A stretch of DNA of 63,645 bases, filler included, from Perkinsus chesapeaki ATCC PRA-425 (Eukaryota > Protista > Perkinsozoa), in the NCBI GenBank assembly GCA_013115145.1. It is 6 parts of 6 records of this genome, joined end to end, with 100 filler letters (N's around TTAATTAATTAA, not from the genome) between each part and the next. Parts side by side here need not be neighbours in the genome. Positions count along the whole stretch, not along the records: positions 1 to 22,491 come from JAAPAO010000579.1; 5 more parts are not named here. The stretch is one strand, 5' to 3'. The notes under the pieces were generated by a model, which worked only from the letters and a program-made list of their open reading frames with translations, ran no database searches and was not told the DNA's origin. Positions within the stretch are counted from its first letter, which is position 1; every line of letters starts with the position of its first letter. The position numbers and the translations under genes were made by a program. This document shows positions 1 through 63,645 of the stretch, piece by piece.

Positions 1-394
1 CTATGCCATGTTCTTTTGGTTACCTCTTTACCTCCATGAACATGCACATCTATCTCCTGAACAAGCTAACCTGTTGGATACCGTTTATAATGTTGGTGTG
101 GTAGTTGGAAGTCTCGCTTGTGGTTGGCTATCTGATATGATGGCTGTTATTCCCGATTCTGGTAGAGCTCCGTCTCTTTTCCTCTTCCAAGCTTTGGCTT
201 TGATTCCTGTGTCCCTACTTCACGTCGATGAACCCTCAATTGCATATCTGTATGCCATGCTCACTTTAGCAGGGTTCTTTATCGGTGGTGCGGCTAACGT
301 TGTATCTTCCGCTGTTTGCACCGACTTGGGCCGCCGGGATGCTCTTAAAGGGAATCGAGATGCTGTCAGCCAAATAGCGGGTATCATTGATGGT
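1..394 (+). CDS. MFS sugar-phosphate/glycerol-3-phosphate transporter (SLC37/GlpT-like), partial
   Basis: ORF 8..424 has several TM helices and the motifs SLACGWLSD and SSAVCTDLG...GIIDG typical of the SLC37/OPA family C-terminal half. Probable splice donor after GIIDG (about 394). The 5' part is outside the window and I could not identify the last exon(s). Confidence 0.7.
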
Positions 395-1489
395 AACGTT
401 TGCGCAATAAACTTCCCCGTTTGAGGGTTCTCTGGAAAAATGTTCCTAGAGCCAGGCTGAATTTATATTGACGGCGTGGCAAAGCCTGAATGCATCAATC
501 GAATTTCGATCATCGAAGCCTCCACTAACCGTGCTGATGTACTGTAAGTGGCCATACGCCGTTTCATGACTATGTTAGTCCTCGGCGTCCGAGGGTGAAG
601 TGCAACTGGAAACCTACCGAGTGCTATCGGTGCTGATACTGTATCGTCGTCTCGAGTTGTAGCATAAATCTCCAACCCATCAAGGCTGGGGAGTCCCCAG
701 GGGGGATTGTCACTTCACATCCCCAGTTGGGGGGGTAAACTTACAAGTTATGCATGACGCACAATCGGTCGGGTTTCAGTGGATAGGCTAGTTAAAAGTG
801 AAACATTGACTGTGAAGACCCATTTATCCGCCCTTCTCGGATATTTGGGGGGAGATAGTCCGAGATATGCTTGAACAGAGATAAATATATGCCTCACAGC
901 CAATAACTCGAGTTCTTTCCTCGGTCCCACTCTGATACTTGTTTTGGGTACTTAGTATGGCTCTATGGTACCGTAGGAGCCAGCCGTGGGGTCTTTTGCC
1001 CATTGAGATCGAGTTTTTCTAGAAAATGTCTTAGTCGGGATTCGAACCTGCGACCGTCGTTTTGTGAACAAAATGTGCGAAAATTTTTGAAGTGCCATAT
1101 TTTTTGGTCGGAGTCATCCCAGGTGGTAAGCTCTATAGTTTCAAGCTCCTAAAGCATCAAGGAGTTCAAATCTGTCGTAAAAAACTTAGTGCATTAAATC
1201 CCATCTCAGCCCCGTCTCGGGCCACCTGTGTCTACTCACAACCAAAGACGGTTTTCTGAAGCTATTTGGTGAAGACAATGCTCTGTGAAATACACACCTT
1301 CAAACTGTACGGAAAAATCAACGAGTGTGATCACATAATACGCACTGACAAGACGATGACTGACACATAACTAATAAACTGGGACTTATATAAGGCAATA
1401 ATTGGGTCGACTCAGCAAGTTAGAGAGCAGAAAGCCTTGCGCGAGTATGACTGATGGAAGGTCAAGTAACCATGAACGATGCACTCTCT

Positions 1490-4400
1490 ACTATTTGGCG
1501 AACATAACTGGATGCCTTTCACGAGGACCCAAAGGTCTCTCGCGGCAAGTAACCTTCAACCACATCATTTTCATCATCATTTTGGTTATAGATTTGCGAT
1601 TACGGGCAGCCTGAAAAGAGCAAAGAGTGCGAACATCCCTAAAGCAATTGCTTACTTCTTTGGCGCCCTTGGGAGGGTCGATACTATCGCTCCAGCAAAG
1701 AACGTTAAAAATACTCTCATCTGGCCTGAAAGTGGCAATAATGGTGACTTGAACAGATCATCATCTGCCCCACCTAATTCTTAGATTATTATAGTTGAAC
1801 CCTTCCAAATGGAACACTTCTGGGTTGTTCAAGCCGGTCTTAACGGTTGGAAAAATGATATTGTCCTTCGGGTGCATTAATGATAGCTTCGCATCTAAAG
1901 GATGAGCGAACCACAAAAGGTCCGCAACTTCGGGGTCGAGCAAAGGAACGACAATCTCGATACTGTCGATCTGAAAGACGGAAGCCGTTCAAGTGTTTTG
2001 CCGAAAAGGAGTCACTTCCTTCAAGATTTTTTCCAACAGTTCGTCGGCCTTATCAATAGCAGAGTGGAGATTATCATCAACAGAAATACCGTGGCTACCA
2101 GAGGAGAAATTGCTCGAGCGACGGCGTCTACCAGGGCTTGAACTGTATCGTGTCGAAGCGTTACCGACGGACATATCATCGGTTTTAGGCAGAAAAGTTG
2201 CTGGGCTTAGCTCGTCGGTTAGTTTCCTGCCCAGAGCGAACTCTCATAATTTGCCAGATCGATAAATGAACTCACCTCAGTGTGTGGTGTTCATCTCGAT
2301 GGAGATGAAACCATTCACCTGTCATGACTTTAAAGGAATAGCAAGGAAGGAGTTTCCATCCATTTTCAGCAATCCATAAGATAGCCTCGGCGACGAAGTC
2401 GAGTTCTTCCTGAGTCATCGTGAAATGAACACCAACGCGTACGAAACCAGGCTTGAATATCTCATATCGAGTTGAGTCTGAAAGACGCCATTTGGAACAT
2501 AATAAGTTGTAACATTTCACCAAGGGCATCCTCAAAGCGTTCAGCACTCCCACAGTTCAAACCGAGAATAGCTTCACCGTATGGACCAGCGCAGGCACAT
2601 CCACCGCGTGCTTGAATACCGAAAAGATCGTTTAAAAGCGCACCAACAAAGTTATAGTGCAGATATCTGATGACGACCAGATAACAGCATATTGTTAAAT
2701 GAAGTCGTACAATCCATGATTAGTGGTGGTTTTGTTATATAAAATATTGAAAGAAATAATACCGGCGCAGTGCGAGCGGTCCTAAAGGCATAAACGGGCA
2801 TGATACTGTGTTGCTTTTTGGACTTGCCTTCGGTCCGAGTATGCGCACTTTATCATTCTTCTTTATCCTGGTAGATAGATAATCGGCCATGTACTGTTCT
2901 TCCTGGGCAATCTTATCAATGCCAATCAAAGTGTGCAAATGATAGACTGCACCCGTTCTAATACAGCCAAGAATATCCGGAGTGCCTGCGAAGGCGTTGA
3001 TGATTATATATTATAGAATAGTCAGTAATGAGACTCACCGGCTTCTTCGCGCTCTTCAAGATTATCAATGTAATGATGACCTCGACGACTGACATACAAA
3101 ACGACACCGCCACCGCACACACCAGGAACGGCATTTGTCTGATGTTTGCTTTTGCATAACAACAGGCCACTGCTACCGGGACCACCAAGAAGCTTATGTG
3201 GCGAAACGAAAGCAAAGTCGATGTAGCCATACGGGTGGGATAGAGGATTCATATCAACCTGAACATACGCAAATGAGAGTGAAAATTAAAAAGAGGAAGT
3301 GAACCTTCTTGTGGGCAGCGATGGCGGCCAAATCCCAAGCTGCGACGCCGTTATATTTGTGAATTAAGGTGGAGACCTCCGGCATCTGATCGAGGAGGTT
3401 TAGTGGAGAGAACAAGAAACAGCAATGCTTACATTGAGGCAGGCACCGGTGACATTACTACAGGCGGAAAGGACAACAACAGGGACAGCAAATCCAGGAC
3501 TACGGCGATTAAAATGTGCAACCTGGAAGACGACTCGTCGCGCTCTTCCCCGAATAATCGGCTACTTTCTCAAGAACACTTTCGAGCCCCTCAACAGAGG
3601 CAGTGCCTTTGAGCGGATCTAATGGTAGGGTCTGAAAATAGGATGGACCAGAATTACTGAAAGGAACTCACCACAAGTTCAATTTCGATATCGGAAGACT
3701 TGTCGCCGCCGAAACGCTTTACGAAGGAGTTTGGGACTGAAGGTCCTCCAGACAAGTCAATACGACAAAGGCGGCTTACCACTTCTGGAACGAGTAACCC
3801 GGCTAAGCGGGTATCTCAACGCCAGCTCTCTGAATGGCAGAACTGAGCTGTGATGTGCGACAGGATCTATAATCAGAACCTGAGGAGAGGATAACGCACG
3901 AGAGGATACGATGTAACTTACGGCACGTCGAAGGCCTTTTGGAGAATGCTCAGTGGCAAATACTCTACTGCGGCACATAATGTCAGTGAACTTGGTGATC
4001 GCAGCAGTAGCACCAGCTCCACAGAAGATGACTAAGTGAAGGGATATCGGCAAAAGTTAATAACCTTGTCCTGTTACCAGAATCTTCAGAACTGCAATTG
4101 AAATACTCGCGAACTTTATCTCGTGCTTCTTCGCGATACTGCATCGTTTGACGTGCTGTCGCCGAAGCAAGGGAATGGGTGTTGGCATAGCTGAAGAGGT
4201 GAAACCAGATCGATGTGGGAATAGTTGAACAAACGCCTCACGTTGAGCAAACAGTTGTGGTAAGGAAGTCCTCTATGGCTGTCACACTCCTTCCAGAAGC
4301 AGTGAAGTCACAGTAGCTGAACCAATGCGAATAAGGACGGTGCAGATTTGATGAGCTGATCAAACTCACATAAGTTTGCGAGTTGTCCCATCAAAAGGAA

Positions 4401-4530
4401 CAGACACTCTTTCGCTGTTACCAACTGATTGCTCTCTCAAACCAACAACAAGCGAGTTATAATCAGTGTTCTCATCGAGAGGGTAAGAGAGAATAGGTTT
4501 GTAGATGGGGGTGGAGATTTCCGATGGCAT
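1490..4530 (-). CDS. Class-V PLP-dependent aminotransferase / cysteine desulfurase-like protein (multi-exon)
   Basis: Spliced exons read YCDFTASGR, YANTHS, FVSPHKLLGGPGSSG (PLP lysine), EEREEAG, LLNDLFGIQARGGCACAGPY (about 2578-2660) and KPGFVRVGVHF. The 3' end is approximate. Confidence 0.85.
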
Positions 4531-4712
4531 CCGAATGACAGTAAACTGAAACAGATCGCCCAAACCTACGAGGGTGCTGCTATGCCACGTCGGTGAGAGC
4601 TACGATTAGGAAGTGGGCCCCGAGAGGGAGACGAGTTCAACAAGGCGGGGGTTGTTCAATAATTGAACTTCAATTGTGTGCGCATCGCTCATTGTGTGCT
4701 ACATGGCCCAGT

Positions 4713-7700
4713 CTAGATGTCGGGACAGCTAGCGAATTTCGCAAGATCAACTGAGACCGCGGAAGTGTTTTGTCCTTCTTGCAATGTATCTGTTATTGTG
4801 AATGGAGAGCAACCAACTGCTCTCCATCGACCCTCACCCAAGTATTGATTGGTCCTACGAAAATCTGAAGTATTTAAGGTCGCTCTAGCGAAAATCTGAT
4901 CCGCGGCGCATACTGTGCGATGGTGGAGGGTCCACCCGCGCAACAACTCTACAGTGCAGAGTCAGGGAATCATCTAATCACGGTTTGCCCCTCAAGATTC
5001 AAAGTACAAGGATGAAGAGGGGGGCCTTCGCAAGAGGCTTTGTAAATGCTAACGCAGCTATATGATAAAGGCAAATTTGTTTAGGCAATTCAGTTGTCTC
5101 GTGAGAATAGCCAGACCCGATACGCTAATACCTGCCCCAGCATCTCTTATCTACAATATCTGTTGCCTTCTATAATTTCTAGAAGGTAAACTTTCGAGTC
5201 TAACGATCTGATAAGCAGGACTTAGAGCGCACCGTGGACGGAAAAATGAAACGCTTCAACTGCTTTGAGCAAGAGTTGGGAACTGATAGTGTATATGTCT
5301 CAAGTACAGGGCTATCGGAGCTCTTCGGCGACACGAGGCCAGCTGTAATGTAGAACCTCGTTGATACGATGAAACCCAAACAGGATACGTGAAGAGCTCC
5401 GCTTCACCAAGGAGGCACATGTGAAGTTAGGCCATATACATCAGTTATGAACTTGGCTTCCACGGACTAGTCACCCAACCGCTACTCTACGCGATGTGGC
5501 TCCTCTGCGGCTCCTTCATCAACCATACAGAAATCCTCGAGGAGAGGCTCACCGGGAGGATCTCCAGGCCTCGCCGATCAGCTCCGATGATCGCACGGGT
5601 TCTGGAGGGTTCCATATGCACCCAGCTCCCATTCACATCGCGAGCCCTTCTGAGGGACCAAGGAGGCTGCTGCGGATGCTGCTACCGCAACGTACAAGTG
5701 AAAAAGGTGCATAAAGGGTAAAGACCGACACAAACACAAGCTAGGTTGCTCCGGTAGGTGCCTTGCGTATCCAGGAAATAAAAGGCCATCGCAGGATTCT
5801 TTTCAATCACGTTCACACTGTGAACTTCACAGATTGAAGCACTCATGGTTGCAAGGGTGCTTAAATGTAAGCCACATGGAATTGACTTTAGATATAAGTA
5901 GTTTTCTCTGGTAACTCTCGGAGGGTTTCGTAGCTATCGTCGATTACATATCGATAATCGTGCTCTGGGTGCTCCTGATATCGCGGGGAGGTTGGCTGCC
6001 GGATCTGACTGCTGCCAGCCCAGGACCAGTAGGCCTGCAGCTTCAGGAGGTGCTCTGCCTGTCATGTGCTGTACCCTGCCTGCAATGAGGTGAGTGCGTC
6101 TTCATTGACGAATAAATAGCGGAAGTGAGCAGCCAGGCGGATACCAGGACCGTATTCGTCGATGGGCTCTCCGTGTAGACGGTGTTAGAATGATTGATCG
6201 GAGGATAGGGTCGAAAGTATGAACTCGACAGATAAGATACAATCCTCTATAATTGATCAATGTGCGCAATAACTTAATACTAATGAGTTACCATTACGGC
6301 CACCTGTGTCCGGTGTTTCCCTAAGGAACCAACGTCACGCCTAGGGCCTACACCTGCAAGACTTTTCACGCAAGTCGAAGCAGGATTATCAAACATCAAC
6401 ATCATCATGATTGATACACATTATCATGAAATAACATTAAATCTTGAGAACTTTCAAAATGTTATGTATTGCTTCCTTTAGCTGCCGCCCTCTGTGAGGG
6501 CCCTCCGGTGCAAACGTCTCATCATCTATGTCCCCAACGAAGTCCTTGCCATTCTCTTTCAAATATCTTCTATTGCTTTTTCCATATTCGTGTAGCTGTT
6601 TCTGACATGTCTCCTCATTGTACTCATCTGGATGGTAAGCTGTTGCCTGCTGAATTTTGCGAAGGACATCAATTCCTATAGTAGGTGAGATTCTGAAAAA
6701 GCGACATCTCCTGTACCACGGAGCAACCTTGCAATCCACCACTTACTTCATGGTGGTTATAATATTTTGAATTTCCAGCTTGGATGAATTACGTCCCATT
6801 AGAGTGACCCATGTATCAACAAAAGCGTTCTCACCGATGTCCCATTTGCTCGCTACTATAGGGGTACATTTATAGTAAGCCTTAGTGATATCTCGTGCTT
6901 TAACGCGACGTGAATGCCAAATGAAAGCCGGAGCATTCTCCACATTCAGAGTGTCATTTCCGGACTTCATCATATACTGCGATACCGCATAGTCAGTTGG
7001 GAATAAATGACCGAGATTCTGGTTTGCTTGTGCTTCGGACCTCATCGCGTATCCGTCGGCCCCCATGCCATGAGCGCGTTTCCGAATGTATTCCCGACGG
7101 TTTCCGCCGGCACCGGAGACAGAATTTCAGGAAGGTCGAGGAAGACTTCGAATCGTGGGATTTTTTCGAGTTGTCGGCGCCTGTATCAAAGCACTGGTGA
7201 TACGTACAATTTTACAGATGAGTACGAGGAAAATTCAGAGTAAATGTGATCCAGAACGAACTTTTCGGATGGCGGATTCGCATCATCGGTCACCTTCTTC
7301 GCGTTAACAACAATAGTAGCCTGAAGCAGATGGAAGATTTGCACAAAGAAAACCAACGAAATGAGAGGAGTAAATCTTCAAGGTAATCATAACTCTTACC
7401 GATCCTGCAACGCGGTCACGCTTGGTCAAATTCCTTCCAACTTGAACCCAAGTGTAAGTTGTTGGTTTGAGCTTCTGAGTGCGAAGCTCGCTGGCCTGAA
7501 AAGGTAGTAGGACGAAAGTTTCCTGGTAGTGAATTCAGCTACCACCACACGCCCTGCATTCACATCTTCAGACATCTGAGAAATGACGTATTGAACAGTA
7601 TCGCTGGAATGAAATGGTTCCTCACCATCGGAACTGGGTGGGACTCTTCGGTGCTACCTTGGGTGGTAGGAGTGTCATTTTCCCCCTAAGAATTAAACAA

Positions 7701-9250
7701 TCAGAACGCTGAGTTATCTTAACTCAGTTAAGTCTTCCAAACCACATAGCTCACCTTGGATGGAACATGTTTTTTCGCAGCTTTTACGTATCAACATATT
7801 TGCAGCAGCTTCGGCTTTGGTTCTTCTTGGCCTCGTAGGCCCAAGTAAGAACGGAGGCTTCTTACCCTCTATCGGTGTCACAGCGTGGCCGTGGTACGCG
7901 GCCAGCAACAGACCAATAACAATGTTGTGAACGATGTTTGAGACTGTGATGGTCATCTATTATTATTGTGAAACTAGGCTACTAGGTAACCTATAGAAGT
8001 GCAAGCTTAAACTCAGAAAATTTCATGAAGAAATCCCGAGATTATTCCACTGCGGCTCTCTGTGAAGGGGTAAACTCAATTGCAAGGCAAGAGACGGGGT
8101 TAGGAAAATTGATGAACTCAATTGGTAAAATCAGGGCGGGCGGGAAAACATTCACTGATAGCGAGCGCGAATTTCCTTCACGCTCGCGCGCTGCCAGTAG
8201 CCTACTGGCAGTGAGGCTGAAATTCCTCATTTTGGTGTTGATGCCTTTCAAGGGACTCTGCTAGTAAGAATACGACGCCGAGATGGCGCTGAGTATTCAT
8301 GAGTAGGAGCGGAAGCAAGCCTTGTGGTAAAGAAGGCGGACTCTGAAGTTCGGAGGTGGGATGATCGTCGACCATTGATCGAGCTCAGCTGCGCAGCTAT
8401 GCTCGGAGCAAGACCGAGTACAATCGTGTCGTAGTCGCGGAGGTCGCTCTACCGTGTGACGTATGGACGAAGAGTGGCATTATGCCGCTCTTGCCGCGTC
8501 TAATCCACAATGATTGTGGATGGTCCCAAGGCTCGACGACGGCGAGGCTAAGCCTCGGAGGCTTCCTTTCTTGAGGCCTAATATTTTCCCTACGTTTGAG
8601 GTCTCAACAGATTGCCCTACTTCGACCTTTCCTGCACGGCGAATCGCATATTGAACACGCTCTAAGCCTTACAGCCAAACGAATGAAGAAATTGTAAAAT
8701 GCACCTCTCCATGAGTGAAGCCTTCGTGACTGCACGCGTACCATGGTGCAGAGCGTCCGAGACGGGACAAAGACCTGTTGCGCGGCACAACTTGCGCGCC
8801 AAAAAACTCGAGTGTGTGTGTGAGTTTATAGTCCAACGCCGAAAATTGGCTTAGACTATCCATTCCATGTGCAGCTTCAGAGCGAGAGTTTAATACCTAT
8901 ACTGTTATTGTCACTGTAGGGTTTACCAAAAACGAATGTAGCTAGTCTCAAGAGATCTTGCTTATTTTTTGAAAGTTCACCAACTCCGGAAGGTTCAAGC
9001 ACTAATCGAAAGTGCATACCATCCTGATTACAACGGTGCTGCCTTGGATGATGTCAGATTCGATCAGGTTGCGGAGAAATGCGAGATTAAGGTTCGATAA
9101 TTTACGTTGGGGCGCCAGAAGTTTTCTAAGATTCTAATCTCTCAGGAGATAGGGCCGGTGCGCAGGTGAATCATATACCAATGGAAAGAGCAACAAATTT
9201 CTGATCCATTGCTACCATTTTCATCCTCAGACTCGATCTACATCACATTC
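4713..9250 (-). CDS. One or more uncharacterised multi-exon genes
   Basis: Chain of minus-strand open exons bounded by GT..AG (e.g. 4713-4950, 6437-7066, 7210-7320, 7410-7500, 8669-8870, 9030-9140). No family motif recognised and gene boundaries are unresolved. Confidence 0.35.
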
Positions 9251-10049
9251 AGATCAGCGCTGGACAATTTTTTTGACCAGACCGAGTACTATGCAGTACG
9301 CCACCACATACAGCACCGAAATAGGTGAGATTATGCAAGGAAAGCATCGGTACCACTTAGATGAAAGAAGAGAGAGAACTCCCTCATGGAATGGCGGCAT
9401 CCACTCCACCATAAACTAGTGTCATTACTTACTGGTAGAGTCACTACTGTAGTGAAATACCAGCACAATGATGTTGCGCAAATGTTGTAGAGTTAAGGAT
9501 GATTGTAAATGTATTCTTAGTATGAAGTTCTACTTTACGTTGTCGTAAGTTTCCATGTTTTTAGGATTTCATTCAAGTCACTTGAATTCCTTCAACCTTT
9601 CCTAAATTCGTGATGCTATTTGCTATCCATTTACTTCCTGAAAATTTCGTCGAACGTGAAGCTTACGGGGGAACAGAGACTTTGTCCATAAAATAGACTG
9701 CTCTAACTTTTACACACAACAATCTCGGTGATTGAATCACAAAGACTGTCGTAAGTTACAACACCTTCAACTAGATGAGCCTGACTAATCATCTCCGAAG
9801 ACCCCGGCAAACGGTATCACTGATGAGCAGCATCACAAGCTTAAAGTGGCCCACTTCAAGTGGGAATGCATTTAATGCTTTTCCATTCACCAGGAAGATA
9901 TTCACGCTGTTCGGTGAGTTCGCTCAACTTGGAAATCCTCATCAACTCGTTAGTACTACTAACTTGGTCTCAAATGCGTTGAGGTACTTTTACCGACTTT
10001 AAAACACGGAACTAGATTGAGGACATGTCACAACAACATCACAACGGAG

Positions 10050-10580
10050 TCATGGATTCACCCACAAACCAAGATCCATGTCATGGATAGGGTTTTCCTT
10101 GGAAACGGGTATTTCTTCATCCTGTGGGCATTTGCCTTCATGCAAGATCATCTTCTTACCGGCGTGCTCGACCGAGACTGTTCGTTGGGTAGGTTCGAAG
10201 GTTAACTTTTTAAGATCGCTTTCCTTATAATTAGGAAAGGCGATTGCGCATTCGAGAGTAGACTTCACGTACCATTTGTAGATATTATCGCCCTCGGTCT
10301 TATCTTGCGGTTCATACACGCCCGATCCCATGTGCATCATAGCTATGGCGTTACTTCGTTCCTCATACTCTCCTATATTCAGACAGTAAAGCCCAAATAT
10401 GGCGTCCAGGTGGCCTGGGTTGTCGTACCAAGTGATAGAGAGGCAGTCACCCGTGTCACTGTCGTCTAGAAACGTGCGATAGCTACCGTGTGGCTTCAAG
10501 GATATTATTGCACCGCAGCAACGTCTTAATAATAAAGAAATACTTGCCAGATGCAGCAGATACATTGGAGTCGATATCAT
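10050..10580 (-). CDS. Small secreted protein, single exon, lineage-specific Cys-patterned family
   Basis: Intronless ORF with a hydrophobic N-terminal signal-like stretch (MYLLHLASISLLLRRCCG). Shares its motif pattern with 62309-62713. Confidence 0.65.
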   Translation of the reverse strand: MISTPMYLLHLASISLLLRRCCGAIISLKPHGSYRTFLDDSDTGDCLSITWYDNPGHLDAIFGLYCLNIGEYEERSNAIAMMHMGSGVYEPQDKTEGDNIYKWYVKSTLECAIAFPNYKESDLKKLTFEPTQRTVSVEHAGKKMILHEGKCPQDEEIPVSKENPIHDMDLGLWVNP

Positions 10581-10751
10581 TTCGAACCAGCGACGGTTTC
10601 GGATTCCTAACAGGTTGATTGATTTGCCTTTTCCGCAATGCGAGACACGCAAAAAACACTTCTTATTTGGGCGTGCGCTTTTTACAAACGCGCTCTCCCT
10701 TTTGTCCACAATGACAGCAGGCCATGTTGTTGTTCTTTGGGGCCGCCTTCG

Positions 10752-13732
10752 ATGGTAAATCTGCCAGCGTGGTTAAGAGCACCATTCATATTGTTATGGC
10801 AAGTAATATACTCTTTAACCTCAATCCGACCTAAAGATACCATATCAGATACCAAATAGGATTGGTTATCGAATCAGTAAGTGTTTTGATTTATCCTTGA
10901 AGATGATGGGGCCCGCATTGGTAAGAAAATAACCTTTTTATTTTCATATCGATTTTTCCTCAGATTTTGCTAGCATTCGCCCTGTATGGTTTTTGTACCT
11001 ACACTTACTTTGCTGTGGTCGTCTACTATTACAACAACCTTCTAGTTTGGCTTCTAGGAACGTCAATCGGTTTGTTCTTGCTGATAAATATGATATATAA
11101 TTACTTAAAGGTGAGTAATAATTTTATGGTTTTTCCATCAGAATCTCTCAGGCATGTAGAACGTCTCCTGGCGTTCCACCAGTCTGCGATCCAGAAGCCC
11201 CGCCAAATTCAGAGAATGGTCATACCGCTCTCCCCTCAAACACGCGACAATTGATGTATATATCTGTCAGATGTTGAAGCCTATGCTCTTCAAAATGCAC
11301 TACAACTTCGCTTGGCTCGATATAATAAAGGTTATCAAGGATTTGTGGACAGTGATAGCTCCGGTAAGCTGGAAAATATCTTTCAAGATCTTTTCGTTTC
11401 ATTTCCGTTTTTATATTAATTGACGTACGCTCCCGGGCTTTCCATCATCTCCCCGCAATTCCTCTCATTGACCTGTCCTTTGCAATTTGTAACTTATGTT
11501 GTTGGCTTTCTTCACTGTGCGATTTTCTATTCCAAGATGGCATGTCGAGGACATTCTTGGCACTTTTTTAACGAATAGGCATTTTCATATAGTTCTCATC
11601 TTACAGTTGCGACAACAGCTGGGGGGAATTTACTTTTTTCACGTTTGAGTTGGTTTTATCATTTTGTATTTTGTATCTCCCAATTCGGGTGTTCGTCAGA
11701 GGAAGGATCATACGTCCGGATTTTAGATGACGATGAGATATCCAGGAGGCCACCTGCGGCGAGCCCTTTCCCGCTATGCAGGAAATGTAACAGGTGAGGA
11801 CAATGGACAATTTCATGGCGCGTGAGAATTGTATCTGTCTATATGCAGATACAAGCCTGCCCGAGCGCATCATTGCTCCATTTGCAAAGTATGCGTCTTA
11901 AAAATGGACCATCACTGCCCATGGCTCAACAACTGTGTTGGACACCGGAATTACAAGTAGTGACTGGGAATGGCGTTTATCGGCGTGTTAAGGCGCATAT
12001 TTTAGCCGGGATTATCGGTGTGTGGGACTGTTGGTGATTTGGGGTCAAAATGAGCTCAACGAGCTTCTTACAGATTGTTGTACGCTGTTTTGCAGCCGAT
12101 TGGTTTCTTTTGAACTTTGCGTTGGAATTGGCTTTTTCATTACCATCTTTGCGGTGTCGATCGTACCGTTGGGAGCTCTGGTAACGGTGAGAAGCATTTC
12201 AGTAAATGATCGTAGATGTCTCACAGTCTTGACGCTATCGTGAATGTGTCATATGACCAGAATGATTCCTTAAAGGTTTTAATATTTCATTACTTCGCTG
12301 TATAAAGTCTTTTATAATGTGCCGAGACTCGACGTTGACTGCCACGATGATTGGTGATAAAGAGTCGCCGTAACGTTCCATATTTCTGGAACGATTTGTG
12401 GGTGGCTTAATCAACCTTGAAGCTGTTTAGGTATTTTTATTTGTTTCTGCTCTATCTCGAGCTATGCTGCCTGTTTGTGATAATCGTATTTTTTCAACCA
12501 TTTCGGAAAGCGATGTTTCCCGCAAGAGGATCGCCGCGGTGGGACATTTCTATTGCGTACAAGCAGGTAATAATTTCGAGGCGCGTGACGGAATATTTTC
12601 TCTTCAGGCCGTGGCGATGTCGTTTGTTATATGTCTGGCCATCGCCTTCGCCGTTGGCATTCTTCTCGGCTTTCACACGTATTTGGTTTTAACCAATCAA
12701 ACGACGATTGATTTCCAGTCCAACGTCCGAGAAGCCAGGATTGCTAAACAGCAGGGAAAACTGTTTGTGTAATAGGACGGGGTATCTAAGGTTGACGCGT
12801 GCACTCAGGAACTCAGTACTGATAGTGATAGGGTGTTGGTTCGGTGGGCTTGGTACTACCAAGTTGGTAGCGGTCGAGGGTGTGCTCGTTGTTGGACTTT
12901 TAAGATTGTTTATTATTTATATTATTATGATCCAATATTAATAGAATGCTACTTATCGAGTATATCATATTATCTCATGCCTTCGAGTCAGGTATTATAT
13001 TACTCAGTGATGTGTTAATGACTTTAATGAATATCCTTGAAAATTGTTAAAATTTAAAAAAAGATTATTAGCTTTATAGAATTAAATAAAAAATATGTTT
13101 GGTGTATGCTACAGTAGTGTAGATGCTGAACCCTTAAATAATAAGAAAGGTTTTTATTAGGAATTGTAAGTAGTAACTTTATAGCTTGTAGTATATCGTA
13201 CTAGTGACCATCGCACATAATATTATTATAATCAGTTAGTCGAGCCTCATAAATGTCCAGCTCGGGTTGGTTGACCCATAAGCCACTAAATCTTCTATTG
13301 GATGCCAACTGCGTTGGTTTGGGAATTCTTCTGCGTCGTCGTTGTTGTCCTTGTAGAGATTGATTCAAGCCACCATGGAATCCTCGGCATTTTTGTTTTA
13401 TCATTCCTAGGATTTGTTATTGGTATTGAGCTTGAAGATTTTCTTTTGCAGGAATCCATTCGATTTGGGGCGCGCAAGAAATTTCCATCAAGTGTTTGGT
13501 GATTATGCCTTCTGGACATTCCGGTGGATGATACCATGGGCCAATTCAAAGGTAATTTACCGCGCGCCACGAAATTACTCAATATTACTTCCACTTTCAG
13601 CCTGCTCCGAATTGCGATGGATATATCTGGCCAACTATCGGTGCCCGCGCGCCACGAAATTCAGGAGGAGCACGGCACTCAGTTTATCGGCAGGGAAATG
13701 TTGAACAAGCGAATGGCGAGGGTGCCGAGTGA
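10752..13732 (+). CDS. DHHC palmitoyltransferase (ZDHHC16-like), multi-exon
   Basis: [22 protein letters not shown] at about 11858-11921, flanking TM exons, [11 protein letters not shown], and C-terminal VNPFDLG...NFHQVFG after a 683-nt intron (12769-13451). Stop TGA at 13730-13732. Confidence 0.9.
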
Positions 13733-14099
13733 TGGGCTGCTGCAGTACATTGCAAATAGTATCATTGATTTCATAATCGATGTTGATTTGTTAAATTAAT
13801 AAACTTATGGTAGTTTGTTTGCAACGGGAAAAGATGAAAATTGAAGTTGATCAGAGGACACAGTAAGTGGGAGGGTGCTTGGGCAGAATTTTTCCCGGAA
13901 TTTTCCGTTTTTTTCCGAAATTCCTGTGGACTGGCACTGTAGGAGATTTCATCGCTGGAATCCCTGCGGTGCATTACGGGTTTTTTCCTTTTATACTTTC
14001 TCGGAGCCTTGCGGATGTTCGAGAGAAGTGCGATGGGGGAGGCACTTGTTGATATTCTATGGCACGCTTCGACCTAAGATTCCTCGTTGTTCAGTCTGA

Positions 14100-17000
14100 T
14101 CCACCTTGTACATATTTTTTAGGCCGGTATCGGATACAACTGACGGAGAGCCCTCCACAGTGGATAATGCGAGCCCGTTGTCCTGCTTGTCGATGGATAC
14201 TTCAGCCGGCTATCATGTAGTCTACGGGTCAAACGGGGGACATGGGAATTTAGGGTATTCAACATTCTTATCGGTTCATGTCTCATTTTAACATCAACCA
14301 ATCCTTTGAGTGTATTGGCCTTCAAAGTAATATCATTTGGTCCTTCACTTCAATCCGGGTTAGCTTTCCCGTTACCGAGCCTTCGGACTGAGGTTCGTCG
14401 CTGGAGCTACCCGGCTCGGATGGGCCGGTTCAGAATATGGACTGTTGCTGATTCCTAATCAGCAGTGTTTGTTTATAATAGACTTTTTAGATTCGGAAAA
14501 ATTTTTCGCGTTTATCTGCTAACCGCATTGTTGGAGTGATCAGACTACTTCTTTGGTTAAAATTCACGACCCGAAATTGGAATAGCTGACATTCGGCTCT
14601 TTGAAAATGCGATGCATGATCGCGACTCGGCTGCCAGATTAGTCCCCTGGTTTTCTATAATTACCGTTGGATGTTCTCAGTCTATCGAAAGGCGGCTCTG
14701 TAATGGTGTGTTTATGATGTTGGAAATTGCCGAGAGAGAGTTGCTAGGTGAATCTACTCAGGAATTATGTGAAGTAAGTCGGGCCGGAGGCTGGCAGGTT
14801 CGATTTCGAAATGTATGTATGGTCGCCTAATTGGGAGGAATTTCCAGAAAATTCTGGTAAATATCTTCACCTGTCGGGGATGAGGATGAGCATACATGTT
14901 AAGACTTGATGGCTTCAACTGATCGCTCTTCGATGTCTGAGTTGGGGAATATCCCCATTAAATTACCACGTCCTTCAGGAGGTACACAAGACGACTTCCC
15001 GGAAATTTCCAGTAAAAGTTTTCTGAATTTTCTTTAATCGGAAACTTCCGATAAAAAAATCCTCGAAATTTTATATCTTGTCCAACTTATGTGGACTACG
15101 AATTCTATATTCTAGCGAAGAGCCCCGCTTGTCGACGAACTTGATCTTTAGGCTGTAGTAGAACGCCTCACGAGCGTTGCGGCAGAGCTAACTGATGGCA
15201 ATGTAACCTCAACCGAGCGTGGCACGGCGTGTGGCCATCTGGCTGCCGGTGTGCGTTTAACTGCGAGGGTGTTCGGGAAGACTGGAGAGATGAGATTAGA
15301 AGCTATTGAGGAGGTACGGCGGGGCTTTCATACCGACTTTTCCGCTGGGAAATGAACAACTTTGCAGGATAATGAAAACGCCGTTTTTAATTTTTTGAGG
15401 AGTTCCATGGATATTCGTTTTTGAGGTAGCTGTGCGAATTTGCAGAGCACAAATGCCGTCATCTCAACAGACGTGGAATTGAATGGCGGTTAGATCCTAT
15501 CGAGTGATACATGTTATTCGTGGGCGCTTACCCATTAAAAAGAGGTTCGAATGAGCTCCTGCGCAAAGATGACGCACTCGAATTGAGAAGTGTAAAAGTT
15601 TTCCCGCATTTCCTATGAAGTTCTTATTCCTATTCCATTTCCTGTTGAATGCTATGTTAACGTACAGTGGGAGTCGACAGAGCGCATGATATCTTCTAGC
15701 TGTTAGGTCTCGAAATCTGTAGAGCTAGTTTTGGGGGCATACTCTCGAGCATGCTATGAGGAGTATTGTGTCATGGAGCTATCTCAGGCCCTCCTGGCCA
15801 TCCGTGGATTGATTGCTGGATGCCCTCTTACTGAGTACTCTCCGGATCGTATCCCTCCAGAGGCACAAGATGGCATCGTTGCGGGTGGCGGAATTCTGTA
15901 TGTTGGCCTGGCTCTGTAAGGCATCTGGGGGTAGAAGGGATAGGCTCGGCTCTATGTCATTGAAAGTTTGAATATAAATTAATAAAAGTCCATTTGAATT
16001 TCAAACCATCGGATGGATTCGTTGATGGGTTAGTCAATAGAGCTGGAGTCTCGTATCATTTTACAGTGGAAAAATGACGAATCTTTGAGGACCAAAATTG
16101 TCAACTTGGAGATCTTATCAGTCTTGAGACCTTTCCTTTCTTGCTGAACCATCACGATCAAGCAACTAGCTCTTGCTGAATTGGCCTGAATTTTCTGGCG
16201 GTGAGCAGGTAGATGCTTTCGAGCGTATATTTCAACACTGTGCTCCACATTCACCTACATTTCGAGCGGTGCTCCGTTCAGAGGCTTACGGTTTTGCAGA
16301 TACCAGAACAGGCGTTCGCCAAGTAATGCCCATCGTGCTCGAGCTCAAGATGGCCTCGGCTTCCTGCACAGATCCAGTGATGTCCGTGAGGAATTCGAGG
16401 CGTAATTTTGTGGCGCGCGTGAAATTTCGTTCTTGGAAAGCTCAGGTACATCGCCCGCTTATATAAAGAAGTTCATTTCCCCGACGGGGATGGAGGGAAC
16501 TGGCCCGAAGCGACAGGCCTGGTGCGAGTTGTTCGCAAACTGAATGATTTGGTTTGGGCCACTGAAGTGACCGACAGTAAAGCTGTGAGAGGAGGAAGGC
16601 CAGTGGATTTTAAGAAGAAAAGCCTTCAGGAGAACTTCAGTCATCCAGTGGTGTGTTTGCCGGGAGGAAGGGTGGTCATTGCTCCGGTGAGCGAGAGTAT
16701 TGAAGGCATTCGCAAAGGAGGGGCGGTTATGATGGATTTTGGCGTGTCAAAGCCGAAGGAAGATGTTATTTACACTATGTGGTTCTCGTCTGAGGTAGGA
16801 TGCGTAGGAGTTCATACCGCTCCTCTGTTTAATCGACCTGCAGGATGGTTCGGTGAGATGGCAAGTCGAGTACACATATGATCATTTCGTTGATCTGTCC
16901 CATCGGCTCATAAAGGTCGACCCAAGCTGCCCTCCGGTTCCATCGGCGAAACATAACTTTTTGAACACGTTATTGAATCACCAAGATGAAATTGATCCGC

Positions 17001-20000
17001 CGCTTGCCAGCAAGCTCGGTCATTGGGTAGGTTGTCCAGGACCCTCGGAAGGTGTGATAGTGTTTGACAGAGCATATTGCTAGAAAGTGTGATTCTGCAA
17101 TCATGATATTCTACAGCGGACGGCTTCAGCGATATTGTAGATTCCGCGAGAATCCTGGTTGCAAGGGTTTGCTAGTCATAACAGTGTTCGACGCTGTTGA
17201 GTGGCGTATCATACTTCTTCCAGCTTCGTGGGTGTGTTCCCTTCAGCAGCACAGGAATCGAAAATGCATTCCTAATGAGAAGGAAACATCGCAACGCATT
17301 CCTTCTGTTAACATTGAAGGTGGCCCTGTGCTGATGCCCTCGCTCAGATGAAGGACATTGTCCAAACGCATAAAGGGCCGGTATTAGAGCAAGCCGTGGG
17401 GATTGGCGCGGCAATGAGGAGAGCCCCTGGTAACCATGCACCGCAGTGGTTTGATGATAATAACAGAGCTTAGGGGAGACAGCATGCGGCATGAGTAGAA
17501 GTGAAAGGTTCTGTAGAGTTGATGGTTGTTGAGTTTCGATATGAGGGGAGGGCACGAAAGAAAGTACGAGCGAATAATAGTGTTGAAGAACCGTGAATAA
17601 GATACTGTATGACATTACTAAGTGTTGAGTACTGCTGAAGTATGTTACGCGAACTGATATACAATCACCGTATGAGTTACTACTGAATACTGTTATTATT
17701 GCAGTAATACATATACAGTAATACTCTCATCAAAGATACTTGGAAAAGAAAAGAAAGGCGTTATTTGATGTTGAAGGCTAGTAGTAGCTCTTGCGAATAA
17801 GACCGGTAAGTTGACAATAAGTTCACACTTAAGTTGGTTACAAGTCTCAGTCGGACATTTCTGCTATGTTCGGTCTCTGACTTGGTTGCGTTGGTAAATT
17901 AAGAGCAATTACGTGTGCAGTTTGTAATGGCAGCCGATGAGTGCCGATCAAGCAGGGGATTGGCGAATCTTCGACGAGGCTGTCCGAGAATAAGCATGCA
18001 AATCGACTCTCCTCCGGCCCCACTAGCGCAAGTTGATAACGTATTGAGTAGGATGAAATCGAGATGCCATAGTAGAGGGCATAGATTGCGGGGCAACCTG
18101 CCGGATAATGCAACTTGGGTGGAAATCTCTAAACTACTGAGGCCGGCGAGCAGGAGACGATCAATGGAAGAGGCAACTCCCTGTGATGGCAGTGGTGACA
18201 CGAGCAAGGTATGCCGAGGATCAGCCGCCTTGAAATCTCCAATATCTAAACTGTGATGTTGGGGTTGTGTTCAGGGAAGTGTTGATGCCCCCCAGCAGAG
18301 GGTTCAAGACAAAGCCTATGGGATCATGTTGGAAGCACGGGATAAAATATCGACACTTGAAGGCGAGACTTCTACTACAGGTGGCAACAGAATCGATTTA
18401 ACGGTCGGAACAGCTGGTGTGTTGACAGGTTCCTCTAGCGGGTTCCGATCAACATACCTTCAAGTAGCGAAGGCCCACCAGGAACTCCTTCATGCCCTGC
18501 ATGGTTCTCGCCCTCGCAGTAGGCCGGCCGGGGTACAAACTGCCGATGAAGAAATGTGCGATAACGAAGTTGGGGAGGGTGGAGAGCTTCTCGATCTCCG
18601 CGATGAGAGAGAAATAATCGCCAACTCGGACGAGCTAGAATCTCCCTTGGCGAATCACAGAGAGGAGCTGAGTCACTGTGGAGAAGTCCAAAAGGCGGAC
18701 TTCATACCAGCAGGGTCGGAGGGTTCTGCCGAGATGAGCGTATTAACCGATACAAACGACCAACGAGCGATTGAGGGCTTCGTGTCCGAGGAGACTGCTG
18801 CCGAGCTCCTCGCAGACGCGATGGCGAGTATCGATAGGAATCCCGAAAGACGAGAAATGCTTCCTGAAACTCGAGTGGAATCAGCTGAAAGGAGGGATAT
18901 GTCAGGCTCGAGCGGCTCGAATGCTATTATCAATGAAGATGGTAAGATTGTCAGTGGAAAGGTCGAGGTTAGAGCAGAATCTTTTCTCAATGTGGTCAGA
19001 GTGGCTTATGAGGGAGGAGTAAGCTCCTGCGCAGTTGGCGAACCAGCCACAGTGCCCATTGACCAAGGTAATTCGCCAGACCAGCCAATCGGTGGCCTGG
19101 AAAGACTGAAGTCGTACGAACTAATGAACGGGCGTGCCATTGAGGCACCGCCCTCGAATGATGCGGAACTTACTATGATCTATAGCGAAGAGGATCTACT
19201 CAAGGGGCGCGCTGACAAGGGAGGAAAACCAGCGATTGATGGGGAAAGTTCGGAAACGGTAGAGTCCAATTCAAATTACTGTCGAGGTCGAACGCGAGAA
19301 GATCTGTGCGAGAGTGCAGAGCTAGTGAGGGTAGAGGGAAAACAGACAGAACGCGTTGGAGAGATAAATGGATGTCAACAAGGTGAACAAGGGTCACAGG
19401 TGCACGCAGAACGGAGGTATACCACAGAGGAAGTGAAGGGGTATGATGTGCTTGTGTGCGAAGCTGCGGTGAAGAACCTCCTTGCTGAGTGCTATGGGCA
19501 CGCTACGACTTCGGATGCTACTGGGGGAAAAGGCGAGAGGATGACTAGTGGTGCAAACTGGACTGGTGCGGGGGAGCGCAGTCTACGAGAGATGAATGAC
19601 GAGCTGAATGAAGATGGAATGAGGAAGGAACTGGGAAAGAGGGTTGCGGGACGGCTGATGGGTGCGGTGCCCAGGAGGAATGCTATAGTGTGCAGCGATG
19701 AGGAGAAAAGGAAGGGACGGGGGAATACTGAAGGCACAGATGTGATGGAAAGGCAGTCAGTTGATGAAGATCGCTTAGTGGGAGAGAATGGTGTTGTCAA
19801 ACAGTCAGGCAGAGCCGATAAAAGCATAGAAATGGGAAGGCCGGGGGAAGTTTATGCAGCTGAAAGCGAGTTACCAACAGTTGAAGAAAAATTACAAACA
19901 GATGAAGGGGAATTACAAACAAATGAAGGGGAATTACAAACAAATGAAGGGGAATTACAAACAAATGAAGGGGAATTACAAACAAATGAAGGGGAATTAC

Positions 20001-20422
20001 AAACAAATGAAGGGGAATTACAAACAGATGAAGGGGAATTACAAACAATTGAGGAATTGCATTCAGTCGATAACGAATTACCCGAAGGCAAGGGTGACGG
20101 TGAACCTACAAGTCAGGGATCTTCTGACAGACCTTCACCAGCACGGAAGGCCAGACTAGTCACACCAGAGTTAGCAATCTTTGACACATTTGCCAGGCTA
20201 GTACGGCAGGCCAAGGCATACCGGAAGCCACGGCAGGAATCGGATGATGGTATCCCTGCAGAGGATGAAAAAGGATGGGGAGACGTCCGAGGGCGAACGG
20301 ATAACTATTTACCGGATATGACGCCGAAGGAACAGAAGACAGTGAAAGTGGCGGTATCCAAGAAGAGGCTTATGAACGCTGATGGCAGGCGGAGGAAGAT
20401 ATTCGATGCTGATCCTTTCTAG
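14100..20422 (+). CDS. Large multi-exon protein with a PX-like segment and a long acidic low-complexity last exon
   Basis: Coding-like exons from about 14.1 kb. The exon at about 16860-17010 reads WQVEYTYDHFVDLSHRLIKVDPSCPPVPSAKH, resembling the PX-domain W-x-V-x-R-x-Y-x-x-F...P-x-x-P-x-K pattern. A 698-codon terminal ORF covers 18326-20422. The start is uncertain and this may be more than one gene. Confidence 0.45.
19890..20048 (+). repeat. Coding tandem repeat, 21-bp unit (AATTACAAACARATGAAGGGG), 7 full copies plus a partial
   Basis: Read directly. Encodes (ELQT[N/D]EG)n in frame within the 18326-20422 ORF. Confidence 0.95.
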
Positions 20423-20730
20423 GCGAATGCAGGGTGCACGGAAAGGGTTAGCAGTTGTCAGCGCATTCAGGGAGGAACAGGAATGCACTTGGTATCTTTC
20501 TTGGTTCGTGCTCACTATCGAACTTTCTCATATATCCGCGCACTAGATGGTTTACATTTCGATCTTTACGAGGCTGGGTAATTCCCTCATTGAGGAAGAG
20601 GCTGGAGGGATTCGGAGGGCTGAACAATTATACGATGAGATCGCCAGAAGGAACTTTACCAAGCCTCAATATCATTAACTGACACTTTAAACACAACAGT
20701 TCGAAAACAAAAAAATGATAGACGACATTA

Positions 20731-21663
20731 TCACTCTGCCATTTTTTGCTGCACTCGTCGACGGGCAGATCGCCGTTGAGGAGGGTCTGCCGTCTCCTGT
20801 TGAGTTGTAGTGATGACGCATTCCCCAGCCAGGGATGTGATGGCGGCCACGGTGTTAAGCCAATACTTGTTCAGATCGAATCCTCGAGTTGAGTTAAGAA
20901 TATAGTCTGTCGTAACCAACCACGTGTGCATAATAATAAAAATGAGAGATGATATCACCATAACAGCTTGAGTGTCATGCCCGGCTAGAGGCGCCACGTA
21001 ACCGAAAGGCATGAAGAGCAGGAACGCCCAGGTGCCACCGTGGACGATCCAGGACAGTGTGGGCGGCATGGGGGTGGTGACATACATCATAGCATCACCA
21101 GCAGCGGCCCGACAGACTGTCAGATCTTCTTGAACCGACAGGCGGACATGGTCGGGGATTCCCTGGATGGCCGTGAATCGTCTTAGGAAAGCGCAGTAGA
21201 CCGCCGGGACCGTCAGTGGCTGGGGAATCTCGTCAGAGGTCTTCAGTAGGCCCAACTCCTTCAAGGCATCTATACGATCGTCGCCTCGAGATCCAGAAAG
21301 CTCTATAAGATGAATAGCGTAGGCTAGTAGAAGCAGTCTGAATAGGTCTGCCTGGTGAGTGAGGCCCTCTCCAGCCAGTATGACGGTGATGTCGACCGCG
21401 CGACCGGCCGCGTGGGCGGTGTGAGTGCGCATTGACCACCAACGGGAGAAGCTGACCGATGTATAGAAACCAAATAGGAGACCAAGAATGATCGAAAAAA
21501 CGTTCCAGAGCTTTTCCAATGAGGCCAAATGCATGACGACCTCGTTGAAGTGCGGGGCATGGGCCACCAAGGCGAGGGCCACCATGTACGTGAGAGTTGG
21601 AGCGATGAAGACCACCGGTGAGATGTTAGTGGAGGCTGGACGGAAGGGATAGGGTACTGCCAT
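20731..21663 (-). CDS. Bestrophin-family anion channel, intronless
   Basis: Single open frame with several TM helices and LGLLFGFYTSVSFSRWW (bestrophin TM2 signature), plus PMPPTLSWIV. Likely start is MAVPYP at 21663. Confidence 0.75.
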   Translation of the reverse strand: MAVPYPFRPASTNISPVVFIAPTLTYMVALALVAHAPHFNEVVMHLASLEKLWNVFSIILGLLFGFYTSVSFSRWWSMRTHTAHAAGRAVDITVILAGEGLTHQADLFRLLLLAYAIHLIELSGSRGDDRIDALKELGLLKTSDEIPQPLTVPAVYCAFLRRFTAIQGIPDHVRLSVQEDLTVCRAAAGDAMMYVTTPMPPTLSWIVHGGTWAFLLFMPFGYVAPLAGHDTQAVMVISSLIFIIMHTWLVTTDYILNSTRGFDLNKYWLNTVAAITSLAGECVITTTQQETADPPQRRSARRRVQQKMAE

Positions 21664-21955
21664 TGTGAATTTAATGGTTACTATAGAGGAAAGTATCAAG
21701 TGAAGGTGCTTGGTAAAAGTGTGGAAGTATGCAGGAATACCGTCTACCACTCCGGAAGGTTGATCATCTCAATGGCTTACGGATTTACTACTGAGATGGC
21801 AAAGGCCAATTTAGAGAAACTAAGTTGCAGAGGCTAGCTATTTACTAAACAGTAGTTGTTGAAATGTACAAAAAGCGAGTGAAGTGAGTTATAGGCGTCT
21901 GAGACGTACCGAGGGGTAACAACGCAACTCAGTCTTCTGTACAAGTATATCTCTC

Positions 21956-22014
21956 GAGAAACTGTCATCATTTGGCGAGTAAACTTCTTGCCACCAAATA
22001 ATTCATTCGTTCTC
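21956..22014 (-). promoter_or_regulatory. SECIS element (eukaryotic type)
   Basis: Minus-strand RNA GAGAAC-GA-AUGA-AUUAUUUGGUG-GCAAGAAGUUUACU-CGCCAAAUGAU-GA-CA-GUUUCUC: AUGA/GA core, 11-bp helix II, apical AAG and lower helix GAGAA/UUCUC. It lies directly 3' of an in-frame UGA. Confidence 0.75.
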
Positions 22015-22041
22015 TTCTCTTAAATTGCTTCTTCTGTCGGC

Positions 22042-22417
22042 TTATCTTCGTCAGCCCCGGCTCGGCCCCTTCCTCGATGGCCTGTAGGAGGGCAAGTCGC
22101 CACCGCCACCACTGCCGCTATCCCAGAACCCTCGGCTTGCTCGGTTTACAGTGTCACCCTTATGTGGTCGAGGCCTACTGGAAATGACAGGCCTCAGCAG
22201 CTTCCTGAGGTACCTTTGGTCCTCCTCTCTTTGGCGCTCCTTCTCCTTCCATTCGGGACTGGCCTTTACCCGGCTGGCATCGGCTTCGAGGCGATCAAGG
22301 TAGGCCAGGCGCTCCTTTGGAGGTTCATGGTGGACGACATCTGAGATGAAACCGTAAGATACTCCGGTACGAGCTTCACCGACCGCTGCCAGATGGTGAA
22401 GGTGCCGTTGTAGCCAT
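22042..22417 (-). CDS. Selenoprotein S/K-like protein (in-frame UGA = Sec at 22051-22053)
   Basis: Frame reads ...KEKERQREEDQRYLRKLL...RGFWDSGSGGGGDLPSYRPSRKGPSRG-UGA-RR-TAA, resembling the SelS tail (SWRPGRRGPSSGGUG). SECIS downstream. The 5' end is either ATG 22417 with a 43-nt intron (22341-22383) or an exon lost in the N gap, since the frame is open up to 22491. Confidence 0.7.
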
Positions 22418-22428
22418 CTTGGCTCAAG
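22410..22428 (+). other. Spliced-leader relic (19-nt exact match to Perkinsus SL)
   Basis: GTAGCCATCTTGGCTCAAG equals the last 19 of 22 nt of the Perkinsus marinus SL (ACCGTAGCCATCTTGGCTCAAG, recalled from the literature). It is followed by ATTTAG rather than a GT donor, so it is not an SL RNA gene. Confidence 0.7.
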
Positions 22429-22591
22429 ATTTAGTTGCTTCGTTTTCTGAATCTCAACATGCCCTCTCCCATAGAAGACGCTATCCGACAGNNNNNNNNN
22501 NNNNNNNNNNNNNNNNNNNNNNNNNNNNNNNNNNNTTAATTAATTAANNNNNNNNNNNNNNNNNNNNNNNNNNNNNNNNNNNNNNNNNNNN

Positions 22592-22661
22592 CGATGCAGG
22601 GCTCGAACCTGCGACCCTCGCGTTATTAGCACGATGCTCTAACCGACTGAGCTAAACGACC
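22592..22661 (-). tRNA. trnI-AAT: tRNA-Ile(AAT), 3' end truncated by N gap
   Basis: Reverse complement GGTCGTTTAGCTCAGTCGGTTAGAGCATCGTGCTAATAACGCGAGGGTCGCAGGTTCGAGCCCTGCATCG; anticodon loop CTAATAA. Confidence 0.92.
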
Positions 22662-22730
22662 GTTAACGACACTTTCAGTGGTCTATTGCCGACTATACCA
22701 GGTTAGACAGCTTCCCACCGAAGCTTGGGG

Positions 22731-24468
22731 CTAGACTTGGAGTTCGAGCTGAAGGGAACAGCGTCCACCAACTGTGGCGTTGGAATGGACCCGACATCCT
22801 AGCTACTGTGCACGCTCATTTCGTCATCGGTAGTCAGTATTCACTCACTTGCTAGTCTGGATGATAATGCCACCAGCCACCCCAACGGTGTCTATATCTA
22901 TCTCACTGCCGTGCTTGACACCCGGTAGCTCTACATCTAAGCGTATCTTCTCAGGTACATTCCAATGGACGGACGGAGCTGACGAATGGCCTGATGGAAG
23001 CATTATAGCAGGACAAGCGCACCCGATGTTACCAGCTGACGAATCCACGAAACTCGAGAGATCTCGGAGCTCTCCGATTTCTACTATCTTGTATTTGGGT
23101 TGCAGAATCAGCCCGGAAGGGACATCAGTGCCGTCAGGGATGGACTCGCCTACATCCTAAGATACTATGCATACGAGACCTTTGCAGTTCCGCTGAAATT
23201 ATCATTCTTTGCATGCGCAGGTAGCCCACTTGGTCCCTTTCGGCCGTAACCGGGGGTTCAGCTTCTGTACTTTCCTTTGCCTTGTCCTCATCGCGTTCTC
23301 TCTTTGCTTGCTTCTGCATCTTCCGCAACTCTGCCGGAGTGACTCCTTCAACCTGCCGTCAGATATTCATCCGATGATGCCCGCAGCCCCAAACTTGCCT
23401 TCTTCTGCTTGCCCTCACCAACCACTCTCGTTGTCAGCAGCATCTCCTCACTGACGCTCATCGGCATAGGAGTGCCGCCTTTGCACCGCATCTTACGCAA
23501 TACCTATTCCAGACCACACTCTATGAGTGAGTACATCCCGAGAGGAAAGGTACTTTGAAGTCCCTCGATACCGTCTCTCCTCCCTTCAAACAGGATGCTG
23601 TTATGGCTTCGCATACGGTGTCGACCACCAGCTTGAGTATTGCCTCGTTCTGCACTGCTTGCACAAACGTACGCTACAACGTAGTGTATTTATAAAACAC
23701 ATGGCCTCTCCCAGGATACTTGGCTGACTGCCACATCCGAGACCATACACAAGTGGCCATTCTTGTCTCTATCAGGTCTTGGAGGTGAGGCCGAATACGG
23801 CAGGGAAACGGCATATCCGGACGCACTTTTAGCAGACATCGGGCTGAGAATAGATACGATCTCCCCCGTGAAGCTCACAATTCCTGGCAACTTTCATCTC
23901 CGCTCCAGTTATATGCCAGAAAGGCCATGGAGATAAGCCATTCTCTGCTATTACTCCTCGTGTGCCTTAGGACCCTGCCTCTTAAACTGAACGTCCCCCA
24001 GCTTATCGGTGTGACAGATATTCAGGAACAACTTCTGAATTTGACCAGATTGGAACCTTATCGACGTCTTAACACAAACGCCTGACAGTTCAGCCAATAA
24101 CCCAGCACGGTCCTCTGAAAGGTACACCACCAGGCTCGCATCTCAAGAGGACCTTTCCCTTCGGCATTTCCCCTGCATCCTCCAGTTGCTTCAAATACTG
24201 CTCATACTCCTAATAAAAGCATTTGCGCTCTAGCCTCATGCTGCTTCCTTGTACTTTTTTGTTCTTCGGGTCCGAGATCTCATTTATGTACTCTTCAAAA
24301 TGCTCCCTGAACTCTGGCTTCTTCATAGCACGAGTCAGCTGGCTAACCTGGTCATAGATTTCTGCGACATTCGAAGGGGATAGGTGTACTAACCTCTTCA
24401 TGGGTTATATCTTTGGCAAGCTCCTTCATTACTTCCGGGTCGAATGGGTCATGTCCGGTCGATGCCAT
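22731..24468 (-). CDS. DNAAF2: Dynein axonemal assembly factor 2 (kintoun/PF13), PIH1-CS domain protein
   Basis: N-terminus EEVSQLTRAMKKPEFREHFEEYINEISDPKNKK, PIH1 motif SLPYSASPPRPDRDKNGHLCMVSDVAV, and CS-like IRLDVELPGVKHGSEIDID. ATG at 24468; probable stop TAG at 22731. Confidence 0.8.
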
Positions 24469-25097
24469 CGAGACCACGGAATCCACAAAGCAATAAAATG
24501 CAGCCCAACTCTTTCCTATGAAAGGATTCGACCCGGACTGGCACTACAACCAGAGTCAATATTTCGAAACTGAAACCATCAACTGAGGATATTCAAACGA
24601 ATTGAAGCCTCTTTTGTCGTAGATATGTGATTAACTTTGAAATCCAAATGATGTTGTAATAGTTATACGTTATGCTGAGCACACACTCATATAGACGGCC
24701 ACCTCAGTTAGCGTATCCTGTATCGCAGAGGTGGCTGAGTGAAACACATAATATAGGTGTCGAGGAATTCTCCCTCTCACGGCGAAGACCTGCTCCAGAA
24801 TTCATAGTTCTAACAAGCAAGCAGGTTTAGCAAGCCCCTGCTCTGTAGAGCATGCTCCAACTCTGGCTCTACCAACTATGACGCTTATGGTCGTATAGAT
24901 GTCTGATGATATGGCGCATAGAACAAAAGTTACGACACTCACCGTTAGCGAGCGCGAAGAACCCGTAGGTACGGCGCGGCAATCAGCACGTCACAGCAAA
25001 ACCGCGTCACGCCTCCACTGAAAGTCTATGTGCGACATACTGTAACACGGTTGGCACATACTACGATTGCGAACAAACGACATTGTGTCGATAGATA

Positions 25098-25171
25098 TGG
25101 TCGATGCAGGGCTCGAACCTGCGACCCTCGCGTTATTAGCACGATGCTCTAACCGACTGAGCTAAACGACC
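25098..25171 (-). tRNA. trnI-AAT: tRNA-Ile(AAT)
   Basis: Complete 74-nt cloverleaf, identical to the visible part of the copy at 22592-22661. Confidence 0.95.
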
Positions 25172-25589
25172 GGTGATTAGTATATCGTCCAAATACACTC
25201 CGGAGTACCTAGTCTTGCCTGAAAAACCTGCCCTAGAGGCCGAAACAAGCCATCCGTCGAGCCATTTCCTATGAGAATAGTTCTGTCCTCACCTGTACAT
25301 GTGCCACAAGCCACCATCAGCCAACGAAGCCACTAAAGAACATGCATACTCGGGCGAACCTGCGCGCCGTGCCATGTCGCTGGGCGCACTCACGCGCACA
25401 CTGGCGAATCCAAGCATATGATCAAGAATCCGCGTAGAACCGATAGTATGAGGGACTAGACAATCATTCCACAGCACACGTGTTGGTCCTGTGCCCCAGC
25501 AGCGGCTATAAGCGGTATCGGGCTAGATACATTAAAACACTTCACACTACTCCTGCTATATTCACAAACAGCTTTAACATTACAAGTCA

Positions 25590-27076
25590 TTATTTACGGG
25601 AATAGATATCAACTGCCTTCCGGAGAGTCTCATGCGATGGTCGGAAGGGAATTTCACCGCCGCTTGTTCGCACACGCGGCGTCAGTTGTCGTTGGCCTCC
25701 TTTCGTTGGCATGCCTTTAGTTCTTTCGCTATCTGCACCACTTCCAGGTGGTAGCTCTGGTATAACGGGAAGCTCCTGACTTATGTGGGGTATCACATGT
25801 GGTGCCGAGTACTTTACCAATGCTCCTATCTTTGACACGCCAACGGATACCTGATTAAGATAATGGACAAGGTTAAGAAGAACGAGACGATCACAAGGTG
25901 ATGAACGACATAATGATGGTAGAACTCGAGTAAACGACGCGCAAACTCGGTCGTCTTGATCGCGCTTGCTAGCCCATCATACGCTTCGAAACGCACCTGC
26001 TTCAGTTTGACCCTAGTCGATTCCAGGTTCTTGTTTGAAGCCATAAGCTTCCGCCGAAGGTCTCCCGAACGCCTCTTCTCCTCACGCAGCTCCGTACGTA
26101 GCCGGTCGAGTTCAATTCTTAACACGGCGTTATCATGCCTTAAGTTGGATATGGTAGCTTCTTGAGCAGTTACCTGAAGTATCATTCATCACTTTGTAAG
26201 CATCAGAGAGCTGCTGCTGGCTCACCTGGGCATCCGCCTCTGTGAGCTTCCGCTGTAAATAATGGACATTGGTGCTCATACCAGGAATCGAGCGCATGCG
26301 AGCCACCCGTGCTGAATCCACGCGAACGTGGCGCCCTTTCGTTTTCCCTCCACGGGAAATGGGGCACCTTGCCGAGCCAATTCTCGAGACCTACAGGACA
26401 GCGCATGCAGCGAGAAACCCTAATCGACGTCGTCCAACGAGGCACTTCCCGCGCTATTCAATCTGATGCTACTACCTCGGTGGATATCCGTTCAACATCA
26501 TGTGCCAGTTTCGACAAGATATCAACATCGCTCGTGAGCACCCTCTGAATTTTCGCTAGGCCTTCCTCCTCCACCGAGACCGGTTCCGCCGCCTCCTTTG
26601 CTTCTTTATTGTCCGACTCAGCATTGTCTGATTGAGAGCTGCCGTCTGGTAGCTTCGTCACTTCACCACTACTCTTTGTCAGAGGACTCCCAGCTCCACC
26701 TGAGTTCAATCACGTTCACCTCCGAAACCTCGATAGGAGAGGAGGCGAAGTCTTGCAGTTCACGAATCTTTGGATAGAGTACTATAAACCACAAATTGGA
26801 AGCAAGTCCCGTGGCTTATGACAGCATTGGAATTATCTCGCGCTTGGTGTTGACTTAAAGCTAATTTTCCAAGGTACGAAAGCCGACAACGCCGCCTGTA
26901 TTACCCGTTATTGACCGCACAGTTATAGCATCGCTACTAATGTCTGGTTTTAATGACACTTGAATTGGCGTGCTTCGTTTACTAGGACTATTCTCTCCTT
27001 CAGCCTCACTCGAGTCTGGCTGTAAAAACTCTTCCGGCGATTGATCGGAAGGGGATTCAGGAGGAGAGTCGGACAT
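25590..27076 (-). CDS. Hypothetical coiled-coil protein (multi-exon)
   Basis: Exons 26861-27076, 26458-26709, 26133-26321, 25826-26185 (heptad-rich LRIELDRLRTELREEKRR) and 25590-25838. No family motif. Confidence 0.55.
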
Positions 27077-27522
27077 GCACACAGTATGGCTCAACTGTGG
27101 GGGTTAGCCGGTAGTAGTAAGCAACTCAGTGCTGCTACTGTTGTGTTCGATGGCCGAGCGGCAAACGAGAGGAGTGGTGGCGTCACTACTTCGGAAAGTC
27201 AGTTAGCCCTATGCATATTGAGAACGCTAACCCAAAAAGGTGTATGGTTAATCTTAACAATGATAACATAGCCTTAGCTTTACTATGGTAGAGGAACCCT
27301 TTCTTAATTGACACGAACCACGACATCGCCAGAGCATCGGTCGACTTGGAGAAACTGTATGTTACGAATGCTTAGTATAGGAGAAGGAGAAGGACTATGT
27401 GACAAATACAACACGGTAATCTATACGATTGCTCCTTCCATCCAAAATAACAGTGGCAATATTTCAATCAACCCACTTCACATACAACCGAATCAAATGT
27501 ACTGGAGCGAGCATCGATAAGA

Positions 27523-29019
27523 TCAGGCCAAAGGCACTACAGCGCCACCACCAGGGATATCGGCACTTCGATCTATAGGTCGTCTCGAGGCTTCCGGAAC
27601 TGGTTGTCGCCAGCCCTGCATGCATCCTCCCAGACAGAAATAATGGAATGCCTTGGAAGTTGTACGAGCTACGCAGGATGCCAATTTTCGCGGAGCACTC
27701 GTCGATTTTGGGGCACCACGTCGCACGGCAGCCTCAACGGCCGGCAACATACCAGATCGCCGGCGTGCGGCAAGCAATGGATATTCCGGTCCGAAATCAG
27801 ACAGTTGAGACCGTGCCGAGTAAAATGCAATGTCACCCCAAGTGGAGCCACGAGACCTAAATCTCGAAGTGGTGACTGGCGGATACCCCGTCTGGATGAC
27901 AGACTCCCACCATGGAGACAGACATTTGTTAGCGATAAGCATATCAAAGTAATACTCGTCAGTGACCATATCTTTCATAACTATATGAACAGGTTGGGGG
28001 CCGATGATCCGTGATAGGCTAGTGCCCGATGCACCCAATACCTTACGGACGTCCCAAGTAGCAAAATCACAGTACATTGAATAGTAGCAGAATGTATAAA
28101 CTTTCCCTGGTTGGAAAACGTGGTCCCTGGGCACCTTGCCCAGGATATCCGACTTCTGGCAAATATCCGGGGTGGTAGGATCACCAGGCTCGCTGCAAAT
28201 AATCGTATCAGCACAGTACATAGGAAAGAGGAAATGGAATTTTTCCCCAGCCGGAAGCCTCGACTCCCCATCATAATTACAATCCAATGGATAGCCTTTA
28301 GCACCGCTTATACGTGTTGCCACCGACAGCATGATCCGAACCACAGTTCTCGTCGCCAGGCCGAATTCCGGCAGCTCGTAGTCAACTTCCGCGCCAAATT
28401 GTACTGTTGGAGGCAGCCTTCGTTTAAACATACCCTGCCATCGAAACTCCCACCGTCTGAAACAACAATATATCCCGGAATTGACAGAATTAGAATAAAA
28501 ACGCCCGGATAAGCGCGCGACATATATGCAATGGAAGACATTCACAATTTATGATTTTCACCGACCTCAGAACATCACTAATACGTCGTATAGTTCGTAT
28601 CTCGCTCCTCTACCTTCCATTATTACCGTTGTTTCGGGGCCATATATGCCTCGTATGGAGACGTCATGCTATCGTCAATGGTCTTGTGAATTACAACTGC
28701 TGTGCCGACAAAGTAATCGTTTTCAATCTTGGTAGGCTGGGGATCGTTCGAAAGAATTCGGCTTTTATCAGAGACAAGCCTCGGATCCTTCGCCTTGTGT
28801 AGATCGTACACACCAAAATAGTTGTCCAGCGAATCAGCAATATCCTCCTGTCCTGCTATTGACAGCGACTTGTATGCGGATGCTGGAGACGGTGAGTTCG
28901 ATGAGTACATCAGACAAAAAAGGCCAGTAAGCTGCAGGAAGGCTTCCACTAAATGTCACCGATTGGGCGCAGTTGGCTGTCCGGCAAAGTTCAAATAGAG
29001 ATTTATATCCTTCCAACAT
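27523..29019 (-). CDS. DUF1769-family protein, paralogue 1
   Basis: RRWEFRWQGMFK, FLFPMYCADTII, GKVYTFCYYSMYCDFATW; upstream exon ENDYFVGTAVVIHK. DUF1769 assignment is from motif recall. Confidence 0.7.
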
Positions 29020-29603
29020 TTACTTTCCGATGAATGCCGTTTACAGAAGTGCTCTCCCATAACCCCACCTAAGATAATTTTTATGCGGATCCGCTCTGCA
29101 CCTACAGCCGCCATATGTGCCAAAAACAGTTCGGATATGATTGAAGCTAACGGCAGCGACGTTCTAGTGAATGCTAATTCACAGACGCTGTGTCTTTAGT
29201 TAGGCGTGTCGCAGAGACATAACGGCGACTGTTTACGAAAACTACATTAGACTACTTGCCAACTATACAGTTCGACGAAGAGCTACAGATGAGAGAAACA
29301 GTCTTATTCACATAGGAAAGTTCCGGCATGGGTGGCGTTAATGACACTGCTGAGGCAGACGCGACGGCAGTACAAAATCGACACTCTTGAATCACTTCGC
29401 TCCGTCTAAGCTAAAAGCGCCCGCCTCGAAATATATTCTGTCAACTGCAATCTTCCCCTAGTCCACCTTCGTTCGGTTTAACTACAACGGGCCTCTGACC
29501 ACTATGAGCTGTGTTGCAGAAAGATTGCAGCTTTAGACTTGGGTCGCTAGGACATCATGCTGTCATTTCAGTCGCTAGTTTTATTCATCGATAATTTATT
29601 CAC

Positions 29604-30525
<922 letters not shown>

Positions 30526-30812
30526 ACCATGTAGGTGATCCACTCCCTCAAATCGCTGATTTTTCATTCGATTCGATTAGATGCCCGCCAGACCCTAGGG
30601 TAAGATATATACGGTTTCTACTTTGTTCCTATGCCCCAAGGCCTTGCTCTTGGGTCACGCCGCCGCCGCCGAGTTCGGTTTTCTTCAATGATGAAATCTC
30701 GTTACTCGAATACTAATATGCAGAAACACACCGTTTCTTCATTGGAAGTATGTTGGGATGTCAATTACGGGATGTCTAGTACTGATCGGAGCGCGCGTTG
30801 CAGTGAGTCCAG

Positions 30813-31932
30813 ATGGCCACCGCCACTGCCGATGGTAATGTAGTAGAGGATGAGGCGGACCGGGAATTAGAAAAGCTCCAGGGTGCCGTCAACAAGCTGG
30901 TGGGCATTTTGCATATGGGCCTGGCCGTGCTTCTATTATAAGCTTAGAACTTATTTAGTATAGACAACACCAATGGTATAGCCTAGACCCTTAAAGAGTG
31001 TTAATGTTGGGCACGAAGCGGCGGTGATATGTACATAGCGATATGTTAGGCAACAAAAGAGAGCATATCGGAAGATTCCTTGCGACGATTAGACCGACAG
31101 ACCTATAAGTCAGAGGAGGCCGTCGACGCCTTGCAAATTGAGGGTATTCCTGAGGAGAGGATACACCAACGGCGAACACGGTATGTATCTTTGAAAGTCC
31201 TTTGGGAAGGACCAGCTCAGTCTGTTGGCTTTGAGAAGGGCCATCGATGCTGCCAAACGCAACTTGGACCGGAAGTCTGTGATGTCCACGCGGTTTGAGG
31301 ATTTGCCGAAGGGGCATGCTGGCAGCTATCGTGGAACTGAGGACCCTACACAGGCAAGACTAACCTACTCATGCGAGTTATCAATTTACAAAGCTTTTGG
31401 TCTCATAAAAGTCATAGGTTCAAACCAGCGTTCAGGCCATACAGCTCGGGCATGCCATCGCCAATAAGTCCATCGAATCAGTATCTCGGTGGGTAGCCGA
31501 CCCTGCCGTGAAGCAGAAAGTATCCGGAATTCAGGACCAAGATCATAGCCCGCGAGACTGAGGAGATCGGACGTAACACACTGAGAGAAATGCATCAACA
31601 ACAAGGCAAGGCGGAGAAGGTAAAACAGGGAAACCTGCTGGTGACCGTGTTGGTAGGGCTTAATCAGATTGTAGAGCACTTTGACTCTATTGAATCCAAC
31701 TTGCAACGGGCACGGAGTGTCGTGAAGCAAATAGCACGAGGAGCTGCCAATGACAGGTGATGTCAATAGACGATCATATGGGTTCAAGAACGGACTGATC
31801 GATCTCAGGTGCGTACAGGTACTGTGTTTCTTCATAGGCATTGCAACTCTAGTGATCATAATCCTAAAGGCTACAGGGGGCAGCGATAACTTACTACAGG
31901 AGGAGGGCCAGCCTGCTGTTGTCGCTCTTTAA
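30813..31932 (+). CDS. Qb-SNARE, NPSN-like
   Basis: N-terminal helical exons, SNARE helix TKIIARETEEIGRNTLREMHQQQ...FDSIESNLQRARSVVKQIAR, then ANDRCVQVLCFFIGIATLVIIILK TM anchor, matching the NPSN D(K/R)C + TM pattern. Confidence 0.7.
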
Positions 31933-31945
31933 TGCATTCCGAGAC

Positions 31946-32699
31946 ATGCCAACAACTAATGGAGTTCTTTCGTGGACCCTCCTCGGCTCCAGTGTTCATC
32001 AACGGGCTGTGAGAGCATCGTTTGGCTCAGTGTTTTTGAACTTATACCATGAACCCAACGGCGCCTACAGTAGGTGGGTATTCCGCGACAGCCACCGGGC
32101 TTAAGTTACGAGTGCAGAACGTCGCCCGCTCTCTGCAGGTAGGACGGTGCCCGCTCGTACCGAGTCACGGTTCGAGCTCCGCGCGAGATGTGGTTCCGCG
32201 AAATCCCGGTGTGGCTCAAATCACTCATGACTGACTAATTTCAGAACCAGACAGACGTCTTGGGTGAGGATCGAACCCACATAGATAATATCAAGTCTGC
32301 CGCCTCCTCCACAGACAACGGCCTCGGCAAGGACCTCGAGGACATAAAGCGGTGCGCCGCCAAAGCAGTGTATCTGAGGTTCACTGCTCCAGTAGGTACT
32401 TTCAAGCTGAACTGCAACAGATCGAGGAGGATTTTAAAATTAAGGTGAGTTGCCTTTCGTCAAGTGGATACCGTGGTCGGACGGTCTGAAGCTGCTGTGG
32501 CGGGCTCAGGTAGACATCCAGAAGAATGAGAACGTTCGCCTCCAGCAATGCCTCACGACCTTGAAAAGTAGGCTTGTAGTGATTTTCGACGCCAAGTTAG
32601 TAACGGTTCTTTGTAGCTGAAAAGACTATGTTACACCAGCAAATTGTGTCCATGCAGCATAAAGTGGATGAAATAGAAGAGGAGATCGGCACGGAGTAG
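31946..32699 (+). CDS. Hypothetical small coiled-coil protein
   Basis: Short exons ending ELQQIEEDFKIK / IQKNENVRLQQCLTTLK / EKTMLHQQIVSMQHKVDEIEEEIGTE*. Confidence 0.45.
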
Positions 32700-32939
32700 C
32701 CAAGCCATTACGCCTCTTCAGCCTTCTGTGCTGCCTATGGAATGTGTATCAATGTAGATGTACAAAATCATCATCATCATCATCATCATGGCTACCGGCG
32801 GATGTGATCCTAAATGCATTGTGCCGAGTTCTGCCTTAACCATTCATACCTAACTGAAAGACGATGGTTAAGCTTTGAATAGTTGAGTAGGTCAGACGTA
32901 TATATTCAGAAATGTAGGGGTCTCTTGATTTTGAAATAA

Positions 32940-34189
32940 ATGACGCATCCGGTCATTCAAGACTCCCCTGTGAGGAAGAGTCCTCGCCATGATGACGGCA
33001 GTAAAGTGGACCCCCAGAGCACCTTCGACTTCTATGGCGCCTGTTACGATGTGTCCCTCGATGGGAAAATAAGGGAGAGTCGACGTCTGCCCGTCAACGC
33101 TCCTGAGTAGCTGTTCATCATTGTATCTTATACTCTTTATCGGTTCCTCAGGCCGATGCCGTTCGAGACGGATCTGTTTAAGGGACACATCATGGTCATG
33201 CACAAGCCGCCAGGTCCGGATGGTACTCCGTTCCGCTACTTGGAGTATCTCGGACCTAAACGGAGGTAAGCCTTGCAAACCCGCTACAGAGTTAAGTAGG
33301 TCCTTGTAGGCGCTGGGAGATGAGGTGGCAGGGTCAATTCAAAAAGGACGTCCCTCCTGATTTGCGCTTCGGCCTCGAAGTCGACAACGATCCACCAGAG
33401 CTTGGTTTCGCTGCACGCACTCTGGTCCGGTTTCTTCTCAAAGTCGCGTCGCGCCTAGCAGAGGCTCGTGGTTCTCATTTATACTGCAACTATGGAAATC
33501 AGCGCCACAGCGACTACGGTGCCACTTACTTCATGTTTCCTCTACAGTCGGCCGACACTGTCCTCGAGCACGATCCTAACGATCCCAACATCCCCGAGAT
33601 ATGCACAAATGATCAACTGAAGGGAACTGTACCAATGGGTTACAAATTCAGAACTGATAAGGTGTACACATTTTGCTACTACTCCATGTACTGTGATTTT
33701 GTTACATGGGACATCCGCAACGTATTTGGTGCGTCGGGCACTTGCTTGAAGTCTATGCTGGGCCCGCAGCCCTTCCGCATAGCATTGAAAGATGCTGCTA
33801 CTAACGAGTACTACATGAACATGCTGCTAGCCCATAGAACTTTGACTAGAGAGTGGGCAGCGTATTTTGAAAGTCAAGATGAAATCGAAATGCAACGAGA
33901 GCACAGCGTTGCGAGCTTCTATTCCGCACTGAGCGGCAACGAATCCCCTAGAGTGTCCTACGTCCACACACTGAGTACACCGCCGACAAGAAGGTCAATC
34001 AGATCCCGCGTTTGGGAGTGGATATTCGTGCCATGTCTGGCATCTCGAAGGCAGCTCGCAGAACAGAGTTCCAGAGCCTGCCAGGAAATGGTCATGAACT
34101 CGTTGTCAACCAGCGGTGTGAGCAAGCCAGCGACTACCAGGCGTCGCCGCCGCCGTCGGCATCTGGCCAGGCTTGGGCAAAGGTGTTGA
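32940..34189 (+). CDS. DUF1769-family protein, paralogue 2
   Basis: FETDLFKGHIMVMHK, RWEMRWQGQFKK, FMFPLQSADTVL, DKVYTFCYYSMYCDFVTW; clearly homologous to 27523-29019. Confidence 0.72.
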
Positions 34190-34278
34190 ATTAACTGCAT
34201 CATTCGACAGTGAAGCTTTCCTATTGTAGCTCGTACTATTGCTGCATGCTTGTTTTGGTGAAGACGTTCATGGGCCTG

Positions 34279-34613
34279 CAAGTGTTGTGTTCAAGTAAAT
34301 AGCTATCTCTTCGGGAGAGTGGGAAGAGGGCGACATTGCCTTGCAGCAATGTAGAGCAGTTGCTGGAGGCAAAGTCGCGAGCTAGGCGTCGATACCTGAA
34401 CGGATGAGTCAGTCACAAGACTCTATCACTGTGACGTGCCGACTGCAAGGCCGTCAGCTAAAGGTATCAGACACCTAGCTCCTCCCGAAAGAGACAAAAA
34501 AAATGTTGCCTTTTTTGGCACAATACTGCTACAGCAGGATGAACCGGGAGGTTAGCGAGAAGCCCATGTGGTTACACTGGTGGCCTTGAACCACTACTTG
34601 AACACAACCCTTG
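34279..34613. other. Highly self-complementary 335-nt element (candidate structured ncRNA or MITE)
   Basis: 18/19 terminal inverted match (34279-34297 with 34595-34613), a 12-bp inner stem (34306-34317 with 34482-34494) and two abutting multi-stem hairpins (34330-34378; 34379-34481). Confidence 0.5.
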
Positions 34614-34975
34614 GCCGTCATCGCATGGGCACTCGCTCGCCCGTAATATATATATAGTTGTGCGACACATCTCTGGTGCGCAACGGACATGCTCTCCCTG
34701 CGATACGCGTATTTACTCTACACACAACAAGTTGTGCTCCGCATTAAATACGGGAAGAGAGGATGACATTATTCTTCCACTCAGTAGAGATATATCGCGA
34801 TAGACGACTGTGCATTAACCCCCCGTACACTCAAGATGTGACGATCAAGAGGTGTAGGCGCATCTACATGACTGGTAACGCAAGGCGTGCATCCTATAAC
34901 AGCTGAAGGCCAAAAAGACTTAAAGTGGTGAATCATGCGAAGGTGTCAATAAGACATGTACAGTGACGATATTGG

Positions 34976-37900
34976 TCAAGACTTCCATATCATCGTGGGA
35001 AGGCTTCCTTGGCCCAGGCTACCCGACTCATTAACATTCGTCTTGGAACTTTCCTCCAAAGCACTTTCTTTAACAGCAGAGTTGCTGTCAGTATTGTCCA
35101 CAGTGCCGCCGCTGCCGCGTGCTCGACTAGGATGGCTGACTTCCCCTGGCCTTGATCGAGATGTCTTAGATCTGGCGCTTACGGGAGGCAATGGCCTCAC
35201 GTTGACAAACCTAGGTAAGACAGTTCTGCCTATTTCAGGGGGTTTCCTAATATGAAGTCTGTCCTCCGGTAGTAGCTCACGATCGAAGCTCCAGCTCTCA
35301 ACCCGGCTGCTAGCAGAACGCTGACTAAGTCGGTCAACGCTGACGTGCTGCCGAGTGAGCTCTTCAGCCCTCTTTTGATCAATAGTGTGACTCCGAGGCG
35401 CTTCGTGATGTTTCACGTGCAGTTGCTGCGGCTCAACTTCATCTGCGTGAATAAGTCGCCTGCCTGGTCGGCCAACGGACCACCGCTCTCGCCCCGCACC
35501 TCCACGGAACGACAAACCATCACCGGTGACTGCTGTTGGCGGCCGCACTTTTCTTCTCTTACCAAACACCCCTACAGCTTCGGGCAGAGACATATACGTG
35601 TTTGTCTCGACGCTGGAACTCTTGTGGTTGACGGGTAAAGCGTCATTCTCACCCGCTTGGCCGCCGGTAGTAAGCCGAAGGCTAGATTTTGGAGAGGCTC
35701 GCACGGTCTTATTCGCTTCTTTCGCAGACTTCTTTTTATTCGTAGACTTCGCTTCTTTCTTGGTCACTCGAGAGAATTCTGTCGCGCTATTTCTAGTAAC
35801 TCTGCTCGTGACCTTTGCCATTCCTAGTCTTTGTCTCAGCAGCGCCGAACTACGATGCCACACTTCTGCTTCTATTTGCTCTCTCCGCCAGAAGGAAGTG
35901 TCCACCCGGGCCCCAGCATGCGATGAGGCATCTCTTGTGCTCCGTGGTGGCGGTGGTAGCTCCACAGCAGAGGCAGACGGTTCCAAATTAACAATGTCCG
36001 CTGCCATTGGTATCGTAGTTCGCAATACAGGCGGTAACCGTTCGCTTTGTCCACCGCCTTCCTTCAGACCCCTTGGCTGAGCGTGCATGTTTGCTATACT
36101 TCTCACAATCTGACAGCAACATTGAATGGTACGTTGAAGACTGGTGTATCCTACTAATGACGATGAAGTCACAGGATGGCGCCTTGCCAGTCTCATCATG
36201 TCCGTTCCCCGAAGCGTTGGTAGCAAGTCTCTCACAGACTGACGCCGATGTCCAGAACCATCAGGTACACACATACCCATTGGGAGGCTGATAAACAGGG
36301 AGGGCCCATAGGGAGCTCAGCCACTCACTTACCTCTCTCCTGTGACATCGTAATGGAGCGCAAATCCGTCAACAAGGAGTTTGGGGGTGAACCGGTGGCC
36401 GGCATAGTTCCGAAGATACCCTAACTCCATAATTGCGACGTAGTCTTTTCAAAGCCCTACTGCCCCGTTTCCCCAACTGGTGTCTTTTTCTCCTGAGCTT
36501 GCGTCGCTCCCATGCAGATAGGATGGATCCCAGCTGTGATAGATAGATAACGCTGCTCGCCTAAAAACAAGTGCACAATAGGCAAATCGATGCTGGTATT
36601 CGTACTCTTATCCTCGCAGTGCTGATGGCACAGGAGAAGCGCCGTGACATCCTTTCAGAGTGATGATGACGAACATCAGAGCTCTCGAAGGCGACTAGCA
36701 GTGTATTCACCCATGAGTGACCAGAGCCAGAAGAGCTAGTCGATGCTCCATCTGAAAATGCCAAATATGAAAGAAGCATTCGATCGGTTATTAACCTTCA
36801 TCGCCCTCAGGTCCAGGGGAGGCAGCCGCCAGAGGGCGCTCGACATGGGAGGCGTTCTAGATGGTAGGCATAGTAGATGCGCTCGCACTAACAACATACC
36901 TTCAATCTAGTCTGCTCCGCCAAGGCCAGCTGGGCCATCATGAGCGTGTTGAGCTGGGAATTGATAGTATTCCTGGAGCAACGGTATGGTGAGGTTGGCG
37001 GCCTTGTACATCCCTCACCTTATCTCTTCTTTATCTTGCATTTCCTCGATGGACGTTCTCCTCACCAGCATAGAACTGAAACGCACAAGCAAGATTTGTA
37101 GAACAAGGGTAGCCCTGGGATACGCTTCGGCCACCTGAATCGTCGTGCTCGGAATGACGAGCTATTCCGTCGTCGAGGTTTGTTCGAGGAGACACCGGTC
37201 AGTTCGTCTCCCTGAGGTTCCACCCCTACAGCACCCCACCACTCATCGCGCTCACATTTTCCGTGCTTCGAACCGCGCTGATCTGACCTTCAACCCGCAG
37301 AGTCATCTGGAAGAGACCCTGGTCCACAGCCGTCAGATTTCGACGAGCAAGCAGGTGCTCGTGCCTTAGTAAGAAAGACAGTACGACATCTGTAACACAC
37401 AGAGCGCAAAGACTCACTGTGAGGATTCCGCCCGCTGTTTGAAGATATGATCCTCTCGTCCTCCCCGATGGCCTGCATGAGTTCGTCGCTGCCGGCGTAA
37501 TCCCCGCGCCTACGAGCCAGGTATCCACAAGTGAGTGAAACAATGTAAAACGATAAGGGGCAAGCAGTTGACTCTCATCCATATCTTCACATACACACTA
37601 TATATAGAGATAGAAGCTTCTAAAGCCTATATTTATTCAATCAGTGAATCGCAGATTCCAATCGATATTTCTAAAGATCATCCGCCCTTCCCGTGGAACC
37701 CGAAGGTCCTACTTCCTCGCGTTGTTTTCGTAGCCGTTCCATCCTAATCTCTTTAAACATGTCCTCCACCCTCTTCTTCCATTCGATATACCGCAGTTCC
37801 TAACAGCGACACCTTCTACCCTAGATTTCGGGACCTATACCTCGTCCTCGTCCCTTTGTTGCCGCGTGCCCGGTGAGAGCGGCTCATCACTGCTGTCAAC

Positions 37901-40900
37901 CTGCTTGAAATCATCAGTATGATCATCATCATCATCATCTGCCTGTATGAAGCGTGTGAGAGCTGGGCGATCTGATATCTAGGAAGGGAGGCCCATTGCA
38001 TGCTAGCTCATTGATGGCACTCTATACGTCTGGCATTGGTTTCCTCAGCCGGGACTCGTCCACTGCGCGGCTGATCAACCTGTCAGTTCCCGAATCCCAC
38101 TTGGCCACCTTAGAGAACATTGAAGCCGGTGACATAAGGGCTCCCACCTCCCCTAGCACGGTAGGTGCGGGACCTTTATGCCGAGTGGCTCTTTCTTGCT
38201 GTCTGGCTTCTGTTAGTATGGCACTCAGAGCATCTTCTAGGGATGTTCTGCCGGCCTCCTGAAGGGGAAAGAAATCGGGGTAAGGAGGACCCAGCTCTCA
38301 TGCCTACCTCTACCGATCCGCTACTTCCAAGCCCCTCCTCTTTACCTACCACTACAGAGAGAACTGTCTGTCATTCGATCCTCTATTCTGATACCTACCT
38401 TCTACTGTCGAGTCGGTGGCTTGATTCCCCATAAGAATCTCTCGGAGCCTGCGCCACTCTGACCGCAGCACTCCGGCTACCTAAACATCCAACCATCACT
38501 GAGTTACCCTATGTCACACTCACCAACTGGCTCCTTGGGTCATGTGCGGTACTCTTCCTCTCGAGTATTCTCATTAGCTCTTCTATTACTAGCAATCTAG
38601 TCTTCGGGGCGAACTCCTTCAGCCGGTCTCGTAAGACCGGGAATCTGACCGCAAATAACCATACAGCATTGCTTCCCTTTATAGTGGTCACTCCTTGCGC
38701 AGCTCCTCCTCGCTTCCCTTCTGCATCTCGACGATGAGATCTCCTAGCTGGTTGATCTCCAGGCCTAGGCGCTCGGCCGCCGCCACTAATATCTCATTAA
38801 CAGACGACCGTCTCCGCTTTCGGAGCCTCTGCACCAAACATCCGACTTCTACGGAGACGTCCCAGGGCCCACCTTATCAGGCCCTGAGGACGCACTAGTG
38901 CCGAGGACACTGAAACTCCCTGGCTCCTCGCTGCTCTGCACAGTCTGACGCTCGGACTTTTTATCAGCGACATCAGGCTCACCAGCGGCCTCAGTTGCCA
39001 GTGCAGAGGAGGGGAGGGCAAGAGGCACCCCACTAACAACTGAGAGAAGTGCCGCTGGAGAGAGATGTAGAAGGCTAAGCTTACCTGCATCCTGGATATC
39101 TTCGAATGTATCAGCAGAAACATCCTCCGCCTGAGGGCCTTCAACAATCTCCTCTCTAATCTGAAGCTAGTCGGCGCTGCTATCTAGGAACTATCCCTCA
39201 AGAGCTCCTTACTGCCCGAGCACTGGCGACTCTTTGCCTCCAGAAGTTACCAAGTCTGGCCACTGTGGACGCTCGCTCTGTCAACATGCCATGCTCCTCA
39301 GTTAGGTCCTCTGGCTCAGATACTGCTCCTCCTCGCCCCCTCGCACCTGAGAAATACTCCTGTCCGAGCTACGGCCAACTGTGCTCGAATGATTCCCAAG
39401 CGCCGCATTTCCGAGTAACTTCGTCGTTCGAGAGCCATTTTTAGGCAGACAGGCTGTGATGCCAAACTGACCTGCCATCCTGACGGCCGCTACCACTGCT
39501 CTGCCGCCGCGCTTGAGCTTCTCCAAGGGACTCCTTACAACAGCGTAGAATACGTTAGCCCGGCGAAAAAGCTCTGATACCTTCCCCGGCCACCCCTCGG
39601 TGTAGAGGGTGCCGTGAAGGAGCCCCATCGACTCACAGTGGCTCTGCTGCTTCTGCCGGCCGTCGAAGGTCTACCGCGGCTCAATTGGAGTTTAGGAATA
39701 AGCACCTGGAAGAGAAGTAGGGCGCCGCTGGGGGCCGATGACTGCACCTTCGACCTCCTCGGTGCACTCCTATCCATTATTCGACGGTAGAGGTCGTGAA
39801 GGGCAAAAGAAGCAATCTGAAAATGCATACAGTATTCAGACGCTCCTCTACTCCGCCCTCCTCTGCGAGCAAGTCGGACCTACCTCATTAGGTTCGAGGT
39901 CTATTTCATCGCTAAACATAGAAGGGTCTTCTAAGAGGCCATTGATCTGAGGAACACAGGCAATGTGACCACCGTGGATCTTCCAGACTTCTCAAGCGAC
40001 TAGCTCACCTCCTCCTCCAGGTCACCTAACTGGTCCAACAGCATCGAATTAACATCACCAACTTGCAGTATTCGACCTTGGAGGTCCTCGTATCTGACGA
40101 GGGTAATGAAATCACCAATGACGCAGCAGCAGCGAGAATAAGCTTCAACTCACTTCATGAAGAGGCGTTCTTGCTCTTCCCGCTCCTCTTGCTCGGGATC
40201 GGGCAGCAGCTCAGCTGCAGCGGCATCCTGGAAAGGACACTTGAGACCCATTCACCATCACAGGTTACTTGACCAAGTAACTCCCTCACGGTGGTCTGGT
40301 AGGATGGATAGGCGCCATAGAAGCGGTCTACTTTTGCAGGGAGGTGACGGAGCGCCTCCCGAACCTAAACGGGGCAATGATGTGGTAAGCATGAAACTTT
40401 TTGCCAGTAGTCCAAAGAGCTCCCATCCCGACTCGGTGGTTGCGACGCTAGTTGTAGAACTATGCATTCAATGTGTCGCATACCATATGAAGAGGAGGAG
40501 GATGCTACTAGAGTAACGTACCAGAGAGCCAACCCAGAGACAACTGGAACTACGACGCTTGAATCGGGATATCTTGGCCTGTGTCCAACCTACCTCAGTG
40601 ACCTGCTCTTCCCATCGATGCTCTGGCGTTTGGCCTAGCATGTCTGCCGCACTCCTAAGCCATTCAACGCCGCCCATCACTTCACGATGGGCATAGCTGG
40701 CCTCCTTGATAGAGGTCTTGTGATGCGGCTGCAGTGGAATCTGCCACACAAACAGGCCTCTTATTGGTCCGGCAACTTCACAGCGCATTTACATCATCCG
40801 GAACTCCAGGCTCCCTCGAGAGATAGGTCTGAACTTTATTGCTCAGTACAATACCCTTACGATGCACCATTGCCGCCAGAGTGTCGAACCGCCTCACTGC

Positions 40901-43900
40901 CTGCCACAACCGTGCCGATGGTCACAAGGCATTGTGTCGTAATCGAATACCTCCTCAAGTTTGGACTGCCGTGTTGCACGCTCCACAGTGGCCTCCTTGT
41001 ATGCCAACCATACTTCATATGGCACAACGTGGCGTCTCCTCTCCACCGGCTTCCGGCAGCTGCTGCTGCTACTGCTCGGGGAACCGTCCAACTGCTGCAA
41101 GAGCGGTGAGTTAGGGTCTAACTCGGCGAGTCTCTGAAGCTGTCGCATATCTCAGGAAGAGACCGCTGCTATCCTACACGCTTGGCATCCTCGACTCTCG
41201 CGGCCAAAAGGCCCTGGTCATGGCTGAACCGCCTTGACCGCCTTCGAGGCACGCCAAACTAAAACGATCGCATTGCAGCTGTCAAGAGGGGTCCTGTGTT
41301 TCTGCCGTTGACCTCGGATCCTATTTGCTCTTGGACCCTCTGCTCGAGTATTTCCCGCGTATGTGCTATCTTTTCCTCCAACGCCTCCTTTCGTGCCAGA
41401 AGTCGTTTGTCCTTCCTACTGGCAGCTCCCTGAGCCCGACCGATCAGCAAGGCCTCAGACACCGACGACGTTCACCTCTAGCGTACTCGCTCCTTCATCG
41501 GAATCGGACGCATCCGAGTCCGTCGAGGAGTACATAGCGGCCTAGCGAATGACCAGATGACTTGCGTAAATAGGATCTACTGCTGCTGGTTACCAAGTTG
41601 CCAGTTCTGCTTTCTTCTTTTCGAAGCGCTGAGAGCTCCACTTGCCTGTCTGCTGCCACCTAATCGACAGTGAGCAGGCAGCCAGCAAGCTGAGATAGTC
41701 ACCTTTGTCTCGTCTACCAGATTCTGGAAGGCTTCTTTCAAGTTCAACCCGTTGTCCCGGGACACCGACGCTCGCGATTTCTCAAGTAGAAGCGAGGCCT
41801 GAAGCAAGTTCGAATCATCTAGTCCGATGAGCAGCCTCTGATGTCACCCTTCTCTCCCTCCTAGCTTTAGCTGCTTTAGAATGACGTTTGATTTTCGCGT
41901 ACATCCCAGCAAGGTTCTTGTACAGCGAAAGGACATATGTGTGGATGGAGAGTTTAGCTATCGTGCTAGAATCTGCCAGAGCCTCGTTGAAGCTCGGTTC
42001 CTCCCGTAGGAGCATCCCTTCGTAGTGCTTTAATCGTCGCTCGGTGTACCGATGCCTAACAAAAGTACCGCCGCGTCAACCAAGTCTCTTTGGGGCCAGT
42101 AGAGGGTATATGCTAGCTTGAGATCCCGTTCACTGGACATGGCACCCCAACCCACAACCCTCTGCCCTTCCAAAGACTTCAGTATGATATAGTTCGACTG
42201 CTGAGATGTCCACCCGTCCTTTGTCTCACCTTGTTCCCATCGAACTCATATTCTCCAACACAGCTACATATTCATCAAAATTGCTAGTGTAGCTTTCCAC
42301 TATGCGGCCTAGACGAACCTTGGCATATGCGGTCTCCCTCGCAGTGGCATCTCCACTTAGGGAAGTCCCTGCTCCTATACGTTTAGCGTCAAGCCATGAC
42401 TCCTGACTGTTCTGGAGTCCTTGCCTAACTCCACGAGTAATACTAAATTCCATCAGCCGTGATGCTCACCTCCGAGTATCTTTCTTTCGCACGCCCGGTT
42501 CATAGCCCATTGACTCTAGGCATGCCGTAGCGGCTTTCATTACAACCTTTGCCTGAGAGGTGGGGGGCATGCGCTCTCACGTGGCGAGATCAAGAGGCCC
42601 AACCTGCTCCTGTATGGTGGAAAAGTAGTGCAGTAACTCAACGACATCTTGCGAAGGTGGGCCTGAGATATTGGTACGTCTACCATAGCGCTGTGAGTGG
42701 TGATTACGTTTCACTTCCACCACAAGTGGTGCTTGTGCGTCCTCGTAGGAGGGGCCTGCAGCGTCTATTAATTAACTACTCTTATCACCGGAGTCCAACG
42801 CAGTTACTTTCTGGGAGGCTAACCAGAGGCTCGACGATTATATTCCGGATGCCGTACGATACTTCACTATCACACCCGTCTTCCTCAGAACTGAAGGTTA
42901 AGGATACAGGAAGCCATCAAAGAAGGTCAATTGCTACTCGGCAAACCTCTCGAGTATGTCATGCACTATGTCCCTGTTGTTCGGATCACTGGCCGAATGC
43001 ACCGTCCTGTAGATAAGCGGTATTGTTTCCCAGTCTGTACAGGGTACTATCACCTATTGCTAGTAGTCCACGGACACTCGTCGGTACCCCAAAGCAGCGC
43101 CTCTGCAAAGACCTGTCGGGACATCTCTACCGGGAAAGCTCTCTATGATGATTGCACCCTGTCGGGTTCGTCACCGTGCAATAGCCTCGTCAGCAAGGAC
43201 ATTGTAAACTCTGATCTCGCTATGGTCCCCGCGGACCTCGTTGCTTTGGATCTAACAAGCCTGAAGAACCACCGGTCCTTCCAAGAGACCAGGGCGGCGT
43301 CCATCACCTCGGGCTTGTGTGAGCGAGTAAGCTCCTTGACACCTTTGTACTGCTGAGCATGCAGGTCGGTCCGACCCAACCGCTTGCGAGGCGTGTGCTT
43401 GTAGATGGACCTAGTTCACGCGTGCTATCTGCGCCTTGCTCCATGCTCAGCTCACCGGAGCGCCCAAAAAGCGCTGGCTTCCGGGAACAGATATAACCTT
43501 GTGTCTCTCTCATAGATGATAGGGTCACAAGACGATGGGGATGAGCGCCATCAGAAAACATTCAATACAACTGCGGCAACTGGTTCGAAAACACGCTTCT
43601 TTCACCTCGGGAACGAAAAGCTTTTCCATTTGTTTTTGGATGATATCTTCACATTCTATCATATAGGCCAGCCTGCAACAAGCATTGTAACCAGACTTAG
43701 TCAAATTAAAAGACCATTTGACCAAACCAGAGGATATACACTTTGTCAGGTGGATTTGCAAAGTTGCGCAGTTCTTTGAGGAAGTCCAAGTCTCACAAGA
43801 TAGGCAAGTCTGTGGGACCCGGACGACGTCTAGTGCTGTGTATCTACATAGTTGAGAGATAGCCTTCAGAGGAAGCTGGAGAAAGAACCTAATGGGTGGT

Positions 43901-43908
43901 GTTGCCAC
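34976..43908 (-). CDS. Uncharacterised multi-exon gene(s): coiled-coil-rich exons and a 434-codon low-complexity terminal exon
   Basis: Continuous series of minus-strand ORFs/exons with GT-AG ends. No domain recognised; probably more than one gene. Confidence 0.4.
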
Positions 43909-44024
43909 ACTGCTCTACCAACTTGATGCACTGGGGCCGAGCTGACTTGCAATTACTGCTTTCTGAAAAATAGTCCAGTTGGGACATTCTAAGTGACATA
44001 GGAGTCGCAGTAAGTGGGAGCGTG

Positions 44025-44491
44025 GTAGTATTAATAATAGGAGGGGTGCAGCATTAGTGTTGTAGTATTAATAATAGGAGGGGTGCAGCATTAGTGTGGT
44101 AGTATTAATAATAGGAGGGGTGCAGCATTAGTGTGNNNNNNNNNNNNNNNNNNNNNNNNNNNNNNNNNNNNNNNNNNNNNNNNNNNNNNNNNNNNNNNNN
44201 NNNNNNNNNNNNNNNNNNNNNNNNNNNNNNNNNNTGTGGTAGTATTAATAATAGGAGGGGTGCAGCATTAGTGTTGTAGTATTAATAATAGGAGGGGTGC
44301 AGCATTAGTGTGGTAGTATTAATAATAGGAGGGGTGCAGCATTAGTGTGGTAGTATTAATAATAGGAGGGGTGCAGCATTAGTGTGGTAGTATTAATAAT
44401 AGGAGGGGTGCAGCATTAGTGTGGTAGTATTAATAATAGGAGGGGTGCAGCATTAGTGTGGTAGTATGAATAATAGGAGGGGTGCAGCATT
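44025..44491. repeat. 37-bp minisatellite (GTAGTATTAATAATAGGAGGGGTGCAGCATTAGTGTG), at least 10 copies, interrupted by an N gap
   Basis: Unit starts at 44025, 44062, 44099, then 44239, 44276 ... 44461 (last copy partial); copies abut with no spacers. Confidence 0.95.
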
Positions 44492-44529
44492 AATAACCAC
44501 TGATAATGACAATAGTATTGTCTTGATTG

Positions 44530-47069
44530 ATGGCCGATCCGGACACCCCAGTTGCCCCAGCTGAGGATCTCGCTGCGAAGGCGGATGAATACAAGAATGA
44601 GGGTAACGCCCACTTCAAGGCCGGCAGATACAAGAACGCACTAGTGTATGGGCCACTACTCTTCCTTTATACTATATAGGACTGGGGTCAGGTCCTACTC
44701 TATGGCAATAGAAGTTGCGGAGGGTGAGTCGGATGATGAAGATGATATCTCTACTGGAGCTCCCACAACTCCCTCTGACGCTGGCCGTGAGTACCGCTAT
44801 TACCGAGGGGTTTGAATCTTGCATGTTAGTTAAAGACGACGAAGAAGACGTAGCTCCGAAACATCCGGACTTCCCTAATCTCCATATCTACTACTCGAAC
44901 AGAGCGCTGTGCAATATTAAGATGGAGAACTTGGGATCAGCTATAGAGGATGCTACAAGGGTATCACCGGTCTCAGCGGGCGAGGGTAGTGACCTCTATT
45001 TCAGGCAATAAACTTGAAGCCTTCCTATAGCAAGGCCTACTACCGAAGGGGCTGTGCCAGGATGGAGCTATTCAGATACTCAGAAGCTTCGAAAGGTACT
45101 ACTGGATCGCTTTTGGGTGGACTCGAATGTCTTTATGTTACAGACTTCGAGCGTGTGGTACGCTTGAGTCCGAAGGATCTGGACGCTCGCGCCAAGTAAG
45201 TCACGATGTTTCGTACCGTCTTTTCCATGCCACAGTGTCGCATATAAGAACAGTTGCAAACCACTTCATATAGGTATAAAGCTTGTAAAAAGCAGATTCA
45301 GGCTGCTAAATTCGCCAAGGCTATCGCTACCGAACATACAGTACGTCCAAGCGAGACGGCGAACCTAGAAAATATCGATGTACCATCCTGAATAGGGGGT
45401 GTTCATCAGTGCTGCTGCTGCTATTCAGGTTCCAGCTTCCTATGACGGACCGGTCATTGAGGGTGGTAAGATCGATCAAAAATTCATTGATGCGCTTACA
45501 GTTTATCTTAAAGACGAAAGGGTAAGGGTGTGGGTGGTGGCAGGCTGGCAGCTTACTGGGGCGGTTATGTTAGACTTTGGCCAAGAAGTTTGCCTACCAG
45601 ATAGTGCTCGGTGCCATAGCATATTTCAAGAAGCAACCGACACTCTGCAATATAGATGTACCAGTTGGGAAACATTTCACTGTGTGTGGAGATGTAATAT
45701 TGGGGGCGGCGGCTTTGGAGCGATTGGATGACCACTCGTTTGGTAACGGGCTGTCCTGTTAGATTCATGGGCAATTTTATGACCTTCTGAATATATTCAA
45801 ACTAAATGGCACTCCTGGGCCAGAGAACCCCTACCTATTCAATGGAGATTTTGTCGATCGTGGCAGTTTCTCATTGGAATGCATACTACTGCTGTTGTCA
45901 TATAAACTAGCGTAAGCTCCGTCTTCGATCCAACACTGCCCAATCGGTGCACCCAGTTACCCTAACTCTCTATTTTTGGCTCGAGGAAATCACGAGTCCA
46001 GGAACATGAACCAGCTATATGGCTTTAAGGTATCGGCCAGGTTGTGGCTCACGGTGAAAAGATATCTGTTGATAGGGAGAAGTTGAAGCGAAGTACGATG
46101 AGACGCTCTATAACCTGTTTTGTGAAGCATTCTGCCTCCTACCTCTTGCTCACATTATCAACAACACTGTCTTCGCTACTCACGGTGGGCTCTTTAGTAA
46201 GGATGGCGTCACTCTAGATGACATACGTAAGCACAGCAGCGACCTATAGTACTTTGCATAACTCATGAGCTGCCAGGTGCCGTAGATCGCGACCAGGAAC
46301 CACCGGATAGCGGCCTGTAATAATTCACACATGCTTTCGATTTTCCATGAGGTGCTGTTGCATGTTTTAGTATGACGGAGATGCTATGGTCTGATCCTAT
46401 GAGCGTCAGAGGTAGAGCCCCGAGTCAGAGAGGTGTTGGAGTTATGTTCGGTGAAGGTAGAATCTCGATAGAGGTGGCGCCGGTTACTTATCGTATCAGA
46501 TGTCACGCGCAACTTCTTGGAGACAAACGATTTGCAGTTGATCGTCCGAAGTCACGAGATGAAGGATGAAGGCTACGAGGTGCTGCTAGAGAGCTTTGTG
46601 AATCGGTATGTTAGTGTGTCAGGTTGAGCACTCGGGCAACCTTATCACTGTGTTCTCGGCCCCCAACTACTGCGACCAGATGGGCAATAAGGGAGCGTTC
46701 CTCAACTTCACTGTGCTTACTGATGCCGAGCGTGATGCTGAAGAGAAAAAGGAGACTGCTAATGGTAGACGGAGCATTACGAGTGTGTTGAAGAGTTTGG
46801 TGTCAATCGGTGCAGGTATGAATCGTGGCACTCAGAGGACACTTTACGGTAATCTCAAGTTGAAGTGCACTAAGTTTGAGCATGTACCTCATCCTCCTAA
46901 GAGCGTAAGTTTCGACTCAGTATCTGATATCTCGTCCCACATAACGATTATCTCATATCTGATCACATGCCTGTGCTCAATTCAGGCGATGCATTACGCC
47001 AATCCAGCGCTCCTCGGCCCCATGATGGGAGGGATGAACCTGCAGCAGATGATGGCTTCCTCCCAGTGA
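44530..47069 (+). CDS. PPP5C: Serine/threonine protein phosphatase 5 (TPR + PPP catalytic domain)
   Basis: TPR exons ([37 protein letters not shown]) plus [23 protein letters not shown] and [14 protein letters not shown] motifs. Confidence 0.95.
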
Positions 47070-47567
47070 TGATAGCACTCCAGTCTCTCCATTGTATACC
47101 TTTCGCTTTGTTATGTCATCGCTCCCAAGTTGTATAACTAGTAACACGAGCTGCTGCTGCTACTTGCCATTTCCTATTCGTATATGCTTGAGTTTCATGC
47201 AGAGGGTAAATAGGGGACTGGCTAGCTTGTTCGGGTACCTTGCACTTATTGGATTTTCTAACGGTGCACAGATGATGTTTGTAGAAGGCGGCAGTGGCGG
47301 GGTTATCACCTCACATTGCCTCCCCGGCCATTGGCTCGTCTGCTTCGAAATATTCGAACTACTAGTGTTGCCCTGCTACTTTGAACTTCAACAGCGTGAA
47401 CAGCGTGAACTTGTCCATGGGTATCTCGAGCGAACGGTAAATAATTACCACCTTTTCTGGTATACCTAGCAACGCTCGTGGTACTTTACAAAAAACTATC
47501 CGCGTTTTAATTATCTTAGTCATAGAATGCCAAGGTCACAGTATAGTTTTCCGTATTATCAGCCATA

Positions 47568-50500
47568 ATGTTAGGCGTTTCACCAAAGCGCACCGAGCGA
47601 CTTGATCTTGTTAAGCCTTTATCGACTTACTGTGAGGAGTACTATGGACCGGAGGAGGCCAAAAATGTAAATCATTCGAGGTAGAGGCGATGCACCCCAA
47701 ATATGCTTATACAGGTCACCCAGTTCATCGCGTTAGCCAACTCACTGCGCGCCGAGATCGCTTCCCCTATGTCGGCAGATGGAGCAGGAGTGGGGGGCCA
47801 AGTAGAGAATCTAACACGGTCAGACCCCATCTTGGCAGGTTTCGTGTTTAATTGGAGGTTTCAGTTACTTGGCGGTGCTGACGCTGCTCGAGCAGAAGTT
47901 CAACTTTGAGCGCCAGTCCGATGCCTCACCTGCCTCTAGTACTGTCAAAGGTGAGTATGACATCTTTAGCGCTATCACTGTGCAAGCGGTAGGTCTGAAA
48001 TTTCAATGGAGCGACTCCTTCAAACCCCGTAGTGTTGGAGAGTCTCCATCTATTGCCTTCGAGAAAGCCTGTGTGCTATTTAACCTCGCAGCTGCTAAAA
48101 GGTAGCACCACATGGCGTGCTAGTCTGGCAGTCTGGCAAGATTCGTGTGTTAGTATGAAGGCTCGTGACTCTGACCGTTCATCTCCGGAAGGCCAGAAGG
48201 CTGCCATCAACGAATTCCAGGCAGCGGCCGGCATGTTTGCGATGATCAAGGACAATGTGGTAGGATGGCTGCCGATGCAGGGCATTGAAATGACGTGGGT
48301 TCTCAGCTCGCTCAGTTGGTGTCCGGTCGAACTTCGGTGGATCTCTCCAATGAGTGCCTCTCTCTTTGCGCCTCCTTGATGTTGGCCCAGGCTCAAGCTC
48401 TTGTATACGAGAAGGCAGTTAAGGACAAGCTTAATAGAGGGCTGCTTTCGAAGCTAGGTAGGCAGTCCTCATAGGCGTTTCCAGATTCCTCCATTCATGC
48501 ATTTGATACCCTTACTTTAGCTTCTCAAACCGGTAATTATTACCAGACCGCAGCGTCCTTCGCTGGGCAGCTTGGGTCGGAGGTAGACCCATCATGGAAG
48601 GCACATTGTCACTACCAGGAACTAGCATTCTTGGCAGCTGCTAACCTTCAGTAAGTTGAGGCTTTGTGTTCATTTGTCTCGAATACGTTGGCTTCTCAGG
48701 GCAGCACTCAACCAGAAGCCTCAAGTACTGGAGAAGCTCGAGGTGAGTTATGGATGCCAGCTCGAAGTACCTCGGTAATGCAACTTCAGGGTTTTGGCCC
48801 TCTCATCGCTCGATTGCGATATGCGAAGAGCTTGTGCATCCAAGCCGACACCGTGGCACAGGAAAACAGACTTGTGAGGGACGTTGATGTGAGATTGCCC
48901 GTATTGCATGTGAAAGAAGAGGTCATTACATAGGCCCTCCGTAGTGTGATAGATCAGGAACTGGCAGGTCTCGAGAAGGATAATAATACGGTTTACTTAG
49001 AAGTGGTAGTAGGGTAGACGTATTTGAGGAGTCTTGGTAGTACCATCAGGTGCCGGACAAGTCGAGCTTGTCGCCATTGGCGATGATAAGCCTCGTGAAG
49101 GCAACACCGGTGGCCGTTAATAAGATCATCGAACCGTATGCGGCTGAAATGAAGGAATACGGCCAAGTGAGAACGTCGCACGCATGGAAATAAATAGATG
49201 CTGAACTTATGCAGATATTGGACAACTTGGCACCAGCGAATGTTCGTGAGAAAGTTCAGCAATACAAGTAGTGGGTTAGTTAGACGCCTGCCTCATAGGG
49301 AGCTGAGAGCTCAGGTCCATGCTGGAGTCCCAAGTAGTGGGACCGGTTGATGAAGCCTTCTCACACATGACTGAACTTATCAATGATGCACTGGCTGAGA
49401 GAGGTCTTCCTTCTGCAGGTGAGGTACATGTTCTGAATGCGATGAGACAACTTCGAGGTTTTTAGTGCAAAAGACCGGGTCGGACGACAGTGACAGTGAG
49501 GACGTTGAAGTCCCCGAAGGCGTCTGGTCTAACATTGAGAAAGTAGTAAAGTTCCCTCCATTGGCGGGGCCCACCTTAAGTGGCAGGCAAGGCTGATGAA
49601 CTCTGGATCTGGACCTATGGGGTTGAAAGCACAGATCGACGCCCTAGATGAAATGTCGCAGGCAGCTGAGCACTCGATAGCCAAGTGCGAGGAACAGCTC
49701 CGGGAAGAGGCCCAAGAGGACTCTAGGTCAGCCAACATAAATCGAACACCTCGATGCATAGCAAGGGTAGGTGCCACGATCGTTTTGGGGATCGTTGGAC
49801 CCGGACGCCGAGTGACCAAGTGCCTCATAGTTTCTACACGCAGTTGGAGCAGTATAAGGAGAAGTTGCACTTGGCCAATGAGACTAACTCTAAATTGAGG
49901 AGGAAGGTATCGTCTCGATGCTTGATGGCCGATGCTGACACATCCGGTCTAGATTGATTCGATTGAGCCTGCAGTATTCGATTCCGTTAGCAAAAAGACC
50001 AAGGAGGAGCTGGAGGCTGATCTCCGCAGGTAGGAATCGGCGCTTCGCTCCGCTAAGGTTATGTGTATTTCCAGTACCTCGGCCATGCCTGGTCAATCTC
50101 GGCTTTCGGCAGACCCCAAGATAGAAGCGGCGAGAATACGCTGCGCAGAAAATGTAGATTACCTACAGGCTGAGCAGGTACTACGTAACTTGAATTTAGT
50201 TGCGCGTGACTCGCTCTTGTAGGCCAACGTGAAGGAAGAGGTAGAGTCATTCCGTCAGAATGCTTTACAGGATAACCCTACACCGACCCTCCTACAGAGG
50301 CAGGGGGATCTCGACGCGGCCGTCCAGGTGAGGAGATGCTGCCTAACCTCAGAGGCCTTATTGCTCAATCAGGAACTTTTAGCTGGCCATTCTAATACGA
50401 ATGTCTTGAACAGCATTAATAGCCTCCAAAGTCGGTGTCTAGAGCCCGCTATTGCATCTTACCACGAATGGAACGAGGCTGTAGTGGCCAAGATAGGACA

Positions 50501-51025
50501 GACACAGAACTCTCGACAGGGCAAACTACATGTGAGCTCGGATGATCTGATGTTTCAGAATTGCACATCCCTCCTTAGGCATGGGACTCGGCGGCAACTG
50601 CTCTGATAACATCGTCCGGAGAGGCATCTGAAGGCGTGGCCTTCTTCTCGCGTCTGCTGGACTACCTTGGACAGGTAAGAAAAATAATATTTGGCACTTA
50701 GTAGTTTCCTGGGTGTACAGGTCGACCAGCAAATAGGAGACTACGTCTTCGCAAGAACCGAAGAGAAGAACGGAATGCTTCGCAACCTTCAAGGGACTTT
50801 CGGCAACTCCCCGAATCATGTACAATAAACTTGGTACATCCGTGAGATGGTGTTATATTTTAGATGCCCTCATCGCCGTATGTTCAGCAGCAGCCTACCG
50901 GTCCCTATCAGGCGACATATTCTTACCAAGGCCAGTCTGGAACAGCTCAAGGTGGGGTTCCACAGGCATCAGCACCGTGGGCCTCCGGTGGACCTCAAAT
51001 CCATCCAGGGAACCAACGTTACTAG
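47568..51025 (+). CDS. PDCD6IP: BRO1-domain ALIX-like ESCRT adaptor
   Basis: WSDSF...IAFEKACVLFNLAA, FQAAAGMF, LMLAQAQ...YEKA, KDNNTVY (BRO1 motifs), a central helical V-domain-like region and a Pro/Tyr/Gln-rich tail ending GNQRY*. Confidence 0.85.
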
Positions 51026-51165
51026 TCATGGTCAATACGCAGATGCTGGCACGATTTTTGTAATCAACTTAAGAACTTGTAACAGTTTGCGCCCCTTCTA
51101 AGCCAAAGAATGCTGTTGCGCCCGAGGCCTGGGGTAGATCTTTTCTTGGATACAGTTGAATCTTG

Positions 51166-52063
<898 letters not shown>

Positions 52064-52407
52064 ATTCTGACTGTGTTGTGAAGATGGAATAGTGTGCGTT
52101 TGGGAGCTTTCTGTATAAGCATTCTGATCTCATACACTTGTTATCCGATATTCCCTGCTCCTTTCTGCCATAATGCCTGTAGTAAGAATTTTGTTGACAT
52201 ACTTCCCGCCAGCAAGCTAGTATTGAAGGGTTATGAGCTTGTGTTCCTTAGTAACCAAGACACGGATCGAGCTTCGATCATCGAAGGGGTGGTGGTGGTA
52301 CACGTCAGATGGGACACCCGGGCCCTCTCTTAAGTTAAGAGACTTAACCACGCAGAAACGTAACGCAATTCGTGGCGGAGGATGACACTGATTTGAAACT
52401 ATCAAAG

Positions 52408-52643
52408 CCGTACGGTACGGCAGGTACGGCAGGTACGGCCCGTACCTGCAAAGGAACTCGAGACCTACTGCGTGTCAGGCAGTCTTCTTAACCAACTAGA
52501 CCATTCCAGCGACCTGTGGACCAGGAAACTGTAGTAGTGTGTATCCCTATGTCATAATCTCACCGTATCTCCCGGTAAGATGAATACTGAAACCGAGAAT
52601 CAAACTCGGGACCTACTGCGTGTTAGGCAGTCGTCATAACCAA
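52408..52643. repeat. Short repeats at the edge of the transposon cluster: (GGTACGGCA)x3 with inverted GCCGTAC/CCGTACC, and a 41-bp direct repeat pair (52455-52495 / 52603-52643)
   Basis: Read directly; the 41-bp pair differs at 4 positions. Probably transposon terminal or LTR sequence. Confidence 0.6.
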
Positions 52644-52743
52644 NNNNNNNNNNNNNNNNNNNNNNNNNNNNNNNNNNNNNNNNNNNNTTAATTAATTAAN
52701 NNNNNNNNNNNNNNNNNNNNNNNNNNNNNNNNNNNNNNNNNNN

Positions 52744-55381
52744 CTCTCCAGGCTTCCGTAGCCTTATCTAGGATCTCTCGGGCTGAACTTTGTGCATATG
52801 GTAGCAGTGCCGATTGGGGAATGGGCTTGTCTTTCCCTTTCAAGAAGTAGAGAAACCTGTTGCGTTCATGGGGGTGGTCTATTTCATAGACCCCGGCCAC
52901 TTTTCTTTTGCCTAGGGATTGTGTGATTAGTTTCACTTTGTCCCCATGTCTATATAATGGCAAGTTGAGCCCTTTCTTACTGAGGTTGAAGAGATCTTGC
53001 ACATCCTCAGAGTCCAAGCGCTCATTGCGCAGGAGTGTATAAAGGCAATACAGGTTATGGGTGACGACATTCGTCAGGCCCCAAACTGTAAGTTGTTCAT
53101 TGTTATGTGAATCATCAGTTGCTTTGTTCTTAGGTGCGTTGGTGTCGACTGAGTCCTGTTTGAGCCTTTGCTCGGCTAGGAGATCTGCCCCCCTAAGGAG
53201 CGCACTGTGAGAAGCACCAAGAGCAAGTTCTGATGGAGTGAGACCAAGCGCATGCCGTAGAGGGACTGATTGTCTGGCGATATTAGCACAGAGGATCGAG
53301 AGGTACCATGGTATCGGGTATTCATTACTATTGTTACTCTTCATCACTTGTTTTAGAGCACCATTTAGCTGTTCTACGAGGCCTTGATGGCGGGGCGTTT
53401 CAGGCGAGCCGAATTCCTGTTCAATGTTCCAAGCTTGGAGGAATTTTTGGAATTCAGAAGATGCCAGGCCATTACCACTATCAGAGTGGATTCGATCTGG
53501 TGGCCCGTAGGCTCCAAACCAAATAAGTGAGCCAATAATGCAACTTTGGGCACTAGTATCTTGTGCAGGTATTGTCATGCTGCAGTGGGTTCCTTCATCT
53601 ATGATGACTAGGAAGTATTTCCATCCTCCTGGTGGGAGGTTGTCTATGGCCGGATTGGCTGGATTGCCGCTGATGGGCCCAATAAAGTCCATTTGAACGG
53701 TAGCAAAGCGGTCCTTCACTCGTCGCCGTGACAGTGGTTGGCCTTTCAGTCGTATGCGTCGTGCAACTTGGCAATGACAAGTCTCTATTAGTGCCTCAAT
53801 GTCTTTCGCCATTGTTGGCCACCACCATCCTTCTTCTTTGGCTTGGGCTATTGTAGCAGCAGCTGACCTGTGAATCCCAGTGAGAGGGCTGTCATGATAC
53901 GTCCATTGTATCCAGGCTTTTCCTTTNNNNNNNNNNNNNNNNNNNNNNNNNNNNNNNNNNNNNNNNNNNNNNNNNNNNNNNNNNNNNNNNNNNNNNNNNN
54001 NNNNNNNNNNNNNNNNNNNNNNNNNNACTCTCGGAGGCCGTTAATCATACGGAGTATAGCTGTCGAGTCAAAGGATCTCATCTTGACAGGTTTTTGCTGA
54101 GACCAAGTGAGGGCACTTGTATTGTCTGTATTGACAATAATAGTTTTTACAGTCAGGTCCACTGGTATGAGGTCTAGCCATTCACGAAGTTGGGCCAGGC
54201 TCTGAGAAAGACAGTACATCTCCTTACGGTTAACGTGCCAGCTATTAGCTTCATTGGTCTTGAAGGCTTTGGCGTAGGTTTCCCAGAGAATTGGGGAATT
54301 TGTCTCTTTGGACGCATCGGACAGTGAAGTAGTCCAACCATAACCAGTACTACTAGCATCACAGTTAATAATTATTGAAACATGTGTTATTTCAGATGGC
54401 AAGCTCGAATGTGCCTGATGAGGCTGCATTGCTTTCGATGCGATGCCAATGATATCTCGAAGATTAAGCTGCTGTGTCTTAGTAAGAGGCCATTTAGTGT
54501 CCCAGTCTTTGGGTGTATTGCCAGGTGCTTTCCCAGCAAAAGAACGGATATAGTCCGCACAAAGCCTAGCGTCTGCATGAAGTGTTAATGGGTCGTAGAA
54601 GGCACCAGCAATGGCAAAGGCATGACGCTTGCTAAGAGTAGCTTCTAAGGGTTCTGGGCTAGGTGGTGGAACACATCGGATCCCAAGACAACCATCTGGC
54701 AGTAACCCCCATTCAACACCAAGGTGACGAAACCATTGTGTTGGTGTTAGAACGTCTTGTTTTTCAGGAGGAAATGTTGCTCCTATCCTGGTGGCAGTAT
54801 ATTGTATAATAGAAACGAAGCGATCAACTAGTTCTGGCAGGCCAAATATCAGGAAATCATCATAATAGCAAAAGATGTGTAAGTCTTTGCACACCTCATG
54901 TAAGGAACGTGTGTCCTTTAGAGTGATATCTTGACCAACAAGGGCAGAAAGAGCAATGCTAACTAGAAGCGCAATTTGGCCGCAGAGCGCTGCGGGGCCA
55001 AAACTGACCCCAAAAACTACTCTATCACTGTAATAGCGATTGCCAAGGGTAGTAAGAGGGAGCGAATAGCTGAGGTGGCATCTATAGAAAGCTTTGCTTA
55101 GGTCAAGAAAAATACCTTTGTAGTAGCTTTTCCAGCGCAGTCTTGCTGCCATAGCAATTTGTTGGATGGTAAGACCATTGTAGCTTGCCGGGGGAAGGCA
55201 ACGATTTAGGTTACGAGCATCGCTACAAGGTCTTACCTTGGTGGACTTCCAAGCGCCTTGAGCCAGAGGAAAAGTAATAATTGAAGGGGCATCAATAACA
55301 GGAGGTACTGGAGATACTGATGTGTTGGATGAATACCACCATTTCTTGTCTAGATACATATTAATCTCTTTTCGGAAAGAC
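52744..55381 (-). mobile_element. LTR retrotransposon pol (RT-RNase H-integrase), BEL/Pao- or Ty3/Gypsy-like, gapped
   Basis: RT: FLDLSKAFY, VFGVSFGPAAL, YYDDF. RNase H: CDASSTGYGW...NTDNTSAL. Integrase: HDSPLTGIH...WWWPTM...CHC zinc finger and MDFIGP / HSDSG / E with D(35)E spacing. Confidence 0.9.
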
Positions 55382-55498
55382 NNNNNNNNNNNNNNNNNNN
55401 NNNNNNNNNNNNNNNNNNNNNNNNNTTAATTAATTAANNNNNNNNNNNNNNNNNNNNNNNNNNNNNNNNNNNNNNNNNNNNTGTCCTCAAGAAAAGAA

Positions 55499-55888
55499 AT
55501 GACAGCAGATGATTTTCCGGTGGATCATCGTTCAAAGGCTTCCTTAAAGGTCCAGGCGGTTGCAACCTTGTCTTCGGCCGGTGGCATAACACTCAACATC
55601 CAGTCTGCGTTCGCGAATGCCGTCTACATACGCCTCGCCTTATATCCGAATTCTAGGGCCACACAGAAACCACGATACCTCGGCATAAGAGTACTGCATC
55701 CGGGAACGCCGGTTCTTGTAGAGCTCACAGCTGAACAGGCGTCAATGTGGCTACAAACTGCTGCAGCCAAAAGGTCTCCCACACCGTCTCTTCGGATCGA
55801 GACAAGTCATGATCCACGAGAATGGGCTATCGTGGTGCCGCCGCGACTGGCGGATGCCAGTTTGCCACAAGCCAATGACGTCGATTAG
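55499..55888 (+). CDS. Hypothetical protein (129 aa ORF, possibly 5'-truncated by gap)
   Basis: Open ORF immediately after an assembly gap; no motif recognised. Confidence 0.25.
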   Translation: MTADDFPVDHRSKASLKVQAVATLSSAGGITLNIQSAFANAVYIRLALYPNSRATQKPRYLGIRVLHPGTPVLVELTAEQASMWLQTAAAKRSPTPSLRIETSHDPREWAIVVPPRLADASLPQANDVD

Positions 55889-56115
55889 CAAGTAAAACAT
55901 GTTCCGAGGTCATGTATGCGCTCTCTCTAAGCGTATGGCTTTTACGCGACTTTGTTTCAAGAAATTGTTTCTGAAATCTTTCTTGCAGTTCTGTGTTTCA
56001 GCAGTCAATGCTTGGCTAAGCCAATCCACCATTACAGCTCTCTGTTCCCGGTGGGAGCTTTAATCAGGAAGCTATAATAGTATTGTCTCAATAATAGTCA
56101 ACGTACTATGATCCA

Positions 56116-57478
56116 TTGCGTCAAAGTCGGCCCAATTCCCAGAGAATCCTGAACGAGGCAGAGCTTCAGCGTTCTTCTAATCGAATGCCTCGTCATCTCA
56201 ACTGGACGCAAGAGAATCAATTCACCGGGATACCCACGGGGTCCAACGCGTTTAAGGTTGCACTTGATAGACTCAAACTGGACTACGCGCCGCTATTGTC
56301 ATACCGCCGAGATAACTATGCAGTTTACCATTGTGGAGATCACTTGGGTTGCCCTAAGAAGTGGAAGCTCGTGAAGGAGGGAAATTGTATTACGGTTTTT
56401 ACGTCGGGTGAGCTTCGAGGTATTATTGAGTCTTTGACCTTCATTCATGCCAGGAGAGCACGGTCCCATTGAACGCGTGCGCAGCCGTACGCGCCACCCT
56501 CAGAAAATACTATCAGATGTGGTCGACCAGGCCTCCAAGCATCATATGACAGCAAGCGATATTTTCACCAACTTGACAGCAGACCATAAGGAATATGTGG
56601 ACGCAGGCAAAATAACAAAACAGCAGGTATCCTGGGTCTGGATTACAGGCCATCGATAACGGCTATAATAAGTATTGGAAGCAGGTTCAGAATATAATAT
56701 CTGGACTGCCACGCCGTCGTGACCTTGGCATGCCTCATATCGGGAACTTTTTCGAGCTGGAGGAAGCTTTTGAGGACTCGCGCATCGATCAGGAACTTAT
56801 CGACTATATAATTGAAGATAAAGCTCCCGCAAAAGAGTTCATCTTCCACGGGGGATACTGGTCCGATAACTTCGCATGTATTGTAGGCGGAGCAAGTAAG
56901 AATGACCGGTGCCTTAAGTTAAGGCCCTTAACCTAGGCTATTATCATATCCTAGAATGTCATGAACATTTATTGTTCCTCTTCAGGCATGCTGGCATCTC
57001 TGTTATGGTTCATCCGCTCAATGCCTTCGGGGTTTCCATTATATATGGATGCTCAAAATAAGATAATTCGTGGAAGTCAAAAAGTCGCTTGGGTTGGCTC
57101 TAGCAGGATATGGTGAGATTCAGTCATTCACGTTAAGCGAACAAACGCATAATATAGCTCGTCAGGACTGCAACTGTGCATGATAGAGTTCAGTTGCTTT
57201 AGTGAACGCTTCAGGTACGATGCTGCTCGCAGGGAATACAGGCATACTTTCGTTCCATTCTTCATGGCAATTATCAATGAAGAATGCTACGAAGTATATC
57301 ATCACCTTCTAACTCATCTGGATGTGCTTGTTCGAGCGCTTACTACTGGGGAGCAGACTCTAAGAGATGTCGTGAATCTGTGTGACCTGCCAGGTCTACA
57401 ACAGTGAAATCACGCTGATTAGGCAACGGATTCATCACACGAATAGTCAACTCAGACACATTGCGAGCCAATCTCTCA
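56116..57478 (+). mobile_element. Mutator (MULE)-like transposase fragment with introns
   Basis: N-terminal YHCGDHLGC...TSG|EH (WRKY/FAR1-like C-x4-C...H spacing) and PFFMAIINEECYEVYHHLLTHL, resembling the MULE core (F/L-A-I...E...Y..FL). Runs into an N gap. Confidence 0.45.
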
Positions 57479-57613
57479 NNNNNNNNNNNNNNNNNNNNNN
57501 NNNNNNNNNNNNNNNNNNNNNNTTAATTAATTAANNNNNNNNNNNNNNNNNNNNNNNNNNNNNNNNNNNNNNNNNNNNCAACTGTACGGATAAGAGCCAT
57601 ACTGATTACCATT

Positions 57614-58556
57614 CTACCAGCTTGCACTGTACGATATGATCCTCACTCCTTCAGCAGCCGGCTCAATCTCCCCCTCTTCAAACTCTTCCAAGGCCTCTCC
57701 TTCATTGTCTTCAATCTCATCAAACTCTCCTTTGAGAGTCTGGAAATTGTGCAGACAGAAGCACGCCAAGACTGCTCTCGCACTCTTTTCCGGAGGTCTC
57801 AATCGAAGATTACCATTACAAATTGCCCACGACCTCTTCAGGCTACGGAACTTCCGTTCAATGGCAGATCTGACGCTTTTATGCGCTAAGTTGAAAGCAG
57901 CTTCCGGTGTATGAGGGAGCGGGTCAGCATACGGCGTAAACATAGAAGGGGCCAACCCATAGGCAGAGTCTCCACAGAGCCAGTGTCCAGGAGGAACCCC
58001 GCGCATTCTTCGAGATAGCAGGCTGGACTGGTAGACTCTCGAGTCATGGGCAGAACCCACGTTGGAGCTATTTACCGATGTCCACAAATTGTTGGACCCC
58101 AAGACAGCTTGAACATTCAACGATATGTGTCTCTTGGAGTCAATAAAATCAGCTCTATCCGCCAGCGGCACAACATCCTTCAACACTACATGCGTTCCAT
58201 CAGCCAATACAGCGAGGTAGGCGTGGATCTACATCAGCATCGCCTCTGAGGATCTGGCTGTCCCCAGGAAACTCGATAAACCGATGACGGTTCAGCACGA
58301 TAGCATCAATAACTTCTTCCACACTTCGACTGACATACTCCTGGGAACACCCTAGCGTATCACCACTCGTCAGTTGGTAGCAACCGTTGCACAGATAACG
58401 AAGAGCGACCAAAAGTTTAGTCATGACATGGTGTTTCTTACTCTTCTCACGAAGTTGAAGAATACCGAGTAGCTCCCGAAGGGCTGCAGCTGAGAACCGG
58501 TACCTGTTCCTGAGCTCCTTGTCCGAAACTCCCTGTAATGGATCTGGCAGAGGCAT
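57614..58556 (-). mobile_element. PIF/Harbinger (HARBI1-like, DDE_Tnp_4) transposase, frameshifted
   Basis: LLVALRYL...G, DGTHV, SLNVQAV, GSAHDSRV, GDSAY, FNLAHKSVRSAIERKF..LK motifs. The frame breaks at about 58200 (IG* / ADGTH). Confidence 0.88.
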
Positions 58557-59001
58557 CAGGATGATAGGGAGATGGTAGTATAGAGTGTGAGTAAAATAAA
58601 CTCTTGGGTTGGACAGAGTGGTATACGGACGGTGGTTCAAAGAAAATGGGGATGGAGTGAATCACCCTGGGTGATGGTTCAAAAGATGTTGGTTGCGGGA
58701 TGTACTCTCTGCGTTACGCAGACCCGGTCTGCCAGACCGTGTAGATCTATCATATTATGTAATACACAGTGCTGTACAAGTTGTACAGCACAACTGTAAC
58801 TTTTCGTATTCCATACTTTGATTGTTAGTGGCACTATCTTAGTGCCACTAATTTAGTGGTATTATTATTTAATTATGATTATGATAATTGACTACTCTTA
58901 GGGAAACGCAACTCATTGAGAGCAAGATTACGTAGCCTCGAAAACATTAACCTAGATCACAATTCTATTACAATCTAAATTTATTAGTCTAACCACAATT
59001 A

Positions 59002-59770
59002 CTATTCACCGGCGTCTTCACTGCTGGCTGTTGTGGAGTTCACGATGGCACTCTCCTGCTCCGAGGCCTCTTCGATGGTACCGACTTCGACAAACAACAG
59101 AGTGTCAGTTTGCACAGCCTTATTCACAGGTTCTCCAGACACCTTCTTATGCATTAGAGAATAATACCCTTTAGCAGCTTCCGCAGCGTCACACAGGCTG
59201 CTAATGCACTCCGAGTAGGAACGTTTAGTACCAGACATGGTGGCCTCTGGAACAGTTGAAGGGGAAATAGAAGGAATAAGCCTATCAAGTAGAGTTGATG
59301 GAGGCGAGATGAGAGAGTTGGTGCCGTCGGGGATGTCGCCTTCAGTAGAGGTCTCGGCAGGTCCTTCAGCATCATCATTGCTGGCCGATGTGGTGGATCT
59401 CCTTGAGAGGGTTGTGACCGATGCCATGCTCTTCCGTAGTTCCTTCTCCGCAGCAGCACGTACGTCTTCTGGAGACGGGCGACCACGTTGCTTCCAGTTT
59501 CTGATGTAATTGCAGATTTGGCAGACAGTGAAGGAATCTCTCAACGCCAGAGGAATATCTCTGTTCTCCCTCATAACCTACGAGTAATGGTGAATGAGAT
59601 ACGATAATTGAAAGTATTACCAGCACTGCTTCACCGAAGGCTTTCAAAGTATACCTCTTGCTGTCCTTTGAATCCTTGGCCTGTTTCTCCCATGAGAGGA
59701 AAGCCAGGACTATGTCATAACGCTCCTGGGGGCTGAGAACGCCTTCACGGAGCGGAAGAAGAGTTGCCAT
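59002..59770 (-). CDS. Myb/SANT-like (trihelix) ORF, probable Harbinger companion gene
   Basis: Two exons. PQERYDIVLAFLSWE...FTVCQICNYIRNWKQR helix pattern followed by a low-complexity tail; same strand as and directly upstream of the transposase. Confidence 0.45.
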
Positions 59771-60042
59771 TGAGCTGGTTATAGAATAAACTATACTTCC
59801 CGCTGGAAAGGAATGAACAACACGCCAACAGTCAAGAATCCCGACACGAAACAAATAGATAAATTGAAACGTAATGCCGTTAAGTACACAATACTATCGA
59901 ATTGAAAATCTCTATAGAAAATAAATCAAAATACCGCTACTTGGACTAACGTGGACACAAGCGACGCTAGGCTAGGAACGCTAGCCATAATCAGGCTAGC
60001 TGAGTCACACAAAAGAATGACTATGTCTTGATGACCATGCTT

Positions 60043-60495
60043 TTAGTATGAAAAGCTTTTGATGGAACCTGAAAAGTGCTCCTTGAAAGACTCAGATTTC
60101 CCCAACCAACCTTCGAATGAAGCAGCTTCATCAAAAGCCGACGCGATAGACCTCATAACAACAGCGGTGATGGAGTATTTACCACCGTCGCTGGAAACAC
60201 CTCTCCTACACTTGTTGATTCTACCCGTACTTCGGCTCATCCTCGTCAGTTCGTTAAAGCCGTAAGCGCGAGCAATAGGATCTCCTGGTTTAATGCCGGC
60301 CTCGAGGTTCTGTCCAAGCCCAGTAAAACGAGTGTTCTTGTCAATGAGATCTTGTATGGACGATAGCCATTCCTCGTCGAAGGATTCCTGCTCCTCATCC
60401 GGCGGTCCTCCTCCTGTTTTGACTGGATGCAAGCGTTGGCGACGAACGATGGATACACGGCCAACAACTGAGAATGTTTGTCTAGGAACATTCAC
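60043..60495 (-). mobile_element. Fragment of a Harbinger-type Myb/SANT DNA-binding ORF
   Basis: RRQRLHPVKTGGGPP: the K/R-T-G-G-G-P motif characteristic of the C-terminal end of Harbinger Myb_DNA-bind_5-type proteins. Confidence 0.5.
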
Positions 60496-60544
60496 AATAC
60501 GTTTGTTTACAAAGTATAAAGCTAAAGTTTACCGGATGAACATG

Positions 60545-61075
60545 CTACACGACCTTGTTGTTTTTCACGAGATGACCTGTAGCTCTGCTCATCCTGCATA
60601 TAGGGCACCTCTTCTGTCCTTTTGGTATGTCTTCTGGTGGTACCATACCAAGTTCTTCAAGCTTCTTCGTGGCTCGCTGCACCCTTTCCTCATCAAGCCC
60701 TCCGGTCTGCGGTTTTGCGTCGTCACCTTTCAGAGGGCGTTTCCCACGAGGATGTCCAAGATTACCAAGCAGTTCACCGCAAGTCCGGCATCTTGCAGGA
60801 GCCTTCTTTGGTGGTTCGGGTTCAACTACATTTGCAGCTGGGTCTTCATCTATCACCACGTTGTCCACCACTGTCTCGATGAGGTCAGGGATAAGAGCCT
60901 CAGGTAGGTCAACCGCTCCTCTTTGCTGGTCTCCTCTAATCGTATCCACTGATAAAGTGCGGTCAAGCTCGCTGTTTATGGTTATCGAGTTATCGTTGAA
61001 TACTCCCATTTTCGCAGGTGACTGCTGCAGCCTTCTCTGTTCCTTCACCCAGTCAAGCGCATGCCCATAAGACAC
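60545..61075 (-). mobile_element. Probable transposase C-terminal fragment with two zinc-knuckle-like motifs
   Basis: RCRTCGELLGNLGH and RCPICRMSRATGH (C-x2-C...H); lies next to an assembly gap within the TE cluster. Confidence 0.35.
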
Positions 61076-61206
61076 TGGAAGAAGTGGTGGTGGGGTTACA
61101 GAGCCGNNNNNNNNNNNNNNNNNNNNNNNNNNNNNNNNNNNNNNNNNNNNTTAATTAATTAANNNNNNNNNNNNNNNNNNNNNNNNNNNNNNNNNNNNNN
61201 NNNNNN

Positions 61207-61450
61207 CCTTTGCTAATATACATTACCTTTCCTNNNNNNNNNNNNNNNNNNNNNNNNNNNNNNNNNNNNNNNNNNNNNNNNNNNNNNNNNNNNNNNNNNN
61301 NNNNNNNNNNNNNNNNNNNNNNNNNNNNNNNCCCTTGAGGTAACTCTATCCCTTGCTAATATACATTACCTTTCCTCTTGAGGTAACTCTATCCCTTGCT
61401 AATATACATTACCTTTCCTCTTGAGGTAACTCTATCCCTTGCTAATATAT
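61207..61450. repeat. 43-bp minisatellite (CCCTTGCTAATATACATTACCTTTCCTCTTGAGGTAACTCTAT), gapped
   Basis: Unit starts at 61350, 61393, 61436, plus a fragment at 61207-61233 before the N run. Confidence 0.9.
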
Positions 61451-62308
61451 AACTGTATTCCTTGCTAATTACACTCAATGGTAATCATAATTTACAACTT
61501 GTAAACTTTCCTTCTATGAAAGTCCTCCGCAGACTATACTGATTACCCGCACTGCTCGGAGATCCAGACTTCTTCATATAACACAATTAACTGTTCTCAA
61601 ACAGGAGAATATAATCAATAGCAAACAAAGAACGTAGAACATAGAACGGTTACTAGCGCAAGCTTAGGAAAGGAGACAGAGATTGTGCCACGGGATGATT
61701 GGGTGATAACAGCGATCAATACTTCAATACCGGATCTGGGGTGGCGTCTCAGTACGCCGAATTCACCTCAGCACACAGGTCTGCGTAGTACGCAGGTGAA
61801 CACAGTGGCGGTAAGCCTCCTATGAGCTTTGTGTGAGGTGTGCAGCAGAGTGTTCTAGGTAATCTCTGATAGGAGGCACATTCGAGGACCACGAACTGAT
61901 GAGGCGTGTGTCAGCTCATACTTTGAGGTGGTGCCAGCTGTTCACTGGAAATCCTAATGTTGTTTTAGCTAAGACTATTGTGTAAGCATCGTCTTCCTCG
62001 AATCATAGGCAAGGTTTTCCCAGAAAGCTTCCCTACAGAGGTGACACGCGCGGCGCTTGTCACTGTCTGTGTCTGAATTGGCGAGTTTACGCAGCAACTG
62101 AACTTCAGTTACTGTCTGAAGACCTCTCACCTGTATAACGACCGGGGCCCGTTTGTATTTATTCGTGGATCTTCTTCTGATTGGGCCAACTGTATTGATT
62201 AGGTGCTCTCACTCCATTGTACCGCTCAATCTGAAGATGTCACGGTGACACTGCCAAGTTATACACAGCAGCAGGCAGCAGTCGCTGTGGTTTGCCTCGA
62301 AGTATTTG

Positions 62309-62713
62309 ATGCTGTTCAAGTCACTGGGAGCCTCAGTACTGATTACCCGCTTCGTTGCCACGGCCGAGCATTACTGCTTAGACCGCAGCAAGTCGAGAGA
62401 AAATCAGAATTGTATACAGGTTGCATGGCCAGCTCAAAAAAACAAGTCTATTAAGGTTCAGTTTGGTGTCTATTGTGGTTCGCTTGGGTCGGAGAGTCAG
62501 CCCATGAAGTACAATCAGTCCTCTGAAACAGCCTTCAACGTTTCAAGCGACGAAGCGCACGTTTATCACGCCTACGTGAAAGATATCAAGCATATATGTG
62601 CTGGGGTTGTGGCTGTTGGCGATGACGATTTGGCTATAATATACCCAGTGGTTGATAACCTGACATTACATTTCGGTAACTGGATCACACTGACGCCTTG
62701 CTCTTGCCCTTAA
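62309..62713 (+). CDS. Small secreted protein, single exon, same family as 10050-10580
   Basis: Signal-like MLFKSLGASVLITRFVATA followed by NCIQVAW, FGVYC, VYHAYVKDIKHIC, DDDL and a terminal Cys, collinear with the 10 kb protein. Confidence 0.65.
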   Translation: MLFKSLGASVLITRFVATAEHYCLDRSKSRENQNCIQVAWPAQKNKSIKVQFGVYCGSLGSESQPMKYNQSSETAFNVSSDEAHVYHAYVKDIKHICAGVVAVGDDDLAIIYPVVDNLTLHFGNWITLTPCSCP

Positions 62714-63645
62714 TTGCTGGTCTATTGTACTATTGCTGTAATATCCCTCACACCTCTTCGCATTTGCGCTTCATTCTATTTCGGAGTGCCCTCCTGTGTA
62801 GGCTAGTTACATTCTGACCTACTGCGTGGGTGAACTCCGGTAGACGAAGTCATTGCCGCCATTTTCACCGTTTATTGTGATTCCCAGCGGGGATCACATA
62901 GCACTGCTGTGATAGCAGCCTAGTAGCCTCTCCATTCACACACTTTTTCACTGTCATTTTCACGGAGGGCTTCTCACCAACTATTGGGTTGCGCTAGTGC
63001 ATAGAGATCTCCACTGGATCACCCGAGTGGTGATAAACATCAGTCATCCATCCTTGCGCGTTCGATATACTGTAGAATACGTTGCACAAACTCATCGACG
63101 GACTTCGAACTTTGAGGTGCTACAGTTCCAGGAGCTGGCAGTAAATGCGAAGTTAATTATAACAGTTACGAATTCCTGTGAGTTCGCAGTAAACTGGGCG
63201 CCACTTCACGGAGAGGTTGAGGATGACCGCCAGCCTTAGAGGTCCACGGTTCCTTCCATAACCCGTAAGCTTCCCGTGCGACTAATGTTGTTAATACAAC
63301 TGTCGTGCCCCCACTACTACTATTAAGACCATCCATCCTTAGCTGTTAGGGGATAAAGGTCTGCATTTTCACGACCCAAGTGACGAAATTGCGCTGCAAT
63401 CCAACTTGGCATCTCTCCAATTTATCTGCACTACTTTCTTCTCTCCCTATCCCCCTGGACAATGCTGGACATTCAGGGATACTATGTGCTGCCTCCCAAC
63501 TGAGCGGTTTTTGCGGTAGATGTGTCGGCCTTGAACTCAACGAACGCAAAAAAGCGAGCAATGATAGAAACGTCAGACACGCTAATGTGATGCTGTTGTT
63601 GTCTACTATTCGCTGCTTCTATCACTGCCACTTTCAATCGAGGAA

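What the first reader, a model, noticed from the sequence alone, without database searches (positions are those of the whole stretch)
21956..22417. Hidden selenoprotein gene (SelS/SelK-like) with in-frame UGA and a canonical SECIS, absent from the ORF track
Seen: the minus-strand frame is open from the gap (22491) to a UGA at 22051-22053, then reads Arg-Arg-TAA (22042). The tail GSGGGGDLPSYRPSRKGPSRG-UGA-RR follows a charged helix (KEKERQREEDQRYLRK). About 45 nt further on is a hairpin with an AUGA/GA core, 11-bp helix II, apical AAG and a lower stem. Established: SelS ends ...SWRPGRRGPSSGGUG and SelK ends ...GGUGR, both with Sec 2-3 residues from the C-terminus; eukaryotic Sec decoding needs a 3'UTR SECIS of this geometry. 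Inference: this is a Perkinsus-type selenoprotein of about 110 aa (if ATG 22417 plus a 43-nt intron is used). Standard pipelines would truncate or miss it. No TM helix is visible, unlike animal SelS/K, so it is either a soluble variant or an upstream exon lies in the gap. Caveat: the UGA-to-SECIS spacing is at the short end of what is reported for mammals.
Basis: partly seen in the sequence, partly recalled or inferred. Interest (0 to 1): 0.85.

Follow-up and report, generated by a model that had tools for sequence, protein, structure and literature searches.

The report
Unannotated Perkinsus selenoprotein gene with SECIS
The 3' end of a Perkinsus chesapeaki membrane-protein gene almost certainly reads its UGA "stop" as selenocysteine, guided by a conserved SECIS hairpin 44 nt downstream. 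Public annotation cuts the protein short in all three Perkinsus species that have it.

Summary
The window is a 22,491-nt Perkinsus chesapeaki contig.

- **Coding end.** On the minus strand the last exon ends ...SYRPSRKGPSRG-UGA-CGA-AGA-TAA. In P. marinus and P. olseni the same gene ends ...RG-UGA-CGA-CGC-TAA and ...RG-UGA-CGA-CGG-TAG. So Sec-Arg-Arg-stop is kept through synonymous change, while about 40% of codons differ silently and the spacer after the stop has drifted.
- **SECIS.** 44/43/44 nt after the UGA lies an AUGA...AA...GA hairpin (22015-21955). It has helix I of 7 bp and helix II of 11 bp, 96% pairing across species and 6 pairs changed on both sides. It is the only SECIS-pattern hit in the window, against 0.04 expected.
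- **Annotation.** All three NCBI protein models stop at the UGA.
- **Gene model.** It needs correction. The true 5' exons (signal peptide, 4-Cys luminal domain, TM helix) lie on another contig, so ATG 22417 is probably not the native start.
- **Family.** Membership in SelS or SelK is not shown. Pfam Selenoprotein_S matches only the tail, at E 1-7, and the tail has no partner Cys.

This is best called a Perkinsus-restricted, SelS/SelK-like tail-anchored-style selenoprotein. No RNA or 75Se evidence was available.

The parts
22384..22411 (-). 3' end of the upstream coding exon (…TTAPSPSGS plus the first base of an Asp codon). This is the last stretch shared with the sister contig that carries the signal peptide, Cys-rich domain and TM exons.
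   Evidence: Identical to L002 from 'acaacggcacc' onward. DNA unitigs continue from 22411 into the L002-type exon (loose end GGAAGCCACTGG…).
22341..22383 (-). Intron 1, 43 nt, GT…AG.
   Evidence: Its removal gives …PSPSGS|DVVHHEPP, exactly as in protein P0004 from the sister contig.
22214..22340 (-). Coding exon for the conserved charged cytosolic helix (DVVHHEPPKERLAYLDRLEADASRVKASPEWKEKERQREEDQ-).
   Evidence: Conserved in P. marinus and P. olseni. AlphaFold2 predicts one long helix here, with block pLDDT 83-86.
22175..22213 (-). Intron 2, 39 nt, GT…AG.
   Evidence: The NCBI model P0001 splices it out. P. marinus and P. olseni have unrelated introns of 44 and 50 nt at the same codon phase.
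22054..22174 (-). Last coding exon up to the Gly before Sec: PRPHKGDTVNRASRGFWDSGSGGGGDLPSYRPSRKGPSRG. It is a Gly-rich, basic, disordered tail.
   Evidence: The AF2 model gives no secondary structure here, with block-mean pLDDT 55-62. There is a weak, end-registered Pfam PF06936 match.
22051..22053 (-). In-frame UGA, read as the predicted selenocysteine codon.
   Evidence: TGA stands at the homologous position in all three Perkinsus species.
22042..22050 (-). Arg-Arg codons (CGA AGA) and the true stop, TAA.
   Evidence: The orthologues read CGA CGC TAA and CGA CGG TAG. The second Arg codon differs in each species yet always encodes Arg, and the stop is at the same place.
22016..22041 (-). 3'UTR spacer between the stop and the SECIS. 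Its sequence has diverged but its length is conserved.
   Evidence: 13-17 of 27-28 aligned positions are identical between species. The UGA-to-AUGA gap is 44/43/44 nt.
21955..22015 (-). SECIS element. Helix I pairs 22015-22009 with 21962-21955. AUGA is at 22006-22003. Helix II pairs 22002-21992 with 21977-21967. The unpaired AA is at 21989-21988 and GA at 21966-21965.
   Evidence: RNAalifold consensus structure. 96.3% of cells are paired, against 43-57% when partners are slid, and 6 pairs changed on both sides. It is the only pattern hit in the window. There is a full-length but sub-threshold Rfam SECIS_5 match of 19.2 bits.
22419..22491 (.). Contig-end repeat. This is not part of the native gene; the homologous exon sequence is replaced here.
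   Evidence: Word depth is up to about 9-fold above the 102.5 baseline in X1, with smaller excesses in X4 and X5, and the stretch sits in other sequence contexts. A junction unitig 22382-22448 does exist in DNA reads, so this is a real haplotype junction and not only an assembly artefact.

Best explanation
This is the 3' half of a genuine, Perkinsus-restricted selenoprotein gene.

**The protein (inferred from sequence).** The full protein is about 245 aa in P. marinus, counting Sec-Arg-Arg. It is a single-pass type I membrane protein made of:
- a signal peptide;
- a ~100-aa luminal or extracellular part with four conserved Cys;
- one TM helix;
- a ~100-aa cytosolic part, consisting of one long charged helix and then a Gly-rich, basic, disordered tail ending ...SYRP(S/T)RKGP(S/G)RG-Sec-Arg-Arg.

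**How the UGA is decoded (inferred from the established eukaryotic mechanism).** The ribosome reaches UGA 22053-22051. A form-1-like SECIS in the 3'UTR, whose base is 35 nt and whose AUGA core is 44 nt downstream, recruits the SBP2/eEFSec/Sec-tRNA machinery. Sec is inserted and translation ends three codons later at UAA. When decoding fails, the product ends in -Arg-Gly.

**Likely function (inferred).** Its layout is TM helix, then helix, then a disordered Gly-rich tail with Sec near the end. By that layout the protein most likely works like the SelS/SelK class of ER-membrane selenoproteins, which carry a reactive selenol on a flexible cytosolic tail.

**Shown versus inferred.** Conservation of the UGA, the Arg-Arg-stop extension and the SECIS structure across three species is shown. 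Sec insertion itself, expression, localisation and biochemical role are inferred.
For: 1. **Conserved extension.** Sec-Arg-Arg-stop is conserved in three species with only synonymous or stop-to-stop changes: CGA AGA TAA, CGA CGC TAA and CGA CGG TAG. Meanwhile 31-36 of ~80 codons differ synonymously between species pairs, and the spacer after the stop is only about half identical.
2. **SECIS structure.** The consensus has 18 pairs, 96.3% of cells paired against 43-57% for slid controls, and 6 pairs changed on both sides. AUGA, GGCAAG and GA are invariant.
3. **Published criteria.** The element meets the SECISearch loose-pattern criteria quoted in PMC1802603: NTGA..AA..GA, 13 nt from the quartet to the unpaired AA in all three species, an apical loop within 6-23 nt, and an extra stem below the quartet.
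4. **Chance.** There is one pattern hit in 45 kb scanned, at this site, against 0.04 expected.
5. **Rfam.** SECIS_5 matches full-length and in register on a 101-nt slice, at 19.2 bits and E 0.14.
6. **Spacing.** The UGA-AUGA gap is conserved at 44/43/44 nt.
7. **Haplotypes.** No differences fall in 21950-22119, which covers the CDS end, UGA, spacer and SECIS. Seven fall in the next 85 nt, 21865-21949.
8. **Synteny.** The order SNF2/RING helicase, this gene, bestrophin-like gene is shared by P. marinus and P. chesapeaki.
9. **Sec trait in the genus.** A Sec-containing selenophosphate synthetase prediction is listed for P. marinus in the supplement of PMC4561486.
10. **UGA as a normal stop.** The neighbouring bestrophin-like ORF ends at TGA.
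Against: - No transcript, ribosome-profiling, mass-spectrometry or 75Se evidence exists here. No listed RNA run holds the stretch.
- No Rfam SECIS model reaches its gathering score. There was no hit at all in the whole-window or 792-nt searches, and none for the P. olseni slice.
- Only three closely related species are available, so covariation counts are small.
- The 44-nt UGA-SECIS gap is below the 51-111 nt minimum that I recall for a mammalian reporter (Martin, Harney and Berry 1996; from memory, not retrieved).
- tRNA-Sec, SBP2 and eEFSec of Perkinsus could not be examined with these tools.
- In this window's own haplotype the 5' exons are replaced by a repeat at about 22412-22418, so this particular copy may not make the full membrane protein.
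Confidence: 0.88

Rival explanations
1. UGA is the real stop codon. The conserved hairpin would be some other 3'UTR element, for example a generic kink-turn or regulatory stem, and the Arg-Arg-stop extension would be coincidence.
For: All three public annotations end at the UGA. No Rfam SECIS model passes its threshold. UGA is used as a normal stop nearby. The spacing is shorter than the mammalian minimum I recall.
Against: The six bases after the UGA keep Arg-Arg through three different second codons, and a stop follows at the same position in all three species, while the following spacer is only about 50% identical. The hairpin carries every SECIS signature in register: AUGA, 13 nt to AA, GA, and helix I.
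Confidence: 0.06
2. Sec-independent stop-codon readthrough. The hairpin would stimulate near-cognate decoding of the UGA (Trp, Cys or Arg), giving a three-residue extension without selenium.
For: The extension is very short and the stimulating structure is close to the stop, as in some readthrough contexts. No direct evidence for selenium was obtained here.
Against: The structure is SECIS-shaped, with an AUGA/GA quartet and apical AA 13 nt from the quartet, and does not look like a readthrough pseudoknot or stem directly abutting the stop. P. marinus is listed with a Sec-containing SPS, so the Sec trait exists in the genus. The tail resembles the Sec-bearing tail of SelS.
Confidence: 0.03
3. 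One reading: a short soluble protein starting at ATG 22417, without a TM helix. It would be 97 aa once both introns are removed, and would be made from a haplotype in which a repeat replaced the 5' exons.
For: A DNA unitig bridges 22382-22448 at depth 113, so the junction with the repeat is real. An in-frame TGA lies just upstream of ATG 22417, so the ATG would open the frame.
Against: No transcript evidence exists. Reads of the same samples also continue from 22411 into the TM-containing exon. The orthologue in P. marinus and the sister contig both encode signal peptide, Cys-rich domain and TM. 22419-22491 is a multi-copy repeat at a contig end, where assemblies are least reliable.
Confidence: 0.12

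Closest known systems
Selenoprotein S (SELENOS/VIMP; Pfam PF06936)
   Same: - Single TM helix, then a cytosolic helical segment, then an intrinsically disordered Gly-rich basic tail with Sec next to the C-terminus (SelS described in PMC3628699).
- The tail motif SYRPSRKGPSRG-Sec resembles the SelS tail. PF06936 is the only Pfam family that touches the tail in all three species, and it aligns the last residue before the UGA to profile position 191 of 192.
- The truncated product ends in Gly, as in SelS (PMC12035522).
   Different: - The Pfam match is far below threshold (6.8-9.6 bits against 29.8).
- There is no HMMER or word-search link to any SelS, and no PDB hit to the VIMP helix.
- The tail has no Cys to partner Sec, whereas SelS has Cys174-Sec188.
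- Sec is third from the end (U-R-R), not penultimate.
- There is a cleavable-looking signal peptide plus a ~100-aa 4-Cys luminal domain, not a short N-terminus.
- No RX5AAX2R VCP-binding motif is evident by eye.
Selenoprotein K (SELENOK/SelG)
   Same: It is a small single-pass membrane selenoprotein with a Gly/Pro-rich, basic, Cys-free cytosolic tail, and it is widespread in protists (PMC2375036, PMC1557815).
   Different: No sequence similarity was detected, and there is no Pfam SelK hit at E<=10. The Perkinsus protein is 2.5 times longer, has a long luminal domain, and has a long charged helix that SelK lacks.
Lineage-restricted protist selenoproteins with C-terminal Sec (e.g. SelTryp of Kinetoplastida)
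   Same: They are found only in one protist lineage, carry Sec in a flexible C-terminal peptide, were mis-annotated because the UGA was read as stop, and were identified through a conserved SECIS plus conserved residues beyond the UGA (PMC1557815).
   Different: SelTryp has a CxxU motif and rhodanese/metallo-beta-lactamase domains, with UGA-SECIS distances of 200-1100 nt. Here there is no redox partner Cys, the protein is a membrane protein, and the distance is only 44 nt.

Membership tests
Eukaryotic SECIS element | Conserved (N)UGA on the 5' side and GA on the 3' side of an internal loop (non-Watson-Crick quartet). | tested here: met
   AUGA 22006-22003 and GA 21966-21965 are invariant in three species and flank helix II.
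Eukaryotic SECIS element | Helix II places unpaired AA 10-13 nt after the quartet, the apical loop is 6-23 nt, and there is an additional stem below the quartet (SECISearch criteria, PMC1802603). | tested here: met
   13 nt lie between AUGA and AA in all three species. The loop is 12-14 nt and helix I is 7 bp. 96.3% of cells are paired and 6 pairs changed on both sides.
Eukaryotic SECIS element | Lies in the 3'UTR, on the same strand, downstream of an in-frame UGA whose downstream codons are conserved as coding. | tested here: met
   It lies 44 nt after the UGA, and Arg-Arg-stop is conserved through synonymous changes.
Eukaryotic SECIS element | Scores above the curated threshold of a SECIS covariance model (Rfam SECIS_1 to SECIS_5). 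| tested here: not met
   No hit at gathering score or at E<=10 in 792 nt. On a 101-nt slice SECIS_5 scores 19.2 bits against a gathering score of 50. There is no hit for P. olseni. SECISearch3/Seblastian was not available.
Eukaryotic SECIS element | Supports Sec insertion in vivo or in a reporter. | not testable with these tools
   This needs 75Se labelling or a reporter assay.
Selenoprotein S (PF06936) | Significant match to the family profile. | tested here: not met
   Only the last 21-28 residues match, at E 1-7.4 and 6.8-9.6 bits against a cut-off of 29.8. There is no match for the full-length P. marinus protein.
Selenoprotein S (PF06936) | Cys about 14 residues upstream of a penultimate Sec, forming a selenosulfide (Cys174-Sec188). 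| tested here: not met
   There is no Cys anywhere in the cytosolic part in any of the three species, and Sec is third from the end. The feature is as described in PMC3628699.
Selenoprotein S (PF06936) | Single TM helix followed by a cytosolic helix and a disordered Gly-rich tail. | tested here: met
   The hydropathy peak is at P. marinus residues ~119-141. AF2 predicts a helix at 19-53 of the cytosolic fragment and coil after it.
Selenoprotein K | Detectable sequence similarity to SelK/SelG. | tested here: not met
   No Pfam SelK hit at E<=10. HMMER against 1.84 billion representatives returns only Perkinsus proteins.
Organism with the Sec-decoding trait | The genome encodes Sec machinery (SPS2, tRNA-Sec, SBP2, eEFSec, PSTK, SepSecS). 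| tested here: inconclusive
   The only support is a published Selenoprofiles entry, 'SPS.1.selenocysteine.Perkinsus_marinus', in the supplement of PMC4561486. There is no tRNA in this window. The other factors could not be searched.

The most novel reading that the evidence does not exclude
This would be a previously unrecognised selenoprotein family confined to Perkinsea, not a SelS orthologue. Its SelS-like Sec tail would have been joined to a signal-peptide/4-Cys ectodomain type I membrane protein, or would have converged on that tail. Its SECIS would work at a strictly conserved 43-44 nt from the UGA, closer than the minimum reported for mammalian decoding. That would imply that the Perkinsus Sec-recoding complex can act almost at the ribosome's leading edge. 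The conserved -Arg-Gly end of the failed-decoding product could also serve as a built-in C-end degron, as in human SelS and SEPHS2.
Probability: 0.3. Interest if true: 0.6.

Novelty: new member of a known kind. Interest (0 to 1): 0.45.

Why it matters
**Annotation.** The finding corrects three public gene models, which are currently 'hypothetical' or 'transmembrane' proteins truncated at the UGA. It adds a selenoprotein to Perkinsus, a genus of economically important oyster and clam parasites. I found no published account of its selenoproteome in the searchable library.

**Biology.**
- It gives a natural example of a conserved, very short UGA-to-SECIS distance that could be used to test spacing limits of eukaryotic Sec decoding.
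- It shows a SelS/SelK-style Sec tail on a different membrane-protein chassis, which bears on whether such tails are ancient or arise repeatedly.

The mechanism itself, UGA plus a 3'UTR SECIS, is textbook, so the surprise for a specialist is moderate.

Tried and rejected
- **Rfam.** The gathering threshold on the whole piece gave nothing. At E<=10 on 792 nt the only hit was a spurious RAGATH-33 match. Only a 101-nt slice gave a sub-threshold SECIS_5 hit, and the P. olseni slice gave none.
- **Distant homologues.**
  - HMMER against 1.84 billion representatives found only Perkinsus.
  - Word-indexed searches with the fragment, the tail region and the full-length P. marinus protein found only Perkinsus.
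  - PDB searches by sequence and by profile gave only insignificant coiled-coil noise.
  - ESM Atlas features and structure were uninformative: generic single-pass proteins, pTM 0.18.
- **Metagenomes.** A protein-pattern scan gave no relatives. A DNA pattern joining UGA, CGAAUGA and GCAAG gave 5 hits, all chance matches in unrelated, mostly GC-rich DNA.
- **RNA evidence.** No listed RNA run holds the stretch, and the RNA run that was laid (X6) gave no contigs.
- **Papers.** The SelK/SelS family paper (PMC3234841) and the Plasmodium selenoproteome paper (PMC1342035) are not held. A search for a citable statement on minimal UGA-SECIS spacing found none.
- **Other weak Pfam hits.** SARAF (E 0.001-0.006) and Unstab_antitox (E 0.002-0.02) are below their cut-offs. 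I judged them compositional, reflecting a TM helix plus a charged helix.
- **VCP-interacting motif.** I rejected this by eye: there is no RX5AAX2R in the helix.

Full report
**1. What is there**

The piece is a complete 22,491-nt contig of Perkinsus chesapeaki. The word-indexed protein search returned 'hypothetical protein FOL47_008761, partial [Perkinsus chesapeaki]' from a contig of exactly that length.

On the minus strand the frame is open from the contig edge to TGA 22053-22051, followed by CGA AGA TAA. ATGA is at 22006-22003. RNAfold draws a 12-bp helix, a 12-nt loop beginning C-AAG, a GA opposite the AUGA, and a lower stem.

**2. More than chance**

I wrote a simple SECIS descriptor. 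It requires ATGA, a 9-13 bp helix with at most one mismatch, AA within the first four loop bases, a loop of 8-26 nt, GA directly after the 3' arm, and a lower helix of at least 5 bp. It hits once in both strands of the window, at ATGA 22006(-). A hundred dinucleotide-preserving shuffles gave a mean of 0.04 hits.

**3. Orthologues**

The same gene exists in P. marinus (P0003, 243 aa; locus L001) and P. olseni (P0002; locus L003). Its 5' half in P. chesapeaki lies at the end of another contig (P0004; locus L002). Gene order is shared between P. marinus and P. chesapeaki: SNF2/RING helicase, this gene, then a bestrophin-like gene. All annotated proteins end ...RG, that is, at the UGA.

The DNA after the UGA reads as follows:

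| Species | Codons from the UGA |
|---|---|
| P. chesapeaki | TGA CGA AGA TAA |
| P. marinus | TGA CGA CGC TAA |
| P. olseni | TGA CGA CGG TAG |

The second Arg codon is different in each species, yet it is always Arg, and a stop follows at the same position.

Divergence elsewhere is high. Between species pairs, 31-36 of about 80 aligned codons differ only synonymously and 6-14 differ non-synonymously. The 25-26 nt after the stop are only 13-17/27-28 identical. This is the pattern expected if translation continues through the UGA.

**4. The hairpin is a SECIS by structure and by covariation**

RNAalifold on the three sequences gives helix I (7 bp), an internal loop carrying AUGA on the 5' side and GA on the 3' side, helix II (11 bp) and a 14-nt apical loop starting GC-AAG.

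Counting that structure gives these results:
- 96.3% of cells form standard pairs, against 43-57% when the 3' partners are slid by 1-3 columns.
- 6 of 18 pairs have changes on both sides.
- The covariation score is reached by only 1 of 500 shuffles.

The distance from the quartet to the unpaired AA is 13 nt in all three species. Together with the loop length and the lower stem, this satisfies the SECISearch loose pattern quoted in PMC1802603.

Rfam is the weak point:
- Nothing reaches gathering score, and nothing at E<=10 in 792 nt.
- On a 101-nt slice there is a full-length, in-register SECIS_5 match of 19.2 bits against a gathering score of 50, with E 0.14.
- There is nothing for P. olseni.

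I treat this as a failed formal test of the Rfam models. It is not evidence against the structure, because every hand-checkable SECIS feature is met.

**5. Spacing**

The gap between UGA and AUGA is 44, 43 and 44 nt in the three species, although the intervening sequence has diverged. The base of helix I is 35 nt from the UGA.

From my own knowledge, about 12-15 nt downstream of the A site are inside the ribosome. On that basis the hairpin can stay folded while the ribosome sits on the UGA, and even on the stop 9 nt further on. This is an inference.

The gap is shorter than the 51-111 nt minimum I recall from mammalian reporter work (Martin, Harney and Berry 1996). That figure is from memory; I could not retrieve a citable statement.

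**6. Population hint**

DNA unitigs from public runs show a second haplotype of this region. It has no differences in 21950-22119, which covers the CDS end, UGA, spacer and SECIS, but 7 differences in the next 85 nt, 21865-21949. This is consistent with constraint ending where the SECIS ends.

**7. Gene model**

It is confirmed by P0004, which reads ...PSPSGS|DVVHHEPP. The NCBI model P0001 used a 39-nt variant and the wrong upstream frame.
- **Intron 2** (22213-22175, 39 nt) is in frame and free of stops, so it looks like ORF. P. marinus and P. olseni have unrelated 44- and 50-nt introns at the same phase.
- **Upstream exons.** P0003 and P0004 encode a hydrophobic N-terminus, four conserved Cys and one TM helix, at about residues 119-141 in P. 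marinus.
- **The contig end.** In this window, homology to that exon stops at about 22412-22418. 22419-22491 is a repeat: its word depth is up to about 9-fold higher and it occurs in other contexts. Reads in three runs continue from 22411 into the TM exon. A bridging unitig 22382-22448 shows that the repeat junction also exists in DNA.

ATG 22417 is therefore probably not the native start. Whether this haplotype makes a short soluble form is open.

**8. The protein**

AlphaFold2 on the cytosolic part (three-sequence alignment, mean pLDDT 66) gives one long helix, PPKERLAYLDRLEADA...RREE, with block pLDDT 83-86. A roughly 40-residue coil follows, carrying the Gly-rich basic tail. Lys and Arg directly after the TM helix fit a C-terminus-in-cytosol topology. 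That last point is inference.

The arrangement of TM, helix, then a disordered Gly-rich tail with Sec near the end is the arrangement described for SelS in PMC3628699.

**9. Is it SelS or SelK?**

Membership is not demonstrated.
- Pfam Selenoprotein_S is the only family that touches the tail in all three species, and it aligns end to end (profile positions 165/171 to 191 of 192). But it scores 6.8-9.6 bits against a cut-off of 29.8.
- HMMER against 1.84 billion representatives, and three word-indexed searches, find only Perkinsus proteins.
- PDB searches do not find VIMP.
- The defining Cys partner of SelS (Cys174-Sec188) is absent.
- Sec is third from the end, as in SelK, but nothing else resembles SelK.
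- The signal peptide plus 4-Cys luminal domain has no counterpart in either family.

I therefore file it as 'works like the SelS/SelK class' and leave membership unproven. It could equally be a lineage-restricted family, as SelTryp is for kinetoplastids (PMC1557815).

**10. Sec trait in the genus**

The window has no tRNA, and I could not search Perkinsus genomes for the machinery. [quoted passage not shown] That is a Selenoprofiles prediction of a Sec-containing selenophosphate synthetase, which is a marker of Sec use.

UGA is an ordinary stop for the neighbouring bestrophin-like ORF, so a general UGA reassignment is not the explanation.

**11. A side inference**

The product of failed decoding would end -Arg-Gly in all three species. 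In human cells, Gly-end and specifically -RG ends are C-end degrons, used to clear truncated SelS, SelK and SEPHS2 (PMC12035522). Whether Perkinsus has such a pathway is unknown.

**12. Verdict**

This is a real, conserved selenoprotein gene that is mis-annotated in public records (confidence about 0.88).
- The 110-aa soluble model is not.
- SelS/SelK homology remains a resemblance.

I found no paper in the searchable library describing Perkinsus selenoproteins. Selenoprofiles-type surveys have included P. marinus, however, so prior unpublished recognition cannot be excluded.

The mechanism is textbook. The protein family and the short conserved spacing are the modestly new parts.

Noticed in passing
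window 22419-22491 (contig end): This stretch is a multi-copy repeat. Word depth in run X1 is 930 against a baseline of about 100-160, and it joins to at least two other sequence contexts. The gene's TM-containing exon is replaced by it in this haplotype, while other reads continue into the intact exon. The cause could be a transposon or microhomology junction in one haplotype of a polyploid genome, or an assembly-graph break.
   Followed up: partly
window 22303-22365: A third, more diverged copy of the gene is present at lower depth: a 1400-nt unitig at depth 47 in X1. It has a CGG insertion after 22334 and a different intron-1 region. It may be a paralogue or a distant haplotype.
   Followed up: no
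window 19823-20073 (+), inside ORF 18326-20422: There is a 21-nt tandem repeat, about 12 units of 7 codons each, inside a 698-aa ORF that has no significant Pfam domain. The region has strong purine and GC skew (GC skew 0.25 at 18-20 kb).
   Followed up: no
window 20731-21750 (-): A bestrophin-like channel gene (Pfam Bestrophin_2, E 2e-11) lies immediately downstream of the selenoprotein gene, only about 200 nt after the SECIS. The same order is seen in P. marinus. This implies a very short 3'UTR and intergenic region.
   Followed up: partly
window 22340-22491 (-), NCBI model FOL47_008761: The public partial protein model reads the wrong frame at its 5' end. It uses a 39-nt intron where the 43-nt one is correct, so its first 33 residues are translated from repeat or intron sequence.
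   Followed up: yes
L001 3998-4105; L003 394-500: The P. marinus and P. olseni orthologues carry the same UGA-Arg-Arg-stop and SECIS, and are likewise annotated as ending at the UGA. The P. olseni copy sits on a 515-nt contig, so its 5' part is missing from that assembly.
   Followed up: yes
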